In this document: one piece after another, positions 1-64,000 of the stretch
Layout of the letters: each line of letters starts with the position of its first letter
Numbering within the stretch: position 1 is the stretch's first letter
Assembly (NCBI GenBank): GCA_023229865.1
Contig: JALNYL010000007.1
Coordinates: forward strand, 325 to 64,324
From: Minisyncoccota bacterium
GTDB lineage: Bacteria; Patescibacteriota; Minisyncoccia; Phycocordibacterales; UBA1550
Direction: 5' to 3'
DNA: 64,000 nucleotides
The notes under the pieces: generated by a model
What the model saw: only the letters and a program-made list of their open reading frames with translations
Told to the model about the DNA's origin: nothing
The model's database searches: none
Program-made: the position numbers and the translations under genes

Positions 1-620
1 ATGGTCGTGCGGGAGTAGATGTTGGCCGTGTGTTTGGTAGTTGGCAGGCAGATGAGTTGAAGAGTCACACTCACACCGCGTACGTAATGGCTCCTGGTGG
101 TTCGTATGCAGCTTATTCAAATATTGCAGGCCCTCAAACGGTCACCACTTCCGCAACGGGAGGATCCGAAACTCGCCCTCGCAACGTTGCGATGAACTAC
201 ATTATTAAGGCGGTAAACAACAGTGAAATGGTATTGGTTGGTGCAGGGGGCGGTGTTACGGGACTTACTGCAGGAACGGGAGTTACGCTTAACCCTGTTG
301 GTCCTGATGCAAAAGGGTTGGTGACCATAAGTGCGACACGAACAAGACTTACGGCAGGGGCAGGGATTACTCTTAGTCCGGCTGGCCCAAATGCGACCGG
401 GGATGTTACGATAAGCGCAACTGCATCTTCTGCTGGGGCCGTCACTGGTGGGTGTACTTTTGGTACGGGGTGGGGGACGGCAACAAATTGTGCACTAGGA
501 GCTGGGATGTCTTGCTCTGCGGGGAATACTGCCCGTGTCCTTGCTTATGCAGCAACAAATGGTGCTATGCAATGGAATGGTTCCGGGACGTATGCTCATG
601 GATTTTGTATAAGAAACTAA
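1..620 (+). CDS. Phage tail collar-domain protein with Gly/Thr-rich repeats and Cys-rich C-terminus. 5' partial: the frame is open to the window start
   Basis: The frame is open from position 1. The motif ...SETRPRNVAMNYIIKA resembles the C-terminal signature of the phage tail collar (microcystin-dependent protein) domain. It is followed by repeats GVTGLTAGTGVTLNPVGP / GAGITLSPAGP. Confidence 0.45.
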   Translation, partial: GRAGVDVGRVFGSWQADELKSHTHTAYVMAPGGSYAAYSNIAGPQTVTTSATGGSETRPRNVAMNYIIKAVNNSEMVLVGAGGGVTGLTAGTGVTLNPVGPDAKGLVTISATRTRLTAGAGITLSPAGPNATGDVTISATASSAGAVTGGCTFGTGWGTATNCALGAGMSCSAGNTARVLAYAATNGAMQWNGSGTYAHGFCIRN

Positions 621-718
621 GAAACAATTTATAGGATAATCACTGGTCTTACTGGTGTTAACCTAAGTCTAGGGGCTCAAACAAAAACACCACGATCAAC
701 TCGCGGTGTTTTTGTTTT

Positions 719-1762
719 TTATAGCAAACGAAGATTCGTGTCTTCGGGATAATCAAAACCTAAATGCTCATAGGCTCGTCTTGTTGCGAGGCGACCACGC
801 GGGGTGCGCTCGATGAGGCCGAGTTGGAGAAGGTAGGGCTCATTTACTTCTTCGAGGGTGGCCATTTCCTCAGAAAGTGCAGCAGCGATTGTGGAAAGCC
901 CAACGGGTCCACCTTTGTATTTCTCAATAATTACATCAAGGATTTTGCGATCAAGCGCATTAAGTCCGAGCTCGTCTATTTCAAGGAGAGCAAGAGCGTC
1001 AGCGACGTATTTTGGAGAGAGATCGCCTTTGTGCACCTGCGCAAAGTCGCGCGCGCGCTTTAAAAGGTAGTTTGCGGTGCGGGGAGTTGCGCGACTGCGG
1101 CGGGCAATCTCGCGTGCTGCGTCGTCGGAGAGTGTAATGCCGAGGATTTGCGCAGAACGCTTCACGATTTTCTCGATTTCCTCTTCCGTATAAAACTCCA
1201 AACGGAAAGTTCCACCCGAGAAACGCGAGCGAAGTGGTGACGAGATGAGTGCGACGCGCGTTGTCGCCGCAATCATAGTAAAAGGAGGAAGGTCGAGCTG
1301 GATGGTGCGTGCGCTTGGTCCTTTGCCGATAATAATATCGAGCACGCCTGACTCCATGGCAGGATAGAGGACTTCCTCAATCATTTTATTGAGACGATGA
1401 ATCTCGTCGATAAAGAGAACATCCCCAGGAGCCAAGTTGGTAAGGATAGATGCAAGATCACCAACCTTTTCAATGGCAGGACCCGAGGTGGACTTGACTT
1501 GACAGCCCATCTCATTTGCAATAAGATGTGCCAACGTCGTTTTTCCGAGACCAGGAGGTCCGTAAAAAAGGATGTGTTCAGGTGGATGCGCGCGCTCTTT
1601 TGCAGCCTGAAGAAGAATTTTTAGGTTCTGTTTGATGGTTTCTTGCCCGATGTATTCATCAAAACGACTCGGTCGAAGTGTTTGATCGAGGAAAGAAAAA
1701 TCTTGTGGATTTTCAAGGCCATTTTCAGATTCTTCAAGATTGTTTTGCTGGGGGCTTGACAT
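719..1762 (-). CDS. ruvB: Holliday junction branch-migration ATPase RuvB
   Basis: Walker [21 protein letters not shown] and a RuvB-type AAA+ fold with a C-terminal winged helix. Length 347 aa. Confidence 0.9.
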
Positions 1763-2297
1763 AAAAATTGTTTTGTGCTAAGATATCCTCATCGATAGTT
1801 GAAACACTATCGAGTTCATTCAAAAGATCCTATACATAAGCCTCTCTTAGTTGGGTCCTTCGGGACTTACATGGTTGCGAACGAGGACGAGTTGGTACTT
1901 CGCTATATGCGACGACCACTGACTCCATCCTTAGATCGCTCCCTAACTCAGCATCCTTGTGGTGTTGAGAACTACCTGGGGTTTATGTGTGGGATTTTTT
2001 AATTCTTGTTTGGCTGGTGTATTTCTGCGTTGCTTCGTTCGTTTTTTCCCGCGTAGTATTACTTATACAACTTGGTCAAAAGCCTCACTTGCGCCTTGAA
2101 CTACACTCAGTCAAACAAGAATTAATATTTGGTTGTTTAACTAAGAGCTTCATTCAAATTGTATCGGGTTTGAGCTCAAAAAACAATCAGATAAAAAACG
2201 TTGACTCTCAGCCGCTTCTCTGGTAAGGTTTCGTTTGGAATAGAAATGGGATACTCGCCCCGAAATGCGAGTTTGTTTTTTACGAAAGGAAGTAAAG

Positions 2298-2699
2298 ATG
2301 GGAAAAGGAAGCAATGCTGGAAAGAAGAAAGTTTTGGTCTTGGGATTCCCTGTGGATCGTCAGGCGGAACTCGAATTCGCGCTCAGCGAAGAGCTCAAGG
2401 ACACCTGTAGCGTCGTGTTTACTGCAACCCCCGAAGAAGCCATAATGAAAGTTGCTGGCTCAGACGTGGTGGCTGCAAATGTCGACACCTGCGGAGACTT
2501 TTTCGAAAAGCTGTTCAGTCGTGGTTATGAGGGGCACGTCGTCCCGATGACCTCGCGCAGGGCTCAGATGACCAAGGCTGTTACTTCCACAGGAAGGAAG
2601 GCTGTGTACCCGACTACGTTCCGCGGCGCTGCTGATGAAATCATCACTGCGCTCTCGAAGGTGAACCCTCGTTCTTCTGAAGATCTGGCAATCGCATAA
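2298..2699 (+). CDS. Hypothetical small protein, possibly a degenerate CheY-like fold
   Basis: An ATG follows GGAAGTAAAG. No diagnostic motif. Higher GC than neighbours. Confidence 0.3.
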   Translation: MGKGSNAGKKKVLVLGFPVDRQAELEFALSEELKDTCSVVFTATPEEAIMKVAGSDVVAANVDTCGDFFEKLFSRGYEGHVVPMTSRRAQMTKAVTSTGRKAVYPTTFRGAADEIITALSKVNPRSSEDLAIA

Positions 2700-2732
2700 A
2701 AGCGGAAGCACCCAGTTGCTGCCAAAAGAAAA

Positions 2733-2763
2733 GCCCGATGTCGCGAAGCGACATCGGGCTTTA
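2733..2763. terminator. Bidirectional hairpin terminator between the 2298 gene and pilB
   Basis: AAAGCCCGATGTCGCGAAGCGACATCGGGCTTT with T-runs on both sides. Confidence 0.55.
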
Positions 2764-2770
2764 TGTTTTT

Positions 2771-4450
2771 TTACCCCTCTCTCTCGAGATCGACCACGCG
2801 CTCGACTTCATCAAACGCAGTTGCTCCTGCAAGAATTTTTTCAATACCATCTTCGCGCATCGTGAGAATACCCTGCTTTGCGGCGATGAGACGAATCTCG
2901 CGCTCAGAAGGAACAGTATCAAGAAGTTCCTCAATCTCTGCATTCATAAGTACTGCCTCAAAGACACCGACGCGACCGCGATATCCAGTGTTGTTACATT
3001 TATCACAACCGACAGCGCGCCATACTTTTTTTGTCTGCACATCCTCACCAACTTTTTGTTTGATGAGCACAGCAACCTCGTCGATGATTTTTTGTTCACG
3101 CTCATTGGGTACGTCTTCCTTTTTACATTCGAGACAAAGTTTGCGCGCGAGACGCTGCGCGAGGGCTACGGTAAGTGATGAGCCAATAATTTTTGGGGTG
3201 ACACCGAGATCGATGAGGCGGGGGATTGCACCTGCGGCGGTGTTGGTGTGAAGCGTTGAGAACACCATGTGTCCTGTGAGAGCGGCGTTGATAGCCACCT
3301 TCGCTGTTTCGCCATCGCGGATTTCACCGATCATAATAACGTCAGGGTCCTGACGCATTGCAGCACGAAGTCCTTCGAGAAAGGTGTACCCTTTTCCTGC
3401 TTCAACCTGTGTCTGTGAAATTCCCTTCAAATGATATTCGATAGGGTCTTCAATGGTCATCATCTTGATTTCAGATGAGTAGATTCGCTTAAGAAACGAA
3501 TACAACGTTGTCGTCTTACCAGACCCCGTAGGACCAGTGTTCAAAATCATTCCGTGAGGCTTCTTGATCTCACGATCGATAATAGCGAGAAGACGTGGAG
3601 ACATACCAAGATCCTCGAGGGTAACATTGAGAGAAAGCGGGTTCAAAATACGCATCACCACTCCTTCGCCATACGAACCAGGAATTACCGACACGCGCAT
3701 TTCAATCTCTACGTCTGCGATTTTAATACTAAAACGTCCATCCTGGCTTTCGGTACCTACGTTGAGTTTGAGCCCCGCGAGGAGTTTGAGACGAGAACTA
3801 AAGAGGCGATAGATCTCAGAAGGAAGTGTCGCTACTTCGTGGAGGACGCCGTCGACGCGATAGCGGATATGCACCGAGTCTTCTGCTGGTTCGATGTGAA
3901 TATCAGAAGCGTGGATACCAATCGCTCCTGCCATGATCACATTAAAAATATTTGAAATATGACGCGCTGTTTTTTCAGTTACCGTCGCTTGAAGAGCTTT
4001 TGATACATCAGAGAGGGAAGTAAATCTTTTAATAAGACCCTCCATATTGTCTCCAGAAATGTCGACCATCCCCGCCTCACTTTTTGTGGCGCCAGAAATT
4101 TCGCGATAACGTTCCCATACTGTCTCGAGGCTTGCGTGAGAGACGAGGTACTGCTCAATCTTGTATCCGCGCTCTGCAAGAGAAGCGAGAATTTCTTTTG
4201 TATTACTTTGTGTTGGTGAAAAAAGTCCAACCTTCAGTTTTTTATTTGCGATTTCAAAAGGAGCGATAAGAGCAGCGCGCGCAGCATCTTCTTTGATGAG
4301 GCCAACTGCAGAGGTGTCCACAGGGACCCCTGTCAAATCAGCGTAGGGGATACCGTGCTTGCTCGCCATAACCTGCAAAAACTCCTCCTCTTCTTTTTGG
4401 TGGAGCTTCGCGAGTTGTTCGTCTCGAGTGTTTTCGTCAAAGCGCAACAT
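2771..4450 (-). CDS. pilB: Type IV pilus assembly ATPase PilB (GspE family)
   Basis: Walker A LNTGPTGSGKTTTLYS. N-terminal T2SSE_N domain (MLRFDENTRDEQ...). True start ATG at 4450; the tracked 771-aa ORF carries a spurious N-terminal extension. Confidence 0.88.
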   Translation of the reverse strand: MLRFDENTRDEQLAKLHQKEEEEFLQVMASKHGIPYADLTGVPVDTSAVGLIKEDAARAALIAPFEIANKKLKVGLFSPTQSNTKEILASLAERGYKIEQYLVSHASLETVWERYREISGATKSEAGMVDISGDNMEGLIKRFTSLSDVSKALQATVTEKTARHISNIFNVIMAGAIGIHASDIHIEPAEDSVHIRYRVDGVLHEVATLPSEIYRLFSSRLKLLAGLKLNVGTESQDGRFSIKIADVEIEMRVSVIPGSYGEGVVMRILNPLSLNVTLEDLGMSPRLLAIIDREIKKPHGMILNTGPTGSGKTTTLYSFLKRIYSSEIKMMTIEDPIEYHLKGISQTQVEAGKGYTFLEGLRAAMRQDPDVIMIGEIRDGETAKVAINAALTGHMVFSTLHTNTAAGAIPRLIDLGVTPKIIGSSLTVALAQRLARKLCLECKKEDVPNEREQKIIDEVAVLIKQKVGEDVQTKKVWRAVGCDKCNNTGYRGRVGVFEAVLMNAEIEELLDTVPSEREIRLIAAKQGILTMREDGIEKILAGATAFDEVERVVDLEREG

Positions 4451-4491
4451 AATGTCCCTATAGTATAAGGGTTTTCCGCCCCAATCGCTAC

Positions 4492-4519
4492 TTGACAAAA
4501 GCATTAGAATATGTATAAT
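4492..4519 (+). promoter_or_regulatory. Near-consensus sigma70 promoter for the 4580 lipoprotein gene
   Basis: TTGACA, 16-nt spacer, TATAAT. Confidence 0.5.
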
Positions 4520-4579
4520 ATACCCCAGAAGGATTCGCACTTGGCGAATGTGTAAATTTAAAAAAGAAAGGAAACGATC

Positions 4580-5218
4580 ATGAAGAAATTCATGTGGTTG
4601 CTGGTGGGTCTCGTAATCCTCTCGGGTTGCGCAAGTCCCAATTCTCGCACGAAAAATCCGCATGCCGAAAACGCCCTCGTTTGGGGCGCGACAGCTGCTG
4701 GGGCTACTGCTGGCTATCGCTATGCAGGCCCTGTCGGTGGTGTCGTCGGTGGTGTGTTTACCATGTTGGGGATGAAGGCTGTTCTCTGGGAGCCTCCCGC
4801 GGAGCCTGAAGCGCGATACGTCGTCGTTTCTGGCGATGGGCAGACTCGTGGCGGTGGTTCGCAATCGTACGTGGTTAACTGGAAAAGACCCGGTGGCCAA
4901 AAGGCTGCAAAAAAAGACCCTCGCCTGACGGTTGAAAATTATCAAACCGTGGACGAGAATGGTCTCGGTGCTGTCCCTGAAGATTGCCGCACAGGCAACT
5001 GGGGGATGGATAGCAGTTGCCTCCGCAAGTGGTCGGCAAAGCTCGACACCTATCAAGCTCGTTGCGTGAAAGAAAGCCGGATCCATGATTCCGACTGTCT
5101 CAAGCGCCCTGGCATTCTTGCAGGGGAGTACTCCATTCTTGCTGACAAGCTCGAAAAGTACGAAAAAGGGGCACGCGCTGGTGTGACGTACGACAGGCTC
5201 ACCGGCCTTTCCCGGTAG
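4580..5218 (+). CDS. Lipoprotein, hypothetical
   Basis: Signal peptide with lipobox LILSGC. RBS AAAGGAAA. Confidence 0.5.
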   Translation: MKKFMWLLVGLVILSGCASPNSRTKNPHAENALVWGATAAGATAGYRYAGPVGGVVGGVFTMLGMKAVLWEPPAEPEARYVVVSGDGQTRGGGSQSYVVNWKRPGGQKAAKKDPRLTVENYQTVDENGLGAVPEDCRTGNWGMDSSCLRKWSAKLDTYQARCVKESRIHDSDCLKRPGILAGEYSILADKLEKYEKGARAGVTYDRLTGLSR

Positions 5219-5240
5219 CGGAAGTCTTTTCCGCGCAAAA

Positions 5241-5272
5241 CAAAGCCCAGGGGCAACCCTGGGCTTTTCTTT
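5241..5272 (+). terminator. Intrinsic terminator
   Basis: AAAGCCCAGGGGCAACCCTGGGCTTTTCTTTT. Confidence 0.6.
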
Positions 5273-5279
5273 TTACCTC

Positions 5280-5307
5280 TTGACAATTTTACATAATGTG
5301 CTATACT
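5280..5307 (+). promoter_or_regulatory. Sigma70-like promoter immediately upstream of the 5316 start; the transcript may be leaderless
   Basis: TTGACA, 16 nt, TATACT. The ATG lies 8 nt downstream of the -10 element. Confidence 0.4.
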
Positions 5308-5315
5308 TTCCACAT

Positions 5316-6023
5316 ATGAATATCATTATTTTTCAAGCATTTCGTGCGACAGTGGTTCTTGGAATTGCGATCTTTGCGTTCGCGAGCGATGCTCTTGCAG
5401 CACCGGTTCTTACTCCTGCGACTGCAACACGTGTTACGGAGAATAGTGCAACTATTATTGGGCACGTTTCAAATCCTCAAAAGAACTCAACAGTTTGGTT
5501 TGAACTTTTTAACAAGTCAGGTGCGGTGACCGCTGTTGCCGTGCAGGGCATCTGGAACGACGGAACCTTTGAGTGGAATCTCCGTGATTTGAATCAGGGG
5601 GAAACTTACTCTTTTCGTTCTGCTGCGATGGAAGGCGGAGTAACGGTATATTCTCCAACCTCTTCATTTACCACCGTTGTCCCTAAGGTTGCGGTCCCGG
5701 TAACGACAACCACAAGTCCTTCTGGTGTTTCAACACCAACCTCTGCAACAAAGACAACAAAAGCAGTGGAAACTACAACAGTAGAAAAGAAGGCAACAGC
5801 AACCCCCGTAGTAACGAGTGAAGGTTTTACGAACAACAACTCTGCTGCAATCATTGGAGCAGGAAGTGGTTTGTTCCCCACGACACTCATTGGATGGATT
5901 ATTCTCATCATTGCAATTCTTGCAGTGGTCCTCCTTGGACAGATGGTAAACGAGTCTATTGAAAAGCGCAAAAAGATTGCTGAAGAAAAAAAGAAAGAAG
6001 AAGCAGGCGAAGATATCGAGTAA
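5316..6023 (+). CDS. Secreted/cell-surface protein with an Fn3-like domain, Thr/Pro linker, C-terminal TM helix and KKEE tail
   Basis: Signal peptide MNIIIFQAFRATVVLGIAIFAFASDALA. A WFE..YSF beta-sandwich pattern like the 7028 protein. C-terminal motif GSGLFPTTLIGW followed by a hydrophobic helix. Confidence 0.5.
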   Translation: MNIIIFQAFRATVVLGIAIFAFASDALAAPVLTPATATRVTENSATIIGHVSNPQKNSTVWFELFNKSGAVTAVAVQGIWNDGTFEWNLRDLNQGETYSFRSAAMEGGVTVYSPTSSFTTVVPKVAVPVTTTTSPSGVSTPTSATKTTKAVETTTVEKKATATPVVTSEGFTNNNSAAIIGAGSGLFPTTLIGWIILIIAILAVVLLGQMVNESIEKRKKIAEEKKKEEAGEDIE

Positions 6024-6087
6024 AAATTAAAAATTTTTTTGCAAAATTGAAGATAAAAGCAACCCCTCATCGGATAGCGGTGGGGGG

Positions 6088-6115
6088 TTGACTTTTTTAT
6101 TAAATATGCTACAAT
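6088..6115 (+). promoter_or_regulatory. Sigma70-like promoter, followed by a leader hairpin
   Basis: TTGACT, 16 nt, TACAAT. Then GGTGACAAgtgttttTTGTCACC plus a T-run at 6124-6150, ahead of RBS GGAGG. Confidence 0.4.
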
Positions 6116-6176
6116 GGTGCGAGGTGGTGACAAGTGTTTTTTGTCACCTTTGAACATTTAAATGTGGAGGTGTGAG

Positions 6177-6878
6177 ATGGCTGAAAACCAGCAAGGGAAA
6201 CCCAAGGGCTTCCCCGTGTTCCGTTGGCTGACAATCCTCCTGATTTTCCTCGTTGTGTCCGGAATCGGACTGTACGAGGTCTATCGGGCCAAGCAAAACG
6301 CAGTGCCTGTGGCTGCTCCTCGGGACACAATCCCGAACGCGGCAAAGACTCTGTGCGATTGCGCAAAGGATAAGTCGAAGCCGGCAGTAAGGAATACCCA
6401 AGGAAGAAGGAAGGCGGATACGAAGCAGGTGACTGCTCCTCCTCCGCCTGTTCCTAAAGCGGCTCCTGTTGCTTCGGCTCCGCCGCCCGCGCAAAAAGCT
6501 CCCGAACAACAAAAGGAACTTCTCGCGGGGGTCAATCCTGACTTCAATCGGACGAAGTTTGTTCCGAACGAAGAACCCAAGGAAGTCGTGGTGGTCGAGA
6601 AGAGGGTCGTTGATATCGAACCCCCTCATCATCATGGCCCCTGCAGGACTGGCTATCACGACTGTTGGACGGGCACGGGGTATTCCGGGGGTTCGTACTG
6701 GGGACCGTCGTATGTTTACAATGGTCCTTATGGCGCAGATAATCAACGGATCGTCGGCGGGCAAGTCTATCCGCCCGCTCCCGTGAATCCGCCCGCCGGT
6801 TCTCCTCCCACTGGATACACCGGTGGTGGACCTGCTAATCCTGGCGGGACTCCTCCCGCGGGGAACACTGGCGGTTAA
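6177..6878 (+). CDS. Membrane-anchored Pro/Gly-rich low-complexity protein
   Basis: GGAGG RBS. One N-terminal TM helix. PPPPVPKAAPVASAPPPAQKAP and a C-terminal GGTPPAGNTGG stretch. GC-rich. Confidence 0.4.
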   Translation: MAENQQGKPKGFPVFRWLTILLIFLVVSGIGLYEVYRAKQNAVPVAAPRDTIPNAAKTLCDCAKDKSKPAVRNTQGRRKADTKQVTAPPPPVPKAAPVASAPPPAQKAPEQQKELLAGVNPDFNRTKFVPNEEPKEVVVVEKRVVDIEPPHHHGPCRTGYHDCWTGTGYSGGSYWGPSYVYNGPYGADNQRIVGGQVYPPAPVNPPAGSPPTGYTGGGPANPGGTPPAGNTGG

Positions 6879-7027
6879 AAGCCACCTCAAACACAGGAGG
6901 GAAGTAAAATCCCCCTCCTGTATTTTTTAAAGTCATACAAGGGCATGTTACCGCTTTTATGGTTTTAAAAAGTAGACTGCAAAGTCACTTTGAATAGTAA
7001 GGTTTATGTTTAAAAATATTAAAAAAT

Positions 7028-8896
7028 ATGAAAAACAAAATTAAAATGTTGGGCGTTGGTATGATTGCTCTCGTTGGGCTTTTTGTTGGTGCAAACATTG
7101 CATCTGCACAGACAGCTCCTGTGACTACTTGTACCACTGCGACGATTTATGGCACCCTCACCAGTACTGGCGGGGCTGTTACCAGTGTTTGGTTTGAGTG
7201 GGGTCCTACACAGACTCTCGGGTACACTACGGCTTCACAGTCTCTTAGCGCACCTCAGACTTTTAGTCAGTATCTCTCGGGGCTTACTCAGAATACGACA
7301 TATTATTATCGTGCCGTGTTTGCAAACGCATACGGAAGCACACAGGGAAGCGTTCTTTCTTTTGTGACTCCTTCATGTCAGGCAAATAACGTTACGCCAA
7401 CCGTAACCACAAACAATGCAAATGTTAATTCTCAGACATCTGCAACATTGAACGGTTTTGTAAACGCAAACGGTTCAAATGGTACTGCGTGGTTTGAGTA
7501 CGGTACAACACAGTCTTTTGGTCAGCAGACCTCAAGCGTAACGTACGGCAATACCTCAATGAGCTTCACGGGCTCAGCGTATGGTCTCGCTCAAAACACA
7601 ACGTACTACTATCGCGCAGTTGCGCAGAGTGCACAGGGTGGAGCGTTTGCATACGGAAGCACGCTTTCGTTTACAACGATGGGAAACAATAATAATGGAA
7701 ACATTGTTTCTGTAAGCACCCGCAATGCGGATGTTTCAGGAAGCTATGCATCACTCAATGGTTATGTAGATCCAAACTACTCGAGCGATACTGTTCGTTG
7801 GTTTGAATACGGGACTACTCAGTCACTTGGATACACAACCACAATGCTTTCTCATGGAACTGTTGCGTCTATTTTTAGCGCACCAATTACAAACCTTACT
7901 TCAAACACAACTTACTACTACCGCGCTGTAGCGCGTAACTCACAGGGAACCGTATACGGAAGCACCCTCTCATTCACTACCTCATACCAGCCAGGATATA
8001 CATCAGGAGTTGCTCCTGCAGTAACAACCCTCCTTGCAACAGAGACAACAGCATCGACAGCACGTTTGAACGGACTCGTCTTTGCTTCAAATGGTCAGTC
8101 TTCAAACGCATGGTTTGAGTGGGGTTCAAATTCAAGTTTGGGCAACAAGACACAGACATCTGGTGTCGGCGCGCTTCCAACCGTGAAGCACTCAGACTAT
8201 ATCAGTGGTTTGACAGCAGGGCAGACATATTACTATCGTATTGTTGCTGAAAACTCATACGGCAAGGAATACGGCACCGTGAACACATTTGTCGCAGAGG
8301 CAAGTACGTATGTTGCTCCCGTAACACCAACACCTATTGTGTACAAGCCAGTGACTACGGTGGTCACAAGTGGTGGCACAACACAGTCATTGGTAATGCT
8401 CACTATCGAAGGTGGAGCAGAAATGATTATGAGCGGCGAGAAGCGCACCTACCGTGTAACTTGGAAGAACACAAGCGCACAGGCTCTCAGCAATGTAGTA
8501 CTCCGTGTGACATTCCCAAAGACAATGAATGTTGAAAGCGCAACAAAGGGAACATTCTCAAGCGCAGACAACTCAGTTGTTGTTGATTTGAAAACTCTTG
8601 CAGCGGGCGAAAGCGGAGATACCTTCATCTTTGCTACTGCGGGTCGCGGACTTAAATCAGGAGACCTCTTGGTTGTCCCAGCAAACATGGTCTACACCAA
8701 TAAGAGTGGTGTACAAGGAGACGCTCTTGCGTACGTAACGCATCGCGCAGAGGTAGCACAAAATGCCTTCGGTGCGAGCGTGTTTGGGGCAGGAAGCTTC
8801 ACCCCAACAACCCTTCTTGGGTGGGTGAGCCTCCTCGGACTCGTGCTCGTCCTCGTGCTTTTGGGGAACCATTTGTACGGACGTTTTACGGACTAA
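7028..8896 (+). CDS. Large cell-surface protein with about five tandem Fn3-like repeats, a DUF11-like domain and a C-terminal TM anchor
   Basis: Signal peptide. Repeated WFEYGTTQS...NTTYYYRAV units. C-terminus GAGSFTPTTLLGW plus a hydrophobic helix. Confidence 0.55.
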   Translation: MKNKIKMLGVGMIALVGLFVGANIASAQTAPVTTCTTATIYGTLTSTGGAVTSVWFEWGPTQTLGYTTASQSLSAPQTFSQYLSGLTQNTTYYYRAVFANAYGSTQGSVLSFVTPSCQANNVTPTVTTNNANVNSQTSATLNGFVNANGSNGTAWFEYGTTQSFGQQTSSVTYGNTSMSFTGSAYGLAQNTTYYYRAVAQSAQGGAFAYGSTLSFTTMGNNNNGNIVSVSTRNADVSGSYASLNGYVDPNYSSDTVRWFEYGTTQSLGYTTTMLSHGTVASIFSAPITNLTSNTTYYYRAVARNSQGTVYGSTLSFTTSYQPGYTSGVAPAVTTLLATETTASTARLNGLVFASNGQSSNAWFEWGSNSSLGNKTQTSGVGALPTVKHSDYISGLTAGQTYYYRIVAENSYGKEYGTVNTFVAEASTYVAPVTPTPIVYKPVTTVVTSGGTTQSLVMLTIEGGAEMIMSGEKRTYRVTWKNTSAQALSNVVLRVTFPKTMNVESATKGTFSSADNSVVVDLKTLAAGESGDTFIFATAGRGLKSGDLLVVPANMVYTNKSGVQGDALAYVTHRAEVAQNAFGASVFGAGSFTPTTLLGWVSLLGLVLVLVLLGNHLYGRFTD

Positions 8897-8912
8897 GGGC
8901 CAAAACAGAGAA

Positions 8913-8944
8913 AAAGGCGGGCGCCGCAAGGCGCCCGCCTTTTT
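8913..8944 (+). terminator. Intrinsic terminator
   Basis: AAAAAGGCGGGCGCCGCAAGGCGCCCGCCTTTTT. Confidence 0.6.
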
Positions 8945-8977
8945 CTCTGTTTCGGCCCAAAGTGGTAAGATAGGGGA

Positions 8978-9436
8978 GTGAAAAAAGAAGTTAAAAATCT
9001 TGAGGAATTGCAGGCGGCCGCGGGGGCATTTTTGAAAAATCTCTCAAAATTACCACAGAAAAATAGCGCTACGGTTGTGGGGCTCTCGGGCGATCTCGGG
9101 GCGGGGAAGACGGCGTTTACGAAGTGCGTCGCGTCACTCTTGGGAATTACCGAGACGGTCACGAGTCCGACATTCATTCTCGAAAAGATTTATGATATTT
9201 CGTCGCCAATTTTTGGTGAGCGTTTTACAAAACTTGTGCACATTGATGCGTATCGTCTCGAAGGGGGAGATGAGATGGCAGCACTTGGCTGGGAGGCATT
9301 GCTTGCCGATAGCCATAATCTCATTTTAATAGAATGGCCTGAGCAAGTAGAGAGCGCGCTTCCTAAAGATATTATTCGCCTCTCGTTCAAATATATAGAT
9401 GAAGGAATTCGCAGCGTGGAGGGGGAACTAATTTAA
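8978..9436 (+). CDS. tsaE: tRNA t6A37 biosynthesis ATPase TsaE (YjeE)
   Basis: P-loop VVGLSGDLGAGKTAFTK and a YjeE-like length. GTG start. Confidence 0.75.
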   Translation: MKKEVKNLEELQAAAGAFLKNLSKLPQKNSATVVGLSGDLGAGKTAFTKCVASLLGITETVTSPTFILEKIYDISSPIFGERFTKLVHIDAYRLEGGDEMAALGWEALLADSHNLILIEWPEQVESALPKDIIRLSFKYIDEGIRSVEGELI

Positions 9437-9439
9437 ATT

Positions 9440-11788
9440 ATGGCAAAAGACAATAACAAGAAAACACTCATCATCCTCGACGCACACGCGATTCTTCATC
9501 GCGCATATCATGCGCTTCCTGATTTTTCTTCAAGCAAGGGAGAGCCTACGGGGGCACTCTATGGGCTCTCGACAATGATTATGAAAATCATTAAGGACCT
9601 GAAGCCAGACTATATCGTCGGGTGTTTTGATATGCCACACCCAACCTTTCGTCATGAAGCCTATGAAGCATACAAGCTCGGTCGTGCGAAAGCAGAAGAC
9701 GATCTCGTGCATCAGATCAAACGCTCGCGCGATGTGTTTGTGGCACTCAACATCCCCGCATACGAGCTCCCTGGTTTTGAGGCTGACGACCTTCTCGCAA
9801 CTATTGTGGAAAAAACAAAGAAGGAAAAAGATTTGCGTGTCATCATTGCGTCGGGGGATATGGACACACTGCAGCTTGTCGACGACGATCGTGTCCTTGT
9901 GTACACACTCAAGAAGGGAATCAATGACACTATTTTGTACAACGAAAAAGCGGTGGTCGAGCGTTTTGGATTTGTGCCAGCACTTTTGCCAGACTACAAA
10001 GGCCTCCGCGGTGATCCGTCGGACAACATCATCGGCATCAAAGGCATTGGGGAAAAAACAGCGACGACCCTCATCACTACATTTGGTTCCGTTGAGGACA
10101 TGTATAAAAAATTAAAAAAGAGCCCAGAAGCTTTTAAAGAAGCTGGACTCACCCCACGCATCATCAAACTCCTTGAAGACGGAGAAGAGGAAGCACTCTT
10201 TTCAAAAACACTTGCGACCGTCCGCCGTGATGCGCCTATTGAATTTGAGTTGCCAAAGAAAATTTGGAAAGAAAGTTTTGAGCCCGCAAAGGCAGAGACA
10301 CTCTTTGCTGACCTTGATTTCCGTGGGCTCCGTGACCGCTTACATGAGCTTGTTGGTATTGTGCGTGAGGCACCCGCAAAAGAAAAGGAGGCAGAGATTG
10401 TTGATCCCACTCTTTTTAAACAAGCACAAATTGCATTATGGCTCCTTAACTCTGAGCTCACAACACCGTCGCTTGAAGACATTCTCCACCACACAAAGAA
10501 AGATAATTTTGCTGACGCCTTTGAAGAGCTCGAGGCGCGCATTGGCAAGGAGGGGCTCGGGGGTGTGTATCGTGATATTGAGCTTCCTATCGTTCCTATT
10601 ATTGAAGAGGCACAAAAATACGGCATCATCGTCGACAAGAAACACCTTGAGAAGCTTTCAAAGAAATACCACACTGAGCTCGATAAAATCACGGGACGCA
10701 TTTATGAATACGCGGGTGGTGAGTTTAATATGAATTCACCTAAGCAGCTTGGGGAAATTCTTTTTGATAAATTGAAGCTCGAAGTGAAGGGGCTCAAGAA
10801 GACAGAAGGTGGCGCGCGCTCCACGCGCGAGTCAGAACTCGTGAAGCTCCGCGAAGTACACCCGATTATTGAAGACATCCTCCTGTATCGCGAACTTCAA
10901 AAACTTCTTTCGACATACATCGACAATCTCCCCCTTCTCGTCGCAGAAGATGGACGCCTCCATACGACACTCAACCAAGCAGGGACCACAACAGGAAGAA
11001 TGTCCTCATCAAATCCAAACCTCCAGAATATCCCTGTGCGCGGAGAAATGGGGGTGGCTATCCGCGATGCCTTTGTGGCAAGGGAAGGTTCGACGCTTGT
11101 CGGTTTTGACTATTCACAGATCGAGATGCGCGTACTCGCTGCGCTCTCACAGGACGAGCATTTGATGGAAGTATTTCGCACGGGGGTTGATGTACACACA
11201 TCGGTTGCTTCGCGCGTGTTTAAGGTTGCCGAAAAAGATGTGACGACTGAGATGCGTCGCCGCGCGAAGGTAATCAACTTTGGTATCGTGTACGGTATGG
11301 GAGTGAATGCGCTCAAGGATAATCTCGGCTCGACGCGCGCTGAGGCTCAAACATTTTATGATAACTATTTTGCAACGTTCCCGAAGATTGCAAACTATTT
11401 TGAAGAAGTGAAATCACATGCAAAGAAAGATGGGTTTACGACGACGTACTTCGGTCGCCATCGTTTCTTTGCGGGGCTCAAGTCATCGATACCGTTTATC
11501 CGTGCGAGCGCTGAGCGCATGGCGATGAACGCACCTCTTCAAGGGACGGCAGCGGATATCATTAAAATTGCGATGAAGCGTGCACACGATGGGCTCGAAA
11601 AAGCAGGGCTTCTCTCGAAAGCGCATCTTATTCTCCAGATTCACGACGAACTTCTTTTTGAAGTAGAAGAGGGGAGCGTAGAAAAAGTGCGTGAAGTAGT
11701 GCGCGAGGCGATGGAGCACGCGGTGGATTTCCCTGTTCCTACCACGGTGTCTATCGAAGAAGGGGAGCGTTGGGGATCAATGAAATAA
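9440..11788 (+). CDS. polA: DNA polymerase I (5'-3' exonuclease plus polymerase domains)
   Basis: N-terminal 5' nuclease region. Polymerase motifs RRRAKVINFGIVYGMG (motif B) and LQIHDELLFEV (motif C). Confidence 0.9.
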   Translation: MAKDNNKKTLIILDAHAILHRAYHALPDFSSSKGEPTGALYGLSTMIMKIIKDLKPDYIVGCFDMPHPTFRHEAYEAYKLGRAKAEDDLVHQIKRSRDVFVALNIPAYELPGFEADDLLATIVEKTKKEKDLRVIIASGDMDTLQLVDDDRVLVYTLKKGINDTILYNEKAVVERFGFVPALLPDYKGLRGDPSDNIIGIKGIGEKTATTLITTFGSVEDMYKKLKKSPEAFKEAGLTPRIIKLLEDGEEEALFSKTLATVRRDAPIEFELPKKIWKESFEPAKAETLFADLDFRGLRDRLHELVGIVREAPAKEKEAEIVDPTLFKQAQIALWLLNSELTTPSLEDILHHTKKDNFADAFEELEARIGKEGLGGVYRDIELPIVPIIEEAQKYGIIVDKKHLEKLSKKYHTELDKITGRIYEYAGGEFNMNSPKQLGEILFDKLKLEVKGLKKTEGGARSTRESELVKLREVHPIIEDILLYRELQKLLSTYIDNLPLLVAEDGRLHTTLNQAGTTTGRMSSSNPNLQNIPVRGEMGVAIRDAFVAREGSTLVGFDYSQIEMRVLAALSQDEHLMEVFRTGVDVHTSVASRVFKVAEKDVTTEMRRRAKVINFGIVYGMGVNALKDNLGSTRAEAQTFYDNYFATFPKIANYFEEVKSHAKKDGFTTTYFGRHRFFAGLKSSIPFIRASAERMAMNAPLQGTAADIIKIAMKRAHDGLEKAGLLSKAHLILQIHDELLFEVEEGSVEKVREVVREAMEHAVDFPVPTTVSIEEGERWGSMK

Positions 11789-11789
11789 T

Positions 11790-12503
11790 ATGCTACACAT
11801 TATTTACGGCAACGATAGAGAGAAAGGACGTGCGAAGTTTCGCGCACTACTGACTCAGCAGAGTCACGCCTTGGGCGCAGAAGTGAGACACGTTCTCGAA
11901 GGTGAAATGAGTGACGGGTTTCTCGACACCCTCGCTGCTTCGCAAGGCCTCTTTGGTGACACTACACTTTTTGTTTTTGATTGTGTGTTTGATAAAAAGG
12001 CTGAACAAGAAATGCTCCTCGCACACGTGGAAAGCCTCAAGGAGTCACCCAACTTTTTCCTTGTCTTTGAACCACTCCTTGAGAAGAGTGTGGCGGGGGG
12101 GCTGAAAGATGCAAATGTGGAAGTCGAAGAATGTGTTGCGAAAAAAGCAGGCTATAACCCTGATTTTAATATTTTCTCACTTGGGGATGCGCTCGGTGCA
12201 CGCAACAAAAAGGAGCTCTGGGTTTTGTATCAAGAAGCTCTCGATAATGGGCTCTCTGCGGAAGAAATTTCCGGGACACTATTTTGGGCGGTAAAAAATA
12301 TTGCACTTATGAAAAATGCCAAGCCGGGGGATGACTGCGGGATGAGTCCATATGTCGCAAAAAAGGCACGCGGGTTTGCGACAAAATATTCAGATGAGGA
12401 AATCGTCAATCTCTCGCGTTCGCTCACGACTATGTATCACGAGGCTCATCGTGGGGGAGAACCTATGGAGGTTGCGCTCGAGAGATTCATCTTGGAATTA
12501 TAA
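11790..12503 (+). CDS. Putative DNA polymerase III delta subunit-like protein (HolA-like, short)
   Basis: Start overlaps the polA stop. The pattern IIYGND...LFGDTTLFVF...LSAEEISGTLFWAVKNIALMK resembles HolA. Confidence 0.35.
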   Translation: MLHIIYGNDREKGRAKFRALLTQQSHALGAEVRHVLEGEMSDGFLDTLAASQGLFGDTTLFVFDCVFDKKAEQEMLLAHVESLKESPNFFLVFEPLLEKSVAGGLKDANVEVEECVAKKAGYNPDFNIFSLGDALGARNKKELWVLYQEALDNGLSAEEISGTLFWAVKNIALMKNAKPGDDCGMSPYVAKKARGFATKYSDEEIVNLSRSLTTMYHEAHRGGEPMEVALERFILEL

Positions 12504-13043
12504 AAAAGAAAAAGCAGAATTAGAAAAAGCCGCACTTGGTGCGGCTTTTTTTGAATTTGGCGTCTATATGAGACGGAATGTGCTAAAAGAACAAGTACAG
12601 AGTTTCGGCGCCGTGTCTGGCGCAAGGAACAAGTGATGACTGTGCGAATACTCCCACAGATTAGATCATAAGCGATCAGCTTTGGAGTTGCGAGTCAACT
12701 AATAAAGGTCTGCATTTATTATACGCGAGTGAAGTTGCTCCTGCAAGACAACCCTGTGGATAACTTTACTCGCGCTTCTTTAGTTGCTTCCTTTTGAGAT
12801 AAAAAATTGCTTTCATCCTACGTTTTTTGGTAAGCCTTCTTTTTCTCACATTGAACCCTCCTGTAAATATAACAATATCCTCCCCTATGGTACGTGCTTG
12901 GAGGCGTAAAGTCAAAAAATTTGAAAAAACGGGGTTTTGTGGTAGTATTTTCCCATCAGTTTTGCCCCAATAGCTGTTTTGGTAGGCCCAGAGAGAGTGG
13001 CTTCCAAAGGAGCGACAGAGGGTAAATTGTTAAAATTTGTAAT

Positions 13044-13116
13044 GCCCCTATAGCTCAGTCGGTAGAGCAGCTCCCTTTTAAGGAGACGGTCGTTGGTTCG
13101 ATTCCAACTGGGGGCA
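13044..13116 (+). tRNA. tRNA-Lys (anticodon TTT)
   Basis: Cloverleaf GCCCCTA...TGGGGGC+A. Anticodon loop CTTTTAA. T-loop GGTTCGATTCC. Confidence 0.85.
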
Positions 13117-13123
13117 CACTCGC

Positions 13124-13157
13124 AAAAAGGCGGCAGGGGATTACCCCGCCGCCTTTT
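13124..13157. terminator. Bidirectional hairpin shared by tRNA-Lys and the convergent element
   Basis: AAAAAGGCGGCAGGGGATTACCCCGCCGCCTTTT. Confidence 0.6.
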
Positions 13158-13165
13158 GCTATGAG

Positions 13166-13267
13166 TGTGCCCCCAGTTGGAATCGAACCGGAGGCCCACC
13201 ATTTTAAAGGAGCGAAGCGACTATTAAAATGGATGGTCTCGACTGGAAGGAGAGGCGATTCCAACTG
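13166..13267 (-). repeat. tRNA-3'-end-mimic element, family A (Lys partner)
   Basis: Its 3' 24 nt are the inverted duplicate of the tRNA-Lys 3' end. The body GGAATCGCCTCTCC...CATCCATTTTAA...TTAAAATGG recurs at 18937-19046. 12-nt terminal inverted repeat CAGTTGGAATCG. Confidence 0.5.
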
Positions 13268-13362
13268 CAAGAAATATACTTAGTGATTTGTGACCACACT
13301 TAAAACGCATGGTCTCGACTGAAAGGAGAGGCGATTCCTATTTTTTCTGCTACAATTATCTT

Positions 13363-13797
13363 ATGAACAAAAAAGAACTTGCCCGCATGAGTTTTTCGAA
13401 GAAAAATTCTGGTGGGTTTACGAGCATTCTATTTCTTCTCGCTATTGTCGCCCTTGTGGGGACTGCGGGGTACATTACATTTACGAAAGATGATTCCGCG
13501 CCAACGGTCTCAGAAAACACACTTGCTCCCGTCGCGACGACAACAGAAGAGATAACCACCCCGATTTTTGTAGATACTCCAACCACCCCAGTCACCCCAG
13601 GTTCTTCAGCTACAAAACTTTTACAAGATTGTCCTGAGACTTGGTTTGATAACCAAATGCCGATGATCATTGATCCTGGACAGCCTCGCCCTGTGACACA
13701 GTATTTTATCTACAAAGGTGAACGACGAGAACTTGCCGAGTTTGATATGAAGTGGGTGAGCGCAAACTGCCCAGTGCAACCATCGGCAGTTTACTAG
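13363..13797 (+). CDS. Hypothetical membrane-anchored protein
   Basis: N-terminal TM helix GFTSILFLLAIVALVGTAGYITF. Confidence 0.35.
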   Translation: MNKKELARMSFSKKNSGGFTSILFLLAIVALVGTAGYITFTKDDSAPTVSENTLAPVATTTEEITTPIFVDTPTTPVTPGSSATKLLQDCPETWFDNQMPMIIDPGQPRPVTQYFIYKGERRELAEFDMKWVSANCPVQPSAVY

Positions 13798-13877
13798 GGT
13801 TTGACCAAAAAGTGTTTTTATGGAAGTATCTCAATTAGAGATACTTTTTGTTTTTTTAACTACTGATGGAGGTCGTC

Positions 13878-14435
13878 ATGCAACTTATTCTCCCGAAGAA
13901 CTTTGTTGAGGTTGGGGCGGATTCGTTTTATGCAAAAACGCCACTGTTTTTCTTGGCTGGGCCAGTGCTTGGTGGTGGGGATTGGCAGAGGAAAATGCTC
14001 CACCTTATCAATCAACGCCAAGAGCATTGCCTCGTCGCAATCCCTTGTCGGTATCCCGAGGAGGATGAGATTCGCAGGCTCCATGTCCCCAATTATGCGC
14101 AAAATGTTTTTGCGCATCAGACGCATTGGGAGCGCTGTTATCTCAGGCACGCCGCTCAAAAGGGATGCATTATCTTTTGGCTCGGAGAGGAAGATAAATT
14201 CAACCCACGAGATGACGGCGAGCCATATGCGCGGGACACCAGGGGTGAGATTGGTGCGTGGGGGGTGCATCTCAAATATGTCCCATCGTTTAGAGTTGTT
14301 GTTGGCGCTGAGCCAGGCTTCCCAGGACTCAGTGTTATCAAGCGCAACCTCGACGACGAGCTTGGTTATGACTTCCCGATATATTCCACCATGGAAGACA
14401 CGGTGAAAGCGGCGGTGCGAAAGTTGTACGAGTAG
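13878..14435 (+). CDS. Rossmann-like protein, possibly a nucleoside 2-deoxyribosyltransferase/LOG-like fold
   Basis: GGAGG RBS. N-terminal LFFLAGPVLGGGDWQ resembles the NDT YLAGP motif. Confidence 0.3.
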   Translation: MQLILPKNFVEVGADSFYAKTPLFFLAGPVLGGGDWQRKMLHLINQRQEHCLVAIPCRYPEEDEIRRLHVPNYAQNVFAHQTHWERCYLRHAAQKGCIIFWLGEEDKFNPRDDGEPYARDTRGEIGAWGVHLKYVPSFRVVVGAEPGFPGLSVIKRNLDDELGYDFPIYSTMEDTVKAAVRKLYE

Positions 14436-14542
14436 TTTGATTCAAAAAGGAGGTCATCGAGACCTCCTTTTCTTTTTGGTATATTTATGTAAGTATAACG
14501 GCAGAAACATCCCTGTTGTTTAATTGTTACAAGGAGACAGAA

Positions 14543-14971
14543 ATGACCGACGATAATCGCTTGATTTACAAAGAGCCTCTCTCGGTAAAAATAGCGCGGT
14601 ATTTAAAGCAGAAGGGGTTCCAGGCCGCATCTATTCATTCTGGTGCAGCCATGGACTCTCTAGCGGGGGCGTCCTGCTTTGGTGTGTTATATCAAGACCC
14701 CGCCATAAAACAGAAGACGTATTTCTGGGGGCTCATCAAGGGGGACACGCCCAGGAGAATTTATCTTGGGGACATTTACATCGACGGGGGAAACCCTCGT
14801 TCGAGCGCGGACCACTGGCGTTTCGAAATGTACGGCAAAGAATATTTCGAGATTGCAAAAGGGTTGGCGAGTGAACTCGTTAAAGAGTTCAATGTCAAAA
14901 TCACGTTTAAGGTTGCTGAAGACTGTGTGAAGCACGAGGGATTCCCCTCCGATTCAGATCCTGGGTGGTGA
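14543..14971 (+). CDS. Hypothetical protein
   Basis: AGGAGA RBS. No motif recognised. Confidence 0.3.
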   Translation: MTDDNRLIYKEPLSVKIARYLKQKGFQAASIHSGAAMDSLAGASCFGVLYQDPAIKQKTYFWGLIKGDTPRRIYLGDIYIDGGNPRSSADHWRFEMYGKEYFEIAKGLASELVKEFNVKITFKVAEDCVKHEGFPSDSDPGW

Positions 14972-15026
14972 CAAATAACACCGAGCTGAAATTGAGCTCG
15001 GTGTTTTCTTTTTGTGCTCTTTAGGA

Positions 15027-15440
15027 TTATAGTGGCAAGTCGACAGCGAACGCTCCTGCGCCAAAGAAGAGGAGAGAGAATGACGCGACCGCGAGGAGAA
15101 TATAAAACTCAGTTGTGTTGTGGGGAAGAGCAGATGGTTTGCGCCACTTGATAAGTGACATGATCATCATGATTGCTCCCATTGCAATAGCTGCCCCTTG
15201 GGTGTAGAAACCGACCACAAGAAGTGCGCCTGCGATTCCCAAAAGAGATGAAATGACAGTCGCGAAAACTTTTGCGGGGCGGAGGCCAAGCTTTTCGTAG
15301 AAATGAATTTGTTCAGACTTCTCGCTCGTTGCTTGCTTGTACCAAAGAGACACAAAAATAAACCCAAGGACAACGCGAAGCAAAAAGACGCCAAGCATTT
15401 GATAATCAAAAAAAGCGGGGAAGAGAGATACTGTTTGCAT
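15027..15440 (-). CDS. DoxX-family membrane protein
   Basis: Four predicted TM helices with DoxX-like spacing. Confidence 0.55.
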   Translation of the reverse strand: MQTVSLFPAFFDYQMLGVFLLRVVLGFIFVSLWYKQATSEKSEQIHFYEKLGLRPAKVFATVISSLLGIAGALLVVGFYTQGAAIAMGAIMMIMSLIKWRKPSALPHNTTEFYILLAVASFSLLFFGAGAFAVDLPL

Positions 15441-15516
15441 TGGTTCATTGTAACAAACTTACCCCTCGTTGCCAAAAGAAAAAGACCGCCAGCGGATGCG
15501 GGCGGTCTGAGATAAA

Positions 15517-15993
15517 TTACTTCTGGTATTTCGAGATATCTATCCCGATATCGAGGGGGCCAAAGGCGAGAGGGAGTAGTTCCTTTATGGATGTGATAAT
15601 GATTTTATCCATCTTCGTTGTCGAAAGAACAAACCCGAAATCTCCGCCAGAGACTTGAGACAGTTCGTAGAGCATTTGGCGGCAACTTCCACAAGGCGCC
15701 GTGACAGTGTTGGTGTCAAAGGTTTCCCCTCGCGCAATGATAGCAATGCCACGAAATTTTCGTAACCCTACTGCGTTTGCAGCTAAAATTGCTGCACGTT
15801 CTGCGCATATCGTTGACCCATATGCTGCATTTTCAACATTTGAGCCAGAGATAAGGGTCCCGTCTTCTGCAATAAGTGTCGCTCCTACATAGAAATGAGA
15901 GTAGGGGTTGTAGGCGTTTTCCATTGCTTCAGCTGCAGCGAGAAGTGCGTTTTGTTGGATTTGAGACAACTCATCAAAAAAGATGTTTCGCAT
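15517..15993 (-). CDS. cdd: Cytidine deaminase
   Basis: Zinc-ligand motifs CAERAAI and PCGSCRQ. Confidence 0.85.
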   Translation of the reverse strand: MRNIFFDELSQIQQNALLAAAEAMENAYNPYSHFYVGATLIAEDGTLISGSNVENAAYGSTICAERAAILAANAVGLRKFRGIAIIARGETFDTNTVTAPCGSCRQMLYELSQVSGGDFGFVLSTTKMDKIIITSIKELLPLAFGPLDIGIDISKYQK

Positions 15994-16121
15994 GGGTTTC
16001 TCCGTTTGTTTGTTAAGAACAGTGACCTTTCACAAAACTACTCTTTTGGGGGAGGGAAGTCAAATAGGGGAATAATTACAAAAGGGCGCGCGCTTCATCC
16101 GAAGCGCGCGCCCTTTTGTAA

Positions 16122-17390
16122 TTATTTCTTGAACCCGAGTTTTATAAGTTCTTCTTTTGCGACGGTCGCGTCATCCCATGGAGTCTTGGTGCCATTGGGT
16201 CCCATGATGTAGGGGTCGGTGCCTTTACCGGTGATAATGACTGCGTCGCCTGTTTTTGCGAAGGAGAGTGCCTTTGCTATGGCAGCACGGCGGTCCATAA
16301 TGATTTCAACTTTCCCCTCCTCGATGCCTTCTCGTATTTCCTCAACAATTTTTTGTGGGTCTTCGTCGTAAGGGTCTTCATCAGTGAGAATGATTTCGTC
16401 GCAGTGTGCACTCGCGATTGCTCCCATTGCGGGGCGCTTCCATGAGTCACGTCCGCCACCCGTGCCACCAAGCACACAAATCTTTCGCGAGTCTTGGAAA
16501 ACCTCGTACACTTTTTCGAGTGAGTCGGGAGTGTGTGCGTAGTCGACGACGACATCAAATTCCTGCCCTTGATTTACGCGCTCGACGCGGCCACGAATGC
16601 CGTGGAATTTTTCGAGGGCACGACGGATGACCTCAGGGGCGATATTCTGTGTGCGCGCAAAGGAGATTCCTGCAAGAATGTTTGAAAGATTGAACGCGCC
16701 CGAAAGGTGTGCCTCGAGAGGTGCCCCCATAAAGGTAAATGTTGTATCGTCTTTTTTGAGCGTGTACGGCTCTGCATCTTTGAGGGAGTAGGTTGTTTTT
16801 GTTTCTGCGTCAACTGCGAGAAATTCTTTTGCATATTCATTGTCAGCGTTTGCAACAATGATGCGTGGGCGCTTTGGGGATTTTGCGAGAGCTTGCGCGA
16901 TGGAAAGTTTTGCCTCTTTGTAATTCTCAAATGAGCCATGTGACTCGATGTGTTCAGGGGAGAGGTTGGTAAAAATGAGCGCATCAAAATCAATGAATTT
17001 GTGACGGAACTGACGTGCCCCTTCAGAAGTCATCTCAATGATTACCCAATCACATTTCGCATTTACAGCGCGACGCAAAAAACGCTGCACAAAAAAACGT
17101 CCCGGGATTGTCATCTTGTAGAGATTGCGCTCCTCATCCTCTCCGATCTTAAAACGAAGGGTCCCTGCGAGTGCGGTGCGGTATCCCGCCTCCTCAAGGA
17201 TAGCACTCACGATCTCTGTGGTTGATGTTTTCCCTTTTGTGCCTGTGATGGCAATGACGCCAATATGGCGAGAGGGGAAGCGGTATATGGTCGCAGCAAG
17301 AAGCGCAAAGAGATAATGATATGCAGGTTGAAATGCGCGGAAGATATTGCGCGGAATTATTTTTTTAATAATGCGGAGAATGTTTTCCAT
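16122..17390 (-). CDS. Mur ligase family protein (MurE/MurT-like)
   Basis: ATP site VIAITGTKGKTSTTE. DYAHTPDSLEKV motif. Confidence 0.65.
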   Translation of the reverse strand: MENILRIIKKIIPRNIFRAFQPAYHYLFALLAATIYRFPSRHIGVIAITGTKGKTSTTEIVSAILEEAGYRTALAGTLRFKIGEDEERNLYKMTIPGRFFVQRFLRRAVNAKCDWVIIEMTSEGARQFRHKFIDFDALIFTNLSPEHIESHGSFENYKEAKLSIAQALAKSPKRPRIIVANADNEYAKEFLAVDAETKTTYSLKDAEPYTLKKDDTTFTFMGAPLEAHLSGAFNLSNILAGISFARTQNIAPEVIRRALEKFHGIRGRVERVNQGQEFDVVVDYAHTPDSLEKVYEVFQDSRKICVLGGTGGGRDSWKRPAMGAIASAHCDEIILTDEDPYDEDPQKIVEEIREGIEEGKVEIIMDRRAAIAKALSFAKTGDAVIITGKGTDPYIMGPNGTKTPWDDATVAKEELIKLGFKK

Positions 17391-17402
17391 AAATAGTTAA
17401 TA

Positions 17403-17981
17403 TTATTTTCCGAGTTGCTTCAGAGCTTCTTTGATACGTGCACTCGTTCCCTTGATATCTGCGGGAACTTGTTTGAGTGCCTCACGTGCGGCACGTTCTG
17501 CGTAGCCGAGTGCGACGAGGCCTTCGATCGCATCACGTTCGCCACTGAGCATTGTCTCTCCGGTAATGCTCTCATCGCCACCGAGTTTTTCGCGGAGCTC
17601 GAGAATGATCTTCTGCGCACTCTTTGAGCCAATCCCTGAAACTTTTGTCAGCGCTCCCGTGTCGCCCATAGCAATCGCCTCCTTGAGGTGTTCGACGGGG
17701 GCGACGTTGAGAATCCCGAGCGCACTCTTGGGGCCGATGCCCGAGACGCTAATAAGGAGCTCAAAGAAATCGAGCTCGCTTTGGTGTTCAAACCCGTACA
17801 AATCGAGGGCGTCTTCGCGGACAACCGTGTAAATCCAAAGGGACGCTTTTTTGTCGGCGTTCTTTTTGAGAGTAATGAGGGTGTCGACCGTGGTGCGGAC
17901 CTTGTATCCCACCCCTGCGGTTTCGATGATGATATATTTGTCTCCCGCAAAGAGAATAGTGCCAGAAAGATGAGCGATCAT
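17403..17981 (-). CDS. ruvA: Holliday junction DNA helicase RuvA
   Basis: MIAHLSGTI... N-terminus. Two HhH motifs. C-terminal domain III. Confidence 0.85.
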   Translation of the reverse strand: MIAHLSGTILFAGDKYIIIETAGVGYKVRTTVDTLITLKKNADKKASLWIYTVVREDALDLYGFEHQSELDFFELLISVSGIGPKSALGILNVAPVEHLKEAIAMGDTGALTKVSGIGSKSAQKIILELREKLGGDESITGETMLSGERDAIEGLVALGYAERAAREALKQVPADIKGTSARIKEALKQLGK

Positions 17982-18263
17982 AGGTACATAATAACGGAAA
18001 GGGGCAGGAAAGGCGAATTCTTGCAGCTATCCCGTTTGTGTGGTAGATTGTTGGAGTCTCAGTGCCGAGTTCAAAAAATTACTCGGTTTGAGCCTATCCC
18101 AAAAGGAACTTTCCTACTTCGCCCCGCAATCGTCGGTGCAAATGAATAAATCTTTTGTCGCCTTATCTCGATAAGGCTTCGCAAGTTTTATTCATTTTCA
18201 CTCGACGATATCGTGGCTCGTGACGGAGGCCCTTTCGGGACAGGCTCTTAATAAATTTAAGTT

Positions 18264-18527
18264 ATGCCAATTATTAAATCAGCAAAACGCAATATTCGTA
18301 GCTCAGCTCGCAAGGCGGTTTATAACACACGCCGCAGCAAGGCTATGAAGGAAGTGGTTAAGGAAGTGCGCACCCTCGTTGCTTCAAAGGACAAGAAGTC
18401 CGCAGAGGCTCTCCTTTCAAAAGCCTACAAGGCAATCGACAAGGCAGCAAAGGGAAACACTATCAAGAAAAACACTGCATCTCGCAAGAAGTCACGCCTC
18501 GCAAAGGCAATCAAGAAAATCGCGTAA
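18264..18527 (+). CDS. rpsT: 30S ribosomal protein S20
   Basis: MPIIKSAKRNIRSSARKAVYN... Followed by the terminator at 18528-18563. Confidence 0.9.
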   Translation: MPIIKSAKRNIRSSARKAVYNTRRSKAMKEVVKEVRTLVASKDKKSAEALLSKAYKAIDKAAKGNTIKKNTASRKKSRLAKAIKKIA

Positions 18528-18581
18528 AGCACAAAAAACCGACCTTTTGAAAAGGTCGGTTTTTTGTTATTATATATTGAT

Positions 18582-18896
18582 ATGAAAAAGATTAATCCCG
18601 TAGAAGCTCAAGTGCTTGTTGGAAAAGGAGAGGTTGTCGTTCTTGATGTTCGCACTCTAGCAGAATTTGCTGAAGGACACATCGCGGGCGCAAAAAATAT
18701 TGATATTTACAGTGATGAATTTTCGGAAGCTGTGCGCACGCTTCCTGCTGACGCGACGTATGTAGTGAACTGTCGCAGTGGCGCGCGTTCATCCCAGGCA
18801 TGTTCATTTATGGAGGAGCTTGGTTTTAGAAATGTAATGAATCTCGAAGGGGGAATCATGGCGTGGATGAGTGCTGGGTTGGCAACGGAGAAGTAA
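18582..18896 (+). CDS. Rhodanese-domain protein
   Basis: Active-site CRSGARS loop. Confidence 0.75.
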   Translation: MKKINPVEAQVLVGKGEVVVLDVRTLAEFAEGHIAGAKNIDIYSDEFSEAVRTLPADATYVVNCRSGARSSQACSFMEELGFRNVMNLEGGIMAWMSAGLATEK

Positions 18897-18936
18897 GCGG
18901 GTCTCCATGTGGTCCTAGTCCTGCTGAAAGCAAAGC

Positions 18937-19046
18937 AGTTTGTTGATTCGGAATCGCCTCTCCTTTCAGTCGAGACCATCCATTTTAATAGTCGCTGCGC
19001 TCCTTTAAAATGGTGGGCCTTCGGTTCGATTCCTACCGAGAGCACA
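18937..19046 (+). repeat. tRNA-3'-end-mimic element, family A (Arg-GCG partner)
   Basis: Same body as 13166-13267 in the opposite orientation. The last 24 nt GGTTCGATTCCTACCGAGAGCACA are identical to the 3' end of the convergent tRNA. Confidence 0.5.
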
Positions 19047-19051
19047 AAAGC

Positions 19052-19076
19052 AAAAACACCCTTCCGGGTGTTTTTT
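19052..19076. terminator. Bidirectional hairpin
   Basis: AAAAACACCCTTCCGGGTGTTTTTT. Confidence 0.6.
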
Positions 19077-19080
19077 CCTG

Positions 19081-19152
19081 TGCTCTCGGTAGGAATCGAA
19101 CCTACATCGTGGGTACCGCAAACCCATATCCTATCCATTGAACGACGAGAGC
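19081..19152 (-). tRNA. tRNA-Arg (anticodon GCG as read from the 7-nt loop TTGCGGT)
   Basis: Acceptor GCTCTCG/CGAGAGC. T-arm GTAGGTTCGATTCCTAC. Perfect 5-bp anticodon stem TGGGT/ACCCA. Confidence 0.6.
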
Positions 19153-19295
19153 AATTTGTTCTATTTGATTAACTTTGCCCCCGTGCCTTTTGCGAGGTCT
19201 TATTCAGACTAAGCATAACAACGACGAGAGCGTTTTTCGAACCCACACACTCTACCATAAAACTCAGAAAAAGCAAAAAATCAGATGACCCCAGC

Positions 19296-19775
19296 TTAGA
19301 AGCCAATCTTGCGCATGAGGCGCTCAGGGAGAGGCTCTACCTGGTGTTCCTCAGGAAGCATGTGTGTAAAAATTTGATGGATCTCATCAAGGTCAGTCCC
19401 ATGAAGAGAGAGAACAATGTGCGGCATAAAAGTTTTCTTTGAGGTGATGAGGATTTTTGGGTCACGATGATACTTCACACTGTCGTCTCCCTCAAGTACC
19501 CAAAACGAAGCGAGGGTGTCCCATGGGTAAAGTGTTTTACCTGCCGTCACCCCTTTGTTGGAGAGGCTGTAATCGATCATTCGTGGTGGATGCTTTGAGT
19601 ACAGGAGAAGTGTCCCCATACCAACAATGATGATGACCGAGAGGAGAGTGTTGCCAACAATGATAAACGCAACCGCGAGTGCTACAGAAATAATTCCCAC
19701 AGCCCAATACCAATCAGCGCTGTGATCGCGGTGCTCGTATTCAGGGGCAGTCCAGGAGATGATGTGTTCGTCCAT
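19296..19775 (-). CDS. Hypothetical membrane protein
   Basis: Two TM helices near the N-terminus. Confidence 0.3.
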   Translation of the reverse strand: MDEHIISWTAPEYEHRDHSADWYWAVGIISVALAVAFIIVGNTLLSVIIIVGMGTLLLYSKHPPRMIDYSLSNKGVTAGKTLYPWDTLASFWVLEGDDSVKYHRDPKILITSKKTFMPHIVLSLHGTDLDEIHQIFTHMLPEEHQVEPLPERLMRKIGF

Positions 19776-19829
19776 ATACTAGTAGTGTACCAAAGCGATT
19801 GCATCTTCGCTACCCCATAAGGTACAATA

Positions 19830-20549
19830 TTGAACACGATGAATGATATGACTCTTTTTCTTGCGTTTGGTGCGGGGTTTGTTTCTTTCCTTGCGCCGTG
19901 CGTGCTCCCTTTGGTCCCTGGCTTCATTGCATATCTGGGAGGAATCGCTGTTGATAAAAAAGCTCCTACAGCGATCCGGTCGCGCTTTGCGATGCTTCAC
20001 GCAAGTTTGTTTTTCGTGCTTGGTTTTACCGCCGTCTTTGCGATCCTCGGGCTCTTGCTTCATGGAGCGCTCGTGCAAGTGAATCACGAATTTCAGGTGT
20101 ACCTCGCGCGTTTTGGTGGCGCAATCATTATTTTCTTTGGGCTCTATTTGATGGGACTCATCAAACTTTCGTTCCTTGAAAAGACACGACACATCTCGAT
20201 TCATAAAAGATTTTCATCCCGCGCAGTGACGTCGTTTGTGTTTGGTGCGGCGTTTGCGGCGGGGTGGACACCATGCGTCGGTGCGGCCCTCGGGGCGATC
20301 CTCGGACTCGCGGCACTCGCTCCCGCAAAAACATTTTTCCTTCTCATTGCGTATGCACTCGGACTCGGGGTGCCATTTCTCATCATCGGTGCTTTCGCAG
20401 GGGAGATTGAAAAATATCTCGCGCGCAATCTTGCGTGGGTTCAGTACGTGAATATTATTTTCGGGGGCGTACTTGTGTGGCTCGGCGCGATGTCGTTTAC
20501 GCAAAATCTCTCGGTGTGTCGTGATGTATTGTGGACGTTCCCGTTTTAG
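19830..20549 (+). CDS. ccdA: Cytochrome c biogenesis / thiol-disulfide transporter CcdA (DsbD TM domain)
   Basis: Conserved Cys in TM1 (LAPCVLPLVPGF) and TM4 (GWTPCVGAALG). Six TM helices. Confidence 0.75.
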   Translation: MNTMNDMTLFLAFGAGFVSFLAPCVLPLVPGFIAYLGGIAVDKKAPTAIRSRFAMLHASLFFVLGFTAVFAILGLLLHGALVQVNHEFQVYLARFGGAIIIFFGLYLMGLIKLSFLEKTRHISIHKRFSSRAVTSFVFGAAFAAGWTPCVGAALGAILGLAALAPAKTFFLLIAYALGLGVPFLIIGAFAGEIEKYLARNLAWVQYVNIIFGGVLVWLGAMSFTQNLSVCRDVLWTFPF

Positions 20550-20597
20550 TCTGGTAAAGAAAAAGCCGCTCCACAAAAATATGCGAGCGGCTGAATG

Positions 20598-21140
20598 TTA
20601 GCGATGCTTGTTGTCGATATGATGAATCGTGTCGACGGTCAACTTGCCACCATCCAAACAAAGAAGCGCAACGTTGTTGAAAGGGAACACGAACTCAGGA
20701 ACTTGTTTTTTGTTTACGTATTCCCATATCGCCCAAAACTTTTCATCAACACCTTTTGCGACGGTGATGTGAAAATGTTTGCGTGACTCATGTGCTTTCC
20801 ATGAGGTTTCAGGAATTTGTTTGCGAATAGCATTACGCAGCCCTTCGACCGCGCGCTCTGTTTCTCGCGGCAGACTTACATCGAGGAAGATAGTGTCAGT
20901 CTCGAAGTGTCCAAAACCGTGGACAACAAAGGGGTGCGGGTGATGCGCTCGCGCAAATTTTTCAAGTTCTATTTTTGTCAGCATTAAGTCGGCTTTTTCA
21001 AACGGAGACTTAAGGGTGACGTGTGTGGGGAAAAATTCTGTGTTCACACTGAGGCTGAAGCGTTTCGCTATGTCTTGAACGAGTGCGTAATGATACCTTT
21101 TGACTGTTCCTTCTGGTAAATGAACTATGGAATAGCGCAT
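20598..21140 (-). CDS. 2H phosphoesterase superfamily protein (LigT / 2'-5' RNA ligase-like), copy 1
   Basis: Two H-x-T/S-x motifs: PTHVTLK and HFHITVA. AAGGAGG RBS. Confidence 0.6.
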   Translation of the reverse strand: MRYSIVHLPEGTVKRYHYALVQDIAKRFSLSVNTEFFPTHVTLKSPFEKADLMLTKIELEKFARAHHPHPFVVHGFGHFETDTIFLDVSLPRETERAVEGLRNAIRKQIPETSWKAHESRKHFHITVAKGVDEKFWAIWEYVNKKQVPEFVFPFNNVALLCLDGGKLTVDTIHHIDNKHR

Positions 21141-21250
21141 GAGATCCTCCTTAATAAGTACAGTACTATTTACAATCTATGCCTAGAGGTGGGCTTTGTC
21201 AAACAGGAAAAAATAAAGCCGCTCCACAATAAAGTGTGAGCGGCTGAAGG

Positions 21251-21796
21251 CTACAAAGGAGTTGCGTATTGGCTATCGACAACCCACGCGTCGTTTTCTT
21301 TGCGAAGTAATACGATGTTGTCGAGTGAACGATGGAACGCGGGAGTCTCTTTTTGTTTGAGATATTCCCAGACCTTGTCGAACTTCGGCTCGATATCTTT
21401 TTTCGCGAGCGTGATGTGAAGATGCATGATCGGCTCATGGCTACCCCAAGTGAGGAAGGGGATTGCCTTGAGTTTTTTGATCAGCCGGTCATGCATATAT
21501 TCGGCTTCGCGCGAGTGAACCACGTCGAGCGTGATGACGCGTCGTCCCAAGTGCCCAAACCCACAAATGGTGTACCCTGGGGCCACAGATGTTTGTGTGG
21601 TTTCTTGGAGTGCTTGTCGAACAGCAGGAATCTCCTCGTCGTCAGCCTCGAAAGGTGCCTTGAGGGTGATGTGTGTGGGGAAGTACCCGCTGCTCATCTT
21701 GAGGTCAAACTTTTCCGCGAGCTCACGCACGAGCCCTTCGTGATATTTTGCAACAGGGGCTGCAAGCAGGTGGGCAATGAAATAACGATTACGCAT
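21251..21796 (-). CDS. 2H phosphoesterase superfamily protein, copy 2 (tandem paralog)
   Basis: PTHITLK and HLHITLA. Similar promoter and terminator to copy 1. Confidence 0.6.
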   Translation of the reverse strand: MRNRYFIAHLLAAPVAKYHEGLVRELAEKFDLKMSSGYFPTHITLKAPFEADDEEIPAVRQALQETTQTSVAPGYTICGFGHLGRRVITLDVVHSREAEYMHDRLIKKLKAIPFLTWGSHEPIMHLHITLAKKDIEPKFDKVWEYLKQKETPAFHRSLDNIVLLRKENDAWVVDSQYATPL

Positions 21797-21879
21797 GATA
21801 TTTTCCTCTCTGTATGTACAAAAGCTACTCACAATCTATGCTGATGAGTAGCTTTTGTCAAACGGTATAAAGTCATCGG

Positions 21880-22206
21880 TTACTTCATTGTTGGCGAACA
21901 TTTCCCCCAGTTCACGAGTTCCCACGCATCGCACAAGCGCCCATCTTTGAGTTGGCACACAGCGTATTTGGTGCCGTCAGCACGTGCCGCTGTTTCGTAG
22001 GTGCCACCGAGTCTGACGCAGTGTGACACAGCGGGGCTACCGAGCTCGGGTTCGCTAGGAAGGTTCTCAGGGGCCCTCTCGGCTATTTCGACAGTGGGCG
22101 TAGAGTTTTCTGTGGGAGCCTGCTCGTTAATCGACTGCTGATAAAGATACAGGGTTCCTGCGCAAAAAAGAATCAAAAAGGGAACACTGATTATTAATTT
22201 TTTCAT
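21880..22206 (-). CDS. Small secreted DUF333-like (putative hemolysin family) protein
   Basis: Signal peptide. CVRLGGTYE...CQLKDGRLCDAWE pattern. Confidence 0.4.
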   Translation of the reverse strand: MKKLIISVPFLILFCAGTLYLYQQSINEQAPTENSTPTVEIAERAPENLPSEPELGSPAVSHCVRLGGTYETAARADGTKYAVCQLKDGRLCDAWELVNWGKCSPTMK

Positions 22207-22329
22207 ACATATAGTATCCCACAAAAAGTGCTGTTGTTTGCGTGAGGATATCCACAGGGGGAAAAGGCAACGGGGGGCGCGACCTGCGGTCGCGCCCCCC
22301 GTTGCTCATAGAGCAAAGTATCTCGTGAT

Positions 22330-23787
22330 TTACTTCACACTAATCTTTGTTGCGATGACAGAGCCATCAGCGTAGCGATCTCCAGAAAAGAGAACCTCAA
22401 GTCCGATTGCAAATGTTCCTGTGATTACTGTTGAAGCAGTGTACGAAACTTTTGTCGTTTCGAGCATGATGAATCCGTTTCCGATTTCTGTAATCTTGCC
22501 ACCTTCATCCACGACAGGGACCGGAGGAGTCACGGTTGCCGCCTTGATCACGAGGGTGACCAATCCTTCCGTAAACACACCATCAGCATCCATTGCAGAA
22601 AGGATAATTGTGTAAGTTCCTGCAACGGTAGGTTTGCCTGAGAGTACCCCTGTTGCCGAAACGGTCATCCCCGCAGGAACATCAAATGCTTCTACTGTCG
22701 CGGTTCCTGTGGTAAGAAGGTTTGTTGCTGTGTAGTTTGACCCCACTTTCCCACTAGGAAGCGTAGTAATAAGCGTTACAGGGATAACAGGAGGTACTGC
22801 AGGTTCTACCACATTGATGGTTACTGTCCCAAAACCGTTATCACCAATGATTGAGTCAGCGCGAAGATATGCCGCGAGTGATATCGTGTAGGTACCCGGT
22901 GTCGTTGGTGTTCCCGACAAAACGCCAGTTCCAGAAACACTCATTCCTGCTGGTACTCCTCCCGTCGCGTATACCACACCAAGAAGAAGAGTTGATGGAT
23001 TAACAAGATTTACGGGTGTGTATTCATACCCTGCTTCGGCATCATTAAGACTTGAAACAAAGGTAAATCTTTCTGGGCTCAAATCAATGAGACGATAATA
23101 GTGGTCACCCTTCATTGCGTTAGCGATAGGCCATACTACTGCGGCAGAGGTGGTATTGTCGTTAATAACATACTCTTTGTTTACAACACCGCTTAAGACG
23201 GCACTTCCACCAGCAAAGATGCCACCCCAAAGAGGGATCGAAGAATATACCCATCCACGACGAGATTTTTTCTGTGTCACTTGAGTCCCAATAGGGGCAC
23301 CACCTGTCACAGTAGGTACGATGTAGCTACCACCTGCAGTTGCAGGAGTTGCAACACTAATAGTGTAACTATCGCCGATAGTAAAATTGATTCCTGCGTC
23401 GCGATAATTAGTTTCTACGAAACCACGGAAGCATTCAGGGAGATTGTAGTCTGCTGAGTGGAGTAGGTTTGCAGGATCAGTTCCTTCGCCACTGTAGAGG
23501 TTGAGAGTTACTGTTGTTGCGAAACTGCAGTTAGCAAGTTTCTCTGCGTATGTTGCGCCAGTAAAATTCTTCTCAAGGAAAAGCCCAACAGTTGCCTCTG
23601 TTGCGTTGGCGGTAAACGACTGCCCGTACTCGGACCCAGGTGCAAGGAGGTTCCCTGTAAGAGGGAGTTGAACCTCTGAAAGAGGTAGCCCGTTAGGATA
23701 AGCAACATCCACATTCTTTGCGAGTGCTGCCTGAGCCGAAAAGCACATTGCAAGCACTGCAGTAGAAACAAATATTTTCTGCTTCAT
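22330..23787 (-). CDS. Secreted protein with putative Ig (He_PIG-like) domains
   Basis: Signal peptide. Repeats VPAGMSVSGTGVLSGTPTTPGTYTI and VPAGMTVSATGVLSGKPTVAGTYTI. Confidence 0.5.
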   Translation of the reverse strand: MKQKIFVSTAVLAMCFSAQAALAKNVDVAYPNGLPLSEVQLPLTGNLLAPGSEYGQSFTANATEATVGLFLEKNFTGATYAEKLANCSFATTVTLNLYSGEGTDPANLLHSADYNLPECFRGFVETNYRDAGINFTIGDSYTISVATPATAGGSYIVPTVTGGAPIGTQVTQKKSRRGWVYSSIPLWGGIFAGGSAVLSGVVNKEYVINDNTTSAAVVWPIANAMKGDHYYRLIDLSPERFTFVSSLNDAEAGYEYTPVNLVNPSTLLLGVVYATGGVPAGMSVSGTGVLSGTPTTPGTYTISLAAYLRADSIIGDNGFGTVTINVVEPAVPPVIPVTLITTLPSGKVGSNYTATNLLTTGTATVEAFDVPAGMTVSATGVLSGKPTVAGTYTIILSAMDADGVFTEGLVTLVIKAATVTPPVPVVDEGGKITEIGNGFIMLETTKVSYTASTVITGTFAIGLEVLFSGDRYADGSVIATKISVK

Positions 23788-23938
23788 AATTATGTTACAC
23801 ACTAAATAGTTAGCGCACGTAATAAAATGAGAGGTAGTTACGTAATATACCCCTCAATGTTTAAGACGGAAGACAATGAGAAATCTTGCAAAAAATAGTA
23901 AAAATATACAGAGTTCGTATTGGTGGTAGAATAGGCCT

Positions 23939-25093
23939 ATGGAACCACTCGCATCGAAAATTCGCCCCAAGAAACTCAAGGACTATATAGGCCAGAGCCA
24001 TCTCGTCGGCGAGGGCAAGCCTCTTCGTATCGCCATTGAGAAAAAGCATCTATTCTCGTTCATCCTCTGGGGCACGCCCGGTGTAGGGAAGACGACGCTC
24101 GCACGTATGTATGCCGAGGCACTCGATGCAGACTTTTACGAACTCTCAGCTGTGTCCGCAGGCAAAGACGACATACGAAAAATAATTGCCGAAGGGAAAG
24201 GCGAGCTCGCACTCAAGTCTCGCCCCAAGATTCTCTTCCTCGACGAGATTCATCGTTTCAATAAAAGCCAGCAGGATTTTCTCTTGCCATATGTGGAGTC
24301 GGGAGAGCTCACGCTTATTGGTGCCACTACTGAGAACCCAAGTTTTGAAGTCATTGCACCGCTTCTTTCACGTTGTCGTGTGTTTGTATTGAACGAGCTC
24401 TCTCATGACGAGATGAAACTCATCGTCTCTCGTGTAGAAAAAAGTGAAAAGATAAAAATCGACAAAAGTGCAAAAGAGTGGCTCATCAGTATGGCCAACG
24501 GCGATGCACGCCAAGCTATCGCAATGCTCGAAGCAACACTCAACCTCTATGGTCTCATCGACGTGCACAATCTCACCGAGACACTACAGTCGAAGTTCTT
24601 GCGTTACGACAAGAAAGGGGAGGAGCACTACAATACTATCAGTGCATTTATAAAAAGCATGCGGGCGAGTCAGCCTGATGCTGCTCTTTACTACCTCGCA
24701 CGAATGATTGACGCAGGTGAGGATCCAAAGTTTATCGCGAGGCGTATGGTGATATTTGCGAGCGAAGATGTGGGCCTCGCGCAACCGACTGCACTCGTGG
24801 TGGCGAATGAAGTTTTTCGCGCGGTAGAAACTATTGGACTTCCCGAAGCGGGGATCAATCTCGCGCATGGCGTCGCGTATCTTGCGCAGGCGAAAAAAGA
24901 TCGCTCCGCATATGATGCGTTCAACTCTGCAATGGCCGATGTAAAAAATTTCGGCAATCTCCCCATCCCGCTCAAAATAAGAAACGCCCCCACGAAACTT
25001 ATGAAAGACCTCGACTACGGCAAGGGATACGAGATGTACACGAAGGAAGATTTGCTACCGGAGAAACTGAAGAAGAAGAAGTATCTGGGGTAA
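23939..25093 (+). CDS. rarA: Recombination factor RarA/MgsA (AAA+ ATPase)
   Basis: Walker [13 protein letters not shown]. Walker [12 protein letters not shown]. MgsA C-terminal domain. Confidence 0.85.
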
Positions 25094-25129
25094 CATGCAA
25101 TTCCTCCCACCGTCTGTTAGTATGTAATT

Positions 25130-26557
25130 ATGAAACGCGCTCTTGTTATTGCCACGCTCTTTTTGCTCATTCCTCAGGGGGCTTTTGCGGCGCGCTCGCT
25201 TTCGCTTGGGATGTCGGGTACTGATGTAAAAGCTCTTCAAACAGCACTTATTTCAAAAGGATATTTGGCGGCGGGCAAAAACACGGGGACGTTTGGGGCA
25301 ATGACACAGACAGCACTCCAGAAATTTCAATGCGCGCAGAAGATTGCGTGTGGGGGTATGACGACAGGCTACGGTGTGTATGGACCCAAGACACAAGTCG
25401 CACTCGCAAACAGTATTGCTTCCACAAATGCTTCAAGAGCAAAGGATCTTGAATTCTCTGGATGGATTCCGTATTGGCGCACCGCGACAGGGACCAAAGA
25501 TGTTTTGCCTCACCTCGCGCAACTCTCAAGCGTGATGCCTTTTGGCTACACGATGCACAACGATGGGACGCTTGCTGACACGGCGCACCTCACTGAGGAG
25601 CCTTGGGTAAGTTTCATCGCTGAAGCAAAAAAGCAGGGGGTGAAAGTGGTGCCGAGTGTGATGTGGGGGAATGGCGACAACATTCACCGTATCCTGAGCA
25701 ACACAAAGACACGCATCGCGCTTGAAGATGAAATCGCGAAAGTGGTGAAGGACAACAATTTCGACGGCATCGATATCGACTTCGAGGCGAAGAAGCATGA
25801 GACGATGGAATACTTCTCACTTTTTTTAAAAGGCCTCTATCAGCGTATGGGTAAGAAACTCGTGTACTGTACGATTGAAGCGCGTATGCCGATCACTGAT
25901 CGCTATCTTGAAGGGCAGACGGTGCCCGCTGATGCGATGGACTACGCAAATGACTACAAAGCACTCAATAAATATTGTGACCGCGTGGAGATAATGGCGT
26001 ACGACCAAGGAGTGATAGCGCGCCGTCTCAACAAAGCACGTATGGCACCATACGCGCCCGTCGCTGACCCTGCGTGGGTGGAGAGCCTCGTCACGCTCGC
26101 GATGAAAGATATTGATAAGAAGAAAATTATTATTGGGGTCGCGACATACGGATATGAATATGAAGTGACGCCAATCCCTGGCGATGGCTACAAGTACAAA
26201 GTGCTCTGGCCGTTTAACCCGAAGTACGCGACGGACATTGCCGCAAAGCTCGGCATTGCGCCAGCACGCAATAGCGCAGGGGAGATGGGTTTCTCGTATG
26301 ACCCAAGATTACTCGCAGCTGTCGCTCCTACGAATGGGCAAGTGACACAGACGCAACAGCAAGTTTCGACGGCTACGGTGATTGCGGAAAATGCTGGCTC
26401 GAGTAGTGACAATCAACCATTTAATTATTTCTCATGGAGTGATGCGCAAGCGATTGCCGACAAGGTGGCCCTCGCGCGCGAACTCGGCGTGCGTGGTGTT
26501 GCGGTGTTTAAATTCGACGGAGGAGAAGATCAGAAGATTTGGGAGGTGCTGAGGTAG
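25130..26557 (+). CDS. Secreted GH18-family glycosyl hydrolase with an N-terminal peptidoglycan-binding domain
   Basis: Signal peptide. PG_binding_1-like LSLGMSGTDVKALQTAL. GH18 catalytic motif FDGIDIDFE. Confidence 0.7.
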   Translation: MKRALVIATLFLLIPQGAFAARSLSLGMSGTDVKALQTALISKGYLAAGKNTGTFGAMTQTALQKFQCAQKIACGGMTTGYGVYGPKTQVALANSIASTNASRAKDLEFSGWIPYWRTATGTKDVLPHLAQLSSVMPFGYTMHNDGTLADTAHLTEEPWVSFIAEAKKQGVKVVPSVMWGNGDNIHRILSNTKTRIALEDEIAKVVKDNNFDGIDIDFEAKKHETMEYFSLFLKGLYQRMGKKLVYCTIEARMPITDRYLEGQTVPADAMDYANDYKALNKYCDRVEIMAYDQGVIARRLNKARMAPYAPVADPAWVESLVTLAMKDIDKKKIIIGVATYGYEYEVTPIPGDGYKYKVLWPFNPKYATDIAAKLGIAPARNSAGEMGFSYDPRLLAAVAPTNGQVTQTQQQVSTATVIAENAGSSSDNQPFNYFSWSDAQAIADKVALARELGVRGVAVFKFDGGEDQKIWEVLR

Positions 26558-26572
26558 GTGGTTAGTAGAATA

Positions 26573-26605
26573 GAAAAGGGCGACGCCGTACGGCGTCGCC
26601 CTTTT
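26573..26605. terminator. Bidirectional hairpin terminator
   Basis: AAAAGGGCGACGCCGTACGGCGTCGCCCTTTTCT. Confidence 0.6.
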
Positions 26606-26635
26606 CTGTTAAGTCTTTTTACAGACTACTGAAAA

Positions 26636-27604
26636 CTAGTTGAGCTCAATCTTTGAAAGAGTTACAGATGCGTCGGTGTTTTTAATACCTTTGTACTGTA
26701 CGCTTGCGCCGATAGAAGACAAGGCCCCGTAGTTGAGCGATGTTCTCGTTGTTGCTACAACACGAAGCACTACACCGTTAGTGAGTGTTATTGCTTTTGC
26801 AACTGAGTCGTATGATGCAATAACACCTGTTCCCTCAGCCTTCTTTCCTGTGCTTGTGTAAGAAGTAGTAGGTGCTGGTGTTGGAGTTACAACGGGTGCT
26901 GGGGCTGGGGTTACAACCGGAGCAGGAGTTGGAGTCACAACAGGAGCTGGTGTAGAAGATGGAGGAGGAACAACTACCACAGGAGCCGCACTCACTTGAA
27001 TCAAAATTGCGCTCGTTACACTGTTACCAATAGCATCTTTTGCGTAAACGGTAACATTGTACATGCCTACAGTTGTTGGTGTCCCAGAAAGGAATCCTGC
27101 AGCTGAGATTGTCATGCCTGCTGGCACATTGTAAGACTCAACTGTCCCAGGGAGATTTGCTGCTGCAACCTGAGCTGCTGTTGCAACGCGGGTGGTCACA
27201 GTGAACGGTGCAGTACCTGATGTCATAATGTTTGTGTCAGGAAGAGCAACCCCTACCTGAGCTGCAGTAGGAGCAAGAATAAACTTAATTGCTGGGTAAA
27301 CCGTCAAGTTTGTTGCTGTTGCTGATCCATCAAGATTTGTTGTTCCTGTGTATGTAGCATATTCGTGTGCCCATGCCTTGAGGGGAGCTGTTGTCCCGCC
27401 GAGGTATGTTGTCACTGCTGGTGTGTAAAATACCTGCTGATTTACACCAGTAGTACTGTCGCTAACGACAATGAAGTCAGCACCAACGGTGGTTATAAAG
27501 CCAGAGCCAGTAATGGTTGCTGCTTGCGCTGCTCCTGCAAAGAGGAACATTATCGCGAAGACTAATGAAGATACGTATTTGATCATATATATAATTGTGG
27601 GCAC
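26636..27604 (-). CDS. Secreted protein with a He_PIG-like Ig domain and a TPAPVV proline-rich repeat
   Basis: Signal peptide. VPAGMTISAAGFLSGTPTTVGMYNV. (TPAPVVTP)x4. Confidence 0.5.
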   Translation of the reverse strand: MPTIIYMIKYVSSLVFAIMFLFAGAAQAATITGSGFITTVGADFIVVSDSTTGVNQQVFYTPAVTTYLGGTTAPLKAWAHEYATYTGTTNLDGSATATNLTVYPAIKFILAPTAAQVGVALPDTNIMTSGTAPFTVTTRVATAAQVAAANLPGTVESYNVPAGMTISAAGFLSGTPTTVGMYNVTVYAKDAIGNSVTSAILIQVSAAPVVVVPPPSSTPAPVVTPTPAPVVTPAPAPVVTPTPAPTTSYTSTGKKAEGTGVIASYDSVAKAITLTNGVVLRVVATTRTSLNYGALSSIGASVQYKGIKNTDASVTLSKIELN

Positions 27605-27671
27605 GGTTAATAATTAACTCTACAACGTCGAAGACGTTGCAAGGGGTGAAATCTTACAGGAGCGTTCTTTT

Positions 27672-27839
27672 TGTATTTGGGTGAGATGCGGTCACGAGTT
27701 ACTAAGTCTGCTTAGGTGATTACACCTTGCGCGGACTAAGTACTCTCGACCCCGAGTCCAAGACACAAATCTGCTGATTCGTCGGCGTCTGAAATGCTTA
27801 CGCATTTCTCTGCCTCCGTCCTTCGAATCTCACCCTGCA
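27672..27839 (+). repeat. tRNA-3'-end-mimic element, family B (Ser partner), containing the 64-nt imperfect palindrome at 27690-27753
   Basis: Palindrome GGTCACGAGTTACTAAGTCTGCTTAGGTGATTACACCTTGCGCGGACTAAGTACTCTCGACCCC. The 3' end CTTCGAATCTCACCCTGCA mirrors the tRNA-Ser 3' end. Flanking inverted repeat GGGTGAGAT/ATCTCACCC. Confidence 0.5.
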
Positions 27840-27850
27840 TATAAACGCCA

Positions 27851-27881
27851 AAGCCCGATACCTATTAAAGGTATCGGGCTT
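27851..27881. terminator. Bidirectional hairpin
   Basis: AAGCCCGATACCTATTAAAGGTATCGGGCTT. Confidence 0.55.
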
Positions 27882-27889
27882 AGCCGTTG

Positions 27890-27976
27890 CGGATAGGGTG
27901 AGATTCGAACTCACGGTCCGGTTGCCCAGACTCCTGTTTTCAAGACAGGTGCATTCGACCACTCTGCCACCTATCC
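27890..27976 (-). tRNA. tRNA-Ser (anticodon TGA)
   Basis: Acceptor GGATAGG. Anticodon loop CTTGAAA. Long variable arm. T-loop GTTCGAATC. Confidence 0.85.
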
Positions 27977-28056
27977 AAGGTTGCGTGATCTGCTTGCCTA
28001 TCCTATCAAAAATTGCCAAAAACGCAATGTTTGGGGTGGTGTGCTATCATATCCCT

Positions 28057-28473
28057 ATGCGCTACTTAGGAATCGACTACGGGACGAAGCGAATTGGCCT
28101 TGCTATTTCAGACGAAGGCGGGACAATGGCTTTTCCGTATAGTATTCTAGAAAATGGCAAAGGAAGCTTGGGGGAAATAAAAACCATATGCGGGCACGAG
28201 TCAGTAGAGACTATTGTGATAGGCGAATCTGTTGATTATAAAGGTCAGCCGAATCTTGTAAAAAAGGAAATTGATAAATTTATTGTCACATTGCGCAAAT
28301 TGGTGAACCTGCCGATTTATGAAGAACGAGAATTTCTCACGACACAGCAGGCGCGATTTTATCAAACAAAAAGAAAGCGCGTCGATGACTCCGCCGCCGC
28401 ACTCATTTTGCAAAGCTACCTCGATAGAAAAAACAACAAACCAATAATGGAAACATTACACGACGATAATTAA
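28057..28473 (+). CDS. yqgF: RuvC-like Holliday junction resolvase-like protein YqgF/RuvX
   Basis: MRYLGIDYGTKRIGLAISD N-terminus. The tracked ORF carries an upstream extension over the tRNA. Confidence 0.8.
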   Translation: MRYLGIDYGTKRIGLAISDEGGTMAFPYSILENGKGSLGEIKTICGHESVETIVIGESVDYKGQPNLVKKEIDKFIVTLRKLVNLPIYEEREFLTTQQARFYQTKRKRVDDSAAALILQSYLDRKNNKPIMETLHDDN

Positions 28474-28485
28474 CAACAAACAATT

Positions 28486-28914
28486 ATGATTACCTTCGAC
28501 GAATTCAAAAAAGCAGAAATTAAAATCGGAACAATTCTTTCCGCAGAAAAAGTTCCTGAAGCGGACAAGCTCATCAAGCTCTCGATTGATCTCGGTCCAA
28601 AACCAAAGGCGCCTACGGTAGCCGACGTGGTCGCAGAGATTTTGCCAGAAGGGGAGGGTGCGCCCATTGTCCCCGAAGAAGTAAAAGAAGAAGTCGTAGA
28701 GCAAGACATCCGCCAGATTCTTTCTGGTATTGCCGAGCACTACCCTGACCCGTCAGTGCTCGTTGGCAAGCAGGTGCCTGTCCTCGCAAATCTCCCTACG
28801 CGTACGATTCGCGGTTATGAGAGCCAAGGGATGGTGCTCTATGCTGTTGGCGGAGATTTTCTTACGACAGTCAATCCAGATCGTGTGATCCCCAACGGTA
28901 CCAACGTTCAATAA
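28486..28914 (+). CDS. tRNA-binding (CsaA/Trbp111-like OB-fold) protein with an acidic insert
   Basis: KIGTILSAEKVPEADKLIKLSIDLG. The C-terminal region resembles the MetRS C-terminal domain. Confidence 0.55.
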   Translation: MITFDEFKKAEIKIGTILSAEKVPEADKLIKLSIDLGPKPKAPTVADVVAEILPEGEGAPIVPEEVKEEVVEQDIRQILSGIAEHYPDPSVLVGKQVPVLANLPTRTIRGYESQGMVLYAVGGDFLTTVNPDRVIPNGTNVQ

Positions 28915-28919
28915 TTTTT

Positions 28920-29525
28920 ATGCCGGATTTTCTTCATATCGACATTGCTAGTCTTGTGCAAGCGTTTGGGCTCCTTGGGCTCCTCGTCATCGTCTTTGTT
29001 GAGTCGGGTGTTTTCTTCGGTTTCTTTTTCCCGGGGGACAGTCTTCTTTTTACTGCGGGACTCCTTGCGTCACAGGGTTTTCTCAATATCTGGGCACTCC
29101 TCCTCCTTGTCCCCCTTGCGGCGATTCTCGGAGTTAACTTCGGCTATTGGTTTGGTAAAAAAGTTGGCCAGAAACTTTTTACGCGCGAGGATTCATTCTT
29201 TTTTGATAAGCAGCACATTGAACGTACGCGTGCCTTTTATGCAAAGCACGGCGTGAAGGCGATTGTACTTTCGCGTTTCACCCCCGTGGTGCGCACCTTC
29301 ACACCGATTCTCGCGGGGGTCGGAGAAATGCCCTACAAAATATTTATGAAGTTTAATATTCTTGGCGGACTCCTTTGGACGACGAGTATGCTCGGGCTCG
29401 GTTACTCTCTTGGAACCATTGTTCCTGATATCGATACGTATCTTTTGCCGATTGTTCTCCTTATCATTTTCATCTCTTTTTTGCCGGTAATCCGAGAGGT
29501 TGTTAAAAATAAACAAGGTAAATAA
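28920..29525 (+). CDS. DedA/VTT-family membrane protein
   Basis: GFFFPGDSLLFTAGLLAS motif. Confidence 0.75.
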   Translation: MPDFLHIDIASLVQAFGLLGLLVIVFVESGVFFGFFFPGDSLLFTAGLLASQGFLNIWALLLLVPLAAILGVNFGYWFGKKVGQKLFTREDSFFFDKQHIERTRAFYAKHGVKAIVLSRFTPVVRTFTPILAGVGEMPYKIFMKFNILGGLLWTTSMLGLGYSLGTIVPDIDTYLLPIVLLIIFISFLPVIREVVKNKQGK

Positions 29526-29572
29526 AGGGGAGGGGCTGTGCAAAAAGTGGGTGCGGAGGTATACTAAAGGAA

Positions 29573-30652
29573 ATGGCGCGCAGTAAATTTTACCAATTTT
29601 TTCCTCCACCACAGTTCGTTCAGATGCCTGCGGTGGGTCTCGACATCTCGGATACCTCGATGCGCTTTGTCGAGCTTGTTGAAAAGCGCAAGGGTTTTGT
29701 AATCGGTGCCTTTGGAGAATACGGGATTCCACAAGGGGTTATTGAATCAGGCGAAGTGAAAAAGCCAGAAGAGCTTCGCGCTCTTTTTCTTGAGCTCAAA
29801 AAAGAACACCCAGAGCTCGAATTCGTTTCCGTGTCGCTTCCTGAAGAAAAAGCGTATCTCTTTGAGTTGCGTTTGCCTATTATGAAGTACAGCGAGGTTC
29901 GTGGTTCTATTGAGTTTGGACTTGAAGAGCACGTCCCCCTCACTGCAGCCGAAGCACTTTTTGATTACGAGATTATCAAGGAGGACAATGCAAGTATCTA
30001 TGCGAGTGTTTCTGTCGTCCCCCGCACACTTGTCGAAGGATATCTAGAAGCGTTCAAGGAGACGGGGATTACCCCAATAGCGTTTGAGATGGAGGCGCAC
30101 TCTTTGGCTCGCGCGGTTATTCCGCGAGGGGATACAGAGACATGCATGATCGTTGATTTCGGTAAGACACGTACGGGGATCGCAATAATTTCCGACGGGG
30201 TTGTGCAATTTACATCGACCATCCCTGTCGGGGGAACCTCTCTCACTGAGTCCATTGCAAAAAATCTTAAGATTGCATACGATGAAGCAGAGAAAATAAA
30301 ACGAGAGAAGGGGATTTCGGGGAGTAGTGGAGACGAAAATCTTTTTCTCGCTGTAATGTCGACGATCTCGGTTCTTCGTGAGGAGATCAATAAACATCAG
30401 ACATATTGGCAAGAGCACGCAGATAGTTATGGCAACAGGCGCCTCCCTATCAAAAAAATATACCTTTGCGGAGGGGACTCAGTGCTCGCCGGTTTCCCCG
30501 GATTTCTTGCTACGGGACTTTCTTCTCCTGTTGAGCTTTCCAATACCATGGTGAATGTAAACACTCTTGAAGACTACATCCCAGAAATAAGTTTTAACGA
30601 TTCATTGCGTTATGCAGCAGCGCTCGGTCTTGCGTTGCGCCGTCCTCAATAA
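29573..30652 (+). CDS. pilM: Type IV pilus assembly protein PilM
   Basis: Actin-like ATPase fold. N-terminal VGLDISDTSMRFVEL. Confidence 0.7.
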   Translation: MARSKFYQFFPPPQFVQMPAVGLDISDTSMRFVELVEKRKGFVIGAFGEYGIPQGVIESGEVKKPEELRALFLELKKEHPELEFVSVSLPEEKAYLFELRLPIMKYSEVRGSIEFGLEEHVPLTAAEALFDYEIIKEDNASIYASVSVVPRTLVEGYLEAFKETGITPIAFEMEAHSLARAVIPRGDTETCMIVDFGKTRTGIAIISDGVVQFTSTIPVGGTSLTESIAKNLKIAYDEAEKIKREKGISGSSGDENLFLAVMSTISVLREEINKHQTYWQEHADSYGNRRLPIKKIYLCGGDSVLAGFPGFLATGLSSPVELSNTMVNVNTLEDYIPEISFNDSLRYAAALGLALRRPQ

Positions 30653-30660
30653 TTATCATC

Positions 30661-31224
30661 ATGCTCAATCTCCTCTCTACAGAAGAAAAGAAAAAAGTAT
30701 TGAATGAATATCGCCTTCGTCTTGCGGTTATTGTGACGCTTGCTGTCGGGGTGCTTGTCCTCGCAAGTTTTGAACTCCTCATTCCTTCATATGTGCTTGC
30801 TTCGTTGAAATATAGTAATGCGCAAAAAAATATTGTTGTCTTGGAAGAAAAATACGGAAGCAATGCTAAAGAAAAAGAATTGGCCGAGCAGGTGCGCAAC
30901 ACCAATATGAAGGTTGCGACGCTGACTGACACAACCGCGGATACCCGCCTCCTTTTCTCGCAGATTGTCGCGAACACACTAAAGGTTAAGGGGGACGAAA
31001 TCAAAATAACGGGATTTAGGTATGATGCTTCCTCAGCCCAGGAAAGAATATCTGTTTCGGGGACCGCACGTCATCGTGACAGTTTGGCTGCGTTTGTTGA
31101 TGCTCTCAAAAAAGACACAACATATTCCAGCGTCACCTTTCCGATTTCTAGTTATGTCAAAAGCGAAGATATTAGTTTTTCTGTAATATTGGACCGTAAG
31201 GCGGCAGCCACAAAAAAGAAATAA
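30661..31224 (+). CDS. PilN-like bitopic membrane protein
   Basis: Single TM helix after a short cytoplasmic N-terminus. Position after pilM. Confidence 0.45.
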   Translation: MLNLLSTEEKKKVLNEYRLRLAVIVTLAVGVLVLASFELLIPSYVLASLKYSNAQKNIVVLEEKYGSNAKEKELAEQVRNTNMKVATLTDTTADTRLLFSQIVANTLKVKGDEIKITGFRYDASSAQERISVSGTARHRDSLAAFVDALKKDTTYSSVTFPISSYVKSEDISFSVILDRKAAATKKK

Positions 31225-31225
31225 C

Positions 31226-31762
31226 ATGTTTAAAACAAAACAAAAAACATTAATTCTTTTGGGGATCGCATCGGTCTTTATGCTTGGAAGTATCGGAGGT
31301 TATGCTGCGCTCTTTTTTGCGATCAAAGATAAAACAATAGCAACCACCCCTCTCGTTGAAAAAATAGACGAGCTCTCAAATAGAGAAGCGCGCATCACTG
31401 CTTCTATTGCAACCCTGCGTGCTGAGAATGAAAAAGTAGAAAAACTTTTTGCCTACTTCTTTAAAGAAAATGATATCGTCACGTTTGCAAAAAAGATAGA
31501 GCTCCTGGGGATTGAGTCAGGGGCAGAAGTTACTCTTGATGGACTTGAACAAGCCATTGTCAACAAAACAACGCCCACACTCAGCTTCCGTATTTCTGCG
31601 TTAGGGGGATTTGATAACATTCAGCGACTCATGCTCCTCCTAGAAAATTTCCCCGGCAAACTAGAATGGAAATCAGCAAGCGTCACAAGGAGCAATCAGA
31701 CGCTCCCCGCAGAGTGGCGTTTTGATGCGTCGCTTACGATGCGTAATTTCCTTAATGAATAA
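31226..31762 (+). CDS. PilO-like bitopic membrane protein
   Basis: TM helix plus coiled coil. Operon position. Confidence 0.4.
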   Translation: MFKTKQKTLILLGIASVFMLGSIGGYAALFFAIKDKTIATTPLVEKIDELSNREARITASIATLRAENEKVEKLFAYFFKENDIVTFAKKIELLGIESGAEVTLDGLEQAIVNKTTPTLSFRISALGGFDNIQRLMLLLENFPGKLEWKSASVTRSNQTLPAEWRFDASLTMRNFLNE

Positions 31763-31766
31763 CATT

Positions 31767-32099
31767 ATGTTAAAAAAAGATTGGAAAAAAGAATTAAAAA
31801 AATTAACCTTCTCGCGTGGGAAAGATAGCCTTCGTATGGAGCTAACGCCTTTTCGTGATTGGCGTATCATTGTGGTTACCTTCTTCCTCTCCCTTTTTCT
31901 TTCTGTTGGGTTCAATATCTACATTTCTTCAGAAGCAAACCGCGATGCCTTCTTCTCTGCGGAGGCAAAGCAGACCGTTGGTGTTATAAAATTTAACCAA
32001 GACGCACTCGCTAAAGTTATTAAAGAGATAGATGACAAGGCGACGCGCTATGAAAAAGTGAAGACTGAGCAAATGTTACTGATTGACCCATCCCTTTAG
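31767..32099 (+). CDS. Hypothetical small membrane protein, fourth gene of the pilMNO operon
   Basis: ATG 4 nt after the PilO stop. One TM helix. Confidence 0.3.
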   Translation: MLKKDWKKELKKLTFSRGKDSLRMELTPFRDWRIIVVTFFLSLFLSVGFNIYISSEANRDAFFSAEAKQTVGVIKFNQDALAKVIKEIDDKATRYEKVKTEQMLLIDPSL

Positions 32100-32127
32100 T
32101 ATTGCTAGAGTGCTGAAAGGACAATCT

Positions 32128-32202
32128 GCCCCTGTAGTTAAATGGATATAACTGCGGACTTCTAAGCCGTTATTCGAGGTTCGATTCCTCGCGGGGGCAC
32201 CA
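32128..32202 (+). tRNA. tRNA-Arg (anticodon TCT), CCA encoded
   Basis: GCCCCTGTAGTTAAATGG... Loop CTTCTAA. T-arm CGAGGTTCGATTCCTCG. Acceptor CGGGGGC + ACCA. Confidence 0.8.
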
Positions 32203-32206
32203 AGGC

Positions 32207-32251
32207 AAAACAAAATACTACCCAAGTTTCACTTGGGTAGTATTTTGTTTT
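32207..32251. terminator. Long perfect bidirectional hairpin (about 19-bp stem)
   Basis: AAAACAAAATACTACCCAAGTTTCACTTGGGTAGTATTTTGTTTT. Confidence 0.6.
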
Positions 32252-32269
32252 AGCAAGCAACCTGCGTTG

Positions 32270-32464
32270 CTTGCGTGCCTTGGTGCCCCCGCGTGGAATC
32301 GAACGAGAAGGGGGTCGGGGAAACATCTGTTTTCCCGTGGAGGAAGGATTGGGAAAACCGTGGGTTTCCCAGGAGTGAGATAGCGAAGCGTCCACGCGGC
32401 GGGGTCGAGAGTACTTAGTCCGCGCAAGATGTAATCATCTGAGCAGACTTAGTAACTCGTGACC
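32270..32464 (-). repeat. tRNA-3'-end-mimic element, family B (Arg-TCT partner)
   Basis: The 3' end (window 32281-32305) is the inverted copy of the tRNA-Arg 3' end including CCA. The 5' end is the 64-nt palindrome at 32401-32464. Confidence 0.5.
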
Positions 32465-32570
32465 ACAAGGTACCTCTGCTATCTTCCAATTCGTCGCCAC
32501 TGATTTTTTCGTACCTCAAAAATCAGGCTTCGCGGCGACTCGGTTCGAACCCCTCATCGCCACACAAACA
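32401..32570 (+). repeat. tRNA-3'-end-mimic element (Val partner), sharing the palindrome at 32401-32464 back-to-back with the previous element
   Basis: The 3' end GGTTCGAACCCCTCATCGCCACA matches the tRNA-Val 3' end with one mismatch and one deleted nt. Confidence 0.4.
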
Positions 32571-32609
32571 AAAAGACGAGAACGCAGAAGCGTTCTCGTC
32601 TAATGTTTG

Positions 32610-32682
32610 TGGGCGATGAGGGATTCGAACCCCCGACCTTCGCTGTGTAAAAGCGCTGCTCTACCAACTGAGCTAATCGCCC
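32610..32682 (-). tRNA. tRNA-Val (anticodon TAC)
   Basis: GGGCGATTAGCTCAGTTGGTAGAGC... Loop TTTACAC. T-loop GGTTCGAATCC. Confidence 0.85.
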
Positions 32683-32771
32683 TCTATTTCCTTGGTTCCA
32701 ACACAATATCACGAACCTCATTTATCTTCAAGTCCTTGCGTTTTGGAGCTTGGCACGTTAGGGTAATTGAT

Positions 32772-33047
32772 ATGCAAAAGCGCCTTGAGTCAAAAATTGC
32801 TGGCCGTGTGCAGATGGTTATGTTTCGTGACTTCACGACGCGAAAGGCGCGAGCCCTAGGCCTCGTCGGCACTGTCCGCAACAATCCAGATAGCACCGTT
32901 TCAGTGATTGCAGAAGGAGAAGAAGAGAAACTTCAAGAACTCCTCAGGCTCTTAAAAAAAGGTTCCGTACTTTCGCGTGTCGACGAAGTGACCGAGAAGT
33001 GGTCGGAGTGCTTGGGGGGTTATAAGAATTTTGATATTCTGTATTAG
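32772..33047 (+). CDS. acyP: Acylphosphatase
   Basis: GRVQMVMFRDFT motif. Length 91 aa. The upstream ORF extension lies over the tRNA. Confidence 0.8.
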   Translation: MQKRLESKIAGRVQMVMFRDFTTRKARALGLVGTVRNNPDSTVSVIAEGEEEKLQELLRLLKKGSVLSRVDEVTEKWSECLGGYKNFDILY

Positions 33048-33190
33048 TAGTCGCCCACGCATCCACAGCTACTTTGTTGCAGGTGTACAATTTTTTGTCA
33101 CCATAGCAAAAGTATGGCTCCAGAAAATTATACACCTGCGCCTCGTACCTGTGGCGCCTGAGCAACTACATTTTAGGAGAAAATATTTAC

Positions 33191-33871
33191 ATGTCAGAAC
33201 AAAAAATCAATTGTGTCGCGGTCATCATGGACGGCAATCGCCGCTGGGCCCGCGCACACAACAAACCAACTCTCGAGGGACACAGCGAAGGATACAAAAA
33301 ACTCCAAGATGTTGTCGGCTGGGCTCGTGAAGCAGGGGTCCCGCACATTATCGCATTCGCATTCTCCACAGAAAACTGGCAGCGCAGCGAAGATGAAGTC
33401 GGCTACCTCATGAAGCTCTTCAACTCAGTGCTTGAAAACGAAACAGAAAAAATGATTCGTGAGCGCATCCGCATTCGTTTTGTTGGCGACCGCGACCGCT
33501 TCGCGGAAGATGTGCGCGCAAAAATGGAGAAAATGGAAGAAGCGACTTCGAAAAATTTTGACATCACGCTTCATCTTGCAATGTCGTATGGTGGACGAGC
33601 AGAAATCCTTGCCGTGACAAATACCCTTATTGCAAAAGGGCAACCAGCTACCGAAGAAGATTTTTCAAAAGCGCTTTGGACAAGCGATATGCCCGACCCT
33701 GATATCCTTATTCGTACAGGAGGGGAGCATAGACTCTCGGGTTTCCTCCCGTGGCAGTCGGTGTATAGCGAGCTCTTTTTTGTGGACGCATATTGGCCAG
33801 AGTTTTCAGAAGAGATCTTTACTAATATTCTCAAAGAGTTCAAGGACCGTGAACGTCGCATGGGGAAGTAG
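33191..33871 (+). CDS. uppS: Undecaprenyl diphosphate synthase
   Basis: MDGNRRWA and DPDILIRTGGEHRLSGFLPWQ motifs. Confidence 0.9.
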   Translation: MSEQKINCVAVIMDGNRRWARAHNKPTLEGHSEGYKKLQDVVGWAREAGVPHIIAFAFSTENWQRSEDEVGYLMKLFNSVLENETEKMIRERIRIRFVGDRDRFAEDVRAKMEKMEEATSKNFDITLHLAMSYGGRAEILAVTNTLIAKGQPATEEDFSKALWTSDMPDPDILIRTGGEHRLSGFLPWQSVYSELFFVDAYWPEFSEEIFTNILKEFKDRERRMGK

Positions 33872-33882
33872 CTACTACTAAT

Positions 33883-34635
33883 ATGAACATCCCAATTTTA
33901 TACGAAGATGATGAAGTGCTCGCAATCAATAAACCTGCGGGGCTTGTTGTGCATCCCGATGGCCGCAGCTCAGAGCACACACTCTCTGATTGGCTCATTG
34001 AAAAGTACCCCAACATCCGTGGCGTAGGGGAAACGATCAACCTCACAAACGGGGGTGTGATTGAAAAGTGGGGCATCGTGCATCGCATTGATCGCGACAC
34101 CTCAGGTGTGCTTCTTGTCGCAAAGACACAGGAGTCATTTTTGAATTTGAAATCACAGTTTCAAGGGCGCACTATTAAAAAATCTTACCGCACGATTGCG
34201 CAGGGTTTTTTCAAGGAGAAATCAGGAACAATTAATCTTCCCATCGGTCGCTCAAAGAGCGATTTCCGTAGATGGTCGGCTGAGTATGGCGCTCGTGGCG
34301 AGCTTCGTGAAGCAGTGACGGATTACAAAGTGCTCGGAGAGGGGATGGTGACATTGCCAAAGAAAAAAGAAGTAGTGAGACTCACCTTCCTTGAGATAAA
34401 TCCTCACACGGGTCGCACCCACCAGATCCGCGTCCACCTAAAAGCCGTTGGGCACCCTATTTTGAGTGATGCGCTGTATTCACCAAAGTCGCCCAAGGTG
34501 CTTGGTTTTGAACGTATTGCCCTCCATGCTTTTTCTGTGGTTTTTAAAGGGCTCGATGGGGTGGAGCACAAGGTTGAAGCCCCTCTTCCTGACGATTTTT
34601 CCCGCGCTATTGCAGAACTTGGCCTCGTATGCTAG
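33883..34635 (+). CDS. RluA-family pseudouridine synthase
   Basis: Catalytic HRIDRDTSGVLLVAK. Confidence 0.85.
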   Translation: MNIPILYEDDEVLAINKPAGLVVHPDGRSSEHTLSDWLIEKYPNIRGVGETINLTNGGVIEKWGIVHRIDRDTSGVLLVAKTQESFLNLKSQFQGRTIKKSYRTIAQGFFKEKSGTINLPIGRSKSDFRRWSAEYGARGELREAVTDYKVLGEGMVTLPKKKEVVRLTFLEINPHTGRTHQIRVHLKAVGHPILSDALYSPKSPKVLGFERIALHAFSVVFKGLDGVEHKVEAPLPDDFSRAIAELGLVC

Positions 34636-34673
34636 AGTAGCCCAATATCTTTCAGGGAAAACTAATTAATAAT

Positions 34674-35099
34674 ATGGAAAATACAACGATTCAAATGAGC
34701 CCCGTAGCAGTAGCAAGCCGCAAGGATTTGCCTATTCGCGCTGGCGCAACCGTAAAGGTACACCTCAAGATTGAGGAAAAAGGTAAGGTTCGTATGCAGA
34801 TCTTTGAGGGCCTCGTACTTGCGGTAAAGGGTGGCAAGGGCAATGGTGCTATGTTCACCGTGCGCAAGGTTGCCTCAGGTGTAGGCGTTGAAAAGATTTT
34901 CCCCCTCTACTCACCATCAATCGAAAAGATTGAAATCGTTCGTCAGTCAGACGTTCGCCGTGCAAAGCTCTACTTCGTTCGCGGAAAGGTAGCTCGCGAT
35001 GTAAAGCGCAAGATGCGTCACACAAAGACTGGTGTAACCGTCCCTGTTCAGGAAGGAGAAGTTGCAGAGGAGGTGACTGCAGAGGAAGCGATTGCATAA
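34674..35099 (+). CDS. rplS: 50S ribosomal protein L19 with a C-terminal extension
   Basis: L19 core VKVHLKIEEKGKVRMQIFEGLVLAVKG... Confidence 0.85.
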   Translation: MENTTIQMSPVAVASRKDLPIRAGATVKVHLKIEEKGKVRMQIFEGLVLAVKGGKGNGAMFTVRKVASGVGVEKIFPLYSPSIEKIEIVRQSDVRRAKLYFVRGKVARDVKRKMRHTKTGVTVPVQEGEVAEEVTAEEAIA

Positions 35100-35109
35100 T
35101 TAAATCTCA

Positions 35110-35141
35110 GAAAAGGCGGTGCCGAGCGGCACCGCCTTTTT
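35110..35141 (+). terminator. Intrinsic terminator
   Basis: AAAAGGCGGTGCCGAGCGGCACCGCCTTTTT. Confidence 0.6.
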
Positions 35142-35200
35142 GCTTGAAAAATTTCGTCCTTTGGGGTATAGTGGCAAAACCTCAAGGACAGAAGAAATAT

Positions 35201-35284
35201 GCGCAGGTGGCGAAATTGGTAGACGCACTACCTTGAGGTGGTAGCGCCTTCACGGGCATGGAGGTTCAAGTCCTCTCCTGCGCA
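35201..35284 (+). tRNA. tRNA-Leu (anticodon GAG)
   Basis: Loop TTGAGGT. Long variable arm. Acceptor GCGCAGG/CCTGCGC. Confidence 0.85.
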
Positions 35285-35324
35285 CAAAATTAAAAGCCCC
35301 GACTCATGCGAGTCGGGGCTTTTA

Positions 35325-35485
35325 ATTTTGTGCGCAGGAAGCAAGACGCTGGTGCGTCTTGCGTGAGGACTTGAAAGCCGGAACCATACCGAGTGCAACG
35401 AGGTAGGTGAGGCGGGGTAGCGGATACTTAGTCCGCGGAAGGTGTAATCACCTGAGCAGACTTAGTAATCCGTGACCAAGTCCTC
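35325..35485 (-). repeat. tRNA-3'-end-mimic element, family B (Leu partner)
   Basis: Inverted tRNA-Leu 3' end at 35329-35379 carrying an inserted small hairpin. 64-nt palindrome at 35414-35477. Flanking inverted repeat GAGGACTTG/CAAGTCCTC. Confidence 0.5.
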
Positions 35486-35503
35486 CCTCCATTTCGTTAC
35501 CCC

Positions 35504-35532
35504 TTGCATTTTTCTGCAAATATGTCATAATT
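35504..35532 (+). promoter_or_regulatory. Sigma70-like promoter plus leader hairpin for the 35609 gene
   Basis: TTGCAT, 17 nt, ATAATT. Leader hairpin ATTAAGGC...GCCTTAAT. Confidence 0.4.
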
Positions 35533-35608
35533 TATCTCAGCATTAAGGCATCAATTTAGCCTTAATCCCAGATCTTTTTACAGTCAACAAACGAAAGAGG
35601 AGAACAAC

Positions 35609-36049
35609 ATGGGTATCAAAACTGCGCCTACTACTGACCACATTGATGTGGAAGGGCTCGTCAAAGAACTGCTCACTGCCTGCAACTTCGTGTCGATAGG
35701 GAAAAATGCCTGGCAGGCATTGCCTGTCGACAATTCCAAAAAGGTTCTCGGACGGGAGGCAAAATCCATTGGTGTGCGTATTCAGCGCATCAAGCCCCGG
35801 TATATCCCGACGACATGGTTCGGTAAGCTGATGCAGCGTATCAACAATGCCCTCGAGCCGGTCGTCGAAATCGAACCGCTCTATGTGCATGCGCGTCATC
35901 ATCAAGTGGTGACCAAGGTGGTCGTCGGGCGTCGGAAATTTTCGAATCCCAATGACTCGCTCTTGCTCTACCCGTTCCGCCGCGATCTCAGGGAAATTTT
36001 CGACAAGATCAATGATCTTCTCCCTTCCGACACGAAGACCATTTCGTGA
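35609..36049 (+). CDS. Hypothetical protein
   Basis: Strong RBS GAGGAG. The overlapping 180-aa minus-strand ORF (35543-36085) is judged spurious. Confidence 0.4.
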   Translation: MGIKTAPTTDHIDVEGLVKELLTACNFVSIGKNAWQALPVDNSKKVLGREAKSIGVRIQRIKPRYIPTTWFGKLMQRINNALEPVVEIEPLYVHARHHQVVTKVVVGRRKFSNPNDSLLLYPFRRDLREIFDKINDLLPSDTKTIS

Positions 36050-36165
36050 CTGTCGTAGCACCATAGTGACCCGCACACAAAACATCGTGTGCGGGTTTTT
36101 CTTATTTCAAAAATTTAAATAAGAAAAAGGGCGGTCGCTTGGCGACCGCCCTTAAATATTGCTAC

Positions 36166-36891
36166 CTAGTGTTTATGATCACAGTCATGATGGTGATCGT
36201 GAGGATCGCCGTGCGCGCATTTCTGCCCGCGCCAGATTCTTGGCGACAGGATGAACATCATGTATCCCGCAAGTCCAAGTGATGCGACGTAGTCAGTGAG
36301 CTGGATGAAAAATTCATACGACCCACTTTCTAAATCAAGCAAGGCGGCAAACATTGCAAGGACTGCAACCGTCGAAATGATCCCACTATGCCATGCATCT
36401 GAACGCGCATGCACAATGAGGCCTTCGAGATTGCTATTCCCAGAGTGCCTGTTTGCTTTTGAGAGCATTCTTAGGCGAATCAGGTCAATGGTAAGTCCAA
36501 AGATTCCCACGGCAAGGATTGCTGGTAGCCATACAGGGTAACTTCCACTGTTCCATCGGTCGTATGCCTCACTTCCGATAATGAAAGCCCCGAGAATTAA
36601 AAGAGAGGAAATTGCCTTGTTCCCAATTGCACGCCACTCCTCCTCTTTTTTGGGGTTTCCCGCTGCTTTCTTTTCAATAGCTACTCCGACAAAATCGGCG
36701 CTCCCATCAGAAAGCGCATGGAGAGCGTCTGACCCTGCTGCCATGCTGAAGCGGTATCCAACGAGCCATTGTGTGAACCCTGCGATGAGCGCCAGAGTCC
36801 CTGTTGTTGCAAGAAGATTTGTCTTGCATATGCAAGGGTTAGTGGGGGCCATACAATTACTGAGCTTCCCCTCTGTAATGATTTCAAACAT
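36166..36891 (-). CDS. Cation diffusion facilitator-like metal transporter with a His-rich C-terminus
   Basis: TM domain with HALSDGSADF (HxxxD) motif. C-terminus HGDPHDHHHDCDHKH. RBS AGGTAGGTG before MFEIIT. Confidence 0.5.
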   Translation of the reverse strand: MFEIITEGKLSNCMAPTNPCICKTNLLATTGTLALIAGFTQWLVGYRFSMAAGSDALHALSDGSADFVGVAIEKKAAGNPKKEEEWRAIGNKAISSLLILGAFIIGSEAYDRWNSGSYPVWLPAILAVGIFGLTIDLIRLRMLSKANRHSGNSNLEGLIVHARSDAWHSGIISTVAVLAMFAALLDLESGSYEFFIQLTDYVASLGLAGYMMFILSPRIWRGQKCAHGDPHDHHHDCDHKH

Positions 36892-37025
36892 GCGGCACCT
36901 ACCTTTCTTTGAATGTTCAAACCTAATCGCATTACAGCAAAATAGGGTAGCATTGTCAATTTGAGAAAAGTTTGTTAGAGTAGGAACTCTCAAGAGGGCC
37001 CAGCTCTTTTGAGGAGAGAAAACAT

Positions 37026-37098
37026 GGTGGCTATGGTGTAATGGTTAACACTAGAGTTTGTGGAGCTCTCGATCTGGGTTCGATTCCCAGTAGTCACC
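37026..37098 (+). tRNA. tRNA-His (anticodon GTG) with encoded G-1 and C73 discriminator
   Basis: G-1 precedes GTGGCTA. Loop TTGTGGA. Acceptor TAGTCAC + C. Confidence 0.85.
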
Positions 37099-37196
37099 CA
37101 AAAATGAAAAACTAGACTTCTTGTCCAGTTTTTCTGTTTTTACCACCCTAGATTTGATATACTTATCTCACGATTTAATAGATAATTTTTTATATT

Positions 37197-37958
37197 ATGG
37201 ATGTCCTTATCACATATGTAGCGATTGGTTTCGTAGCGATAATCATTTCAAGTATCAAGCAGGTGAACCAATGGGAACGTGGCGTGAAGTTTACCCTCGG
37301 GCGTTTTACAGGTGTGGTCAATCCAGGCTGGCGCATCATCCTCCCGGTCATTCAGGGGATGAAAAAAGTTGATATCCGTTTGAAGACGATCGACGTGCCG
37401 TCACAAGAGGCGATTACTAAAGACAACGTCTCAGCAAAGATCAACGCCGTGATCTACTATCAGGTGACCGATTCCGCAAAAGCGATTGTTGATATTCAGG
37501 ACATCGACTACGCCGTGCTCCAGCTCGCGCAGACAACGATGCGTAACATTGCCGGCTCGGTAACCCTCGATGAACTCCTCGCTGAGCGCCAGAAGATTTC
37601 TGAGCAGATTGAAACCATTGTTGATTCTGCGACAGAGACATGGGGCGTCAAAGTGACCGCCGTCGAGCTCAAGGACATCGAGCTTCCAGAAAGCATGGTG
37701 CGCACGATTGCAAAGCAGGCAGAAGCAGAGCGCGAGCGACGCGCGGTCATCATTAGTTCTGAAGGTGAAGTGTCAGCTGCAGAAAATCTCGCACAAGCTG
37801 CTCGTGTACTCTCAGCAAGCACCGGAGCGCTCCATCTCCGAACACTCAACTCCATCAACGACATCTCCTCAGATCAATCAAACACCGTAGTCTTTGCAGT
37901 ACCTCTCGAGATAATGCAGGCATTCACGGGCTATATGAAAGGGAAGAGCGGAAATTAG
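37197..37958 (+). CDS. SPFH/Band 7 (stomatin/prohibitin-like) protein
   Basis: N-terminal TM helix followed by a PHB domain (VIYYQVTD...VELKDIELPE) and a coiled coil. Confidence 0.8.
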   Translation: MDVLITYVAIGFVAIIISSIKQVNQWERGVKFTLGRFTGVVNPGWRIILPVIQGMKKVDIRLKTIDVPSQEAITKDNVSAKINAVIYYQVTDSAKAIVDIQDIDYAVLQLAQTTMRNIAGSVTLDELLAERQKISEQIETIVDSATETWGVKVTAVELKDIELPESMVRTIAKQAEAERERRAVIISSEGEVSAAENLAQAARVLSASTGALHLRTLNSINDISSDQSNTVVFAVPLEIMQAFTGYMKGKSGN

Positions 37959-38080
37959 GTACACGTGGGAATAGTTACTCAACAAGACTCATCGAGCAGC
38001 CCTCGATGAGTCTTGTTGTTCGTGACTTCTCGGGTGTTACTTGGTAGACTTTTTAATAAAGAAAATATAAACAACACATT

Positions 38081-38980
38081 ATGAACATCAAGCCAAATGA
38101 GGGGACAATCGATCGAATGATTCGAATTATTATCGCGGAAATCTTTTTTCTGCTTGCGTTCTTTTGGGTTAGTGGGGTGGCGCAAATCGTTCTTTATGTC
38201 GCTGCCGCTGGGACGCTCCTCACTGCGATCTCAGGTTTTTGCGGGCTCTATAAAATATTTGGAGTCGATACTGCTTCGACCATTAAGAAGTCCCCAACAA
38301 AAATAATTATCAGTTTTTTGTTTGTAGCAATCCTTGTAGCCGCGATGGGGGGCTACTACAGTAATTTCTTTACCAAAAAAATCTTTTTGGAAGATTACAA
38401 CAAGATGAATCAGTATTATAAACAAACACTATTTTATACGGGGCAAAATGCTCGCCCAGAGGCTGTGGCAAACTATGCGCTTCTTGGAGAAGAGTACGCG
38501 CTCTTCAACGCTAAATACCAGAAGTATCACCCCTATGCACTCCGTCGAGACAGTCAGCTCAATGGTGATTTGGTAAAAGTTTCAAATATTATTTCTGAAC
38601 TGAAGACCCAGATTGCCACGGGTGATTTGAAAATGGCACACACCACGCTTGAGGAAGTTCGCCCTGTCTTCCAAGATATTTTAAAAAGAAATGGATTTTC
38701 TCTTCTCGCTGTTGCTCTCGTTGATTTTCATGACGCCATGGAAAAAGTTATCGCAGCCGCCGACGCAAAGGATGCCGCAACCTTGATCGCTGTTTATCCA
38801 GAAGTGAGTGAAAAGCTTAAGGCCGTAGAGGATACTGCAAATGATTCTGAAATTCAGCTCATCAGGCAAAAACTCGAGGAAGTATTTCTTCTTGCAAAAG
38901 AGAATAAAGTCGAGCTATTGTCGGCGAAAGCCGCAGAGCTCAAAAGTGCTTTTGTAAAAGTGTATCTCAAGAGGGGATAG
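38081..38980 (+). CDS. Hypothetical membrane protein with a C-terminal soluble helical domain
   Basis: Three N-terminal TM helices. Confidence 0.3.
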   Translation: MNIKPNEGTIDRMIRIIIAEIFFLLAFFWVSGVAQIVLYVAAAGTLLTAISGFCGLYKIFGVDTASTIKKSPTKIIISFLFVAILVAAMGGYYSNFFTKKIFLEDYNKMNQYYKQTLFYTGQNARPEAVANYALLGEEYALFNAKYQKYHPYALRRDSQLNGDLVKVSNIISELKTQIATGDLKMAHTTLEEVRPVFQDILKRNGFSLLAVALVDFHDAMEKVIAAADAKDAATLIAVYPEVSEKLKAVEDTANDSEIQLIRQKLEEVFLLAKENKVELLSAKAAELKSAFVKVYLKRG

Positions 38981-39061
38981 TGGCCCCCAGGAATCCCCGC
39001 TTGACGCGGGGGTTCCTTTGATATATCATTCAAACATACATTTGAATGTATTTGTATCGCC

Positions 39062-39358
39062 ATGGCCACCAAACAGAAAACCAATGAGAGCATCGAAGCT
39101 CTCGCCAAGAAGCTCCAGACCGCTGGGGATATCAATAGGCTCAAGATTCTTTGCTATTTGTTTTCTGCGAAAAAGGCGTGTGTCACCGATATTGCGGACA
39201 ATATTGGGATGACCGTGGCGACTGCATCGCATCATTTACAGGCCCTCGCAAAGGAGGACCTCCTCGCCTCAGAGCGAGAGGGGAAGAAGATTTGCTACAA
39301 GCTCGGCGGCGCCGAAATCAACGCAGACCTTAAAAAGTTCATTTGCAAATATAAATAA
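39062..39358 (+). CDS. ArsR/SmtB-family transcriptional regulator
   Basis: HTH LKILCYLFSAKKACVTDIADNIGMTVATASHHLQAL. Confidence 0.75.
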   Translation: MATKQKTNESIEALAKKLQTAGDINRLKILCYLFSAKKACVTDIADNIGMTVATASHHLQALAKEDLLASEREGKKICYKLGGAEINADLKKFICKYK

Positions 39359-39371
39359 TCAAAATAAAAAT

Positions 39372-39611
39372 ATGAAAGAAAATAAAGTAATCGTGTATTC
39401 GACCCCAATCTGCCCCTACTGCATCTACGCAAAAGATTTTTTCAAAAAGAACAACGTGCCTTTTGAAGATGCGGATGTTTCTCGTGATCGCGCTCGCGCA
39501 GAAGAGATGATAAGGAAGAGTGGGCAGATGGGCGTACCAGTGATCGATATCAATGGCGAAATCATCGTCGGTTATCAGCCAGAAGTTTTTGCAGAACTTC
39601 TTTCAAAGTAA
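39372..39611 (+). CDS. Glutaredoxin/NrdH-like redoxin
   Basis: CPYC active site. GVPVI...G motif. Confidence 0.7.
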   Translation: MKENKVIVYSTPICPYCIYAKDFFKKNNVPFEDADVSRDRARAEEMIRKSGQMGVPVIDINGEIIVGYQPEVFAELLSK

Positions 39612-39618
39612 ATACATC

Positions 39619-40014
39619 ATGACAAAAGCTACAAAAAATATTGTTATCGGACTCGGTGTCCTCATTGTGTCTCTTGTCGTCATCTTCTCGTCGACGACAA
39701 AGGCGAGCGGTGGTCTCCTCGGGGCAGATGAGTTTATCACGAAGTACCAGAGTGCTCCTGGTGCGGTGCTCCTCGATGTGCGCACGCCGGGAGAGTTTGT
39801 GGCAGGGCACATCGCCACGGCGATAAACGTCGACTATGAAAATCCCAATTTCGTAGAAGAACTCAAAAAACTCGATCCGACAAAAACATATTTCATTTAC
39901 TGTCGTTCTGGCAATAGGTCTTCGAAAGCCCTCGTGCTCATGAAGCAGAATAATTTCCAAATGGTGTACGACTTGCGCGGGGGCGTGAGTGGATCGCCCC
40001 AGCTTTTGAAGTAG
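39619..40014 (+). CDS. Membrane-anchored rhodanese-domain protein
   Basis: N-terminal TM helix. Active-site CRSGNRS. Confidence 0.7.
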   Translation: MTKATKNIVIGLGVLIVSLVVIFSSTTKASGGLLGADEFITKYQSAPGAVLLDVRTPGEFVAGHIATAINVDYENPNFVEELKKLDPTKTYFIYCRSGNRSSKALVLMKQNNFQMVYDLRGGVSGSPQLLK

Positions 40015-40036
40015 GGGGGGGTAGCCAAAAACACCA

Positions 40037-40077
40037 AAACCCCACCGCGCGTTTTATTAACGCGCGGTGGGGTTTTG
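40037..40077 (+). terminator. Intrinsic terminator
   Basis: AAAACCCCACCGCGCGTTTTATTAACGCGCGGTGGGGTTTTGTTTT. Confidence 0.6.
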
Positions 40078-40202
40078 TTTTGAATTGTTGAGATGACCGA
40101 GTTCTATGCTTAATGCAGAAATTTGGTAGCTCGGAATCTTTGGGGGTTGTCCACATTTTCCTTTAGTAAAATTACGATAAAAGTGTTAGGCTTTTGTTAT
40201 CT

Positions 40203-41033
40203 ATGTCTAAAAATGAGACAATAAAATTTTCAGGTTATCATTTGATAATTAAAGGGAAGAAAACCTTTGATTTGTCATGTTTCTCTTTGGTAGAGAGTGA
40301 GCGGACAGAACGCCTTGTTATTTCAAGCGGAGAGCAAAAAGAAACTCTTCAAGTAACTAAACACAAGAAAGTAACACACTCTGAGCGTTTTTTGACGCTG
40401 TATTTTAATTCAGGGGAAAAATATCCATATTCACCGACAGTTATCGACGGTGAACTGCAAGAAACTGATAATCCGAGGAATCCCGAGCAGATCGAACTTG
40501 ATGAACAACTTTTTGTTTTGTTTGATACCGTAACGCAGAGAATGTGGATTTCAAATCAACGAAAGAAAAATTTTATAGTAGAGTGGATAGCCAAAAAAAC
40601 AAAATTTGAAATCTCTGTTAAATCCATCCTTGACGAAGAGACATTTTTGGAAAAAATTAAATCAGTTGAGGAGGTGTCTTTTTGTGTTGTGCCGAATTTA
40701 TTTAATACTTCTGGGCAAAATACATTATCAGGGCATTTAGCCCAGGATATTTATGGGTTTGGTGCAAGCAAGGCACGCATAGAACTCTCATATAAAGATA
40801 TTTCAATTAATGATAAAATAAAGACAAGGATAAGAGAGATGCTTGGTCGTAAATCAGATTTTCAAGATGTTAGTGTTGTGGGTAGAAGTGATGAGGGGTT
40901 AGATACAATTTTTAATTTGGAGGAAGTAATAAGTAGGATTCACGTAGAAGTTGTTGCGGATAATAAATCTAAACTACTTGATCCAGTGGAAGTATTCGAT
41001 TCTTTAATTAGTAATATAAATAAATATGAGTAA
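40203..41033 (+). CDS. Hypothetical protein A of the low-GC island (an alternative TTG start lies at 40194)
   Basis: Long ORF in an AT-rich segment. No recognisable motif. Confidence 0.4.
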   Translation: MSKNETIKFSGYHLIIKGKKTFDLSCFSLVESERTERLVISSGEQKETLQVTKHKKVTHSERFLTLYFNSGEKYPYSPTVIDGELQETDNPRNPEQIELDEQLFVLFDTVTQRMWISNQRKKNFIVEWIAKKTKFEISVKSILDEETFLEKIKSVEEVSFCVVPNLFNTSGQNTLSGHLAQDIYGFGASKARIELSYKDISINDKIKTRIREMLGRKSDFQDVSVVGRSDEGLDTIFNLEEVISRIHVEVVADNKSKLLDPVEVFDSLISNINKYE

Positions 41034-41487
41034 AAAATATTTCACGGCCACTGTGTTGTTCCTAGTATCTCTACTTGTTCAAATTAAATTCTTTTCTAAT
41101 ATTCAATTTAGTCTAAGTACAATAAGCGATATAGTTACGTTTTTGTCTATCTTGTTTGGCTTTTATGTAACTAGTCTTGCGATTTTTGTAACCTCCAAGT
41201 ATGTTTCAAGTCTGTATGAGATCGTGGACCGCAATAATAAGGGGGTTACATTGCTTGATACACTGACGAACAACTACAAATTTGGATTGATCCTCACTCT
41301 CTTGTCATTAATGTATTTTATTGGAGTTCAGTTTTTTATACCTTTACAACAAAGCACACTGTCTCTTGGCGACGGAATATTTTACCCCCTAATAGGATTT
41401 CTTGTTCTAGATTTTGTTTATTGTTTTGCAATGCTTAGTGATTTAATTAAAATTATTATTCAAGAAGGCAAAAGTCGCGCGGTCTAA
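41026..41487 (+). CDS. Hypothetical 4-TM membrane protein B of the island
   Basis: Start overlaps the stop of A (ATGAGTAA). Four hydrophobic helices. Confidence 0.45.
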   Translation: MSKKYFTATVLFLVSLLVQIKFFSNIQFSLSTISDIVTFLSILFGFYVTSLAIFVTSKYVSSLYEIVDRNNKGVTLLDTLTNNYKFGLILTLLSLMYFIGVQFFIPLQQSTLSLGDGIFYPLIGFLVLDFVYCFAMLSDLIKIIIQEGKSRAV

Positions 41488-41522
41488 ATTGTTATAATTA
41501 TTCGTTTGAATAAACAAAGATT

Positions 41523-42128
41523 ATGAATGAAGAAATTTTAGCAAGAACGGAGTCTCTTTATTTAATCAATTCAAACAAGGAAAAGTGCGCTGAATTGATT
41601 AGGGAATCTGACTTATCAGCAGAGGATATGATTGACATATTTATTAGTTTGCATATCGTTCTTGAGGTTGGGCTAAATGCATTTTTTAGAAACTTGTCTT
41701 TGTTGTCTATCAAAAAAGACGTTGACACTTTTGAGATTATAAGAAATGTTGACTCGGTCAATTTTATAGATAAAACAATTATGTTTATTTATAATTCGAA
41801 ATTTGATTTTTTGAGCGAAGAAGATCTGCATAGGGCTACTGCCTATCATAGTATTATTGGCCACTTAAAACATTTTTCAGCGATGCGCAATCGGCTACTC
41901 CATGGACATTCAATAAGCACTATATTTGATGGTGAGAGAAACAGACACTCGGGATTGAAAGAAGATATAAATTTGGAAAATCTTAAAAGACAAATTTTAA
42001 AATTCAGTTTTATTTTTGAGGGAATGAAATTTTATTTAGATAAATTAGATTCGCCTCTTACTGAATCTGGGAAAGAAAGTTTTAAGGCCGAATATTTAAG
42101 TGACGAATTTTTGCCAATATTGAGATAA
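41523..42128 (+). CDS. Hypothetical protein C with an Rx4H HEPN-like motif (candidate RNase)
   Basis: KHFSAMRNRLLHGHS carries an R-x4-H motif in an otherwise alpha-helical protein. Confidence 0.35.
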   Translation: MNEEILARTESLYLINSNKEKCAELIRESDLSAEDMIDIFISLHIVLEVGLNAFFRNLSLLSIKKDVDTFEIIRNVDSVNFIDKTIMFIYNSKFDFLSEEDLHRATAYHSIIGHLKHFSAMRNRLLHGHSISTIFDGERNRHSGLKEDINLENLKRQILKFSFIFEGMKFYLDKLDSPLTESGKESFKAEYLSDEFLPILR

Positions 42129-42301
42129 CTTATCCTTTTGCCCCTTAAATCGGCCATACCTCCACACTTACTTTTTAAAACCTGGTTATGCAATGGTGAT
42201 TCATCTTTCAATCCACCTCATTGACTCTCCTCAAACTTTAATATAGAACTAACGTAGTTGGATTTGGTCTTTTAATCAATTTACAGAAACGGAGGGTTCA
42301 A

Positions 42302-43327
42302 ATGGAAATTACTCTGCAAGACAGATTCCGCGGGGCGCTTGTTGGCGTCCTTGCGGGCGATGCGCTCGGGGCGCCGTATGAGCTGGGGAAGGCGGCAGAC
42401 ATTGACGCTGACTTCGCGAAGCGCGGCGGCCTCACGGCGTTTGGTTACCAAAATCCCTTTTACGGGAAGACGGAAGACATCAAAGAGTTTCCCGCAGGGC
42501 GACCGACGGATGATTCCGATCACACTGCAGCACTCGCGAAAAGCCTCATCGAAAGCAATGGTCTCGACGAAAAAGATTTGTTCTATCGTCTGCGCAGTAT
42601 CGTCGTGAATGGCTGGAGTCCTTTGTGGGGAGGGAAGGCAGTAGGCGCCGGCAGAACGACGCGCAAAATGCTCGCCCCCGAAACCTACGAAGAGTCGTAT
42701 GCGATTCCAAGCAAGGGAGCATTCCCGAGCAACGGAAGTCTCATGCGTTCGGCACCGATGGCACTCTATTTTGCGGCGACACGCCCTACGGGTGGTATCG
42801 ACCGCGATATGGTAGCAAGGATGTCGCGTGTAACACACCGTCATCCGCTCGCGGTGCGGTGCTGCGTTGCGTATGCCTCCATCCTTTACGAACTCCTCCT
42901 GGGGTATCATCGTGACGGTGCGAGTCAGAGAGCGATTCAGCTCGGGTATGACTGGGATCATGAGAGTGGAGTTCTCAATCTTCACCGCGAAGAGATTCCC
43001 TGGCAAGTCAGTCTCGCAGACATGCTTGCTGATCCTACAGTTCACCCGCGTGACCCCTGGGGAAAGCCGGGCATCGGTGATGTACTCCTCACGCTCCATG
43101 TTGCACTCTGGGCGCTCTACACTACTTCGAGTTTCCGCGAGGGGATTACGAAAGTCGTTGCGCTTGGTGGCGACACGGATACGTACGCTGCAGTGGCCGG
43201 GGGACTCCTCGGTGCATACTATGGCGAACAAGGTATCCCGCCCGAATGGAGGAACGTTCTCCTTGGGCGACAAGTGATGGAAAACCTCGCTGATGAATTC
43301 TGTATCTGGGCAAACCAAAGTGCGTAA
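42302..43327 (+). CDS. ADP-ribosylglycohydrolase (DraG/ARH family)
   Basis: GALVGVLAGDALGAPYE and DDSDHT motifs. C-terminal GGDTDTYAAVAGGLLGA. Confidence 0.75.
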   Translation: MEITLQDRFRGALVGVLAGDALGAPYELGKAADIDADFAKRGGLTAFGYQNPFYGKTEDIKEFPAGRPTDDSDHTAALAKSLIESNGLDEKDLFYRLRSIVVNGWSPLWGGKAVGAGRTTRKMLAPETYEESYAIPSKGAFPSNGSLMRSAPMALYFAATRPTGGIDRDMVARMSRVTHRHPLAVRCCVAYASILYELLLGYHRDGASQRAIQLGYDWDHESGVLNLHREEIPWQVSLADMLADPTVHPRDPWGKPGIGDVLLTLHVALWALYTTSSFREGITKVVALGGDTDTYAAVAGGLLGAYYGEQGIPPEWRNVLLGRQVMENLADEFCIWANQSA

Positions 43328-43499
43328 CAAACTGTACTTTTCAAACCGGCGAGCAATCGCCGGTTTTTGTTTTGAGTCCACAATCGAACCCTTGATTTTT
43401 CTACAATTTTGTGTTATAAGCAAATCAGGTAGCTGTTTGTAAAACTCGTCGCCCGACATTTTGTCAGGCGACAAACTATTAAAATAGAAAGGAATAACC

Positions 43500-44714
43500 A
43501 TGCAGGAAACCACACTGACAAAGTCTGGGGTGAACCGCAGGCTCTGGAATGCAATACGAATCCTCATGTCCTCGTTGGGGGAAAATGGTATGTACGCAGG
43601 CTCTGGCCCGCGCTACCGCAACCAATGCTGGACACGCGATGTATCCCTCGCACTTTTCCCCGCGCTCTACTCGATGTGTTCGCGGGGGATGAGTATGCCG
43701 GGGGCACCGACGGACAAGGCTTACCTTTTGGGGGTTCGCGAGAAACATCTCGCGCAACTCATGGAACGCCAAGGCCCGACCGGCGCCATCCCGATTCTTT
43801 ATGCGGACAACTTCGAGCAACTTCTGTTGTCGAAGCTGTCCAAAGCAAAGTGGGACGGCAAAACGCTCGATGTGAATGGTTCGTTTGTGGCCCGTCGTAT
43901 TCTCGACGGCTACTACGCGTCCCAGGGGCGGGGGGCGGAGTTCAGCGATTTCCCCAAGGATCGTGAGTGTGGCCTCTATCGCCTCACTCCGGGTACGACA
44001 GATAGCGAGCTCATGTTCGCGTATGCTGTCTACTCGCAAAAAGAATCCACGGAAATTCATCGCAACCACGCAGACCGCGCGATCAAGCATCTCGAAGATC
44101 GTTACGTTTGGAACGGCCTGCATAATGGCGCCGACTGGCGTGACACGATGGAAGTCTTCTTTCGCGACAAGCCGCTCCTCACCAACAACGCACTGCTCTA
44201 CGCCGTGTACAAGTTGTCGGGTAATGTGGAGAAGGCGGGCGCACTGAAGGCAGAAATCGAACGTGTTCTCTGGAACGGCGAGACCTATCTCGACTATCCT
44301 GAAGCAACGCGCTTCGATCCACTCGGTGGCGCACTCGGTGTTCTTCATGGGCTGATTCCTGAGGAACGCTATGCGTCGGTGCTGGCTGGCTTCAAGTCTG
44401 TCGACACGCCGCAGGGTGTGACGATCGAGTGCAAGCACAACCCGCACCAGTCAGGCGAAGCAGAAGTCATCGAACGTACGGGCGGCATTGTTGTGTGGCC
44501 ATTTGTTGTCGGCTTCACCATTCTTGCGGCTCTCGAAATGGGCGAACATGAATTTGCTCTCGAGCAGTTCAAAAAGTTCCACAACCTCGATGGCTTTGCA
44601 GAATGGTATGACCCCGCAGACGGAAGTAAGTGGGGCGAGCACGAGCAGGGCTGGAGCGCCGCACTCTATGTGCGTGTCGTCGAAGCCCTCACACAGCGTG
44701 GTCTCCTGCAATAA
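43500..44714 (+). CDS. Glycoside hydrolase of the (alpha/alpha)6-barrel type (GDE_C / GH100 / GH63-like)
   Basis: Helical repeats with conserved W/D/E acidic residues. Weak family assignment. Confidence 0.35.
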   Translation: MQETTLTKSGVNRRLWNAIRILMSSLGENGMYAGSGPRYRNQCWTRDVSLALFPALYSMCSRGMSMPGAPTDKAYLLGVREKHLAQLMERQGPTGAIPILYADNFEQLLLSKLSKAKWDGKTLDVNGSFVARRILDGYYASQGRGAEFSDFPKDRECGLYRLTPGTTDSELMFAYAVYSQKESTEIHRNHADRAIKHLEDRYVWNGLHNGADWRDTMEVFFRDKPLLTNNALLYAVYKLSGNVEKAGALKAEIERVLWNGETYLDYPEATRFDPLGGALGVLHGLIPEERYASVLAGFKSVDTPQGVTIECKHNPHQSGEAEVIERTGGIVVWPFVVGFTILAALEMGEHEFALEQFKKFHNLDGFAEWYDPADGSKWGEHEQGWSAALYVRVVEALTQRGLLQ

Positions 44715-44817
44715 CAGCGATAGTTACATTGGTACATTTGTAGTACAAGCCGGCGAGCAATCGCCGGTTTTTTGTTTTTTTAAATTTAATCCTGCTATAC
44801 TATTCACTATAACCCAG

Positions 44818-45987
44818 ATGGAGAAATACATACTGACAATTAATGGGGGATCATCGAGTATTAAGTTTGCGCTGTTTAATGCTGATGGTTCTTTTGCGGA
44901 GGTGATGACGGGCAAGATTGACCGCATCGGACTCGAGGGGTCTTTTCTCGCGTATAAGAAAGGTGCTACTGATGAGGTGGTGCAGGTGATGCCACTCCCA
45001 GATTTTGCAGCGGCAGTCGAGGCGCTCAACTCATTCCTCGGGCAGGAAGTGGATTTCAATAATATCGCTGTCGTCGGTCATCGTGTGGTGCACGGGCTCA
45101 AGCACGAGACACATATGGTGGTAACTCCCGAGCTCATCGCCGAGCTCAAGCAGACCATCCCGCTCGACCCCGAGCATCTACCTCTCGAGATTGCGATCAT
45201 TGAGACATTTGCAGAGCGACACGCCACACTCAAGCAGGTTGCGTGCTTCGACACCGTCTTCCATCACGATATGCCACGGGTTGCGCAGACGCTCCCGGTG
45301 CCGAGACGATTTGAGGCGCAGGGTGTGCACCGCTATGGGTTCCACGGACTTTCGTGTGCGTACATTATGGGAGAGCTTGCTCGTGTGGATCTCATGAATG
45401 CGGGAGGGCGGGTCATCATTGCGCATCTCGGCAATGGCGCAAGTATCACCGCGGTGAAGGAAGGCAAGAGTGTGGACACGAGTATGGGATTTACCCCTGC
45501 AGGCGGAATCCCTATGAGCACACGCATGGGCGACATTGACCCGGGGATGCTCTGGTACATTATGAAGAGCGAAGTGCTTACACTCGACGAACTCAATCAT
45601 CTCATCAATCACGAGTCGGGGCTCCTTGGTGTGTCTGAGACTACATCGGATATGCACGACCTACTCGAGAAGGAGGCGAGTGATATCCGTGCCAACGAAG
45701 CGGTGGGCCTCTTCTGCTATGAAGCAAAGAAGCGCATCGGCGCATACGCTGCGGCACTCGGCGGTATTGATACACTTATTTTTACGGGAGGAATGGGGGA
45801 GAACGCCCCGCGCATACGTAAGCGCATTTGTGAAGGGCTTCAATTTCTCGGGGTTACGCTAGATGATGCTGCAAACGAATCGAACAGAGAGATGATTGGA
45901 GCCCAGTCCGCACCCGTACGTGTGAGGGTTATGCACACCAACGAAGAGCTGATGATTGCACGCATTGCGAGCGATCTGGCGAAATAG
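44818..45987 (+). CDS. ackA: Acetate kinase
   Basis: ILTINGGSSSIKFALF N-terminus. ASKHG-type fold. Confidence 0.85.
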   Translation: MEKYILTINGGSSSIKFALFNADGSFAEVMTGKIDRIGLEGSFLAYKKGATDEVVQVMPLPDFAAAVEALNSFLGQEVDFNNIAVVGHRVVHGLKHETHMVVTPELIAELKQTIPLDPEHLPLEIAIIETFAERHATLKQVACFDTVFHHDMPRVAQTLPVPRRFEAQGVHRYGFHGLSCAYIMGELARVDLMNAGGRVIIAHLGNGASITAVKEGKSVDTSMGFTPAGGIPMSTRMGDIDPGMLWYIMKSEVLTLDELNHLINHESGLLGVSETTSDMHDLLEKEASDIRANEAVGLFCYEAKKRIGAYAAALGGIDTLIFTGGMGENAPRIRKRICEGLQFLGVTLDDAANESNREMIGAQSAPVRVRVMHTNEELMIARIASDLAK

Positions 45988-46053
45988 TTTGGCCCCACAA
46001 AATTTCTTGCTGGGAGAAACAAAATCATATTAAAAATTTTTACTTTCAAAACT

Positions 46054-48426
46054 ATGCACGAGACACAAACCCGACTCTCTCACGAGGAGCTCAACAAGAT
46101 GAACGCATATTGGCGAGCTGCAAACTATCTTTCGATTGCGCAGATTTATCTTTTTGATAACCCACTTCTCAAGGTACCCCTCGAGGCCTCACACGTGAAG
46201 CCTGTACTCCTTGGACACTGGGGGACGACCCCGGGGCAGAACTTTATCTACGTGCATCTCAATCGTGTCATCAAGAATTTTGATCTCAATATGATATATG
46301 TGTCAGGGCCAGGACACGGCGGACCTGCGCTCGTCGCCAACACATATCTTGAGGGTACGTATAGTGAGATTTATCCCAACATTTCACAAGATGAATTGGG
46401 GCTCAAGAAGCTTTTCACACAGTTTTCATTTCCGGGAGGAATCCCTAGTCACGTGTCACCTGAGTGCCCTGGCTCTATCCACGAGGGAGGCGAGCTCGGC
46501 TATTCTCTCAGTCACTCATTTGGTGCAGTGTTCGACAATCCCGACCTTATCGTCGCATGTGTCGTCGGTGACGGCGAAGCAGAGACGGGGCCACTCGCTA
46601 CATCGTGGCACTCAAATAAATTTTTGAATCCTATTTCCGATGGTGCGGTACTTCCGATACTTCACTTGAACGGGTACAAGATTGCGAACCCAACTATTTT
46701 TGCACGTATGGAGAGAGAGGAGCTCGACCAACTTCTCCGTGGATATGGATGGACGCCGTACTTCGTAGAGGGGAGCGACCCCTTGCTCATGCACGAGCTC
46801 ATGGCTGCGACACTCGACAAGGCGATCACTGAGATTAAACAAATTCAAGAGACTGCGCGCAAAACAGGCGAGCCTCATCGCCCACGTTGGCCGATGATCG
46901 TACTCCAATCGCCAAAAGGTTGGACGGGGCCAAAGATGGTGGACGGACTTCCTAATGAAAATTCTTTCCGTGCGCACCAAGTGCCCCTCACTATTGATAA
47001 AGATCATCCTGGACATCTCGCACTCCTCGAAGAGTGGCTCAAGAGCTACAAGCCTGAGGAACTTTTTGACGCAGAAGGAAAACTCATTCCCGAGCTCGCG
47101 GAGCTCGCACCAAAAGGCGAGAGGAGAATGGGTGCAAACCCTCATGCCAATGGCGGACTCTTGCTCAAGGATCTCATCATGCCTGAATATGAGAAGTATG
47201 CTGTCGATGTGCCGACACCGGGGTCAGTGCTCGCTTCGGATACGGGAGTGCTCGGAGGATTTCTCCGTGACATCATGGAGCTCAACAAGAAGGCGCGCAA
47301 TTTTAGAATCTTTGGACCTGATGAAACACTTTCAAATAAATTGAACGCAGTGTTCGATGTGACGAACCGCCAGTGGAACGCACGCACCCAAGAAGGGGAT
47401 GAGTTCCTTGCGACCGATGGTCGTGTGATGGAAATGCTCTCCGAGCACCAGTGTGAAGGGTGGCTCGAGGGCTACCTTCTCACGGGACGTCACGGACTCT
47501 TCAATAGTTATGAGGCATTTATTCATATCGTCGACTCAATGTTTAGCCAGCATGCAAAGTGGCTCAAGGTGACAAGTAAGCTCCCTTGGCGTCGTGATAT
47601 CGCATCGCTCAACTATCTCCTCGCATCGCACGTATGGCAGCAGGCGCACAATGGCTTCACCCATCAGGACCCAGGATTTATTGATCACGTGATAAATAAA
47701 AAAGCAGAAGTCGTGCGTGTGTATTTGCCACCAGATGCAAACAGCTTGCTCTCGGTGTATGACCATTGTCTCCGCAGTCGTCACTATGTGAACGTGGTTA
47801 TCGCAGGAAAATATATGGCACCGCAATGGCTCTCGATGGATGAGGCCAAGAAACATTGTACTGAGGGTATCGGTATTTGGCAGTGGGCAAGTAACGACCA
47901 AGGCAGTGAGCCTGATGTGGTGATGGTGAGCTGTGGTGATGTGCCGACCCGAGAAATCCTCGCAGCGATCATGATTCTCCGCGAGCATTTGCCTGAGATT
48001 AAAATTCGAATGGTGAATATCGTGGACCTCATGAAGATACAGCCACAATCAGAGCATCCACACGGACTCTCGGATGCGGACTTTGATTCTCTCTTTACGA
48101 AGGACAAGCATATTATGTTTGCGTTCCACGGATACCCATGGCTCATCCATCGCCTCACGTATCGTCGCAATAACCACGGCAATATCCACGTGCGTGGCTA
48201 CAAAGAAGAGGGGACGATCACGACTAACTTCGACATGACGGTAATGAATGATATGGATCGATACAATCTCGTCATTGATGTTATTAATCGTTTGCCACAG
48301 TTTGGCTCACGCGGTGACTATCTCAAGGAGTTCGCCCAGAATAAACTCATTGAGCACAAGGATTACATCAAGAAGCACGGCGAGGACATGCCGGAGATTC
48401 TGAATTGGAAATGGGAGAGGAAGTAA
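46054..48426 (+). CDS. xfp: Xylulose-5-phosphate/fructose-6-phosphate phosphoketolase
   Basis: 790 aa. N-terminal XFP signature [22 protein letters not shown]-binding region. Confidence 0.9.
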
Positions 48427-48441
48427 AAAGTTAAATTCAAA

Positions 48442-48849
48442 ATGCCACGCATTGATCGACGGGGGGTTATGAGATTTGTCCGCTATAGCGGTGTGGGGGT
48501 CGGGACATTTCTCATCGACCTCGTACTCCTGTTTCTCCTCACTGACTTTTTGCACGTGCAGTACGTGGTCGCTACAGGGATTGCTTTTGCTATTGCGGTG
48601 TCAATCAATTACGTCATTAGTCGCGCGACGGTTTTTCGAGGGACCGCGCGCACGCATGCGCGTGGTTATGCAAACTTCATCCTCTTCGCACTCCTTGGGA
48701 TGACGATATCGATGGGCGGAATGTATGTTTTCGTGTCGGTGTTTGGGCTCTATTATATTTACGCGCGCATCGCCATTGCGGGCTTTGTGGGTGTGTGGAA
48801 CTACTTGATGAATCTCTACGTAAACTTCGCCGTCGCAGGGAAGCACTAA
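48442..48849 (+). CDS. GtrA-family membrane protein
   Basis: Four TM helices. N-terminus MRFVRYSGVGVGTFLIDL. Confidence 0.65.
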   Translation: MPRIDRRGVMRFVRYSGVGVGTFLIDLVLLFLLTDFLHVQYVVATGIAFAIAVSINYVISRATVFRGTARTHARGYANFILFALLGMTISMGGMYVFVSVFGLYYIYARIAIAGFVGVWNYLMNLYVNFAVAGKH

Positions 48850-48873
48850 AATTTTTGGCAAAGAAAAACTCCC

Positions 48874-49671
48874 CTAGGGGAGTTCAACGAAGTTGAGAAT
48901 AGGACCATCTTCGGTAATCGTTACAAATGAGCAAAGGTTTTTAACCCAGCACCCTGTATTGATATACTCGATGTCGGTTTCTCGTTGTCGCAGTGCCTCG
49001 TGGGTGTGCCCACAAAAGATTACGTCGACATTTTTCTCTCTTCCGTATTTCAGCGCCCCGAGAGCGACCATAGCTGATTCTCTGCGCCATTCACCACTTT
49101 TGCGTGCAAGCCAGCTTTCGATGTGGCGATGATGAGGGTCGAGAATTTGAACGATGCTGTGTAGGGCAACAATTATTTTTGTCATCAGGGGGCGGTCGTT
49201 AACAAAGTGATCAAACTGGTCGCCATGAATCGCCAAGTAGCGCTTTCCTCCGCACTCCCAGATGAACTCATTGAGAACTTCTATGCCGATGAAATAGCGG
49301 AAGATATCAATGGTCGCATTGTCATGATTGCCACGAATCCACACTTCTGTAAGTGGGAGATCAGGGTCAGTGAGTTTGCGTATCCGTGAAATGACTTTCC
49401 ATTGTGCGCCCGAGATCCGCTTGAACTCAAGATCGTGGAAGATGTCTCCCAGAAGAATGAGATGACCTTCTATCCAAAAAGTATTGAGCATTGCAAGGAG
49501 TGCTCGTGCGCGACAGGCCGCTGTCCCAAAATGCAAATCAGAAATAATGAGCGAATGAACAGTCCTGCGCCCTTCTTTTGGTGGTGCCTGATTGAGTTCC
49601 CCAGAATCATTATCGACGAATCGCCAATATGACACCCCGGGCTCATCACGAAGATGAATTAATGATTTCAT
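48874..49671 (-). CDS. Calcineurin-like metallophosphoesterase (LpxH-like)
   Basis: ISDLHFG, GDIFHD, GNHD and GHTH motifs. AGGAGG RBS. The upstream part of the tracked ORF is excluded. Confidence 0.65.
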   Translation of the reverse strand: MKSLIHLRDEPGVSYWRFVDNDSGELNQAPPKEGRRTVHSLIISDLHFGTAACRARALLAMLNTFWIEGHLILLGDIFHDLEFKRISGAQWKVISRIRKLTDPDLPLTEVWIRGNHDNATIDIFRYFIGIEVLNEFIWECGGKRYLAIHGDQFDHFVNDRPLMTKIIVALHSIVQILDPHHRHIESWLARKSGEWRRESAMVALGALKYGREKNVDVIFCGHTHEALRQRETDIEYINTGCWVKNLCSFVTITEDGPILNFVELP

Positions 49672-49810
49672 TGAATGCCTCCTGAAAAGTAAGCAAAAAG
49701 TACGATTACCGTGTATATGGTTACAGAAATATATTTGTTTTGCAAGGTGATTTTCTTGATGCTGGGAGCTGCTTATCAAGAACCCACATTCTGCGTTATA
49801 CTGTCTGGTA

Positions 49811-50596
49811 ATGGACGTACATCTATTTGCGATATCGATACTAGAAGGGCTAACAGAGTTTCTCCCCATCTCCTCGACGGCACACCTCATCCTTGCGTCA
49901 AAGGTTTTTTCTGTTGATCTGACGACTTCGTATATTAAATTTTATCTGCTCTTCATTCAGCTTGGCGCACTCGGGGCGGGAGTTTTTATTTTTGCGAAAA
50001 AGATATTTACCGATAGGCAACTTTTTATAAATATTTGCGTGAGTTTTTTGCCGAGCGCGGCAGTGGGATTTATTTTTTATAAATTATTCAAAAAACTTTT
50101 GGAGGGGAACATGCTCCTCCTTGCCACGATGCTCGCACTTGGGGGACTCGTCTTCATCTATCTCGAGAAGGTGTTTATGAAGCGCGGGGGAGTGAGTGAT
50201 GTGGGTGAATTTGGGAAGAGTGAAATTTCAAAAACGGATGCGTTTATTGTTGGGCTCGCGCAAGCAGTCGCTATTATACCTGGAGTCTCGCGCTCGGGAG
50301 CGACTATTATCGCGGGGATTCTCCGTGGTATTAAAAAAGAGACTATTATTGAGTACACGTTTATTTTGGCATTGCCAACTCTCGGCGCCGCGGTTCTCTA
50401 TGACGCATACAAGTCGCGCGCCCTCCTCGAGAATATCGCAAGCTATCAGGAGTTGCTGTTTGGGTTTGTGATATCTTTTATTGTCGCAACTATTACCCTC
50501 TATCTTTTGAAAAAATATCTTTCACGATTGTCGCTCGTATTTTTCGGCTGGTATCGTATTCTCCTCGCAGTTTGCGTAGTAATATTTTTTCTTTAG
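49811..50596 (+). CDS. uppP: Undecaprenyl-diphosphatase
   Basis: N-terminal LEGLTEFLPISSTAHL. Eight TM helices. Confidence 0.85.
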   Translation: MDVHLFAISILEGLTEFLPISSTAHLILASKVFSVDLTTSYIKFYLLFIQLGALGAGVFIFAKKIFTDRQLFINICVSFLPSAAVGFIFYKLFKKLLEGNMLLLATMLALGGLVFIYLEKVFMKRGGVSDVGEFGKSEISKTDAFIVGLAQAVAIIPGVSRSGATIIAGILRGIKKETIIEYTFILALPTLGAAVLYDAYKSRALLENIASYQELLFGFVISFIVATITLYLLKKYLSRLSLVFFGWYRILLAVCVVIFFL

Positions 50597-50638
50597 TAAA
50601 AAATGAAAGCCCCTCGTTCGGCTGAACGAGGGGCGTGG

Positions 50639-50974
50639 TTATTTAACTACGTGGAGAATCGGCGGATGACTCACCTCGGGGGATACCATTTCTTTGATCT
50701 CCGCGGAGGTGCGAATCATGTCGCTGGTCGGAGGGCCCCAGACGCCGAGATTGTTTGGTATTGCGTAGTATTCCTCGCTACATAGTTTGCAACAGAGGAA
50801 GTTGCCGTTGGATGTTTTTCCGTATGGAGTTGAGGTCCAGACATCATGTTTTTTCATCAGGCAGGGACGGGCTGGGATGGTTTCGATCGCAGGAATTTCT
50901 TTGATCTGCTTTTTCTCCTTTTCCTTGTTCAGGTCTCCCTTCCCTTGTTTCAATGCACTGTTTCCTTTGGACAT
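50639..50974 (-). CDS. Hypothetical Cys-rich small protein
   Basis: Lys-rich N-terminus. CLMKKH...CCKLC cysteine cluster. Confidence 0.3.
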   Translation of the reverse strand: MSKGNSALKQGKGDLNKEKEKKQIKEIPAIETIPARPCLMKKHDVWTSTPYGKTSNGNFLCCKLCSEEYYAIPNNLGVWGPPTSDMIRTSAEIKEMVSPEVSHPPILHVVK

Positions 50975-51085
50975 TGGTGGCGCCTTTCTTTCGTAGAAAA
51001 AGTACAATTCCCCGTTAAGGGTCCTACACAATTATAAGTAGTATATTGAGAAAAGTCAACCCCTGAGCAAAAAAACAAATCCCCC

Positions 51086-51505
51086 TCATTGCGAGGGGGA
51101 TTGAGTGGGGCGATTTTCGGGATCACGCTTTCGTGCGGTTTCGCGTCGTGTGTCCAGTTCGTTAATGTATTGTTTACGGAGAACGCGAGGGAGCTTGTTT
51201 AGTTTGTCCATCGTAGCGTCCTTTTGAGCTGTTGTTTCGCGTATTCCGAATGCAGCCCTCGTGTTCATTTTGAGTCGCATCTTGAATCGCTCCCAGTTAA
51301 CCAACTTTTCAAAAGCTAGGGTATCAGGGAGGAAAGATGGATGGAGAATATCCTTCCGCACCCACAAGGCACACCACCAGAGGCGGAAGTACCAAGGGGT
51401 TCTCGTGCAGAGCGCGCGGTCGATTTGATCCCATTCTTGAACGACCCAGATTGCGCCTGCTGCCGCTCCTGCAATGAGGAACAAAAACAATATGACAATA
51501 TTCAT
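51086..51505 (-). CDS. Hypothetical membrane protein
   Basis: GGAGG RBS before MNIVILF. One TM helix. Confidence 0.3.
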   Translation of the reverse strand: MNIVILFLFLIAGAAAGAIWVVQEWDQIDRALCTRTPWYFRLWWCALWVRKDILHPSFLPDTLAFEKLVNWERFKMRLKMNTRAAFGIRETTAQKDATMDKLNKLPRVLRKQYINELDTRRETARKRDPENRPTQSPSQ

Positions 51506-51603
51506 CTTGCCTCCAAGGGTTGATTTCGGTAGGAACTTGCTGAAGAGAACCATACCACAGAGCTTCTATTTGCGCAATGGTTTAAGACTGATATAATAAC
51601 GGG

Positions 51604-52452
51604 ATGAAAACCATTTTCGAAACATTTAAAAAGAGTATTTATAATCCAGCTTTTTATCAGGAAGCCGCAAACGCTCCCCTCGGAGAGATTGTGAAGTATT
51701 ATGTGAAGGCAATCTCTGTCCTCACTGTCTTCCTTGTTGTGGTGATTAGTATCTTCTTGATTCCTCAAGGGATATCATTTGTAAAAGAGCGCGCTCCGTA
51801 TCTTGTAAAGGCGTACTACCCACAAGAGCTCTCTGTCCACGTCGAAGATGGCATCGCTTCAGCAAATGTCCCTATGCCATACATTGTTTCGCTCAAGTCA
51901 TTGTCAAAGGCAACCACTACGGGAGCGATAGAGAATATGCTCGTCATTAATACGTCAGAGGATTTCGATAAAAATAAATTTGAAGAGTACAAAACATTTG
52001 CGCTTCTCACGAAGAATGATCTCGTGACAAGGGACAACGGGGGAGCGATCACGATTCAGTCGCTCAAGCCCATGCCGACAACAACCATAGATCAAAGCGT
52101 TCTCCTTGGCTGGGTGGCAACTACCCAGGATTACTTGTGGAAGATCGCAACCTTTGTGTTTGTCGCTTCGCTCCTCTTGGTTTTTTCTGGGTACATTATG
52201 TACCTTATCCCACTCCTTATCTTTGCCCTCATTCCTAAGTTTGTCGCGTACATCAAGCGCACAGAACTTTCTTATGCTTCTGCGTACAAGATGAGTTTGT
52301 ATGCTATTGTGCCCGCGCTCGCGCTCAAGACGTTACTCAATGTGATGGGAATCTTCTTCCTTCCATCGTATTTCACACTTCTTGTGTTTATGCTTATTAT
52401 CTCGATCAATATGCGCAATGTAGAACAGCCGACGTTATTCGAAAACAAATAA
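51604..52452 (+). CDS. Hypothetical polytopic membrane protein (DUF1189-like)
   Basis: Several TM helices. Confidence 0.3.
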   Translation: MKTIFETFKKSIYNPAFYQEAANAPLGEIVKYYVKAISVLTVFLVVVISIFLIPQGISFVKERAPYLVKAYYPQELSVHVEDGIASANVPMPYIVSLKSLSKATTTGAIENMLVINTSEDFDKNKFEEYKTFALLTKNDLVTRDNGGAITIQSLKPMPTTTIDQSVLLGWVATTQDYLWKIATFVFVASLLLVFSGYIMYLIPLLIFALIPKFVAYIKRTELSYASAYKMSLYAIVPALALKTLLNVMGIFFLPSYFTLLVFMLIISINMRNVEQPTLFENK

Positions 52453-52465
52453 TTATAAAAATCAT

Positions 52466-53080
52466 ATGTCATACGAGCAAATCGCATCAGATGAAGTAAT
52501 CGCAAAAGTTGTCGCAGCTCTCAAGGAGCGCAACGTGACCGCTGTTGTGGTCGACACAAAAGAGCAGGCACTCGAAGAAATAAAAAAGCTTATTCCGGCG
52601 GGTGGCTCAGTGATGAATGGTTCGTCGACCACACTAAATGAGATTGGCTTCGTGGATTACTTGAAGGCGGGCGAGCATGGCTGGGATAATGTGCATAAAA
52701 ATATTTTGGAAGAAAAAGATGCTGCAAAAAAAGAAGAACTTCGTAAGCAGTCGGTGCTCGCTGATTATTTCCTCGGCTCTGTGCATGCTATCACCGAAGC
52801 AGGGCAACTCCTCATCGCTTCAGCGTCGGGCAGTCAGCTCCCGAGCTATGCTTTTTCTTCGGATAATGTGATCTGGGTTGCGAGTGCAAATAAAATCGTC
52901 GCTGATCGCGAAGCCGCTTTTAAGCGCATTGAAGATTATGTATTTCCTCTTGAAAACAAGCGTATGCAAGGCGTGGGGTACCCGGGTAGTACTATTGGTC
53001 GCGTGCTCGTCTTTGAACGTGAAATAATGCCAAACCGTCACCTCACGATGATTTTAGTAAAGGAGAAACTAGGGTACTAG
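52466..53080 (+). CDS. LUD-domain protein (LutC/YkgG family)
   Basis: LUD_dom-like alpha/beta pattern. No metal-binding cysteines. Confidence 0.5.
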   Translation: MSYEQIASDEVIAKVVAALKERNVTAVVVDTKEQALEEIKKLIPAGGSVMNGSSTTLNEIGFVDYLKAGEHGWDNVHKNILEEKDAAKKEELRKQSVLADYFLGSVHAITEAGQLLIASASGSQLPSYAFSSDNVIWVASANKIVADREAAFKRIEDYVFPLENKRMQGVGYPGSTIGRVLVFEREIMPNRHLTMILVKEKLGY

Positions 53081-53218
53081 GAAGAGTATTTCAAAAGCCC
53101 CGCCAATGATTGGGCCCAATCATTGGCGGGGCTTTTCTTTTGCGTGCTTTACATCAGTAAAAAAGAGGTATAGGATTCTTGTTGGATTTAAATCTTTGTA
53201 CAACCGAAGGAGCCTCAA

Positions 53219-53671
53219 ATGAAATTCATAGAATGGTTTAAGGGGGAGAGGTCATACCTCGCTAATTTTTTTAGCCCAACCCTTGTAGCAACTATTTGTA
53301 ATCATGAGACGAAAAGGACGGGGCCCGTCACTATTAACGGGAAAACTTCAATCCTAACGCTGGTGGTCGGTGAAAATGGACGCCCTTCGTATTGTTTGGA
53401 TTGCCTCGGGAAGATGTCTGTTCGTTGCGTGCTTTGCGAAAAAGAGATTCGTGTCGAAGATAGCATCAGACTTTATAAAGCATCCTGCTTCCCGGTGCTT
53501 CCTCCTCATGCGGTGCGGTACAGGTATGACGAGAGTTATGTGATCGGCTGCATTCGTCCAAGTTGTGCGGACACTGAAATCATTCCTCTTCCATCACCGC
53601 TTTTGACCCCAGAACTTTCTCCTTATGGGAGAGAGATTTTGACAGCCCACCGTTTGCGCAGAAATCAGTAA
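53219..53671 (+). CDS. Hypothetical protein with a CxxC...CxxC zinc-ribbon-like motif
   Basis: CLDCLGKMSVRCVLCEK. Confidence 0.3.
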   Translation: MKFIEWFKGERSYLANFFSPTLVATICNHETKRTGPVTINGKTSILTLVVGENGRPSYCLDCLGKMSVRCVLCEKEIRVEDSIRLYKASCFPVLPPHAVRYRYDESYVIGCIRPSCADTEIIPLPSPLLTPELSPYGREILTAHRLRRNQ

Positions 53672-53706
53672 AAATTAAAAACCCGCCATTTCGGCGGGTT
53701 TTGTTT

Positions 53707-54180
53707 TTATGCAGTAGTTTTTAATTTTTTCCAAACGACTATTCCAAGGAGGAAGAGAAGTGTCGATACAAGTGCAGAGAGGAGGCAGTAAACACAAAAT
53801 GCCCCGATGAGAAATTTTTGTACATAAATAAAGTAACACGAAGAAAGGAACCCAGCGGTCGTCGCGAGGGGGATTAGTTTTGCAACGAGAAGATTTTTTG
53901 TGTCGATATAGAGAAGCGTGAGAAAACCGATACCGAGATAAAATACAACACCCCAGAGCGAGAGAGGGACTCCAAAGAGGACTGAGAGGGGAGACTTTGA
54001 AACCTCATCGCATCCTGAGGTGATGAAGCAAGGGATGGGTGTCCCTGAGAGGCGTTTCGCAAGGAGGAAAGCTGAGTCAGTAAAGCCAATGAGCGCAAGC
54101 GCAATGATTGCCCAAATTATCCAATTAGGGAGTTGTCCTATAAGTGTGCGAGGCGAAGTTGTTGATTCGTTGTTAAACAT
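53707..54180 (-). CDS. Vitamin K epoxide reductase (VKOR)-family membrane protein
   Basis: Four or five TM helices. Active-site CFITSGC. Loop cysteine. Confidence 0.7.
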   Translation of the reverse strand: MFNNESTTSPRTLIGQLPNWIIWAIIALALIGFTDSAFLLAKRLSGTPIPCFITSGCDEVSKSPLSVLFGVPLSLWGVVFYLGIGFLTLLYIDTKNLLVAKLIPLATTAGFLSSCYFIYVQKFLIGAFCVYCLLSALVSTLLFLLGIVVWKKLKTTA

Positions 54181-54200
54181 GAGAGTGTGTTTAAGAAATA

Positions 54201-54881
54201 TTATTTCACTTGCTCGCTTTCTTTGGTTCCCTGTGCGATTGCGTATTCAATGAGAGCAGTCAACTCTTCTTTTGAGCGAGGGTTTTCTGCCATCTTTCCA
54301 TTAATAAAGAATGTTGGTGTGTGATCGATTGCCGAAAGCTCACCGCTTTTCTTGCTGCGCTCAACGCGAGCTTTTGTGGCGTCGCTCATCACGTCAACTT
54401 TGTACTTTGAGATATCGAGTCCGAGTTTTGTTGCGTATCCTTCAAAAAATGTTTCTGGCTTAGAAACTTCTGACCACTCACTCTGGTTTTTAAAAAGCAT
54501 ATCTGCCATCTCCCAGAATTTTCCCTGGTTGCCAGCTGCTTCCGCTGCGTATGCTGCCGCGAGCGCGTTCTGGTGTTGAGGGAGGGGGAAGTGTCGATAG
54601 GTGAAAGAAATTTTGTCTTTGTACTCAGCAAACACTGCTTCAAGGAGTGGGTGATATGCGCCACAAGCAGGGCACTGGAAATCACTGTACTCAACGAATG
54701 TTACTTTTGGAGTTTTGCTTCCTTTGGTTTGATCCGTCTCATCAAGAGGAAGATTCATGGTGCCGTCTTTGCGGGGAAGCTCTGTGGGGCCGTTTGTGGC
54801 AACCTGATAAGCACCAATAGCAGCAATACCAACTACGAGCGCCGCCGAAAGCCAAACAATCATTCTTTTTTGTGTATCCAT
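54201..54881 (-). CDS. DsbA-like thiol:disulfide oxidoreductase (membrane-anchored)
   Basis: N-terminal TM helix. CPAC active site within EYSDFQCPACGAYHP. Confidence 0.8.
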   Translation of the reverse strand: MDTQKRMIVWLSAALVVGIAAIGAYQVATNGPTELPRKDGTMNLPLDETDQTKGSKTPKVTFVEYSDFQCPACGAYHPLLEAVFAEYKDKISFTYRHFPLPQHQNALAAAYAAEAAGNQGKFWEMADMLFKNQSEWSEVSKPETFFEGYATKLGLDISKYKVDVMSDATKARVERSKKSGELSAIDHTPTFFINGKMAENPRSKEELTALIEYAIAQGTKESEQVK

Positions 54882-54951
54882 AGTATTCGTATGGTAGCAA
54901 GGTTTTTGGTGTTTGGGAAGTTTGTCATTTGTCGTGTAGAATGTAGGTATT

Positions 54952-56253
54952 ATGAAATACCAGGGATACATGAATGAAGGGGCGGGGGTAGTAGACTCCT
55001 CGCGTGCGAGCGAATACATTGCGACCATGCGTCGTGCGATGAGTGATAGCTCGTACGCTCTCCCCGAGGCATCACTTCGTTTGCCTTTTGATGAAGAGCT
55101 TCTTAAAAAATCAAAAACGCTTGCGGTAAAACTCGCAACACCGAAACTCTCTTACATTCTTGATATTGGGATTGGAGGATCAAACCTTGGTGCGAAGGCG
55201 CTCTATGAAGCGACAGCGGGTGTGATGGATCCACACACGCCTTTTGCCCCCAAGATGATTTTTGCGGACACATGTTCACCCGAGCTCCTTTCGGATATTA
55301 CCGAGCTCCTCCTTAACGATGTGATGGACAAGGAGGAACTCATTATTATTGTCGCAAGCAAATCAGGGACAACCACAGAAACTATTCTCAACGCATCCGT
55401 CCTCGTGAGAGCACTTGAGGAAAAATTTGGACCGCTCGCTGATCGCATTGTGTGCATTACTGATGAAGGGTCACCTTTGTGGCAAGTAGGGGAGAAGCAG
55501 GGTTTCCATTTGTTGCCTGTGCCGAAAAAAGTGGGCGGCCGTTACTCAGTGTTTTCTCCTGCAGGAGTGTTCCCTCTTATGTGCGCAGGGATGGACGTCG
55601 AGCCACTTATGCGCGGAGCGCAGTCTGCTATCGACGACACTATTGAGAGAGGGATTGAGAGTAATGCATTTCGTGCAGCGCAAGATATCGTCACGTGGCA
55701 CGCGAAAGGTGCGGTTGTTTTTGATTTCTTTGTATTTCATCCCGAGCTCGAGTCCGTGGGCAAGTGGTATCGTCAGCTCTTTGCAGAAAGTATCGGCAAA
55801 GAAACAACGATTGACGGAGCGCTAACGACGCATCGCATGGTGCCGACGGTATCTATCGGCTCGACCGATCTTCACTCTGTTGAGCAGATGAATCTTGCGC
55901 AGCCAAGTGTGAGTGCGCGATTTCTCGTGCGTGCGCATGAGCCACACTGGGAACATGAGTTTCTCGCAGAAGATAAAATATTTGCGCCACTTGTTGCGGG
56001 AGTTTCTCGTCGTGCGCCATGCGAAATTCTCGATGCTATTTATAAAGGGGTTGCTGAGACGTATCAGAAGCGTGGTGTTTCGTATGGAGAAATTTCTCTT
56101 ACTGATCTTGACCCTGAGTCATTGGGAACCCTGCTTCAATTTATGATGTGCACGGTGATGCACCTCGCAAGGGAGCTCAATATCAACGCTTTTGACCAGC
56201 CAAACGTGGAGGAGTACAAGGAGGCGACACGTCGCATCCTAAGTGGGAAGTAA
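54952..56253 (+). CDS. pgi: Glucose-6-phosphate isomerase (short type)
   Basis: SIS motif SKSGTTTETI. Pgi C-terminal catalytic region. Confidence 0.85.
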   Translation: MKYQGYMNEGAGVVDSSRASEYIATMRRAMSDSSYALPEASLRLPFDEELLKKSKTLAVKLATPKLSYILDIGIGGSNLGAKALYEATAGVMDPHTPFAPKMIFADTCSPELLSDITELLLNDVMDKEELIIIVASKSGTTTETILNASVLVRALEEKFGPLADRIVCITDEGSPLWQVGEKQGFHLLPVPKKVGGRYSVFSPAGVFPLMCAGMDVEPLMRGAQSAIDDTIERGIESNAFRAAQDIVTWHAKGAVVFDFFVFHPELESVGKWYRQLFAESIGKETTIDGALTTHRMVPTVSIGSTDLHSVEQMNLAQPSVSARFLVRAHEPHWEHEFLAEDKIFAPLVAGVSRRAPCEILDAIYKGVAETYQKRGVSYGEISLTDLDPESLGTLLQFMMCTVMHLARELNINAFDQPNVEEYKEATRRILSGK

Positions 56254-56322
56254 GGAGTTCTTTTTGTGTTCGTCATGATATAATAGTTACATTAATAGGT
56301 TTGCTTTATATACTTACAAATT

Positions 56323-57120
56323 ATGGAAAACAGCAAGGCAAAATTGTTCCAGGCGCTCACCGTGTTCGCAATGCTCGGTGCAGTACTCGTTGGCTCAATG
56401 ATTATTTCTGAAGTTAAGGGTTATCGTTTTATTGGAGGTGGGGTTTCTGCTTCTAATACGATTTCTGTTTCAGGGGAAGGTGAAGTTTTTGCAGCACCTG
56501 ATATCGCAAATATTTCATTCACGATTCGCGAGAGTGCCGCGAAAGTCTCCGACGCTCAGGACAAGGTATCTACAAAAGTAAAAGCAGCACTCGCTGTTGC
56601 ACGCAAGGCTGCAGCTGACAAAGATATTAAAACTCAAAACTACAACTCATATCCAAAGTATGAATGGCAGGAAGGGACTCCTTATTGTGCAGGGATAGAA
56701 TGCCCACAGTATCGCCCCGGGAAGCAGGTGATTGTTGGTTATGAAGTTTCTCAGACAGTGACGATCAAAGTGCGTGATCTCGAGAAGGTAAACACACTCG
56801 TTGATGGTCTTGCAGGAGCGGGTGTCACTGAGATGCAGGGACCAAACTTCGCTATCGACAATGAAGACAGTCTCAAAGCAGAGGCAAGAAAGATTGCTAT
56901 CGATAAGGCACGCGCAAAGGCAGAAGTGCTTGCTCGCGATCTCGGTGTTGACCTTGTGCGCATCGTCTCATTCTCAGAAGGTGGCAACTATCCAATCTAC
57001 GCGCGTGAAATGATGGTAAGCGCAAAGTATGACAGCGCCGGAGGTGCTCCAGCTCCAGAACTTCCTCGTGGAGAAAACCAAATTGTTTCAAACGTTACGG
57101 TTACGTACGAGATTAGATAG
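56323..57120 (+). CDS. SIMPL-domain (DUF541) secreted protein
   Basis: Signal anchor. ISVSGEGEVFAAPDIANISFTI. Confidence 0.65.
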   Translation: MENSKAKLFQALTVFAMLGAVLVGSMIISEVKGYRFIGGGVSASNTISVSGEGEVFAAPDIANISFTIRESAAKVSDAQDKVSTKVKAALAVARKAAADKDIKTQNYNSYPKYEWQEGTPYCAGIECPQYRPGKQVIVGYEVSQTVTIKVRDLEKVNTLVDGLAGAGVTEMQGPNFAIDNEDSLKAEARKIAIDKARAKAEVLARDLGVDLVRIVSFSEGGNYPIYAREMMVSAKYDSAGGAPAPELPRGENQIVSNVTVTYEIR

Positions 57121-57211
57121 TAGGGGAGGGAGAATATTTAAAATTAAAAAAAGAGCGGGCGCCTTGCGGCGCCCGCTCTTTTTTGTGTGAGATTTGTAGA
57201 TCTGGGAGCCA

Positions 57212-57239
57212 TTGACAAAACAGTTAAAATATGTATAAT
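57212..57239 (+). promoter_or_regulatory. Near-consensus sigma70 promoter, almost identical to the one at 4492
   Basis: TTGACA, 16 nt, TATAAT. 26 of 29 nt identical to 4492-4520. Confidence 0.5.
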
Positions 57240-57305
57240 ATAACAAGCTTTTAATAAGTACTTTTACAGTAATTTCCTACAACTGTTCTCAAAAGGAGAA
57301 TCGAA

Positions 57306-58274
57306 ATGGCAAAAGGCAACGGTAACAAGAAGGGTGGCAAAGACAAGGGTGGCAACAAGGGCGATGCCAACACCAAGAAGGTCAAGAAGGGTCAGGGCAA
57401 ACCTCCCGCTTCCGCCGAAGTGGTGGTCAGGCAGAAGGGCCCCGCGCCCAAAAGCTACAAGCCGGCAGCAAAGATTTCCGAGACGATGCAAACTGTCGCG
57501 GGGACATATAACGGATTTTGCGGCCTGGTGAAGGTGCACGACATGCAGTTCCGTTTTTCTGCCGAGACCTCCGAAGACGGCGGAAAGTTCAACGTCGTTC
57601 GCCTGGTCTACGCCCCTCCCTCTACTGAGCTCTGCAAGGTTAAGGATTTCAAGACGGGCGTCAAGCTCGAAAGCCTGAAGAGCGCGGTGTTCGTCTCGGA
57701 TTACGAGAAGGGGACCGAGCAGTACGAACTGCAGGCGAAGATCTGGAAGTTCTGGACCCGCGTTTACTCGAAGGAGGGCCTCCACATTTATTCAACGAAA
57801 AAGGTCGCCCCTGCCAAGGCCCCCGCTGTCGAAGTGAAAGCCTCGGCTTCGGTCGCGGATTTCGTCTCCTACAAGAAGGGTGCGTACAGCTTCGAAGCTT
57901 CGGGGCCGAAGGTGGTCGTGTTGATCGAGGGTTGTTCCGCTGCTCCGTGTGCCCCGCAGTTTGGCGCTACGGGCAAGTCGACCCACAAGATCAAGCTCAT
58001 CTCGGTCGATGAGGGTCACTCGCTCTCTGGTTGCAAGGTTGGTACGTTCTTGTACTACCGCGACGACCTCTTCTCTGGCAAAACCCCGACGTTCACGGGT
58101 TCGTCTGCGAAGGATTGCGGTAAACTCTACGCTTATCTGGCGAATGTGCTCATGCTCTATCGTCGCGCCGTTGTGGACAAGATCGTTTCCTCTCAGGACG
58201 CATCGCAAGGTGCCGTCGTTGGGGAGAAGGTCGCCGCCAAGTTGGCTCATCGTCGCGTCGCACAGGCTGCCTGA
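57306..58274 (+). CDS. Hypothetical protein with a Lys/Gly-rich basic N-terminal tail. GC-rich.
   Basis: AAGGAG RBS. MAKGNGNKKGGKDKGGNKGD... Confidence 0.4.
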   Translation: MAKGNGNKKGGKDKGGNKGDANTKKVKKGQGKPPASAEVVVRQKGPAPKSYKPAAKISETMQTVAGTYNGFCGLVKVHDMQFRFSAETSEDGGKFNVVRLVYAPPSTELCKVKDFKTGVKLESLKSAVFVSDYEKGTEQYELQAKIWKFWTRVYSKEGLHIYSTKKVAPAKAPAVEVKASASVADFVSYKKGAYSFEASGPKVVVLIEGCSAAPCAPQFGATGKSTHKIKLISVDEGHSLSGCKVGTFLYYRDDLFSGKTPTFTGSSAKDCGKLYAYLANVLMLYRRAVVDKIVSSQDASQGAVVGEKVAAKLAHRRVAQAA

Positions 58275-58431
58275 GCGGGAAATTGCTTCAAAATCACACC
58301 CCACGGTCTATCCGTGGGGTGTTTTTCTTTATACACAGTATTTACTTGGGGACATTGACTTTTTGCGTCTAAAAGAGTACAGTAAGCGAAAGCCCTGCGG
58401 GGCTGTTTTTTAAACAAGAACTAATAATACC

Positions 58432-58614
58432 ATGTCATTCATCGAATATATTAAGGAGTCAAAAGGCGAACTCGCCCACGTATCTTGGCCAACACGCAGC
58501 CAGGCTATTGCGTTTACTGTGCTTGTTATTGTGCTTTCAGTTTTGACATCGTTCTACCTCGGTGCGTTTGATACTTTGTTCACAACCCTCATTAAAAAGT
58601 TCATCGTTCGTTAA
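58432..58614 (+). CDS. secE: Preprotein translocase subunit SecE
   Basis: 60 aa, single TM helix. Position before nusG. Confidence 0.8.
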   Translation: MSFIEYIKESKGELAHVSWPTRSQAIAFTVLVIVLSVLTSFYLGAFDTLFTTLIKKFIVR

Positions 58615-58634
58615 TAATTTTTAATTTTAACTAA

Positions 58635-59180
58635 ATGGCAAAACAAGAAACAACCGGCGAGCGCAATTGGTACGCGATCCACACCTATGTGGGTTACGAA
58701 AACGCAGTGCTCCGCAATTTGAAGCAGCGTATTGAGTCTCTCGGAATGGAGGACAAGATTTTCAACGTGCTCATCCCTATGGAGAAGAAGATTAAAGTGA
58801 AGGGGACAAAGCGCGTAGAGGTGGAGGAAAAGATTTTCCCTGGTTACATTCTCGTAGATATGATTGTGACCGATGACTCATGGTATGTAGTGCGCAATAC
58901 TCCTCGTGTGACTGGTTTCGTGGGTGCGGGTGTGACTCCAGTGCCTCTCGCAAAAGCAGAAGCAGATATGCTCTTCAGCCGTATGTCAGACAATAAGCCA
59001 AAGCACAACATTGACCTTATCGTCGGTGATGTAGTGACTATTGTTGACGGACCTTTCAAGGATCTTGAAGGCAAGGTTGCAGAAGTGGATGGTGAGCGTG
59101 GTCGCGCAAAGGTTCTCGTTTCGATGTTTGGTCGCGAGACACCAGTAGAACTCGATTTCCTTCAGATTCACAAGATTTAA
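58635..59180 (+). CDS. nusG: Transcription termination/antitermination factor NusG
   Basis: NGN domain NWYAIHTYVGYEN. KOW motif. Confidence 0.9.
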   Translation: MAKQETTGERNWYAIHTYVGYENAVLRNLKQRIESLGMEDKIFNVLIPMEKKIKVKGTKRVEVEEKIFPGYILVDMIVTDDSWYVVRNTPRVTGFVGAGVTPVPLAKAEADMLFSRMSDNKPKHNIDLIVGDVVTIVDGPFKDLEGKVAEVDGERGRAKVLVSMFGRETPVELDFLQIHKI

Positions 59181-59230
59181 TTACCCGACTTGAAAAATAT
59201 CCTGAACTAGGGTAGACTCAAAAAACTATT

Positions 59231-59656
59231 ATGGCAAAGAAAATAACAAAAAAAGTAAAAGTAGTCGTTCCTGCGGGAAAGGCAACACCAGCGCCTCCTT
59301 TGGGGCCTGCGCTTGGACAAGCGGGTGTAAACATTGGTGAGTTCGTTACCAAGTTCAACGCCGCAACCGCTGACAAGATGGGGGACATGGTTCCTGTAGT
59401 CATCACTGTTTACGAGGATCGTACATTCGACTTCGTAATGAAGACACCTCCCGCATCAGGACTTGTGAAGAAGGCAGCAGGACTCGCAAGTGGTTCAAAG
59501 AAGCCTGGCTCAAGCAAGGCAGGATCAATCACAAGCGCTCAGCTCCGCGAGATCGCCGAGAAGAAGATGCCTGACCTCTCAGCAAACGATGTTGAGGCAG
59601 CAATGAAGATCATTGCAGGAACAGCACGTTCAGCAGGTATCGAGATCAAGGGATAA
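59231..59656 (+). CDS. rplK: 50S ribosomal protein L11
   Basis: [26 protein letters not shown]. Confidence 0.9.
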
Positions 59657-59671
59657 TACCCTAAAAAGAAA

Positions 59672-59700
59672 AAACCGTTCATGCGAACGGTTTTTTCTTT
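59672..59700 (+). terminator. Intrinsic terminator directly after rplK (no rplA follows)
   Basis: AAAAAACCGTTCATGCGAACGGTTTTTTC. Confidence 0.6.
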
Positions 59701-59818
59701 TGCAAATTTTAGTTTTAGTAAACGATGGATAGACCTTTACATTTAGCTTTTTCTAAAGTAGTATCCAATTTAGAAAGTGTAGTTGTTATTTCAATCAACG
59801 AACGAAAGTGAGGGACAC

Positions 59819-60424
59819 ATGTCTGCCCAAAACATCAAGAGTATTTTGTCTCAAAGTGCTTCTTTTGAAGACCGTTTTATTCCGGACTTGGAACATCTCA
59901 AGGTCGTTACAAAAAACCTTCAGGACGCTGGTTATAAGGTCGTCCTTACCCAAGGCGTTTACGACTTGCTCCATGAGGGTCATGGTAAGTATCTTGAACT
60001 GGCGAAGGCCCAAGGCGACATCTTGATTGTCGGCGTCGACACCGACGAGTATACGCGTAAACGCAAGGGGGACAATCGCCCCATAGTGCCAGAATCTGAG
60101 CGTCTCCGGATGCTGACATTTTTGCGCTCTGTGGACATCGTTACATTGCGTACGCTCCCAGCGTCTGAAAAAGATATTGATTACTTGCATAAGGCGCTTC
60201 GGCCCGATGTCTTTGTTATGTCGACGACGACGAAAGATTTTCCTCAGGAAAAACGAGCTGAGATAGAGCGGTATGTCGGCAAGGTCGAGATTTTTGAGCC
60301 ACAGGCGGAAACTTCAAGCACTGCTCGGATTCGTCACCTAATGATCGACGGAGCCTCGGAACTCGTCAAACGTCTCAATTCAATAACGCAGCAATTCATC
60401 GATGAAATGCGGGGGAAACCATGA
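59819..60424 (+). CDS. Cytidylyltransferase-family nucleotidyltransferase
   Basis: HxGH motif GVYDLLHEGH. RBS GAGGG. Confidence 0.55.
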   Translation: MSAQNIKSILSQSASFEDRFIPDLEHLKVVTKNLQDAGYKVVLTQGVYDLLHEGHGKYLELAKAQGDILIVGVDTDEYTRKRKGDNRPIVPESERLRMLTFLRSVDIVTLRTLPASEKDIDYLHKALRPDVFVMSTTTKDFPQEKRAEIERYVGKVEIFEPQAETSSTARIRHLMIDGASELVKRLNSITQQFIDEMRGKP

Positions 60425-61263
60425 GCAATATTGTTATCGCGTTTATCCCGGTGCTTCATCGCGGGTATCTAGACTTCCTCAAGCAAAGCGGGGCAAAGGA
60501 TATCTATCTGCTCAGCGCAGAGGATACTCCTGAGCTCTCGTACCTTTCTCGCGAAATGCGAGCGCTTCATTTTGATGAAGTGGAAGTGATGTTGAGCGGG
60601 TATGGTTTCAGGGTGTACCGTTTCTCTTCCGAAGTCGAAAGACTTAAGGTGGGAGACTTCGACATCCTTATGCCTGACGAAGACATCACACGTGCTGTCT
60701 ACAAGAAGCACTTCGAAGGGAAGCAGGTGAAGTTCATCAACACCTTCTTGCGTTGGGACTGGGCGAAGTCAACTGCTTTTACTCCGGTGGCTCCCGAGGC
60801 TGACAGGGTTCTCTCAATAGGGGACATTGAAGCGGAAATCGTTTCGCGGAACTTCCGGTTACTTTTTCAGGAGCTCACAAAAAGTTCCGATTGGTGGCGG
60901 CAAGTGTCTGCGATGGCTGTTTGCAAAAGCGGCGAGGTTATCGTTGCGTACAACAAGCATTTCCCAAACGAGTACGTTCCCTATATTGATGGTGACCCTC
61001 GGAACAATTTTGGACCGGGGGAATTCATCGAAGTGTCATCAGCTCTGCATGGTGAAATCGCAGTTATTGCAGAAGCTGCAAGACAGGGGGTCTCTCTGGA
61101 AGATGCAGATTTGTTGGTCACTACATTTCCTTGTTGTGGCTGCGCAGCTGCCGTCTCTGTCTCAGGCGTTCAGCGTGTATTTTTCACAGGCGGGTATTCT
61201 AATCTCAATGGGGTAAAGGACTTGCGTGATCGTGGAATTGAAATCATTTACGTAGAACTCTAG
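60421..61263 (+). CDS. Two-domain protein: unknown N-terminal domain fused to a CMP/dCMP deaminase zinc-binding domain
   Basis: C-terminal HGEIAVI...PCCGCAAAV (H-x-E and PCxxC). Start overlaps the upstream stop (ATGA). Confidence 0.55.
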   Translation: MSNIVIAFIPVLHRGYLDFLKQSGAKDIYLLSAEDTPELSYLSREMRALHFDEVEVMLSGYGFRVYRFSSEVERLKVGDFDILMPDEDITRAVYKKHFEGKQVKFINTFLRWDWAKSTAFTPVAPEADRVLSIGDIEAEIVSRNFRLLFQELTKSSDWWRQVSAMAVCKSGEVIVAYNKHFPNEYVPYIDGDPRNNFGPGEFIEVSSALHGEIAVIAEAARQGVSLEDADLLVTTFPCCGCAAAVSVSGVQRVFFTGGYSNLNGVKDLRDRGIEIIYVEL

Positions 61264-61343
61264 CGTCGTTTATGACGCAACAAAGGCCAGCAGATATTTT
61301 GCTGGCCTTTTAATTTGCATATTAAAATAACAAACGCAAACTA

Positions 61344-61814
61344 TTATTTTTTAGTTTTATATCCAGCGTACAAGAGAAGTGGCTCAGAGTCTTTTCTTTT
61401 CTTTGTTCCAAGGACATAGTGAGCGTGTAGGTGACTAACGCTTCCGCCTGTGTAATCAGTGTCGCCAAATCGGAACAAGAAAACGCCAGCAGGGAGAGAA
61501 AGATCTTTCTCAAGTTTTTTTGTAATGTCGAGAAATTCTTTTAAAGCCGCTGGTGTTAACTCAGTAAAAGAGACTATGTGCCTTCGGTGTACAAACATTA
61601 AGTGGTGTTTTGCGCCTTTATAGGGGTTAAAGTTTTCTGTTACCACCCAATGCTTTCCTTGAACAAGAGCGGGTTTATTGTGGTACACAAATGACTCTCG
61701 TTTTTTCGAAAAGTCTACGCAAAAAGGGCAAGCTTCATCCTTTATTATTTTTTCGTACACGTCTTTTTTTTCTCTCGCGTGGCTAATGTTGACCAAGGGT
61801 TTCATAATATTCAC
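61344..61814 (-). CDS. HIT-family protein
   Basis: Histidine triad HLHAHYV. CPFC zinc motif. Confidence 0.7.
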   Translation of the reverse strand: MNIMKPLVNISHAREKKDVYEKIIKDEACPFCVDFSKKRESFVYHNKPALVQGKHWVVTENFNPYKGAKHHLMFVHRRHIVSFTELTPAALKEFLDITKKLEKDLSLPAGVFLFRFGDTDYTGGSVSHLHAHYVLGTKKRKDSEPLLLYAGYKTKK

Positions 61815-61866
61815 AGCATAACAAAAAGCCTCCCCTTTGTGAAAGGGGAGGCAAAAGTACTGTTTG

Positions 61867-62784
61867 TTATACCGGCGTCGGGATGTTCATTTTTTCATGA
61901 GCCGTGTATTCAGACAACGTGAAATGCTTCGCACGAAAGTCGTGAATATTGGTAATACCTTTCTCGAGGGTGATAATCGGGAAGGGGAACGGCTCGCGCG
62001 CGATGAGCTCTTCAGCGGCTTGGTACTGGCATCCATAGAGATGCACATCGGAGAATGTTTGAACAAACTCCACAAATGTGTAACCAAGGATTTGCGCCAG
62101 CATCATCCCCATTGTGGTGTACTGAATCATGTTGAATACAACACCGACAAGAAGGTCGCCTTTGTGCTGCACGTGATGCAGGGTGAGTTCCTTGCGTTCG
62201 GGGTCGAGCAGTATGTGCACGTCCCCGTGACACGGAGATACTACAACCTTCCTTGTCCCGAGGGGGCCGAAAATCTCGGGAGGATACCAGTTAGAGAGAC
62301 GGTGTGTCCGCAGGTGCGGTGCGCGTTTCATCTGTTCGATAATTGCATCGATTTGATTAAACTCACCACCGCCCCTCATGGGGAATCTCGTCCAGACTGC
62401 GCCGTATGACGCAGTCCCGAGGTCGCCTTCTGGGAGTCCGAAGATAGCGCATTTTTCCTTCGTAACCCATGGTGCCCACCATTTTGGATTAAGTCCGTAT
62501 GCAACCAGCTCTTCGAGGGTTTGAGCCCCGTTCAAGAAACCGATTTCTTCCGAGATTGCTCCATGAAAGAGGCCCGACAGGTCACGCAAGTTCATGACGG
62601 GTGCGCCGTTTGCCATATCGAAATGGAACTGCGCCCCCACAACCATTCTTGCTTCGCCGCCTTGAATAGGATGAACCGTGCGCCCCTTTGTCAGGATGCG
62701 CTCGATTAAATCTCTGAATTGATAATCCGGAACCCTTTGTTCGAGGGGGAGATAGTTTACAACAGGTGGTTTTTCTTGCATCAC
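61867..62784 (-). CDS. Divergent thymidylate synthase (ThyA)-family protein, possibly a pyrimidine hydroxymethylase
   Basis: Catalytic SPCH. RLSNWYP (compare SAWNP). C-terminal VHLYGCQY...REPFPFP (compare DAHIY...REPRPFP). Lacks the canonical DRTGTG motif. Confidence 0.5.
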   Translation of the reverse strand: MMQEKPPVVNYLPLEQRVPDYQFRDLIERILTKGRTVHPIQGGEARMVVGAQFHFDMANGAPVMNLRDLSGLFHGAISEEIGFLNGAQTLEELVAYGLNPKWWAPWVTKEKCAIFGLPEGDLGTASYGAVWTRFPMRGGGEFNQIDAIIEQMKRAPHLRTHRLSNWYPPEIFGPLGTRKVVVSPCHGDVHILLDPERKELTLHHVQHKGDLLVGVVFNMIQYTTMGMMLAQILGYTFVEFVQTFSDVHLYGCQYQAAEELIAREPFPFPIITLEKGITNIHDFRAKHFTLSEYTAHEKMNIPTPV

Positions 62785-62903
62785 GTGCCTCCGTTTTGTG
62801 TGAAAGTATCTATTAAGGTGCTTTGTTTCCTGAGTGATTTATATCAGAAAATTAGGCATTGTCAATCTTTCGTAAAGAGAGACGCGTGGTAATATTCAAT
62901 TAT

Positions 62904-63326
62904 ATGGAACTCAATATTAAAAAACTTCACCCGAGCGCTATGGTGCCAACGTATGCACACGATGGCGATGCGGGATTTGATTTGTGCGCGATTGAAAATG
63001 TGATCATCAAGGCAGGGGAGCGCACGCTTGTGCGTACGGGGATTGCAATGGAAATCCCTTTTGGTTACGTGGGGCTCATTTGGGACAAGAGCGGACTCTC
63101 GATGAATCACGGGCTCAAGACACTCGGTGGCGTCGTAGATGCGGGGTATCGCGGAGAAGTCACGGTGGGCATTATTAATCTGAGTACGAGTGATTACACC
63201 TTCGTCGCGGGGCACAAAGTTGCGCAAATGCTTATTCAAAAAGTTGAACGAGTAGAAATAAAAGAAGCTGAGGAGCTTTCTGGTACCACGCGCGGGGAGA
63301 GCGGATATGGCAGTACGGGGAAGTAA
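62904..63326 (+). CDS. dut: dUTP diphosphatase
   Basis: GDAGFDL, GLIWDKSG, GYRGEV and RGESGYGSTG motifs. Confidence 0.8.
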   Translation: MELNIKKLHPSAMVPTYAHDGDAGFDLCAIENVIIKAGERTLVRTGIAMEIPFGYVGLIWDKSGLSMNHGLKTLGGVVDAGYRGEVTVGIINLSTSDYTFVAGHKVAQMLIQKVERVEIKEAEELSGTTRGESGYGSTGK

Positions 63327-63379
63327 GTCTTGATTTAATCTTTTGGCAGGTGGAACATCGCATGCTATGATGCGCTTAT

Positions 63380-64000
63380 ATGATGAGTGAAAAGCTAGAA
63401 ACATTGGTACGTGAGGCACTCGGAGCGCTTGGTATTGAGGCGACGACGGTTACCATCGAACGTCCTGCAGATATTACCCACGGCGACTATTCGACCAACG
63501 CCGCTCTTGCGTATGCAAAGGTTGCTGGTGTTTCACCGCGCGAACTCGCAGGGAAACTCATGGAGAAAATTTTGGAAGAACCAACCGAAGAGGTGAAGGA
63601 GCTTGAGATTGCAGGGCCTGGGTTTATCAATTTCCGACTTTCGGATGAGGTAATAAGAAAAGAAAACTCAAGGGAAAAAGTTGATCTCAAAACTATTTAT
63701 TCAGGAAAGAATATTCTTGTCGAGCATTCATCCCCAAACCTCTTTAAGCCATTTCACATTGGACACCTTATGAACAATATTGTGGGGGAGTTTGTTGCGC
63801 GCGCGATGACGAAAGGTGGAGCCTCTGTGCAGACAGTCGCGTTCCCGTCTGATATTTCACTCGGTATCGCAAAGGCTATCTACGTACTCCAAAAGGATGG
63901 GGGAACTTCGCAGCAGATATTTAAAGACATGACGACCTCAGGAGATTTTGAGGATAAAACAAAAGTAGTTAATTATCTCGGGGAGTGCTACACGCGTGGC
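63380..64000 (+). CDS. argS: Arginyl-tRNA synthetase, 3' truncated by the window end
   Basis: N-terminal Arg_tRNA_synt_N-like domain. HIGH motif SSPNLFKPFHIGHL. Confidence 0.8.
   Translation, partial: MMSEKLETLVREALGALGIEATTVTIERPADITHGDYSTNAALAYAKVAGVSPRELAGKLMEKILEEPTEEVKELEIAGPGFINFRLSDEVIRKENSREKVDLKTIYSGKNILVEHSSPNLFKPFHIGHLMNNIVGEFVARAMTKGGASVQTVAFPSDISLGIAKAIYVLQKDGGTSQQIFKDMTTSGDFEDKTKVVNYLGECYTRG

Follow-up and report, generated by a model that had tools for sequence, protein, structure and literature searches.

Gene organization and base composition of the island

The DNA analyzed here is one stretch of 64 kb (referred to as the window) of a bacterium of the candidate phyla radiation, and the island in question consists of three open reading frames on the + strand, at 40203-41033, 41026-41487 and 41523-42128. 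These coordinates agree with those of the first-pass annotation of this DNA, which had described a tight three-gene layout with an 8-nt overlap between the first two genes. We designated the genes g1, g2 and g3. The features discussed below are as follows.

39553-40014: upstream flank, labeled rhodanese in the first-pass annotation
40035-40077, both strands: terminator-like hairpin with a perfect 19-bp stem (12 G-C pairs), a 5-nt loop and a T-tract on each strand
40203-41033, + strand: g1, 276 aa, soluble protein with a predicted RexA/RdgC-like two-domain fold, candidate DNA-binding sensor
41026-41033, + strand: 8-nt overlap (ATGAGTAA) between the end of g1 and the beginning of g2, as read in the sequence
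41026-41487, + strand: g2, 153 aa, four-transmembrane (TM) membrane protein, candidate RexB-like effector
41523-42128, + strand: g3, 201 aa, stand-alone protein with a predicted HEPN fold, predicted metal-independent RNase
g3 residues 116-130, + strand: motif region KHFSAMRNRLLHGHS, with R122...H127 at nt 41886-41903
41886-41909, + strand: predicted HEPN active-site motif, codons R122-N123-R124-L125-L126-H127-G128-H129 (RNxxxH, then GH)

For the start of g1, the alignments of homologs favored the ATG at 40203 rather than the TTG at 40194. The 8-nt overlap suggests translational coupling of g1 and g2. The spacing between g2 and g3 is 35 nt and is free of any convincing terminator, and the terminator-like matches within the island were only weak stems of 5-6 bp, all located in coding sequence. 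It is probable that g1-g2 and g3 are co-transcribed in the window. The strong bidirectional hairpin at 40035-40077, noted earlier as a clean terminator, closes the upstream rhodanese operon, and the low-GC island is bounded by it on the left. On the other side, the gene annotated as an ADP-ribosylglycohydrolase (ARH) was confirmed by its match to PF03747 in Pfam. The genes flanking the island in the window are metabolic genes, not defense genes, and no restriction-modification (R-M) system adjoins it there.

The GC content of the island (40194-42128) is 0.326, while the mean of the window is 0.475 (sd 0.029), a difference of about 5 sd, and this value is the lowest among all 1935-bp windows of the 64 kb. 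The GC3 values of the island are 0.28-0.33, as compared with 0.59 for the rhodanese gene and 0.58 for the ARH gene. The low GC content that had been noticed earlier is therefore genuine, and the horizontal acquisition proposed from it is plausible, given that the island is the GC minimum of the window. When the island edges were checked for signs of insertion, just short repeats of low identity were detected, with neither an integrase nor an Rfam match, and the closest tRNA is about 3 kb away.

Fold prediction for g1 and membrane topology of g2

None of the three proteins had been assigned to a family by name, and this was confirmed by searches against Pfam, PADLOC, NCBIfam and PHROGs, which gave no significant match for g1, g2 or g3. 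In the predicted fold of g1, the best matches were RexA (8twq) and RdgC, which is related to RexA, encircles DNA and inhibits RecA. The match to RdgC was as good as that to RexA, and extended over more residues. A Foldseek search of BFVD with the g1 model gave full-length matches (E 1e-11, TM 0.59), some of them phage proteins annotated as RdgC. The predicted structure of g1 thus corresponds to the RexA/RdgC two-domain fold, although the model, on which the link to RexAB rests, is of medium confidence (pLDDT 74.7; two of the five models were poor).

At the sequence level, hhalign gave a probability below 1% for g1 against lambda RexA with profiles of 17 and 120 sequences, where RexA was represented by one sequence and not by a profile; the phage collection contained too few lambda-type homologs of RexA, and these were too alike, for a good profile, with lambda RexA matching only 19 phage records by sequence. 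Neither g1 nor 120 members of its family matched the Pfam RexA, RexB or RdgC families, and the 120 relatives gave nothing significant in the family libraries as a whole, Kiwa in PADLOC included. The close and deep profiles of g1 found zero matches among PDB sequences at E<=10, and a close-family query found no relatives in the IMG/VR viral contigs. The g1 family comprises 411 clusters at 50% identity, including those from Patescibacteria.

The first-pass annotation had described g2 as a four-helix membrane protein, and four hydrophobic segments were indeed found, at about 6-26, 36-54, 87-105 and 118-145. Their spacing is similar to that of lambda RexB (8-26, 48-66, 84-102 and 116-134). An N-in/C-in topology is predicted for g2, because its K and R residues are limited to the N-terminus, the loop 57-86 and the C-terminal tail. 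Conservation peaks in TM2 and the cytoplasmic loop (FGFYxTSLAIFVTSxYV), and in the C-terminal LIKIIIQEAK. The hhalign probability of g2 against lambda RexB, taken as a single template sequence, was 0.8%, and there was no Pfam match.

g3 encodes a predicted HEPN-fold protein with an invariant motif

The model of g3 is an alpha-helical up-down bundle of the HEPN type, and the HEPN fold is confidently predicted. The motif is located at the end of helix 111-126 and continues into the next loop, and R122, N123, L126, H127, G128 and H129 are invariant across 26 diverse members of the family. [quoted passage not shown] The earlier identification of g3 as a protein with a HEPN motif was thus supported by the predicted fold and by the invariant motif at the defined position (PMC3710099). 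An invariant E48 is found in helix 33-62, in the context E-x3-N-x3-R (with N52 and R56), not Ex3[K/R]. The hallmarks of the family are the invariant H44-E48-N52-R56 on one helix, an extension of the motif (LHGH), and the beta-hairpin that follows the motif.

No significant match of g3 to a named HEPN family in Pfam (DUF4145, DUF86, HEPN_Swt1, Abi_2 and others) was obtained, and the 26 family members gave just single sub-threshold matches to HEPN_MAE_28990 (E 0.07) and HEPN_Swt1 (E 0.18). The hhalign probability of g3 against a DUF4145 protein (a single template sequence) was 0.1%, the g3 profile found zero matches among PDB sequences at E<=10, and no relatives were found in the viral contigs scanned. 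g3 represents a new HEPN family, unassigned in Pfam and mostly from Patescibacteria, and the motif points to a putative RNase activity.

g1-g2 and g3 occur apart from each other in other loci

In about 18 other g1 loci, g2 directly follows g1 wherever the contig permits. The g1-g2 junction ranged from -17 to +9 nt in the 15 loci that were measured (the window and 14 others), and the pairing is kept at 25-35% identity, also in a gammaproteobacterial symbiont. These results indicate that g2 is the obligate partner of g1. In three relatives, the pair lies within Type I-like R-M operons, in the orders HsdM-HsdS-g1-g2-HsdR (L008), HsdM-g1-g2-HsdS (L040) and Type IIG-like MTase-g1-g2-DUF4145-HsdS-HsdS (L046), and it adjoins R-M systems in at least five further loci. 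The R-M neighbors include AlwI, DpnII, BglII and MmeI systems and an N6/N4 methylase, and genes for RT, KAP NTPase and PIN toxin-antitoxin were also found nearby. The g1-g2 loci are distributed patchily, in AT-rich, island-like settings, and transposases, integrases and toxin-antitoxin genes lie close by. From such neighborhoods of relatives, the defense role that had been suggested for the genes of the island is plausible.

The loci of g3 were scanned together with their flanks, as far as 10 kb to either side if the contig was long enough. This gene is often the terminal one in varied defense operons; in L003 it ends a CBASS operon (SAVED, CD-NTase), and in L004 it follows MmeI-DEAD-T5orf172-Dcm. 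The pooled neighbors include methylases, Type I R and S subunits, ResIII, AAA_21/AriA and Shedu SduA_C. In 28 of 30 loci, counting the window, g3 is more AT-rich than its own locus. The loci L025-L028, which belong to one lineage, have g3 among housekeeping genes and at the local GC content. Clustering of the neighbors detected no conserved partner or antitoxin of g3 beyond lineage-specific synteny. Many unrelated genes precede g3, and since the upstream gene is on the opposite strand in four loci, g3 can stand alone. A HEPN-MNT toxin-antitoxin was rejected for g3, as none of the 25 families listed for its pooled neighbors (114 in all) was a nucleotidyltransferase (MNT antitoxin), and no neighbor recurred.

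HMM scans of all fetched loci did not detect g1 or g2 in the 29 other g3 loci (24 distinct), and g3 was never present in the approximately 18 other g1 loci. The window is the sole co-occurrence of g1-g2 and g3. In the closest g3 locus, L010 (81% aa), similarity to the window is limited to the g3 ORF (41516-42128) and then ackA-xfp (44818-48417), and the gene upstream of g3 encodes an 813-aa protein, whereas g1-g2 take this place in the window. The proposal that the trio is one unit thus did not hold, since g3 and g1-g2 were never found together in the other loci scanned, an observation that the first-pass annotation had itself named as evidence against it.

Interpretation as two candidate defense modules

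We consider, with a rough probability of 0.6, that the island contains two unrelated candidate anti-phage defense modules, each mobile independently of the other, i.e., a RexAB-like abortive-infection pair and a solo HEPN RNase. The division into two modules is based on the occurrence of g3 and g1-g2 apart from each other in all other loci. In the first module, a g1 dimer with the RexA/RdgC DNA-clamp fold would sense phage DNA or intermediates of replication or recombination, and would engage g2, by which the membrane may be perturbed (ion leak, depolarization) and the infection aborted. Inside or beside R-M operons, where the pair is typically located, g1-g2 would serve as a back-up once restriction fails. 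The gene architecture, the co-occurrence, the predicted folds, the invariance of the motif and the neighborhoods were observed, while the DNA binding of g1, the g1-g2 interaction, the depolarization of the membrane, the RNase activity of g3 and any anti-phage phenotype are inferred. In the second module, g3 would cleave RNA once triggered, in the manner of an abortive-infection protein or a toxin; it is attached to many different defense operons as their final gene. The combination of genes had been called unrecognized, but g1+g2 resembles lambda RexA/RexB in predicted fold and in gene architecture. The scheme of a sensor, a membrane component and a HEPN effector thus describes a two-gene module and a one-gene module placed side by side; a conserved three-part system was not supported.

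A different mechanism for the first module, of the kind known from Kiwa, is unlikely. According to this idea, g2 would sense membrane or injection stress, and g1 would clamp the incoming phage DNA and block its replication or recombination, so that the cell is not killed. The match of g1 to RdgC as well as to RexA, over more residues, is consistent with it, and a channel role of g2 is itself hypothetical. In Kiwa, a four-TM protein is paired with a protein that binds DNA non-specifically and stalls the replication of the phage (bioRxiv 10.1101/2023.02.26.530102). No relevant paper on KwaB together with RdgC was found in the literature.

The reading of the first-pass annotation, a single three-component system with the HEPN RNase g3 under the control of the sensor and membrane proteins g1/g2, now seems very unlikely. 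The layout in the window agrees with it, as the genes are on the same strand and equally AT-rich, with the 8-nt overlap, the 35-nt gap and no convincing terminator, and in the distant locus L046 g1-g2 are followed by a different HEPN protein, DUF4145. From L046, g1-g2 may occasionally be coupled with a HEPN protein in function. However, the DUF4145 gene of L046 sits in an R-M cluster, which is the usual partner of DUF4145 (PMC3710099), and its product has no similarity to g3. The absence of g3 from the other g1-g2 loci and of g1-g2 from the 29 other g3 loci, the varied unrelated genes preceding g3, and the four upstream genes on the opposite strand also argue against control of g3 by the pair.

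There is also little chance that the island has no defense function, with g1 as an RdgC-type modulator of recombination or DNA uptake anchored by g2, g3 as a housekeeping HEPN protein for RNA processing or regulation, and the low GC content as that of an AT-rich accessory region. RdgC is a housekeeping modulator of recombination (PMC11077077), not every HEPN fold belongs to a toxin (MtlR and sacsin are examples), and the metabolic flanks in the window and the housekeeping context of g3 at local GC in L025-L028 fit this idea. On the other hand, the three loci with g1-g2 inside Type I-like R-M operons, the at least five others with g1-g2 beside R-M systems, and the patchy, AT-rich, island-like distribution of the pair near transposases, integrases and toxin-antitoxin genes, are against it. 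In addition, the RNxxxH of g3 is invariant, as is typical of active HEPN RNases, while it is lost in non-catalytic families.

Significance of the two candidate modules

RexAB is the oldest known abortive-infection system, and its mechanism is poorly understood. By sequence, RexAB seems narrowly spread, and a family of 411 clusters with the same predicted fold and architecture, yet unrelated to it in sequence, would greatly widen the paradigm. It is conceivable, though rather doubtful at present, that g1-g2 represents a large group of abortive-infection systems coupled to R-M that had gone unrecognized, with 411 or more clusters (50% identity) ranging from Patescibacteria to Gammaproteobacteria. 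Built from a clamp of the RexA/RdgC fold and a four-TM effector, such systems would monitor the R-M system that houses them, or the DNA escaping it, in a PrrC-like manner, and could take on various terminal HEPN RNases (g3 in the window; DUF4145 in L046) as a third component. In that case, the phage-borne RexAB would form just the tip of a cellular family that is much wider. The absence of the g1-g2 family from Pfam and PADLOC, together with its repeated occurrence in R-M operons, leads to the hypothesis of a back-up immunity for R-M. With the g3 family, the HEPN proteins gain a clade that has an invariant H-E-N-R stripe and an RNxLLHGH site, and its location at the ends of unrelated defense operons poses the question of how a solo HEPN toxin is regulated. 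Patescibacteria are episymbionts with small genomes and are regarded as poor in known defense systems. The presence of two compact candidate modules in a single islet, and of g3 relatives linked to CBASS, suggests that their immunity is under-annotated rather than absent.

Comparison with known systems

Within the HEPN superfamily (HEPN/MNT toxins, DUF86/YutE, the C-terminal HEPN of AbiA, DUF4145, Swt1 and Csm6), g3 resembles DUF4145 and others in its linkage to R-M and other defense operons, but is outside every HEPN family of Pfam, and has neither MNT nor another fixed partner.

Kiwa (KwaA/KwaB) is, like g1-g2, a two-gene unit of a four-TM protein and a soluble DNA-binding partner, where the DNA binding of g1 is a prediction. 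In contrast to Kiwa, g1-g2 lack DUF4868, the Rossmann-like domain and the beta-barrel of KwaA, and have the opposite gene order. The assignment of g1-g2 to Kiwa itself was ruled out by the absence of DUF4868, the absence of a PADLOC match to Kiwa, and the order from soluble to TM protein, not KwaA-KwaB.

The prrC gene sits within the EcoprrI hsd locus. In the same way, g1-g2 is lodged between hsd genes in L008, L040 and L046, and not in the window, and a back-up role when restriction is neutralized, as for systems of the PrrC/RloC type, fits this placement. PrrC is a single protein with an ABC-ATPase and a HEPN anticodon nuclease, whereas g1-g2 has neither domain.

RdgC, unlike g1, is encoded by a stand-alone housekeeping gene of about 300 aa without a membrane partner, and the Pfam RdgC family is unmatched in the 120 members of the g1 family.

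From lambda RexA/RexB and RexABpp of Pseudomonas putida, the pair differs in that neither the sequences nor the profiles of g1 and g2 are similar to RexA or RexB. Unlike lambda Rex, which lies in the prophage immunity region beside cI, g1-g2 is chromosomal and often in R-M operons; the flanks are the rhodanese and ARH genes in the window, and R-M or defense islands in the other loci. It also constitutes a family of its own, large in size (411 clusters at 50% identity, including Patescibacteria), with none in the viral contigs scanned. RexApp is still detectable by HHpred. On the other hand, the experimentally tested RexBpp, like g2, has no detectable similarity to lambda RexB. In all of these systems, a soluble gene of about 280 aa is followed immediately by a four-TM gene of about 145-155 aa, and g2 corresponds to the four-TM partner of about 145 aa located immediately downstream. 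The sizes of g1/g2 are 276/153 aa, as compared with 279/144 aa for lambda RexA/RexB, and both pairs share the order of sensor and then membrane protein and a similar spacing of the four TM segments.

Gene content and composition of the low-GC island

The low-GC island is best read, with a probability of about 0.6, as two candidate defence modules that are probably co-transcribed in the window, namely a g1-g2 pair resembling the lambda exclusion pair RexAB and a solo HEPN RNase, g3. The first-pass annotation had described a candidate three-gene system to the right of a terminator, and its genes and terminator were recovered as follows.

40035-40077, both strands, hairpin with a perfect 19-bp stem (12 G-C pairs) and T-tracts on both strands
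40203-41033, + strand, g1, 276 aa
41026-41487, + strand, g2, 153 aa
41523-42128, + strand, g3, 201 aa

The 8-nt overlap of g1 and g2 was present as ATGAGTAA, and homolog alignments favoured the ATG at 40203 over the TTG at 40194 as the start of g1. The 35-nt spacing between g2 and g3 contained no convincing terminator. The low GC content was also borne out: the value of 0.326 is the lowest among all equal-length windows of the 64 kb (mean 0.475, sd 0.029), and GC3 was 0.28-0.33 as compared with ~0.59 for the flanking genes. As anticipated, none of the three proteins had a significant match in Pfam, PADLOC, NCBIfam or PHROGs. The source of the window is a Patescibacteria (CPR) MAG, and proteins 100% identical to the g1 and g3 products are encoded in a 'Candidatus Pacebacteria' assembly. 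Nothing that would explain the route of arrival was found in the form of flanking repeats, an adjacent tRNA, an integrase or an Rfam element. Seven tRNA genes lie upstream (13044-37099; the closest is tRNA-His, 37027-37099), none of which adjoins the island, and no integrase was seen.

Properties of the g1 and g2 proteins

From 17 sequences, AF2 gave a g1 model of medium quality (pLDDT 74.7, pTM 0.68; two of five models were poor), and the predicted fold was likened to RexA and its relative RdgC. An N-P-R...E motif at residues 90-98 (window 40470-40496) is kept family-wide: of 120 members, at least 90% have N90 and R92, and all have E98. In the model this motif falls within the loop of lowest confidence (pLDDT < 50 at residues 94-97). 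The description of g2 as a four-helix membrane protein agreed with its four hydrophobic segments (~6-26, 36-54, 87-105 and 118-145). Lys and Arg occur only at the N-terminus, in the 30-residue loop 57-86 and in the C-tail of g2, and this distribution implies an N-in/C-in topology. Conservation is strongest in TM2 with loop 57-86 and in the C-terminal LIKIIIQEAK, which are plausible contact surfaces for g1.

In the proposed action, a g1 dimer with the RexA/RdgC clamp fold would bind phage DNA or replication/recombination intermediates and would then engage the cytoplasmic loop and tail of g2, and the engaged g2 would dissipate the membrane potential through a putative channel activity, giving an abortive-infection phenotype. 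The main rival is a Kiwa-like logic, in which the membrane protein is the sensor and the DNA clamp a non-lethal effector. This is compatible with the g1 fold, because RdgC scores as well as RexA, but membership of g1-g2 in Kiwa itself fails on both domains and gene order.

Genomic context of the g1-g2 family

A word-indexed search yielded 17 homologs of g1 and 31 of g2, and a full HMMER profile search gave 411 g1 representatives at 50% identity (312 of them at E < 1e-10; nearly all 260-285 aa). In all four distant g1 members analysed (~25-35% identity; the sources include one Bathymodiolus gammaproteobacterial symbiont and one 738-kb contig), a g2 homolog lies immediately downstream (E = 1e-18 to 4e-35). 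The pair is found inside Type I-like R-M operons in three loci of other genomes.

L008, HsdM-HsdS-g1-g2-HsdR
L040, HsdM-g1-g2-HsdS
L046, Type IIG-like MTase-g1-g2-DUF4145-HsdS-HsdS

Elsewhere it adjoins R-M genes of an AlwI system, DpnII, BglII plus a methylase, MmeI and an N6/N4 methylase, and further neighbours are reverse transcriptase, KAP NTPase, PIN/MazE, Fic, integrase and IS elements. Because of this R-M embedding, a non-defence function of g1-g2 and g3 is unlikely. In L039 (1970-4733), the gene directly after the pair encodes a reverse transcriptase of 465 aa (RVT_1, E 3.7e-15) that may be a defence-associated RT. A scan of IMG/VR viral contigs with a close-family query detected no g1-g2 relatives, and the family was not found in Pfam, PADLOC or the literature searched. 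In L044, a Band_7 gene (2411-3241) located two genes ahead of g1-g2 is 60% identical to the SPFH/Band_7 gene of the window (37197-37958); the pair may have a similar chromosomal neighbourhood across related Patescibacteria.

g3 belongs to a new HEPN family

The AF2 model of g3 was confident (pLDDT 89.3, pTM 0.85) and largely helical, with a beta-hairpin at 133-142; Roquin, HI0074, Csm6 and Swt1 were lower-ranked entries listed for it. The HEPN-type motif noticed earlier held up, as all of the 26 diverse members that were aligned share R122, N123, L126, H127, G128 and H129, together with H44, E48, N52 and R56, spaced i/i+4 on one helix. According to a HEPN survey, the Rx4-6H motif terminates helix 3 and extends into the loop, its Arg is directly followed by a polar residue, and the upstream helix has a conserved acidic residue (PMC3710099). 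g3 fits the motif position (ending helix 111-126) and the polar residue exactly, and its upstream helix carries the invariant E48 as E-x3-N instead of Ex3[K/R]. It is a member of no Pfam HEPN family and has no similarity to DUF4145. Within the HEPN superfamily, g3 represents a new family with the catalytic motif intact; it is not categorically new. From these features an RNase function is reasonably predicted, and g3 would cleave RNA once activated.

The ~105 cluster-level homologs of g3 are mostly from Patescibacteria; all named ones are hypothetical proteins, and Pfam domains are absent from the whole set. A scan of viral contigs yielded no relatives. g3 lies <=40 nt behind a same-strand gene in roughly half of the loci, and can stand alone, since the upstream gene is on the opposite strand in four. 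Lineage synteny aside, no gene was found repeatedly next to g3. The operon ahead of it is, for example, CBASS (SAVED + CD-NTase) in L003 and MmeI-DEAD-T5orf172-Dcm in L004, and SMC/AAA_21-type ATPases are also encoded upstream; among the pooled neighbours are methylases, Type I R/S subunits, ResIII, AriA-like proteins and Shedu SduA_C. Of 30 loci, the window among them, 28 have a g3 that is richer in AT than the locus itself; the exceptions fall within the L025-L028 lineage, outside which g3 is AT-rich and adjoins defence genes. In L025-L028 (several MAGs labelled Saccharibacteria), g3 at ~9900-10590 does not differ in GC from the surrounding DNA and lies among conserved housekeeping genes (undecaprenyl-diphosphate synthase and a tRNA-binding-domain protein), and may represent long-term domestication.

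In L003 (2369-6585, Parcubacteria MAG) and L014, g3 is the final gene of the same operon, whose order in L003 is S24/LexA-like (213 aa), DUF2188 (77 aa), SAVED (385 aa), CD-NTase (295 aa), an unknown 225-aa protein and g3. L018 (4764-10606) has the same S24+DUF2188 pair, followed by a 1261-aa protein, a 161-aa protein and g3, which suggests a common regulatory head and HEPN tail around different defence cores. An 813-aa protein upstream of g3 in L001 (3548-5989, a Yonathbacteria locus) matches Zn_ribbon_IS1595 weakly (E 5e-4), and a faint precomputed match to the same family is recorded for a 354-aa protein that overlaps the g3 3' end in L004 (6629-7693) and resembles the product of the L023 +1 gene; both have no other annotation.

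g1-g2 and g3 occur separately outside the window

All six-frame ORFs of the fetched loci were scanned with HMMs of the three families. g2 was directly downstream of g1 in every g1 locus where the contig continues, with junctions of -17 to +9 nt (15 loci, window included). g3 was absent from all fetched g1 loci, and both g1 and g2 were absent from the 29 other g3 loci (24 distinct; flanks up to 10 kb), so that among the scanned loci the three genes meet in the window only. From the junction range and the retention of g2, g1-g2 is therefore an obligate pair, probably translationally coupled, and g3 is a separate gene.

Among the g3 loci, the closest is that of a Yonathbacteria MAG (L010; 81% aa identity), which shares nucleotide similarity with the window over exactly the g3 ORF (41516-42128, 75%) and again over ackA-xfp (44818-48417, 73%); an unrelated 813-aa gene occupies the position of g1-g2, and the genes between g3 and ackA differ. 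g3 thus occupies a variable site ahead of ackA-xfp that both loci have in common, and its neighbours there have been exchanged. Window 42302-44714, comprising the ADP-ribosylglycohydrolase gene (PF03747, GC 0.568) and, after it, a 404-aa gene with a weak glycoside-hydrolase-like match, has a GC content above the window mean of 0.475; it is missing from L010 and may therefore be a second variable insert between g3 and ackA.

In L046 (2960-9834), the gene after a distant g1-g2 pair encodes a 210-aa DUF4145 (HEPN) protein, within an R-M cluster; this order parallels that of the window, but the HEPN family is unrelated. A more far-reaching reading, in which R-M-coupled Rex-like abortive-infection systems make up a broad class with occasional recruitment of HEPN effectors, is less likely than not. 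The integrated three-component system proposed at first is largely refuted by the co-occurrence data, L046 leaving a small possibility of occasional HEPN recruitment.

Comparison with known systems

g1-g2 matches RexA/RexB in sizes, gene order and architecture, and the four segments of g2 are comparable to those of lambda RexB (144 aa; 8-26, 48-66, 84-102 and 116-134). By hhalign, g1 profiles against RexA and g2 against RexB each gave a probability < 1%. None of the 120 g1 members matched the Pfam RexA, RdgC or DUF4868 models or consistently any PADLOC model, and the family profiles had no PDB sequence match; the link of g1 to RexA is suggested by the medium-confidence model, with sequence support absent. 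g1-g2 shows a RexAB-type architecture and predicted fold within a large family, and is not categorically new. Its habitat differs: lambda Rex resides in the prophage immunity region, whereas g1-g2 lies outside such regions, often in R-M operons, and occurs in CPR among other hosts. prrC is situated between the hsd genes of the EcoprrI locus. The position of g1-g2 between hsd genes in its relatives recalls this placement and, by analogy, suggests a back-up that would fire upon evasion of restriction.

Follow-up and report, generated by a model that had tools for sequence, protein, structure and literature searches.

The window analysed here is the whole 64 kb stretch of DNA from a 'Candidatus Pacebacteria' MAG, and near its end lie five adjacent genes acting on nucleotides; a MAG contig of that group encodes a deaminase protein 100% identical to the one in the window. 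Pfam and NCBIfam searches confirmed all five, in agreement with their identity and position in the first-pass annotation. Upstream, secE (58432-58614) and nusG (58635-59180) precede rplK (59231-59656, plus strand), which anchors the island and whose translated product, ribosomal protein L11, matched the L11 HMM of the lineage with 268 bits. The first island gene (59819-60424, plus strand) encodes a nucleotidyltransferase of the cytidylyltransferase family (CT; PF01467, CTP_transf_like, 57 bits). Its stop overlaps by four bases (ATGA) the start of the second gene (60421-61263, plus strand), to which it is translationally coupled. This second gene encodes a 280-aa fusion, as had been proposed from the sequence: its N-terminal part, the X domain (aa 1-125; 60421-60795, plus strand), matched no Pfam family, and its C-terminal half (about aa 130-280; 60808-61263, plus strand) is a dCMP-deaminase domain (dCMP_cyt_deam_1, PF00383, 44.5 bits).

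The next two genes are on the minus strand, an orientation that had previously gone unremarked. They are a HIT-superfamily gene (HIT/DcpS_C; 61344-61814; PF11969 and PF01230), for which the gene call of an identical Logan contig places the start at the ATG at 61805, and a divergent thyA (Thymidylat_synt; 61867-62784; PF00303, 167.7 bits; TIGR03284, 118.5 bits, cutoff 108.35). On the same strand, in the gap from the thyA stop to the HIT start, lies a terminator-like hairpin (61828-61852) with an 11 bp stem containing 7 G-C pairs, followed by TTTTTGTTAT. The last gene, dut (dUTP diphosphatase; 62904-63326, plus strand; PF00692, 103 bits; TIGR00576, 149 bits, cutoff 102.55), lies divergent to thyA, with 120 bp of intergenic sequence separating the two. 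Beyond it begins argS (arginyl-tRNA synthetase; 63383-64000, plus strand), identified by translation and by a lineage HMM (213 bits), whose 5' part is contained in the window and whose product is 59% identical to ArgS of a relative (L001; tblastn). No anomaly of composition was seen.

Conservation of the island

In each of 80 species-level genomes, we surveyed the genes lying no more than 10 kb from thyA. HIT was found in all 80, always on the strand of thyA, the X-deaminase fusion in 76, CT in 73, DHFR in 70, SHMT in 39, dut in 37 and FolD in 13; L11 borders the island in 51 of the 80 relatives. In one relative (L003), DHFR ends 13 bases upstream of thyA on the same strand. With the arrangement found again in 80 species-level genomes, the clustering is well beyond chance. 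Gene order in the lineage is conservative overall, rplK and argS being linked as well, and adjacency alone is therefore a weak sign of functional coupling of HIT. To our knowledge, obligatory linkage to thyA has been described for no known HIT family.

In the window, argS occupies the spot where relatives have DHFR-SHMT-Tmk ahead of argS, and lineage-HMM and homology searches found no DHFR, SHMT, Tmk or FolD within the 64 kb. In this organism, these four genes could sit elsewhere in the genome.

Residues of the divergent ThyA

The window ThyA (304 aa counted from the ATG at 62781) matched thymidylate synthases of the PDB with an E-value of 1e-29 and belongs to a large Patescibacteria clade, with homologs in MAGs of Yonath-, Campbell-, Nomura-, Kaiser-, Adlerbacteria and similar groups. 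It shares fold and family (PF00303) with canonical E. coli ThyA (EC 2.1.1.45), but only about 25-30% identity, with several insertions; residues were checked against the verified E. coli sequence and are numbered accordingly. The alignment showed that E58, W80, W83, Y94, R126', C146, H147, Q165, D169, G173, F176, N177, D205, H207 and Y209 are retained, together with a C-terminal IPTPV. Across the clade, all 80 genome copies have E58, W80, W83, Y94, R126, C146, D169, H207 and Y209, and N177 and H147 occur in the window protein and in 79 of the 80 genomes; one relative (L021) carries N177D plus H147N. The C-terminus is nearly invariant (IPT[PA][VIT]) and, in the window protein, runs flush with that of E. 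coli from the conserved P261 (IPTPV versus APVAI), so that the two are equally long past this residue.

These comparisons bear on several statements of the first-pass annotation. It was right that the catalytic Cys is kept in SPCH (PCH being shared with E. coli), that the phosphate-binding RxxxSNW region, which equals the R126' region, is preserved, and that DRTGTG is lost, PIQGGE standing in its place. In contrast, its claim that the folate-tail region is missing was mistaken, given the flush C-terminus and the retention of W80, W83, D169, E58, G173 and F176. The alignment of folate- and substrate-binding residues that it had recommended found the folate contacts, N177/H147 and the C-terminal tail in place.

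Throughout the clade, R21 is replaced by I (part of PIQGGE in the window) and R127' by T, which leaves R126' and R166 as the remaining canonical pair of the four phosphate-binding arginines; the window protein additionally has Q for H212, H for R166 and K for S167. The arginine quartet is not inviolable, as the VAAP-clade thymidylate synthase of Vibrio parahaemolyticus, in which R127' is likewise replaced, is a natural and active enzyme with a raised Km (PMC6005164). However, the VAAP enzyme lacks one arginine, the window's clade two (R21, R127') and the window copy three, and, unlike the window clade, it is not accompanied by CT, X-deaminase or HIT.

CT, the deaminase fusion and the HIT protein

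The CT motifs HxGH (HEGH) and SSTARIR are intact. HxGH and (R)TxGxSTT-like motifs are shared with TagD, ethanolamine-phosphate cytidylyltransferase (ECT) and HldE domain II, and the nearest solved structures are those of ECT (3elb, 5x9q) and TagD (1coz). The match to TIGR02199 (rfaE_dom_II) reached 103 bits, under its cutoff, and CT fell below every NCBIfam equivalog cutoff. CT and the X-deaminase gene are adjacent and co-directional in 72 of 73 genomes, and in one relative (P0382) they are joined in a triple fusion.

The X domain falls into 284 representative clusters, mostly of about 280 aa with the deaminase fused. An AF2 model (pLDDT 89) gave it a Rossmann-like alpha/beta fold, with P10, H13, G15, L110, R111 and W112 invariant and Y16 conserved in about 90% ('PVLHRGY', 'FLRWDW'). 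Its best folds in the PDB were those of TagD (2b7l, 1coz), although these matches are weak (E 0.046, probability 0.93/0.89, TM 0.52-0.58), and hhalign placed PVLHRGY opposite the DLLHEGH of CT without reaching significance. Compared with TagD, ECT and HldE, it has HRGY for HxGH and lacks the C-terminal motif. We consider it probable that the X domain binds nucleotides and is a degenerate relative of the cytidylyltransferase domain. ECT is a precedent for two CT-fold domains in tandem.

The deaminase domain (AF2 pLDDT 88) has intact zinc and catalytic motifs, HGE (H210/E212) and PCCGC (P237, C238, C241), and its best PDB matches were all dCMP deaminases: T4 (1vq2, E 2e-10), S-TIM5, PBCV-1, human DCTD and S. 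mutans. With DCTD, ComEB and T4 Cd it has the fold in common, as well as HxE and PCxxC, but their allosteric motif G(Y/W)N(A/G) reads AYNK in the window fusion, and its clade carries an invariant insert, Y..GDPR. An extra N-terminal domain, which may replace canonical allostery, is also found in the two-domain vertebrate CDADC1 (PMC12088426); in the window fusion, however, this domain is Rossmann-like and cytidylyltransferase-like and not a deaminase domain.

The HIT protein carries an N-terminal CPFC and the motif HLHAHYV. With Hint hydrolases and GalT-branch transferases it shares the HIT fold, CxFC and the nucleophilic His of H-phi-H, and its family forms a distant branch whose profile is nearest to Hint-type structures (E 4e-7; about 1e-7 as an order of distance). 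Unlike in known HIT branches, the third position of the triad is variable (HxHx[Q/N/H]; of the 80 genomes, 33 have Q, 20 have N, 19 have H and 8 have other residues), the window copy having the classical HxHxH as HLHAH.

Probable thymidylate supply and competing readings

On gene and residue comparisons, we put at about three in four the probability that this is a thymidylate-supply island of Patescibacteria (Paceibacteria-type, 'Ca. Pacebacteria'), vertically inherited and conserved in the lineage, with the clade ThyA as a real thymidylate synthase and without a role as a hypermodification module. We infer each of its catalytic steps: the deaminase domain would convert dCMP to dUMP, Dut would convert dUTP to dUMP, and ThyA would turn dUMP and 5,10-methylene-THF into dTMP and dihydrofolate, working with just R126' and R166 of the four canonical arginines. 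The folate cycle would be closed by the island DHFR in most relatives, often with SHMT and sometimes with FolD and thymidylate kinase. CT and the CT-like N-terminal domain of the deaminase would act as one functional unit, with the HIT enzyme as an obligate neighbour of thyA. The DHFR linkage of the clade favours a true dihydrofolate-producing thymidylate synthase over a hydroxymethylase; thymidylate synthase requires DHFR and dUMP hydroxymethylase does not (PMC4528723), and Paceibacterales folA genes complement E. coli delta-folA (PMC11974145). The housekeeping option raised in the first-pass annotation thus gains support from N177/H147, the folate contacts and the linkage to DHFR (70/80) and SHMT (39/80). 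Counterpoints are the clade-wide loss of R21 and R127', the loss of R166 in the window copy and a 64 kb window free of DHFR, SHMT, Tmk and FolD.

The last two of these also fit a reading that we judge possible but unlikely, namely that the window ThyA has lost or changed its activity through R166H/S167K plus A144S in the active site, the cell then relying on thymidine or dTMP salvage, or the enzyme on a substrate with another 5' group, while an island that has lost DHFR and SHMT would be the matching half. The window protein reads QHKGD (codons CAC AAA at 62161-62166, minus strand) where the clade has QRSGD. Arg-Ser stands at 166-167 in 80/80 species-level genome copies and in 119 of the 120 database homologs listed, with P0001, a strain variant of the window itself, as the exception; the change took at least three nucleotide substitutions. 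At 66 clade-invariant columns the window ThyA deviates four times, three of them in active-site segments, and just 2 of 119 other sequences deviate four times or more. E. coli R166Q is almost inactive (PMC11026382; PMC6005164, citing Sotelo-Mundo 2006), and loss of TYMS activity buffers DHFR loss (PMC11026382). However, the reading frame is intact and the remaining catalytic residues are all present. The evolutionary rate of the protein is normal (mean identity to outgroups 61.9%, versus 61.6-66.6% for its sisters), and with 70% identity to L001 each, ThyA and CT are the best-conserved products of the island; ThyA is therefore not a decaying pseudogene. Phosphate binding may pass to Lys167, which adjoins the phosphate. 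Moreover, four sisters with R166/S167 (L007, L008, L015, L016) also lack an island DHFR, so that the two losses are not specifically correlated. A hypermodification module, in which 5-hydroxymethyl-dUMP or 5-hydroxymethyl-dCMP would come from the ThyA paralog and CT and HIT would take part in further decoration as in phage pathways, is very improbable. The missing DRTGTG loop, the two extra nucleotide-handling genes and the N177D/H147N relative point that way. T4 dCMP hydroxymethylase gp42 (PDB 1b5e) is of the same superfamily and also lacks R21. But gp42 (246 aa versus 304 aa) has Asp at the N177 position and lacks H147, W80/W83 and the C-terminal tail, none of which applies to the window ThyA in the alignment, and N177 and H147 are the dUMP-versus-dCMP determinants (PMC8670742); the proposal that losing DRTGTG marks a hydroxymethylating paralog does not hold here. 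SPO1-type dUMP hydroxymethylase (gp29; the 'TS4' group of PMC4528723) is a superfamily member acting on dUMP, but members of TS4 are far longer (up to 407 aa) and never adjoin DHFR (PMC4528723), whereas the window clade is DHFR-linked. The best PHROG match of the window ThyA, at 151.7 bits, is to the family of canonical thymidylate synthases. Among 50,697 phage records all ThyA homologs were under 30% identity, being canonical thymidylate synthases adjoining DHFR; the clade is absent from IMG/VR, with one remote match only (27%), and the phage collections searched held no relative at the family's ≥50% identity. The neighbourhoods that were mapped contain neither a glycosyltransferase nor an hmdNMP kinase nor any DNA-modifying gene, and the island sits between rplK and argS of a cellular genome.

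Two further proposals centre on the partner genes. In a carrier-linked route, which we regard as improbable, CT would join dCTP (or CTP) and a phospho-alcohol or sugar phosphate into dCDP-X, X-deaminase would use its CT-like domain to bind the CDP-X handle and would deaminate it to dUDP-X, the clade ThyA, without its two phosphate-clamping arginines, would methylate dUDP-X, and HIT would free dTMP or dTDP and regenerate X-P. We know of no precedent for such a dCDP-X/dUDP-X route. It is consistent with the intact CT motifs, the coupling or fusion of CT to the deaminase, the cytidylyltransferase-like folds matched by the X domain, the clade-wide absence of R21 and R127', the 80/80 linkage of HIT to thyA and a HIT motif that is mostly HxHxQ/N; HxHxQ distinguishes the transferase/phosphorylase (GalT) branch acting on NDP-X compounds (PMC10069634, citing Brenner 2002). 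The route is, however, wholly inferential. Ordinary thymidylate synthases also tolerate loss of R21 and R127' (PMC6005164), the fold match of X is weak, the HIT family is nearest to Hint hydrolases by sequence, with a classical HxHxH in the window, and dut and an ordinary dCMP-deaminase fold suit the textbook monophosphate route. An anti-phage nucleotide-depletion system around a dCTP/dCMP deaminase has a negligible chance of being correct. The deaminase motif region matched the NCBIfam 'anti-phage dCTP deaminase' (42 bits, cutoff 400) and the PADLOC model of dCTPase (44 bits over 55 residues), but both weak matches span the shared zinc-binding motif only, PADLOC matched none of the other island proteins, and, in contrast to defence islands, this one is universal, syntenic and adjoins ribosomal-protein genes.

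Under the thymidylate-supply reading, the textbook route leaves the roles of CT, X and HIT over, which bears out the remark that CT and HIT are superfluous for plain dTMP synthesis. Most likely, all three would supply or control the conversion of dCMP to dUMP, either through nucleotide sensing that stands in for the canonical dCTP/dTTP allosteric site or through turnover of an NDP-linked intermediate.

Gene content and conserved neighbourhood of the island

Family matches of the five ORFs confirmed that the region at 59.8-63.3 kb of the window consists of nucleotide-metabolism genes, as proposed in the first-pass annotation. On the plus strand, a cytidylyltransferase-family gene (CT; 59819-60424; PF01467, 57 bits versus a threshold of 21) with HEGH and ETSSTARIR (SSTARIR) motifs, which match the HxGH and C-terminal (R)TxGxSTT-type signatures of the family, overlaps by 4 bases the gene for a 280-aa fusion protein (X-deaminase; 60421-61263), which carries a dCMP/cytidine deaminase domain (PF00383) in its C-terminal half. 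The minus strand encodes a HIT-superfamily protein (61344-61814; PF01230 and PF11969; HLHAHYV) and a 304-aa member of the thymidylate synthase family (ThyA; 61867-62784; PF00303, 167.7 bits versus 24.3). The fifth gene, dut (62904-63326, plus strand), encodes a trimeric dUTPase above the equivalog thresholds (TIGR00576, 149.4 versus 102.55; NF001862, 143.3 versus 103). The gene cluster was thus described correctly in its five members, except that the minus strand of thyA and HIT had been missed; the layout combines two convergent gene pairs with dut. Upstream of the island lie secE, nusG and rplK, and dut is directly followed by argS, which runs off the window. The base composition of the island is uniform with that of the rest of the window. 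We found no DHFR, SHMT, Tmk or FolD gene within the 64 kb window, and a regular-expression search of the window for the ThyX motif (RHRx7-8S) returned chance matches only. At gathering thresholds, Rfam gave neither a riboswitch nor any other RNA within the island or close to it, the only matches being seven tRNAs elsewhere.

A strong terminator-like 11-bp hairpin (within 61815-61852, minus strand) is located directly after the thyA stop codon, between thyA and HIT, and these two genes may therefore not be co-transcribed. The hairpin is overlapped by a promoter-like site, the -10 hexamer of which stops a single base short of the GTG at 61814. Judging from this arrangement, the HIT gene may be transcribed alone, possibly as a near-leaderless mRNA starting from the ATG at 61805.

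Close homologs of the window ThyA were all found in MAGs of Patescibacteria/CPR, for example Yonath-, Campbell-, Nomura-, Kaiser- and Adlerbacteria. Scanning one genome per species (GTDB), we detected 299 loci encoding this ThyA clade and retained 80 for a census, in which genes within 10 kb of thyA were counted with lineage HMMs; the window genome is not among the species representatives, to which its best identity is 72-73%. HIT was present at 80/80 loci, X-deaminase at 76, CT at 73, DHFR at 70, L11 at 51, SHMT at 39, dut at 37, argS at 26, FolD at 13, a second HIT paralog at 12 and Tmk at 4, many of the misses being on short contigs. HIT and thyA share a strand at all 80 loci, and CT and X-deaminase are adjacent and co-directional in 72 of 73 cases. 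All contigs with homologs of 40-77% identity have the same core order, namely rplK, followed by CT and X-deaminase on one strand, by HIT and thyA on the opposite one, and by dut. The extra genes in relatives are DHFR, SHMT, FolD, thymidylate kinase and, in one case, a gene resembling folylpolyglutamate synthase; in a 70%-identical relative (L001), dut and argS are separated by DHFR, SHMT and Tmk. As thymidylate synthase converts its cofactor by oxidation into dihydrofolate and so needs DHFR, whereas a hydroxymethylase releases THF and has no such need (PMC4528723), the linkage to DHFR and SHMT is the strongest argument that the clade makes dTMP. For folA genes of Paceibacterales, complementation of an E. 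coli delta-folA mutant has been demonstrated (PMC11974145).

A few other features of these contigs were recorded. The second HIT-like paralog of relatives is divergent and lies between HIT and the deaminase gene or upstream of thyA (loci L013, 8891-9502; L014, 8972-9562; L005, 9430-9876), unlike the window island with its single HIT gene. Elsewhere in the window, the segment 40001-42130 has a low GC content (0.34 versus about 0.48 for the window) and holds three consecutive plus-strand ORFs (40194-41033, 41026-41487 and 41523-42128), none with a Pfam match; this segment may be an insert that is foreign or evolves fast. Between a SIMPL gene and secE, a plus-strand ORF of 322 aa (57306-58274) with a Lys/Gly-rich N-terminus also has no Pfam match, and a similar-sized unannotated ORF occupies the matching position in L001 (14709-15608). 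At 53707-55028 and 54952-56253, a VKOR/DsbA-like thioredoxin pair adjoins the glucose-6-phosphate isomerase (PGI) gene, and this DsbA-VKOR-PGI arrangement is also seen in a further relative (L003). Because the longest DsbA ORF and the beginning of PGI share about 76 bases, the actual start of the DsbA ORF probably lies further downstream.

Arginine losses at the phosphate site of the ThyA clade

The references, E. coli ThyA (whose numbering is used here) and T4 gp42, were verified against the PDB and aligned with 120 listed database homologs and, later, 80 genome-derived copies. The window ThyA narrowly exceeds the cutoff of the ThyA equivalog TIGR03284 (118.5 versus 108.35) and does not reach the remaining NCBIfam ThyA equivalog cutoffs. 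SPCH, containing the catalytic nucleophile Cys146 in P-C-H, is retained together with the general acid/base residues E58 and Y94 in the window protein and in 80/80 genomes, and N177 and H147, which determine uracil specificity, are found in the window and in 79 of the 80 relatives. These two positions separate dUMP-acting from dCMP-acting members of the ThyA superfamily (PMC8670742). Overall, the residues conserved in the clade are E58, W80, W83, Y94, R126', P145-C146-H147, Q165, R166, S167, D169, G173, N177, D205, H207 and Y209.

The first-pass annotation had described both the DRTGTG motif and the folate-tail region as lost. The former holds true, since the clade has P-I-(Q/H)-G at this site, with Ile for R21. 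The latter is contradicted by the C-terminus, which after P261 has exactly the E. coli length and ends in a near-invariant IPT[PA][VIT] (IPTPV in the window). On proper alignment, the folate-binding residues are kept for W80, W83 and D169 (invariant), F176 (96 of 120 homologs) and the tail, which in ThyA folds over the cofactor, and replaced for L172 (Val) and K48 (Arg).

The phosphate-binding arginine quartet (R21, R126', R127' and R166) is incomplete throughout the clade, in which R21 is replaced by Ile and R127' by Thr. Both residues are replaceable in known thymidylate synthases, and an active natural enzyme lacking R127' is known from a Vibrio/Aeromonas clade (PMC6005164), making the loss of R21 and R127' compatible with activity. 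Binding of dUMP in the clade is probably weakened by the two replacements. Arginines specific to the clade are present near the N-terminus (R16) and at the position of E. coli D139 (R177).

The window enzyme goes one step further. Within the 120 listed database homologs and the 80 genome copies, it is unique in having QHKGD in place of QRSGD (R166H and S167K), leaving R126' as the sole arginine of the quartet; an additional change, A144S, adjoins the catalytic Cys. R166 is regarded as indispensable, the R166Q variant being nearly inactive and R166 helping to form the thiolate (PMC11026382; PMC6005164). The double replacement requires at least three nucleotide substitutions. We rejected a frameshift or assembly artefact, as the frame is continuous, the other frames do not encode RS, and the substitution is shared with a strain variant that differs at another residue; a Logan contig 100% identical to the window possibly derives from the same data. 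Pseudogenisation was likewise rejected, because thyA is intact, its rate is not above that of its sisters and its conservation is on par with that of any neighbouring gene. The closest sisters that keep R166 also have an island without DHFR, and hence the loss of R166 and the absence of DHFR are not specifically linked. Two readings fit the sequence: K167 may have assumed the contact to the phosphate, or the window enzyme may be crippled or retargeted.

Two clade members were found with Asp at position 177. In P0043, D177 occurs with H147 kept, whereas the ThyA encoded at L021 (10001-10897 of JAPLYL010000002.1, Candidatus Parcubacteria bacterium LacPavin_0920_WC57_MAG_42_180) combines D177 with N147. 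Such a D177-type pocket is cytosine-type, as in dCMP methylases and hydroxymethylases. The L021 thyA otherwise sits among the usual genes, DHFR being directly upstream and HIT, X-deaminase and CT close by. Based on these residues, the L021 enzyme could act as a dCMP methylase, with the neighbouring deaminase turning its product into dTMP, or it could produce 5-methyl- or 5-hydroxymethyl-C in a CPR bacterium.

Deaminase fusion, cytidylyltransferase and HIT protein

An AlphaFold2 model of X-deaminase had a pLDDT of 88. The best solved matches of its deaminase domain are dCMP deaminases (T4 Cd, cyanophage S-TIM5, PBCV-1, human DCTD and S. mutans; E 2e-10 to 1e-8), and the zinc/catalytic HxE and PCxxC motifs (H210, E212, P237, C238 and C241) show full or almost full conservation. 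The canonical dCTP/dTTP allosteric motif of dCMP deaminase is G(Y/W)N(A/G) (PMC12088426); at this site the window has AYNK and the clade consensus is AYNxH, that is, Tyr and Asn are kept and the flanks changed.

The first ~125 residues, the X domain, are without a Pfam match. Nothing was found by a word-indexed homolog search with this domain alone, and an exhaustive representative search defined a family of 284 representative clusters, nearly always fused to a deaminase. P10, H13, G15, L110, R111 and W112 are invariant and Y16 is present in about 90%, with 'PVLHRGY' and 'FLRWDW' as motifs. When the domain was modelled alone (pLDDT 89), the top Foldseek matches in the PDB were glycerol-3-phosphate cytidylyltransferases (TagD; 2b7l and 1coz), at a weak E of 0.046 and TM of 0.52-0.58, followed by weak matches to CARF domains and pantothenate synthetases. 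An hhalign comparison of X with CT placed PVLHRGY on DLLHEGH, a motif-level, non-significant alignment in which X carries HRGY in place of HxGH. Tentatively, we read X as a probably degenerate cytidylyltransferase-like nucleotide-binding domain.

CT itself resembles ethanolamine-phosphate cytidylyltransferase, domain II of HldE and TagD, below all equivalog thresholds. Among the proteins retrieved in the representative search, P0382 (469 aa) contains CT, X and deaminase in one chain, a Rosetta-stone link between the first two island genes. Through this fusion, the 4-base overlap and the adjacency at 72 of 73 loci, the deaminase and CT are functionally tied.

The HIT protein is a distant member of its superfamily, with a family profile closest to Hint-type structures (E 4e-7). 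The third position of its triad is Gln in 33, Asn in 20, His in 19 and another residue in 8 of the 80 copies, the window having HLHAH. We take the H-phi-H-phi-H-phi-phi triad to mark the hydrolase branches of the superfamily. HxHxQ is the signature motif of the GalT branch, which comprises nucleotidyl transferases and phosphorylases (PMC10069634, citing Brenner 2002). Our literature search found no relevant link of dCMP deaminase, cytidylyltransferase and HIT for Patescibacteria.

Function of the island

We favour a housekeeping, vertically inherited thymidylate island, to which we assign a probability of roughly three in four. The deaminase domain would convert dCMP to dUMP and Dut would convert dUTP to dUMP, from which a divergent but genuine ThyA would make dTMP; the folate cycle would be fed by DHFR and SHMT, located in the island in most relatives. 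The first-pass annotation had raised DNA-base hypermodification as the alternative, which the DRTGTG loss could recall but which we consider highly improbable given N177/H147, the tail and the DHFR linkage. T4 gp42 has no W80, W83 or C-terminal tail, has Asp at the N177 position and has H147 replaced, whereas the window ThyA keeps both N177 and H147. A dUMP hydroxymethylase of the SPO1 gp29 type releases THF, lacks a DHFR partner, has ~380-407 aa and is encoded by phages alongside genes that handle hmdUMP, in contrast to this DHFR-linked clade in a cellular syntenic context and its 304-aa window member. No glycosyltransferase, hmdNMP kinase or other DNA-decoration gene was present in the ten neighbourhoods with gene tables. 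The best PHROG for the window ThyA is the canonical thymidylate synthase family. Matches in 3,239 phage records were all below 60% identity, the best among the matches listed (~29%) being canonical thymidylate synthases adjoining DHFR, and an IMG/VR scan with clade-specific patterns gave a single 27% match, in a giant-virus bin. With no close relative in phage GenBank records or IMG/VR, a phage origin of the clade was rejected. A defence role, for which PADLOC matched nothing beyond the deaminase motif, is very unlikely.

A handle-linked thymidylate route, with an NDP-linked conjugate as the form in which the nucleotide is processed, is unlikely. CT would attach (d)CMP to a phospho-alcohol, the deaminase would grip this handle via its cytidylyltransferase-like domain and act on the NDP-linked nucleotide, as would the arginine-poor ThyA, and the thyA-linked HIT transferase or hydrolase would release dTMP or dTDP and recycle the handle. 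In a narrower variant, only the H166/K167 ThyA of this organism would have shifted to a substrate with a different 5' group.

With the housekeeping reading, we regard the flagged question as settled in favour of the core dTMP metabolism of a reduced-genome symbiont, rather than a cellular counterpart of phage DNA hypermodification. To our knowledge, Patescibacteria of this kind have no de novo nucleotide synthesis. The novelty lies in three features: a natural clade of ThyA proteins whose phosphate site is poor in arginine, the obligatory thyA-HIT pairing and the obligatory CT/X-deaminase unit. A large natural clade of thymidylate synthases (299 genome loci) that lacks two of the four phosphate-binding arginines, with one member also lacking R166, which is regarded as essential, is a natural experiment for enzymologists on a drug-target enzyme. 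Across Patescibacteria, the thymidylate island includes three additional proteins, namely a cytidylyltransferase, a probably cytidylyltransferase-like domain fused to a dCMP deaminase, and a HIT enzyme, and they point to an undescribed step or control in the supply of dUMP and dTMP.
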